Shown here: piece after piece, positions 1-10,360 of the stretch
Numbering within the stretch: position 1 is the first letter of the stretch
How the letters are laid out: each line of letters starts with the position of its first letter
NCBI GenBank assembly: GCA_902384455.1
Contig: CABMCB010000055.1
Coordinates: 1 to 10,360, forward strand
DNA from: an uncultured archaeon
Lineage (GTDB): Archaea > Altiarchaeota > Altiarchaeia > IMC4 > SCGC-AAA252-I15
DNA length: 10,360 nt
Direction: 5' to 3'
The notes under the pieces: model-generated
Database searches by the model: none
The model's input: the letters and a program-made list of their open reading frames with translations, nothing else
Told to the model about the DNA's origin: nothing
Position numbers and translations under genes: made by a program

Positions 1-89
1 CAAGAAACGGACGTGGAAGAAACAGACGTAGAGGAAACGGACGTGGAAGAAACAGAAGTGGAACTGGTCGTGGAAGTTGAAGTTGTTGA
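1..89 (-). repeat. Second Ser/Thr-rich tract with TSVSS pentapeptide (15/30-bp) repeats, truncated by the window edge
   Basis: GAAACGGACGTGGAAGAAACAGA occurs on the plus strand at 4 and 34. The minus strand reads STTSTSTTSSTSVSSTSVSSTSVSSTSVS. Confidence 0.9.
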
Positions 90-2927
90 TACGCAGCATG
101 ACCCGCTTCCTACGCAGTTCATGGGGGGGTTAACCATGAAGTTTGGGAAGTGATAGCAAACTGCCATGATGCCCGTATCGACTTGGAAATCGTCGGTGCA
201 TTGGTCGAAATCGCTGCAACCCACGGGGGGCTCCTCGCACATAGGTATCGCGCCACTACCTGTACAACACTGGCATATTGACGTTGTCGTAGTTGAGGAT
301 GTGGATGTGGATGACGTTGACGTTGATGTGGAGGTAGACGTGGAGGTGGAAGTAGAAGTGGAAGTAGACGTAGAAGTGGAAGTAGACGTAGAAGTAGAAG
401 TAGACGTAGAAGTAGACGTAGAAGTAGACGTAGAAGTAGACGTAGAAGTAGACGTTGTAGTTGTCGTAGTGGTCGTGGTTGTAGTCGTAGTCGTAGTCGA
501 AGTTGTGGTCGTAGTAGTCGAAGTTGACGTAGTTGAGGTGATTGATGTGGTGGTCGTTGTGGTGGTTGAGGTTGAAGTTGTGGTGGTCGACGTATCGGGT
601 TCGCATTGCGCCACCCACTGGCACTTTATGAATTGACTTTTGACGCAGCCGTTAGGCCAACCCCAACCGGAGGGCAAATCCCAGTATTTTACTCCTGCGT
701 CAATGCAGCCGTTATCTTGCCATCCGGCGAAGTGTGTGCCGGGAGTGAGGCAGCATGGCGCCAGGTTTGATGGGCAGAAGTCTGGTGCGTGGGGGCAATC
801 TCCGTGGACGTACGCGCTGTGGCAGCCTTGAATTGTGCATATGCTGTTGCACATGCCAAATAGGAATGAGAATTCGTGGCCTTCGCATCTTGCGTCGAAG
901 TTGGCTTTGCAGTCGCATATTGGGTCGCATGTTTTGGAGCATGTTTGTCCTCCGTTTGGGTCTGCGCAGCATAGTGGTGCGTTGAATCCGAATTGTTGGA
1001 AGCAGGGTACGTGCCAGCAGTTTGCTCTGCATAGGTCGAAGTCTCCTGTTTTGTTTATGTTTACGTGGCAGAAGTCGTATGTGCAGTCGTTGTTGTCGTT
1101 GCAGTCGTCATCTGAAGTGCATCGGGGGTCTTTGCATACGCGTCCGACGTAGTCTGTGGTGTCTGTTGGGTCGTCGGGGTTGTGTACTGAGCCCATGCAG
1201 CAGAGTTGTTTTTGTCGGGGGCAGTTGTCTATGCATGTTTGGTCGTGGCATGTTTCTTTGCATCGGGGGTCTGGTGGACAGTTTGGGTCGCGTGGGCAGT
1301 TGCCTACGCAGGTCGGGTCTTTTGGAGCGCCGGCTACGCAGAGGGGGTCTCTACATGTGCCGATATCGCAGTCGACAAAACTTACTCCGCCGGGTGGAGG
1401 ATTACAGTAGGTGTTTATGCATTGCTGCAGACTCATTGGCGGCCATAAGTTAGGGTCTACGGGGCAGGTCCATTGAATCCATGTAGCGTCTGCCGGGCAG
1501 CCAGCTACGCATGTAGGGTCTGGGGGGCATGGTCGCTGCCGGGGGCAGCTGTCTAGGCAGCTTTGGTCGTAGGGACAGTTGCGCACGCACCAAGGGTCTG
1601 GGTTTGCAGAGTCTCCACAACCTTCCTGTAGGCAGTCTACGCAGGCGCACGCTGGGTTGTCGTTGCCTGTGGGGTTGGGCGGCCATCCTTCGCATTTTTG
1701 GTTGATGTATGGGCAATCGCCGTGAGCATGCCCGCCAGCCGTCAATGTGCAGGGTGAGCCGCAGTTTTTGTTGCATGCGCAGTTGGAGAATGCTTCGGCG
1801 TTGGCGTATGATGTTAGATCCCAATTTTTGCTTGTGGTGTTCCAGTTGTATGTTGATCCTCCTGCAGTGTTCCAGTCGCACCACATTCCGGGGTATCTGC
1901 CTGGAGCGTATGATGGCGCGCATTGGTTGCCGTGGCATTGAGAGGAGTATAAAATAATGCTGCTACTTTTTCGGTTGTCTACGTTGTTGAAGAAGGTGTA
2001 GAATTGGTCGCTTGACATTGGGGCGCACATTCCACTCATCCCTCCCCCGGGAGCACAGCCGGGATTGTTATTATTCCACCCATTATCCAAGTTTATTGAA
2101 TTGTCTGAGGTGCAGTCTGCTTCTTTTGTGGGCGGCACTGTAGTGGTGGTTGTTCCTGGGGGTAGTGATGTTGTGGTTGTTGAGGTTGGGAGAGGCGGCT
2201 CCCGTATGTGCCATTCCGTGTGGCAAGCGGCGTTATAGTTTCCTGAGCAGGAGTCTGATGATGACCCAGATTGGCTGCCGCAGACATTCATCATATCATT
2301 ACAACTTGATGATCCGCTTCCTGATGCTGTTGCTCCGACATTGCATGTCATTGAGCATGACGACGTGTCGCCAAGGGGTATTCCTGGTTCCCAACAGTTT
2401 CCGGAGTAGGATCCAGTGCAAACTAGGTCACTCCACCAACTGTCGGATGTTGACGTTTTTTCCGCGCACGTCTGGGAGCCGGACGGACAGTTTACACACT
2501 CAGAGTGGCTCGTAAATGTTGGGGAGTTGGTAGCTGTACACGTCGCTGCTTGCCCCATCCCCATACCCCACCAAAGCATGGCATTTACATCATATGTGCT
2601 TTGCCAAGGGCAGCTTGAGGAATAGTCGCATGGGTCTCCACAGTGGTTCATTGCAAGAGCCCTGCATGAGTGACTCCAACTGCCGCTTCCGTCCCATCCG
2701 CACGTGCCAGATTGGGAACAAGGCGGATCTGAGTAACCGCATGGCCCAAACATACTGCTGCAGTCTGGAGGCGGCGGCATACATGGTGGGTTGGGGCATT
2801 GCGCCGATGTTTCTGTTACTGCGGGAGATATTATCAGGATTAACGCCTGAAACAGAACTAAGACGGTTAATGCTGCAGCAATCCGGAGTAGAGGGTGACT
2901 TTTATTGGAGTAATATGGGAGTTTCAC
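1..2927 (-). CDS. Giant secreted cysteine-rich, Ser/Thr-rich (mucin-like) surface protein; 3' end lies outside the window (at least 975 aa)
   Basis: I translated the minus frame by hand (triplets starting at positions divisible by 3). There is no stop from GTG 2927-2925 to position 3, and an in-frame TGA lies upstream at 2951-2949. A GGGGGTG RBS sits at 2939-2933. The N-terminus MKLPYYSNKSHPLLRIAAALTVLVLFQALILIISPAVTETSA|QCPNPPC looks like a signal peptide. Hand count gives 96 Cys in modules at 2798-2223, 2114-603 and 275-93, separated by P/T/S linkers. It is absent from the ORF track because it has no stop in the window. Confidence 0.93.
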   Translation of the reverse strand, partial: MKLPYYSNKSHPLLRIAAALTVLVLFQALILIISPAVTETSAQCPNPPCMPPPPDCSSMFGPCGYSDPPCSQSGTCGWDGSGSWSHSCRALAMNHCGDPCDYSSSCPWQSTYDVNAMLWWGMGMGQAATCTATNSPTFTSHSECVNCPSGSQTCAEKTSTSDSWWSDLVCTGSYSGNCWEPGIPLGDTSSCSMTCNVGATASGSGSSSCNDMMNVCGSQSGSSSDSCSGNYNAACHTEWHIREPPLPTSTTTTSLPPGTTTTTVPPTKEADCTSDNSINLDNGWNNNNPGCAPGGGMSGMCAPMSSDQFYTFFNNVDNRKSSSIILYSSQCHGNQCAPSYAPGRYPGMWCDWNTAGGSTYNWNTTSKNWDLTSYANAEAFSNCACNKNCGSPCTLTAGGHAHGDCPYINQKCEGWPPNPTGNDNPACACVDCLQEGCGDSANPDPWCVRNCPYDQSCLDSCPRQRPCPPDPTCVAGCPADATWIQWTCPVDPNLWPPMSLQQCINTYCNPPPGGVSFVDCDIGTCRDPLCVAGAPKDPTCVGNCPRDPNCPPDPRCKETCHDQTCIDNCPRQKQLCCMGSVHNPDDPTDTTDYVGRVCKDPRCTSDDDCNDNNDCTYDFCHVNINKTGDFDLCRANCWHVPCFQQFGFNAPLCCADPNGGQTCSKTCDPICDCKANFDARCEGHEFSFLFGMCNSICTIQGCHSAYVHGDCPHAPDFCPSNLAPCCLTPGTHFAGWQDNGCIDAGVKYWDLPSGWGWPNGCVKSQFIKCQWVAQCEPDTSTTTTSTSTTTTTTTSITSTTSTSTTTTTTSTTTTTTTTTTTTTTTSTSTSTSTSTSTSTSTSTSTSTSTSTSTSTSTSTSTSTSTSTSTSTSSTSTSSTTTTSICQCCTGSGAIPMCEEPPVGCSDFDQCTDDFQVDTGIMAVCYHFPNFMVNPPMNCVGSGSCCVSTTSTSTTSSTSVSSTSVSSTSVSSTSVS
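279..593 (-). repeat. 105-codon Ser/Thr low-complexity tract containing a 12-bp coding tandem repeat
   Basis: 104 of 105 codons are Ser or Thr (one Ile at 540-542). GAAGTAGACGTA occurs at 361, 379, 397, 409, 421 and 433, with an 11/12 copy at 445. Confidence 0.95.
1212..1598 (-). repeat. Degenerate protein-level repeat of about 10 aa, D[PQ]xCxxxCPx, inside the large Cys module
   Basis: Units seen: DPWCVRNCPY, DQSCLDSCPR, DPTCVAGCPA, DPLCVAGAPK, DPTCVGNCPR, DPRCKETCH, DQTCIDNCPR. Confidence 0.8.
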
Positions 2928-2932
2928 TCCCG

Positions 2933-2939
2933 CACCCCC
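2933..2939 (-). promoter_or_regulatory. Shine-Dalgarno-like site for the giant Cys-rich gene
   Basis: GGGGGTG on the minus strand, 5 nt upstream of GTG 2927; it resembles the archaeal GGAGGTG consensus. Confidence 0.65.
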
Positions 2940-3096
2940 TTGAATGTTTCACTTAATGAGGAAAGGCAGAGGGAGGGGCATAAAACGTGTGATTGACGTA
3001 TTTGAGGCCTGCTACACCGCATAGTATTATCCCACATTGTACACTTCATCACATAACCCGCCTATGCCGACGTATAGTTATAGTAGGAGCATGGTT

Positions 3097-3103
3097 AAAA
3101 AAA
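3097..3103 (-). terminator. Candidate oligo-T terminator for the 3124-4008 gene (could also serve as a TATA-like element for the downstream gene)
   Basis: T7 tract on the minus strand 20 nt after the TGA at 3126-3124; archaeal intrinsic terminators are typically oligo-T tracts. Confidence 0.4.
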
Positions 3104-3123
3104 CCCAGATGAAGCCGCGTCAA

Positions 3124-4008
3124 TCAAGGATACTTCTCCTGTGTGACCGCATCCTTGATAACGCCAAAATCCGACCCCTTTCTTCCGCCCTTAGACTTCA
3201 ACTTAATGTCCAGTAAAAACGCAAGCACCACCACAAGAACCGCGATGACGATAGGCAACGCCGAAAACCAACGAGAATAACCTTCCGGTTTAGCCACCGC
3301 ATTCCCAGTATTGACAGACGAATAATTGCTGACCGGCAGAGGAATAACTTCAAACGGAGGAGTAGTCACGTTTTCATCAACAGGCACATCAAGCGACGAA
3401 GCAAGTACCGGCTCCGCAGAAGATGAATCGCCAGCGTAAGAGCCAGTCAAGTTAACCTTAACCTCAGAGGAGTTGCCCGAGCCGGGAAATTGAAAGCTTA
3501 CGTTGGGGTGGAAAGGAGGTTGGAACAACGCAATCAAGACTACTACGTCGTTATTAGACGCAACATAAGTTTTAGAGGGGGTTCCCAATCCCGCCTCCGA
3601 ATTGACCCTGAAGTAGACGGCAACAGAATCATTCCTCATCTCGCAAGGTGAACCGGTTGCGTAACACTGCGGTATTACTTGGGAAAAAAATCCGCTGGAA
3701 GAGTTGCTGAATGGAACAATGGTTCCGCGCAATGCGTTGCCGCTGTAAACACCCAGCAACATACCATCTGTCCACTTTGATTCGTTATCTGCCGAAACCC
3801 TAATCTCAAAGATATTGCTTGATTTTGTTTCACGGCGCCCCTGAAGCTCAAAAGGAACGTTTGAGCCATTGTAGACGAAGTTCGCCGGAAACAGAGGGCT
3901 GTAAGCCTTAACAGTCACTTGCACAGCAGGTTCCGCGCCGGCAAGTGACGAGCAGAAGAAAGCAATCAGAACAAACCCGCCCAACATAAACCGACGTCGA
4001 TCATTCAT
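3124..4008 (-). CDS. Hypothetical membrane-anchored secreted glycoprotein (signal peptide, beta-rich ectodomain, S/P/T linker, C-terminal TM helix)
   Basis: ORF of 294 aa from ATG 4008 (the track uses TTG 4014). N-terminus MNDRRRFMLGGFVLIAFFCSSLAGA|EP. Nine N-x-S/T sequons (NGS, NES, NSS, NDS, NVS, NSS, NLT, NVT, NYS). C-terminal TM WFSALPIVIAVLVVVLAFLL followed by basic KLKSKGGRK. Confidence 0.85.
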   Translation of the reverse strand: MNDRRRFMLGGFVLIAFFCSSLAGAEPAVQVTVKAYSPLFPANFVYNGSNVPFELQGRRETKSSNIFEIRVSADNESKWTDGMLLGVYSGNALRGTIVPFSNSSSGFFSQVIPQCYATGSPCEMRNDSVAVYFRVNSEAGLGTPSKTYVASNNDVVVLIALFQPPFHPNVSFQFPGSGNSSEVKVNLTGSYAGDSSSAEPVLASSLDVPVDENVTTPPFEVIPLPVSNYSSVNTGNAVAKPEGYSRWFSALPIVIAVLVVVLAFLLDIKLKSKGGRKGSDFGVIKDAVTQEKYP

Positions 4009-4037
4009 TATCAATCAGAGTCCGACACCAACCCCGC

Positions 4038-4050
4038 ATTTAAATAAATA
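4038..4050. promoter_or_regulatory. Candidate archaeal TATA box(es) serving the divergent gene pair
   Basis: ATTTAAATAAATA. The palindrome ATTTAAAT (4038-4045) is centred about 33 bp from both ATG 4008 (minus) and ATG 4074 (plus). Confidence 0.55.
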
Positions 4051-4073
4051 GGGGGCTAATTTAAAATAGAGAT

Positions 4074-4520
4074 ATGGCTAACGGCAACAGAAAGGTGAAT
4101 TACGCGATTGTGGTCGTCATCTTGCTGATTGCCATCCTCCTTTTGGTTTGGTTTATGAACCGCGAACAGCAGCCTGCTGGGTTGCCTGCGACTTCGACGA
4201 CAGTAGCCCCAATTCAGATAAAAACCACAATCACTTTTGTTACTACCACCACCAAGGTAGTTGTTCATGAGCCGCTTGTTCTTCCGTCAGTATACACTAC
4301 TTTAACGTATGTTGAAGGCATGGGGAAAGGCAACTACATTGTGGTGCCGCCTAATGAAACGCAGAAGAACTCCGGTAAAGGCGTGACCCTCATGTATCTT
4401 GCTGGCCCGGAAGACTACGGCATCACCAACATCAGTAACGTAAAGGAGAACCTCAGCGCCGGAGTGACTTTAGTCGGAGGTAAGAGTCAACCGCCGATTA
4501 TGAATCAACCACCATCTTGA
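4074..4520 (+). CDS. Hypothetical membrane protein (N-terminal TM anchor, Thr-rich stalk, small extracellular domain)
   Basis: 148-aa ORF, ATG to TGA. TM segment YAIVVVILLIAILLLVWF, Thr-rich segment ATSTTVAPIQIKTTITFVTTTTK, sequons NET, NIS and NLS. Confidence 0.8.
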   Translation: MANGNRKVNYAIVVVILLIAILLLVWFMNREQQPAGLPATSTTVAPIQIKTTITFVTTTTKVVVHEPLVLPSVYTTLTYVEGMGKGNYIVVPPNETQKNSGKGVTLMYLAGPEDYGITNISNVKENLSAGVTLVGGKSQPPIMNQPPS

Positions 4521-4589
4521 TACGCGTTTACCGTCGTTTTCATTATCCGACTCGATGGGCATTGATGCGTCATCAGGACCGTCGGAGAG

Positions 4590-4618
4590 TTATTTAAGGG
4601 CCTTGTATTAACTATATA
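4590..4618 (+). promoter_or_regulatory. Candidate promoter of the moxR operon
   Basis: AT-rich TTATTTAAGG and TTAACTATATA elements upstream of the first operon gene, followed by G-rich RBS-like sequences. Confidence 0.4.
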
Positions 4619-4655
4619 GGTAGGGATTGGGGGGTAAGTGTGGTGGAATATTGGT

Positions 4656-5408
4656 ATGAAGCACAACGTCAATTACGTCCTATTCGGACTATTGTTGGTA
4701 ACATTGATGATGATGGTGATTTTGTCGTTATACTACAGAATCACCTATGAGCGGCTGAACGACAGGTACACGGAGGCGCGGCAGAATGCCTTGAACGTGG
4801 CCGGCAACCTTTCGACGACTCTTACTGATGTGCAGGCGAAGGAGGCTGCTCTTAATGAGCGTGAGAAGGAGCTTTTGGACATCATAAATCAGCTTAACAT
4901 TTCAAAGACCCGGGAGCAGTCGTTGGGGAATTATTATACGGACGTGCAAAGCAAGACTGAGACCCTGCAGCTTATGCTGAACCAGACTTCGCGGGAAAGA
5001 GACATGTACATAAAGAAGTCGCAGGATGCGACTACTGAGCTGACGATGTGTCAGGCGGAGTATGGCGTCGTCAGCAGGAGGTTCGAGCAAGTCAACAGTT
5101 CTCTTAATGAGGTTAAGCAGTTGAGTTCTGATTTGGCGAGGGACGTAAGTAGCTTACAGGCAGGGTATGATGAGGCTTCGGATAACGTGGGCATAGGTTA
5201 TGACCGGCTTCTTGAGTCATTGGATACGGCAAGCGACATGAGGAGTCAGTATCCCGCGTGCTCGGGCGCGATTCAAAACATTACCAGTCCTTTGTCTGAC
5301 GTCAAAACCAGGTTTAATAAAGTCAACACTGGATTGGACAACATGGCGAGGTACATGAACCTGTCTGTTGCGGAGGCACGGGAGCTTAAACAGGCGGTGA
5401 GCACCTGA
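4656..5408 (+). CDS. Membrane-anchored long coiled-coil protein, first gene of the moxR/vWA operon
   Basis: N-terminal TM VNYVLFGLLLVTLMMMVILSLYY, then about 220 aa of heptad-like helical sequence with six sequons (NLS, NIS, NQT, NSS, NIT, NLS). ATG 4656, preceded by GGTGG, is preferred over GTG 4638. The stop overlaps the next start (TGATG). Confidence 0.85.
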   Translation: MKHNVNYVLFGLLLVTLMMMVILSLYYRITYERLNDRYTEARQNALNVAGNLSTTLTDVQAKEAALNEREKELLDIINQLNISKTREQSLGNYYTDVQSKTETLQLMLNQTSRERDMYIKKSQDATTELTMCQAEYGVVSRRFEQVNSSLNEVKQLSSDLARDVSSLQAGYDEASDNVGIGYDRLLESLDTASDMRSQYPACSGAIQNITSPLSDVKTRFNKVNTGLDNMARYMNLSVAEARELKQAVST

Positions 5409-6319
5409 TGGACGTAACAAGGAAGATTAGGGACGTAAACAGGACTCTTTTGGTGTCGGAGTTATTCCAGATTATCCTCAATTCCCTGATAATCTTCCTC
5501 ACGTTAAGCATAATACTTTCCATACTGGGCATAACGCTTTTTCTGGGACTCATAGTCGCAGGAATGGCCTTCATCATCATGGTCGTTTGGGATGAGGTTA
5601 AGAGGGACCCGTTAAAGAGGATTAGTGAGGTTTATCCTACGCTTAAGGAACGCGTAAGAACCGCCTACGACAACCGCCACCGCCACAACCTAATCACGGA
5701 AAGCCTCAATATAGACGTATATAAGCGCATGGATTTGATGGAAGACGGAAGGTTCGTAGACGACACCCGCATAATATACAAGGTGGTGGGCTCGTTCATA
5801 CTCATATTCCTGCTTCTGACCGTCACCGTAATCGACCTCCACGGAATACTCGCAAACATAATAGGAAGCGACGGCCTACTTAGGAATCAGTTGAATCAGG
5901 CAGTCGACCGGGTTACGGGAGGACAGTTCGACGTGACGGGAAACAAGGGTTATGAAGGCAACGAGAACTATAAGACGGATCAGGAGAAGGAGAAGCTTGG
6001 CGCTGAATCCGGCGGGGATAGGCCGGGGTACAACGAAGGGCCTATACCCGGTAAAGGCGGGGGTGTGGGTTCGGATGGCACGCAGGATATTTTCGGCGAA
6101 GCTTCTTCGGCCAACTTGAATGGGAAGGATCTTAATGTTAAATTGCATCCGGAGTACGGCGGAGACATAGATATTGAGGAGGTTGCCGGAGGAAAGAAGG
6201 CCGGTGACTTCGTTATCGGCGAAGTGCAGTCGACGCAGGTGTGCGAGGAGTGTGCCGTAGGGCCTGAGCATGCGGAGATTGTGAGAAAATATTTTGAAAG
6301 CATACTGGAGGAAAAATAA
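5408..6319 (+). CDS. Membrane protein of the type found in MoxR-DUF58-vWA operons (about 3 TM helices, Gly/acidic low-complexity region, C-terminal E-I-V-R-K-Y-F motif)
   Basis: 303-aa ORF coupled on both sides (TGATG, TAATG). Two N-terminal TMs, then [13 protein letters not shown], a third TM, a Gly/Glu/Asp-rich region, and the C-terminus [25 protein letters not shown]. The family assignment is from memory of similar operons, not from a search. Confidence 0.8.
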
Positions 6320-7449
6320 TGGTAGGAGGAAAAAGTCTTTGGGACTCTGTCTCAGACAAGGATACTAAGAAGAAGGACAAGGAACCTGAGAAGGATAAAG
6401 GGAAAGTCTCGGAAATCAAGAGTTTGCTTGGCGACGACAACAGCCCGCGCTTCAGCATAAAATCCGGGGGAGACGACAGGCAGGCGCTCCTTTATGAGAC
6501 TTACAACAACATCCAGGGGATAGTCACCGGCATACGCCAGGAGGCGGCTAAAGTCATCATCGGCCAAGACGACGTTTTGGAGCAGATGCTTATTGCCATA
6601 TTCTGCGACAGCCACGCTTTGCTTGAAGGTTTTCCGGGGTTAGGAAAAACTTTGACTGTCAGGACGCTTTCTTCGATCATGGACTTGAAGTTCAGGAGGA
6701 TACAGTGCACTCCGGACTTGATGCCTTCAGACGTAATGGGAACCTACATCGTCGACGCAGACTCAAGCGGAAGAAAAAGCTTCCGATTCGAGGAAGGACC
6801 CGTCTTCACAAACGTGCTTCTTGCCGACGAGATAAACAGGGCGACACCCAAATCACAGTCGTCTCTGCTTGAGGCCATGCAGGAGAGGCAGGTTACTGTG
6901 GGCAACGAAAGCCGCAAGCTGGACAAGCCGTTCTTCGTTCTGGCAACCCAGAACCCCATCGAAATGGAGGGCACTTACCCTCTGCCTGAGGCGCAGGTGG
7001 ACAGATTCCTACTGAAGATTATGGTGAAGTACCCCACATTCGAAGACGAAGACTTGATTGTCAGCAGGTACGCCATGGGCTAGCAGCCGCAGATTAAGAC
7101 TGTCGTAAGCAAAAGCCAGGTTCTTGCGCTGCAGGAATTGACCAAACAGATGCCTCTTTCAGAAGAACACCGCAAATACGCCCTAAAATTAGTCTCAGCC
7201 ACACGCCCCAAAGAAGGCAACATAGCATCACAATACCTCGACTACGGAGCAAGCCCCAGAGCAAGCATAGGACTTGTGCTAGCAGCCAAAGCCCGCGCAC
7301 TAATACAAGGACGAAACTACGTCAGCCAAAAAGACGTTGAAGCCATGGCATACCCAGTCTTGCGCCACCGCATAATACTCAACTTCGAAAGCGAAAGAAA
7401 GGGAACAAGCCCAGACGAGGTCATAGAGAAAATTATTGGGGGAGTGTAG
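6319..7449 (+). CDS. moxR: MoxR-family AAA+ ATPase, 376 codons, interrupted by one in-frame TAG at 7081-7083 (readthrough, split gene, pseudogene or base error)
   Basis: Walker [24 protein letters not shown], Walker [32 protein letters not shown] (Arg finger). After the TAG the same frame continues [22 protein letters not shown]...ATRP...YGASPRAS...[11 protein letters not shown], the normal MoxR C-terminal lid. Track ORFs 6319-7083 and 7138-7449 share a frame with no other stop between them. Confidence 0.93.
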
Positions 7450-8330
7450 TGCCAGTCGACGCCGGCTTCCTCGAACAGCTGAAAGAGCTTCAGCTAATAA
7501 CCAGAAAGAAAGTCTCAAGCGCCTACTCTGGAGGCCGCGCCAGCATTACTTACGGCAGGGGCATTGAGCCTGTTGACCACAGAGAGTATTTTCCGGGAGA
7601 CGACTTCCGCCTTATCGACTGGAAAGTGTATTCGCGTACCGAGAAATTGTATATCCGCCGGTTTGAGGAGGAGAGGGATTTGACCCTCCACATTCTTGTT
7701 GACGCCTCAAGCAGCATGGATTTCGCTCACAGGGGGATGAGGAAGTTCGATTACGCCGGAAGCTTAGCCGTCGCGTTTGAGTTCGTGCAGATTAACGCCA
7801 ACGAAAAGTTCGCGCACGCCCTATTCTCTGAGCGCCTAAGGGACGTGCTTGCGCCAAACAAAGGCAAGCACCACCTGTTCAAGGCGATACAACTGATAAA
7901 CCACGCCACTTTGTCTGGTTCCACAAGGATGGACGTGTGCGCCGCACAGTACACGAAGATGATTAAGACCAAGTCGTATATCGTAGTGCTGTCGGACTTC
8001 ATGGAACCCCTTGACGCACTAGAAAACGGCCTATACCGGATGGCCAAGCACAGTAAGGAGATGGCTATTGTGCAGGTTTTGGATCCTTCTGAGATTGAGC
8101 TTGCTTGGGGTGATGACGTCAAGTTCGAGGACATTGAGACTGGTGCTGCGGATACGACTTATCTTTCGCCTCACTTCAAGAGGAATTACCACAGCAAGGT
8201 TGAGGAGCATAATGCCGCAGTGCAGGGCATATGCGAGGACATCGGAGCGGATTTCCATCAGGTCACCACTGACCAGCAGCTTCTTTCGGCGTTCATCGGC
8301 ATAATGGGGGGAGGCACTCACCATGGTTAG
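7449..8330 (+). CDS. DUF58 domain protein (vWA-like MoxR partner)
   Basis: Signature GRGIEPVDHREYFPGDDFRLIDWKVYSRTEKLYIRRFEEER, MIDAS-like LVDASSSM, VVLSDF and VQVLDPSE. The GTG start overlaps the moxR stop (TAGTG). Confidence 0.93.
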   Translation: MPVDAGFLEQLKELQLITRKKVSSAYSGGRASITYGRGIEPVDHREYFPGDDFRLIDWKVYSRTEKLYIRRFEEERDLTLHILVDASSSMDFAHRGMRKFDYAGSLAVAFEFVQINANEKFAHALFSERLRDVLAPNKGKHHLFKAIQLINHATLSGSTRMDVCAAQYTKMIKTKSYIVVLSDFMEPLDALENGLYRMAKHSKEMAIVQVLDPSEIELAWGDDVKFEDIETGAADTTYLSPHFKRNYHSKVEEHNAAVQGICEDIGADFHQVTTDQQLLSAFIGIMGGGTHHG

Positions 8331-10281
8331 TGTGCTGGGGCTTCTTACGGGGCTTTTCAGTTATCCTGCAGCACTTCTTGGGGCGTTCCTCATTTTCCCC
8401 ATCATACTTCTTTACCTGCTTAGGCCGCGCCCCATCGTCGTCCGGTTTCCCACCATAATGTTCATCCAGAAGACTGAGAAAAGCAGGCGCTTCAACACCC
8501 TCTTCAACCGGTTCGTCCGCGACCCCCTGCTGATAATCCAGATACTCGTCATACTTCTCCTAACACTTTCCGCTGCGGGACCGTTCATTCCCCTTAAGGA
8601 ACCTAAGACTGGTCCGGCCGCGGTAGTCCTCGTTTTGGACGCGAGCGCCAGCATGAAGTCGACTGTTGCGGGGCAGACGTACTCGCGGTTTGAGGCCGCA
8701 CGGCGTAAGGCGGTTGACGTGGTTAAGGAGCTTCCTTCGGATAGCACTGTGACTTTGATGCTTGCTGAGAATATGCCTATTACTGTTGTCGCCGACGCTG
8801 CGCCGGAAAGGGCGATTGACGCATTAAGCAAGGTTTCTGCTTCCGACACAAAGACTAACTTGGGCGACGCCATGCTTTTGGGGCGGGACACTTTGTCCAA
8901 GTCCACTCTCGCCAGGCAGATGATAGTACTATCAGACTTCGGGCCTTACCAGGGGCTGGACCCGTTTGTCGCAGCCAAAATAGTCGCCATAAACAGCGTT
9001 GAAGTCTCGCTTGTGAACGTGGGCGAAGGCGAAGACAACATCGGAATCATAGGGTTTGAGGCCAAGAGGATAATCACAGACCGCACTAAACTCTCTGTTT
9101 CCACGGCCGTCGGAAACTTCGGTCCTGAGGGGCGCAAGGTTGACGTCACTTTGACTGTGGACGGAAGCATCGTCGGTTCGCAGCAGAAGACCATTAAGTC
9201 GGGTGATGAGGAGTTCATCTATTTCAGCCCCAACGTAACCAACGACCCGCATGAGGTTGTTGTTTCGGCGTACACCGACGGCGACCTGCTGAAGGTGGAC
9301 GACGACGTCCGCGCAGTAATACCGGCCGTAACTTTCCACAGGGTTCTTTTGATTACTCGGGAGGATGGAGACAAATTCCTTAAGGACGCTTTGGCCGCTA
9401 TTTCCACGATTAAATTCGACGTTGTGGTGCCGCCTGTGCTGCCTGCGTTTTCTAACTACGACACAATCATTATTGGTGACGTAGACCCCACCAAGATTCT
9501 TCCAGGAACATTCTGGAACCTTAAGAACCACGTGGACAACGGCGGCTCCGCCATAATAATGGGGTCGGACGGACTGGGCGGCATTAGAAACCGCGACCTA
9601 GAAGACATACTTCCCGTGCTCGTCGGCGAAAACGTCGTCAACAAAGACGGAGTAACGGTGAAATCGGCCGCAGACCACGACGTCCTATCCGACGTCACAT
9701 TCAAGACCACAGCAGTCAACCGATACTACCTCACAATACTCAAGGAAAACGCGACAAGCCTTGCGGAAGGCAAAAACCAGACGCTCATATCACTATGGAC
9801 TTACGGAGGCGGCCGAGTCGCATTCTTCGGTGTGAATCCTACGGCCAGCTGGAGCAACTTCCATCTTAGCTCGTCGTTCCCGATACTTGTCGCCCAGCTT
9901 TTGGATTACTTAAGCAGCCCAGCCGAACAGCTTTCGGTGCATTCGTTGAATACCGGCGAGTACCTTGCTTTGCCTCGCGAAATGAACGTAACCACCCCCG
10001 CAGGCAGGGAAGTTAGGACGCGGAACTTGTTCGCTGACGCCACGGGGATATACGTGATTAACTTCGGCAATAGGATTGATTCCGTCGCAGTCAACCTTCT
10101 TTCGCCGGCGGAATCCAACATAACAACGCCCACAAACAAAGACCTGACTTCAGCGGAAAAATTCACTCCAAAGACAGAGTTGACAGAAGTCAAAAAACCC
10201 CTTTACCCGCTTATTGTGGCGTTCGCGTTAGCCGTAATATTCATTGAAGCCTACCTTTACAGGCGTAGAGGAGCACTATGA
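8323..10281 (+). CDS. BatA-type N-terminal double-TM plus vWA domain membrane protein, with Ig/CARDB-like and class I glutamine-amidotransferase-like regions and a C-terminal TM
   Basis: BatA-like N-terminus FSYPAALLGAFLIFPIILLYLLRPRPIVVRFPT...LLIIQILVILLLTLSAAGP. MIDAS VLDASASM...T...VLSDF. Beta-rich DNIGI...VGNFG...LTVDG. GATase-like fold YDTIIIGDV...LKNHVDNGGSAIIMG. C-terminal LYPLIVAFALAVIFIEAYLYRRRG. RBS GGAGG upstream. Confidence 0.9.
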   Translation: MVSVLGLLTGLFSYPAALLGAFLIFPIILLYLLRPRPIVVRFPTIMFIQKTEKSRRFNTLFNRFVRDPLLIIQILVILLLTLSAAGPFIPLKEPKTGPAAVVLVLDASASMKSTVAGQTYSRFEAARRKAVDVVKELPSDSTVTLMLAENMPITVVADAAPERAIDALSKVSASDTKTNLGDAMLLGRDTLSKSTLARQMIVLSDFGPYQGLDPFVAAKIVAINSVEVSLVNVGEGEDNIGIIGFEAKRIITDRTKLSVSTAVGNFGPEGRKVDVTLTVDGSIVGSQQKTIKSGDEEFIYFSPNVTNDPHEVVVSAYTDGDLLKVDDDVRAVIPAVTFHRVLLITREDGDKFLKDALAAISTIKFDVVVPPVLPAFSNYDTIIIGDVDPTKILPGTFWNLKNHVDNGGSAIIMGSDGLGGIRNRDLEDILPVLVGENVVNKDGVTVKSAADHDVLSDVTFKTTAVNRYYLTILKENATSLAEGKNQTLISLWTYGGGRVAFFGVNPTASWSNFHLSSSFPILVAQLLDYLSSPAEQLSVHSLNTGEYLALPREMNVTTPAGREVRTRNLFADATGIYVINFGNRIDSVAVNLLSPAESNITTPTNKDLTSAEKFTPKTELTEVKKPLYPLIVAFALAVIFIEAYLYRRRGAL

Positions 10282-10360
10282 ACCTCAACATCACGTCACC
10301 TCAAATTTCAGGGATAGCCACAGGAACAGCATTGGACACAATACTAAAACTAAGGTTCGA
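10278..10360 (+). CDS. 5' fragment of the next operon gene (plausibly a second vWA/BatA-type membrane protein)
   Basis: ATG 10278 overlaps the TGA of the previous gene (ATGA), with GAGGAG at 10268-10273. The frame is open to the window end: MNLNITSPQISGIATGTALDTILKLRF. The product call is inference from operon type only. Confidence 0.6.
   Translation, partial: MNLNITSPQISGIATGTALDTILKLRF

Follow-up and report, generated by a model that had tools for sequence, protein, structure and literature searches.

Organization of the moxR locus

The window, i.e., the whole stretch of 10,360 nucleotides that was analyzed, corresponds to one complete contig (C55) of an Altiarchaeota genome assembly of 2.41 Mb in 103 contigs (92% complete; hereinafter referred to as G000). 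A moxR gene interrupted by an in-frame stop codon lies in the following arrangement:

5408..6319, + strand: DUF7502 membrane protein (Pfam domain), coupled to moxR and upstream of it
6319..7080, + strand: 5' part of moxR, 254 codons for an N-terminal extension and then the AAA+ ATPase core (AAA_3, E=2.5e-62)
7081-7083, + strand: in-frame TAG (residue 255), at a variable position of the linker
7084..7449, + strand: 3' part of moxR, 121 codons for the AAA lid domain (AAA_lid_2, E=1.4e-22), with the final TAG
7449..8330, + strand: DUF58 protein, with a GTG start that overlaps the moxR stop and a terminal TAG
8323..10281, + strand: membrane protein with BatA-N, VWA, and DUF7408 domains (Pfam)

An earlier note on this DNA had described a TAG at 7081-7083 within moxR, and this codon was confirmed in the assembly, in frame with ATG 6319 (TAC GCC ATG GGC TAG CAG CCG CAG ATT AAG). 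The 121 open codons that the note had counted beyond it were also found, up to the TAG at 7447-7449 and including the GASPRA and VLRHRI motifs, and the TAGs at 7447 and 8328, which it had regarded as true stops, are indeed the ends of moxR and of the DUF58 gene, respectively. As assembled, MoxR is a 254-aa protein without the lid. The AAA_3 core and AAA_lid_2 share one reading frame only when the TAG is read through; with X at this codon, the product has 376 aa and carries AAA_3 at residues 99-232 and AAA_lid_2 at residues 302-372 (Pfam). Residues 71-373 of the read-through protein align to PDB 2r44_A (E=6e-85), and this alignment sufficed to locate the stop. The TAG is one base away from GAG, CAG, AAG, TCG, TTG, TGG, TAC, and TAT.

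By its domains and its operon, moxR of the window is of the MoxR-proper type, and the product of an intact gene is presumably an AAA+ chaperone working with DUF58 and VWA partners. Among 19 loci of relatives, the moxR orthologue was accompanied by genes for DUF58 (19/19), DUF7502 (18/19), and BatA/VWA (17/19) proteins. The operon layout with DUF58 and VWA/BatA partners has been described for MoxR-proper (PMC11834572), and the window shares with it the AAA_3 and AAA_lid_2 domains, the DUF58 and BatA-VWA genes directly downstream, and the full-length alignment to 2r44_A; it differs in the single in-frame TAG between core and lid, which was found in none of 38 orthologues.

Within moxR and the DUF58 gene (6900-8400), silent positions form patches rich in either A/C or G/T, with switches from one kind to the other, and the third-position G+T content is 0.35 before the TAG and 0.65 after it. 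Elsewhere in the window, the minus strand at 3-2927 encodes a cysteine-rich, secreted protein that is at least 975 aa long, contains long Thr/Ser repeats, and runs off the contig end.

Conservation of moxR across the stop

All 40 relatives searched had moxR matches, and in 38 of them the match was of orthologue grade (61-72% identity) across residue 255. None of these 38 contained an internal stop; the nearest relatives belong to other genera (approximately 70% identity), and a young readthrough signal would escape this comparison. The only other stop in the table of 40 relatives was a single TAA inside the match to a moxR paralogue with 44% identity (genome G010, C1:13482-14417).

The alignment of orthologues that had been proposed earlier thus gave 38 of 38 matching relatives without a stop at the site, with a variable residue there. 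Opposite the TAG, the 19 orthologue loci had nine different residues (F in seven, K in three, I and E in two each, and S, Q, V, N, and G once each), while 119 top MoxR homologues, all longer than 300 aa, had F (27), K (25), E (17), T (13), I (7), and others including S, V, and A. Named homologues belong to Ca. Altiarchaeota. These counts bear out the earlier description of the linker as poorly conserved. Its statement that neither half of moxR shows motif decay held as well: near-invariant MoxR columns were retained at 36 of 36 positions past the stop and at 87 of 90 before it, and the difference in identity between the C- and N-terminal parts ranked 58th of 119, i.e., there was no decay past the stop. 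This leaves three possibilities for the stop: a sequence error, a very recent origin, or readthrough.

Metagenome contigs, among which records very close to G000 may be lacking, contained no match to a degenerate pattern spanning the moxR site. The five window proteins tested formed single-member clusters, each known from C55 alone. In public sequencing runs, three covered a share of 0.05-0.10 of the region in 151-base pieces, none of which spans position 7081 or the stop in the pelota gene described below.

Decoding of UAG

Site-specific decoding of the UAG by pyrrolysine or a suppressor tRNA was the first option named in the earlier note. In 25 of the 119 homologues the residue aligned with the stop is Lys, as such decoding might suggest, and genes could be missing from an assembly that is 92% complete. 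Profile searches, the results of which refer to this 92% complete genome, gave 21.6 bits for PylS (cut-off, 178.15) and 18.6 bits for PylB (cut-off, 348.2), both far below threshold, and no match for PylC or PylD. PylS did not exceed its cut-off in any of 61 genomes of the group. PylS, PylB, PylC, and PylD are the markers used in a preprint on genetic code 34 (bioRxiv 10.1101/2024.09.30.615893).

CUA, UUA, or UCA anticodons were absent from the 131, 140, and 188 ARAGORN calls made without introns, which cover assembled tRNAs only. In intron mode, the sole 'tRNA-Pyl' (CUA) called at default thresholds was a chimeric call fusing two Arg tRNAs that lie side by side on a phage-like contig, and other CUA calls were either chimeric or obtained at relaxed thresholds only; ARAGORN with -ps85 and long introns returned 1,513 calls, which were regarded as noise. 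Our own stem-loop scan for a CUA tRNA yielded one match, which was not tRNA-like, and in the Rfam tRNA search 150 of 197 candidates were scored.

TAG is in ordinary use as a stop in G000. The terminal stops of 954 ORFs of at least 300 aa, counted with shadow ORFs and phage-like contigs included, comprised 463 TAA, 294 TGA, and 197 TAG; in two relatives, TAG ended 230 of 756 and 87 of 417 ORFs, so that TAG is not depleted in G000. The archaeal release factor aRF1 is intact, with 363 aa and visible NIKS and GGQ motifs. Genome-wide reassignment of TAG, which the earlier note had disfavored, is indeed unlikely, with TAG as a normal stop in 197 of 954 long ORFs.

Compared with archaeal pyrrolysine recoding as presented in the preprint (10.1101/2024.09.30.615893), the window likewise has a conserved gene of an ordinary kind interrupted by an in-frame TAG; in contrast, neither PylS/B/C/D nor a CUA tRNA was found in G000, TAG is a common stop, and interruptions by TAA and TGA are as frequent as those by TAG. 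In the literature, searched by title and abstract, no recoding was found for Altiarchaeota, and the group is absent from the text of that preprint, the supplements of which may list further genomes. With neither Pyl genes nor a credible CUA tRNA in hand, and with six of ten clean internal stops in G000 being codons other than TAG (see below), decoding of this UAG as an amino acid appears highly improbable.

Programmed readthrough and a two-chain MoxR

A second option, programmed readthrough toggling between a lid-less and a full MoxR ATPase, draws on the sequence context UAG-CAG. CARYYA is a readthrough context motif. CAR follows just 4 of the 197 terminal TAG stops in G000, but it is similarly rare after TAA (7/463) and TGA (9/294), and the six bases after the moxR stop (CAGCCG, i.e., UAG CAG CCG) deviate from CARYYA at the last one. 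The stop was conserved in 0 of 38 orthologue-grade matches. No stable fold was predicted 3' of the stop (7081-7190; z=+1.46, with 188 of 200 shuffles folding as well), and there were no Rfam matches in the window. With no conserved stop, no stable downstream hairpin, and no Rfam match, this option gained no support, and we give it almost no weight.

The third option was a two-chain MoxR in which the lid is made by restart at TTG 7138 or ATG 7150. The stop does lie between the two Pfam domains, and a 99-aa product starting at ATG 7150 is on record, but solely as a gene call on C55. A restart would lose residues 255 to 273 or 277, which align to 2r44 without gaps and include P257 (conserved in 105 of 119 homologues) and a basic residue at 261 (K in 90 and R in 20 of 119). 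Moreover, no split form occurs in the 38 orthologues or the 119 homologues (protein search range, 206-658 aa), and the restart codons have no properly spaced GGAGG-like site, such as precedes the true moxR start. A split MoxR is accordingly hard to credit. Recoding and a split protein are, even taken together, improbable.

The moxR stop thus showed none of the tested features of pyrrolysine recoding or programmed readthrough and behaves as an ordinary nonsense substitution; neither pyrrolysine nor readthrough can be argued for in moxR. The last of the earlier options, a nonsense mutation or a sequence error, gained support, since relatives carry sense codons at the site and neither Pyl nor suppressor machinery turned up, most of the outcome that the note had said would indicate an error or recent pseudogenization.

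Internal stops in other genes of the assembly

Intact ORFs of two relatives (G012, 1.72 Mb; G026, 1.04 of 1.39 Mb) were aligned to G000, and the reverse comparison was made. The screen was genome-wide for these two relatives, for G026 in part. To be counted as clean, a stop had to be the sole one in at least one alignment and to lie opposite a residue. Antisense shadow-frame matches of the first screening pass were removed by a gene filter. In the relatives, eight stops were dropped (two in one three-stop shadow-frame alignment and six opposite gaps or in two-stop alignments), and in the self-comparison of G000, two stops opposite gaps were dropped.

Ten clean internal stops were identified in 223,365 aligned codons of G000 (three TAA, four TAG, and three TGA), against none in 217,060 codons of G012 and none in 127,310 codons of G026 (rough P=9e-5 vs. 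G000). Comparison of paralogues within genomes revealed four further stops in G000 and none in the self-comparison of G012. The cross-genome screens showed no excess of frameshifts (1 vs. 1). The rate in G000 is approximately 4.5e-5 clean internal stops per aligned codon, or about 1 per 22,000 codons. At this rate, roughly one in eight stretches of about 2,900 codons, the size of the window, would contain such a stop. The statement in the earlier note that no other internal TAG occurs was made for the window, where it holds; it fails genome-wide. The sites besides moxR are as follows:

Cross-genome screen: C2:1311, C90:24544, C53:3309, C39:43101, C102:3298, C32:26021, C92:29850, C27:19963, C56:31687
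Paralogue comparison (including surface or membrane proteins): C24:5163, C64:858, C96:6455 (TGA in a surface-protein gene), C98:79

An intrinsic stop scan of G000 was also carried out, and in the nine candidates checked with Pfam no domain extended across the stop. C42:12943 is a possible further stop-split case.

TAA interrupted the genes for a PLD-family protein, SSB, and TrpA; TAG interrupted those for aspartate kinase, MoxR, Rrp41, and a DUF2085 protein (C56; a weak case at 31% identity); TGA interrupted those for an m5C methyltransferase, pelota, and LeuC, the last resting on paralogues of 31-36% identity and on full-length family matches. Opposite TAG stood E (aspartate kinase), L (Rrp41), D, and the variable site of moxR; opposite TAA, E (TrpA), Y (SSB), and also K; opposite TGA, G (pelota and LeuC) and C (m5C methyltransferase). 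At the PLD site the lost residue would be Tyr, while the relatives have Phe. Every assignable lost residue is one base from its stop. As one stop type lies opposite different conserved residues, no fixed decoding can supply them. Other TAG-split genes, the search for which had been suggested earlier, do therefore exist, but TAA and TGA are equally frequent among the split genes and the residues are beyond any single decoding, which points to scattered point changes.

Family searches gave one match each in G000 for Rrp41, pelota, and TrpA. Internal stops in these genes were restricted to G000; none was present in the relatives with a match, which numbered 38, 37, and 35, respectively. In the supplement of a study on S. 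islandicus (PMC6249222), Rrp41 is marked as essential and pelota is marked 'u', read here as unassigned. For the aspartate-kinase family, one stop fell within the match in 14 of 34 relatives; these stops are probably terminal, and in the one inspected (G012) the stop was the last codon of the match. This family is thus a poor control.

Kind of base change

G>T is required in six of the eight unambiguous stop cases, compared with 39% predicted by codon opportunity (P=0.046). Four Tyr/Cys sites lying in A/C-rich stretches are ambiguous: the share of G>T/C>A is 10 of 12 when they are taken as C>A (P=0.002) and 6 of 12, which is not significant, when they are not (P=0.32). The absence of transitions is not significant by itself (P=0.10). 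In a parallel comparison of missense changes, the G:C>T:A share was 12 of 50 in G000, 5 of 39 in G012, and 13 of 69 in G026. Many of the stops may have arisen by a G:C>T:A change of the 8-oxoguanine type.

When guanine is oxidized while a library is being prepared, G>T/C>A changes are the known trace (Costello et al., 2013; PMC3616734). G000 resembles the artefact described there in its scattered single-base changes with an apparent lean of this kind, seen in one data set only. The published artefact, however, has a low allele fraction, is biased by read orientation, and is centered on CCG, whereas contexts in G000 mostly do not fit CCG (1 of 10 stop sites, with the stop codons themselves constraining the context); it is also described, in that paper, for human libraries, whereas the present case concerns the consensus sequence of a metagenome.

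On the basis of the genome-wide G>T trend and of Glu in 17 of 119 homologues, the codon lost from moxR would most likely be GAG (Glu), CAG or AAG being less likely candidates.

Two Pro>Thr changes in conserved proteins, each one C>A step, may be missense counterparts of the stray stops. S-adenosylmethionine synthetase (C71:28983-30134) has GKNT in place of the GKNP found in 27 of 27 relatives, an anecdotal difference given that 16 of 28 sequences carry such a private change. In Cbf5 (C23:3949-4899), the change lies in a conserved motif with Pro in both relatives (2/2).

Wrong bases in the consensus or real stop alleles

Several single-copy core genes each have one clean stop but neither indels nor a further hit, which does not resemble gene decay, and consensus errors are therefore ranked first. 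The pattern as a whole, with no excess of frameshifts and no decay in moxR, is unlike that of aging pseudogenes. The moxR TAG, real in the assembly, is most likely not present in the organism, and the scattered stops are probably single wrong bases fixed in the consensus. This one Altiarchaeota assembly contains at least ten single-base nonsense changes at scattered sites, and the moxR TAG would belong to these. A wrong base derived from DNA damage, amplification, read error, or a minority molecule, presumably a non-majority error, was probably fixed into the consensus, and living cells would make a normal full-length MoxR of 376 residues. The implied load is approximately 1.3e-4 per base, a high value considering that the assembly includes a 248-kb contig. 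Repair of the stops by RNA editing was discarded as an explanation, as it would need several different base changes.

That high load for a long-contig assembly also speaks for real alleles. The moxR stop could be a very recent nonsense mutation that inactivates the window copy, leaving a protein without the lid and the sensor-2 region and involving no recoding, and the other stops could be real, too. They would then be tolerated because the lineage, with its high G:C>T:A mutation rate, carries additional copies of its chromosome or has recently passed through a bottleneck. A single-base origin and the lack of decay in moxR would agree with this, as would the local A/C versus G/T patches seen around stop sites. 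Contig C51 of G000 carries three intact moxR paralogues, so that a real loss of the window copy could be tolerated. On the other hand, stops are also present in Rrp41, pelota, and TrpA, which are single-copy and intact in every relative with a match, and Rrp41 is listed as essential in S. islandicus (PMC6249222). There is neither a frameshift excess nor a second hit, and G>T and C>A leave the A/C versus G/T balance unchanged, hence the process behind the patches would not be the one that made the stops. We regard real alleles of this kind as unlikely, but as the next most probable reading.

General leakiness of all three stops, with real in-frame stops tolerated in housekeeping genes, would account for at least ten stops in otherwise intact genes, some of them probably needed, and the broken genes include that of pelota, which acts in ribosome rescue. 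All three codons are, however, ordinary stops in normal proportions (463 TAA, 294 TGA, and 197 TAG), aRF1 is intact with its NIKS and GGQ motifs, and one codon would have to yield different conserved residues. A passage in a review (PMC8211752) names selenocysteine and pyrrolysine alone as demonstrated archaeal readthrough. Such leakiness seems very improbable. The broader proposition that the stops are real, i.e., that a natural G:C>T:A mutator carries nonsense alleles in approximately 1% of its conserved genes, including Rrp41, pelota, and TrpA, and survives by multiple chromosome copies or by leakiness of three stops, is in our judgment improbable; by titles and abstract openings, no archaeal case of such nonsense tolerance was found in the literature. 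If the stops were fixed, core genes of a living archaeon would carry nonsense alleles, and stop tolerance or masking by polyploidy would be directly testable.

Gene callers split genes of G000 such as those for Rrp41 and TrpA. A background of about one nonsense change per 22,000 codons means that any lone stop or odd residue from this assembly needs a check against reads.

Other features of the assembly

Approximately 0.57 Mb of G000, in 13 contigs longer than 15 kb, had little or no strong protein match to the two relatives. Three large tRNA arrays of about 22, 31, and 35 genes were located at C4:2065-9860, C38:18856-28629, and C59:49310-58891, and these arrays hold the rare anticodons Arg-ACG, Phe-AAA, and Ile-TAT. 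The three contigs had no strong protein match to the two relatives and are probably phage contigs in the bin. Further, the best-scoring models for LeuC (C92:28617-30059) were the leuC models of bacterial type, and C63:7206-8285 encodes a dehydroquinate synthase of the AroB type; both genes are possible imports into the archaeon.
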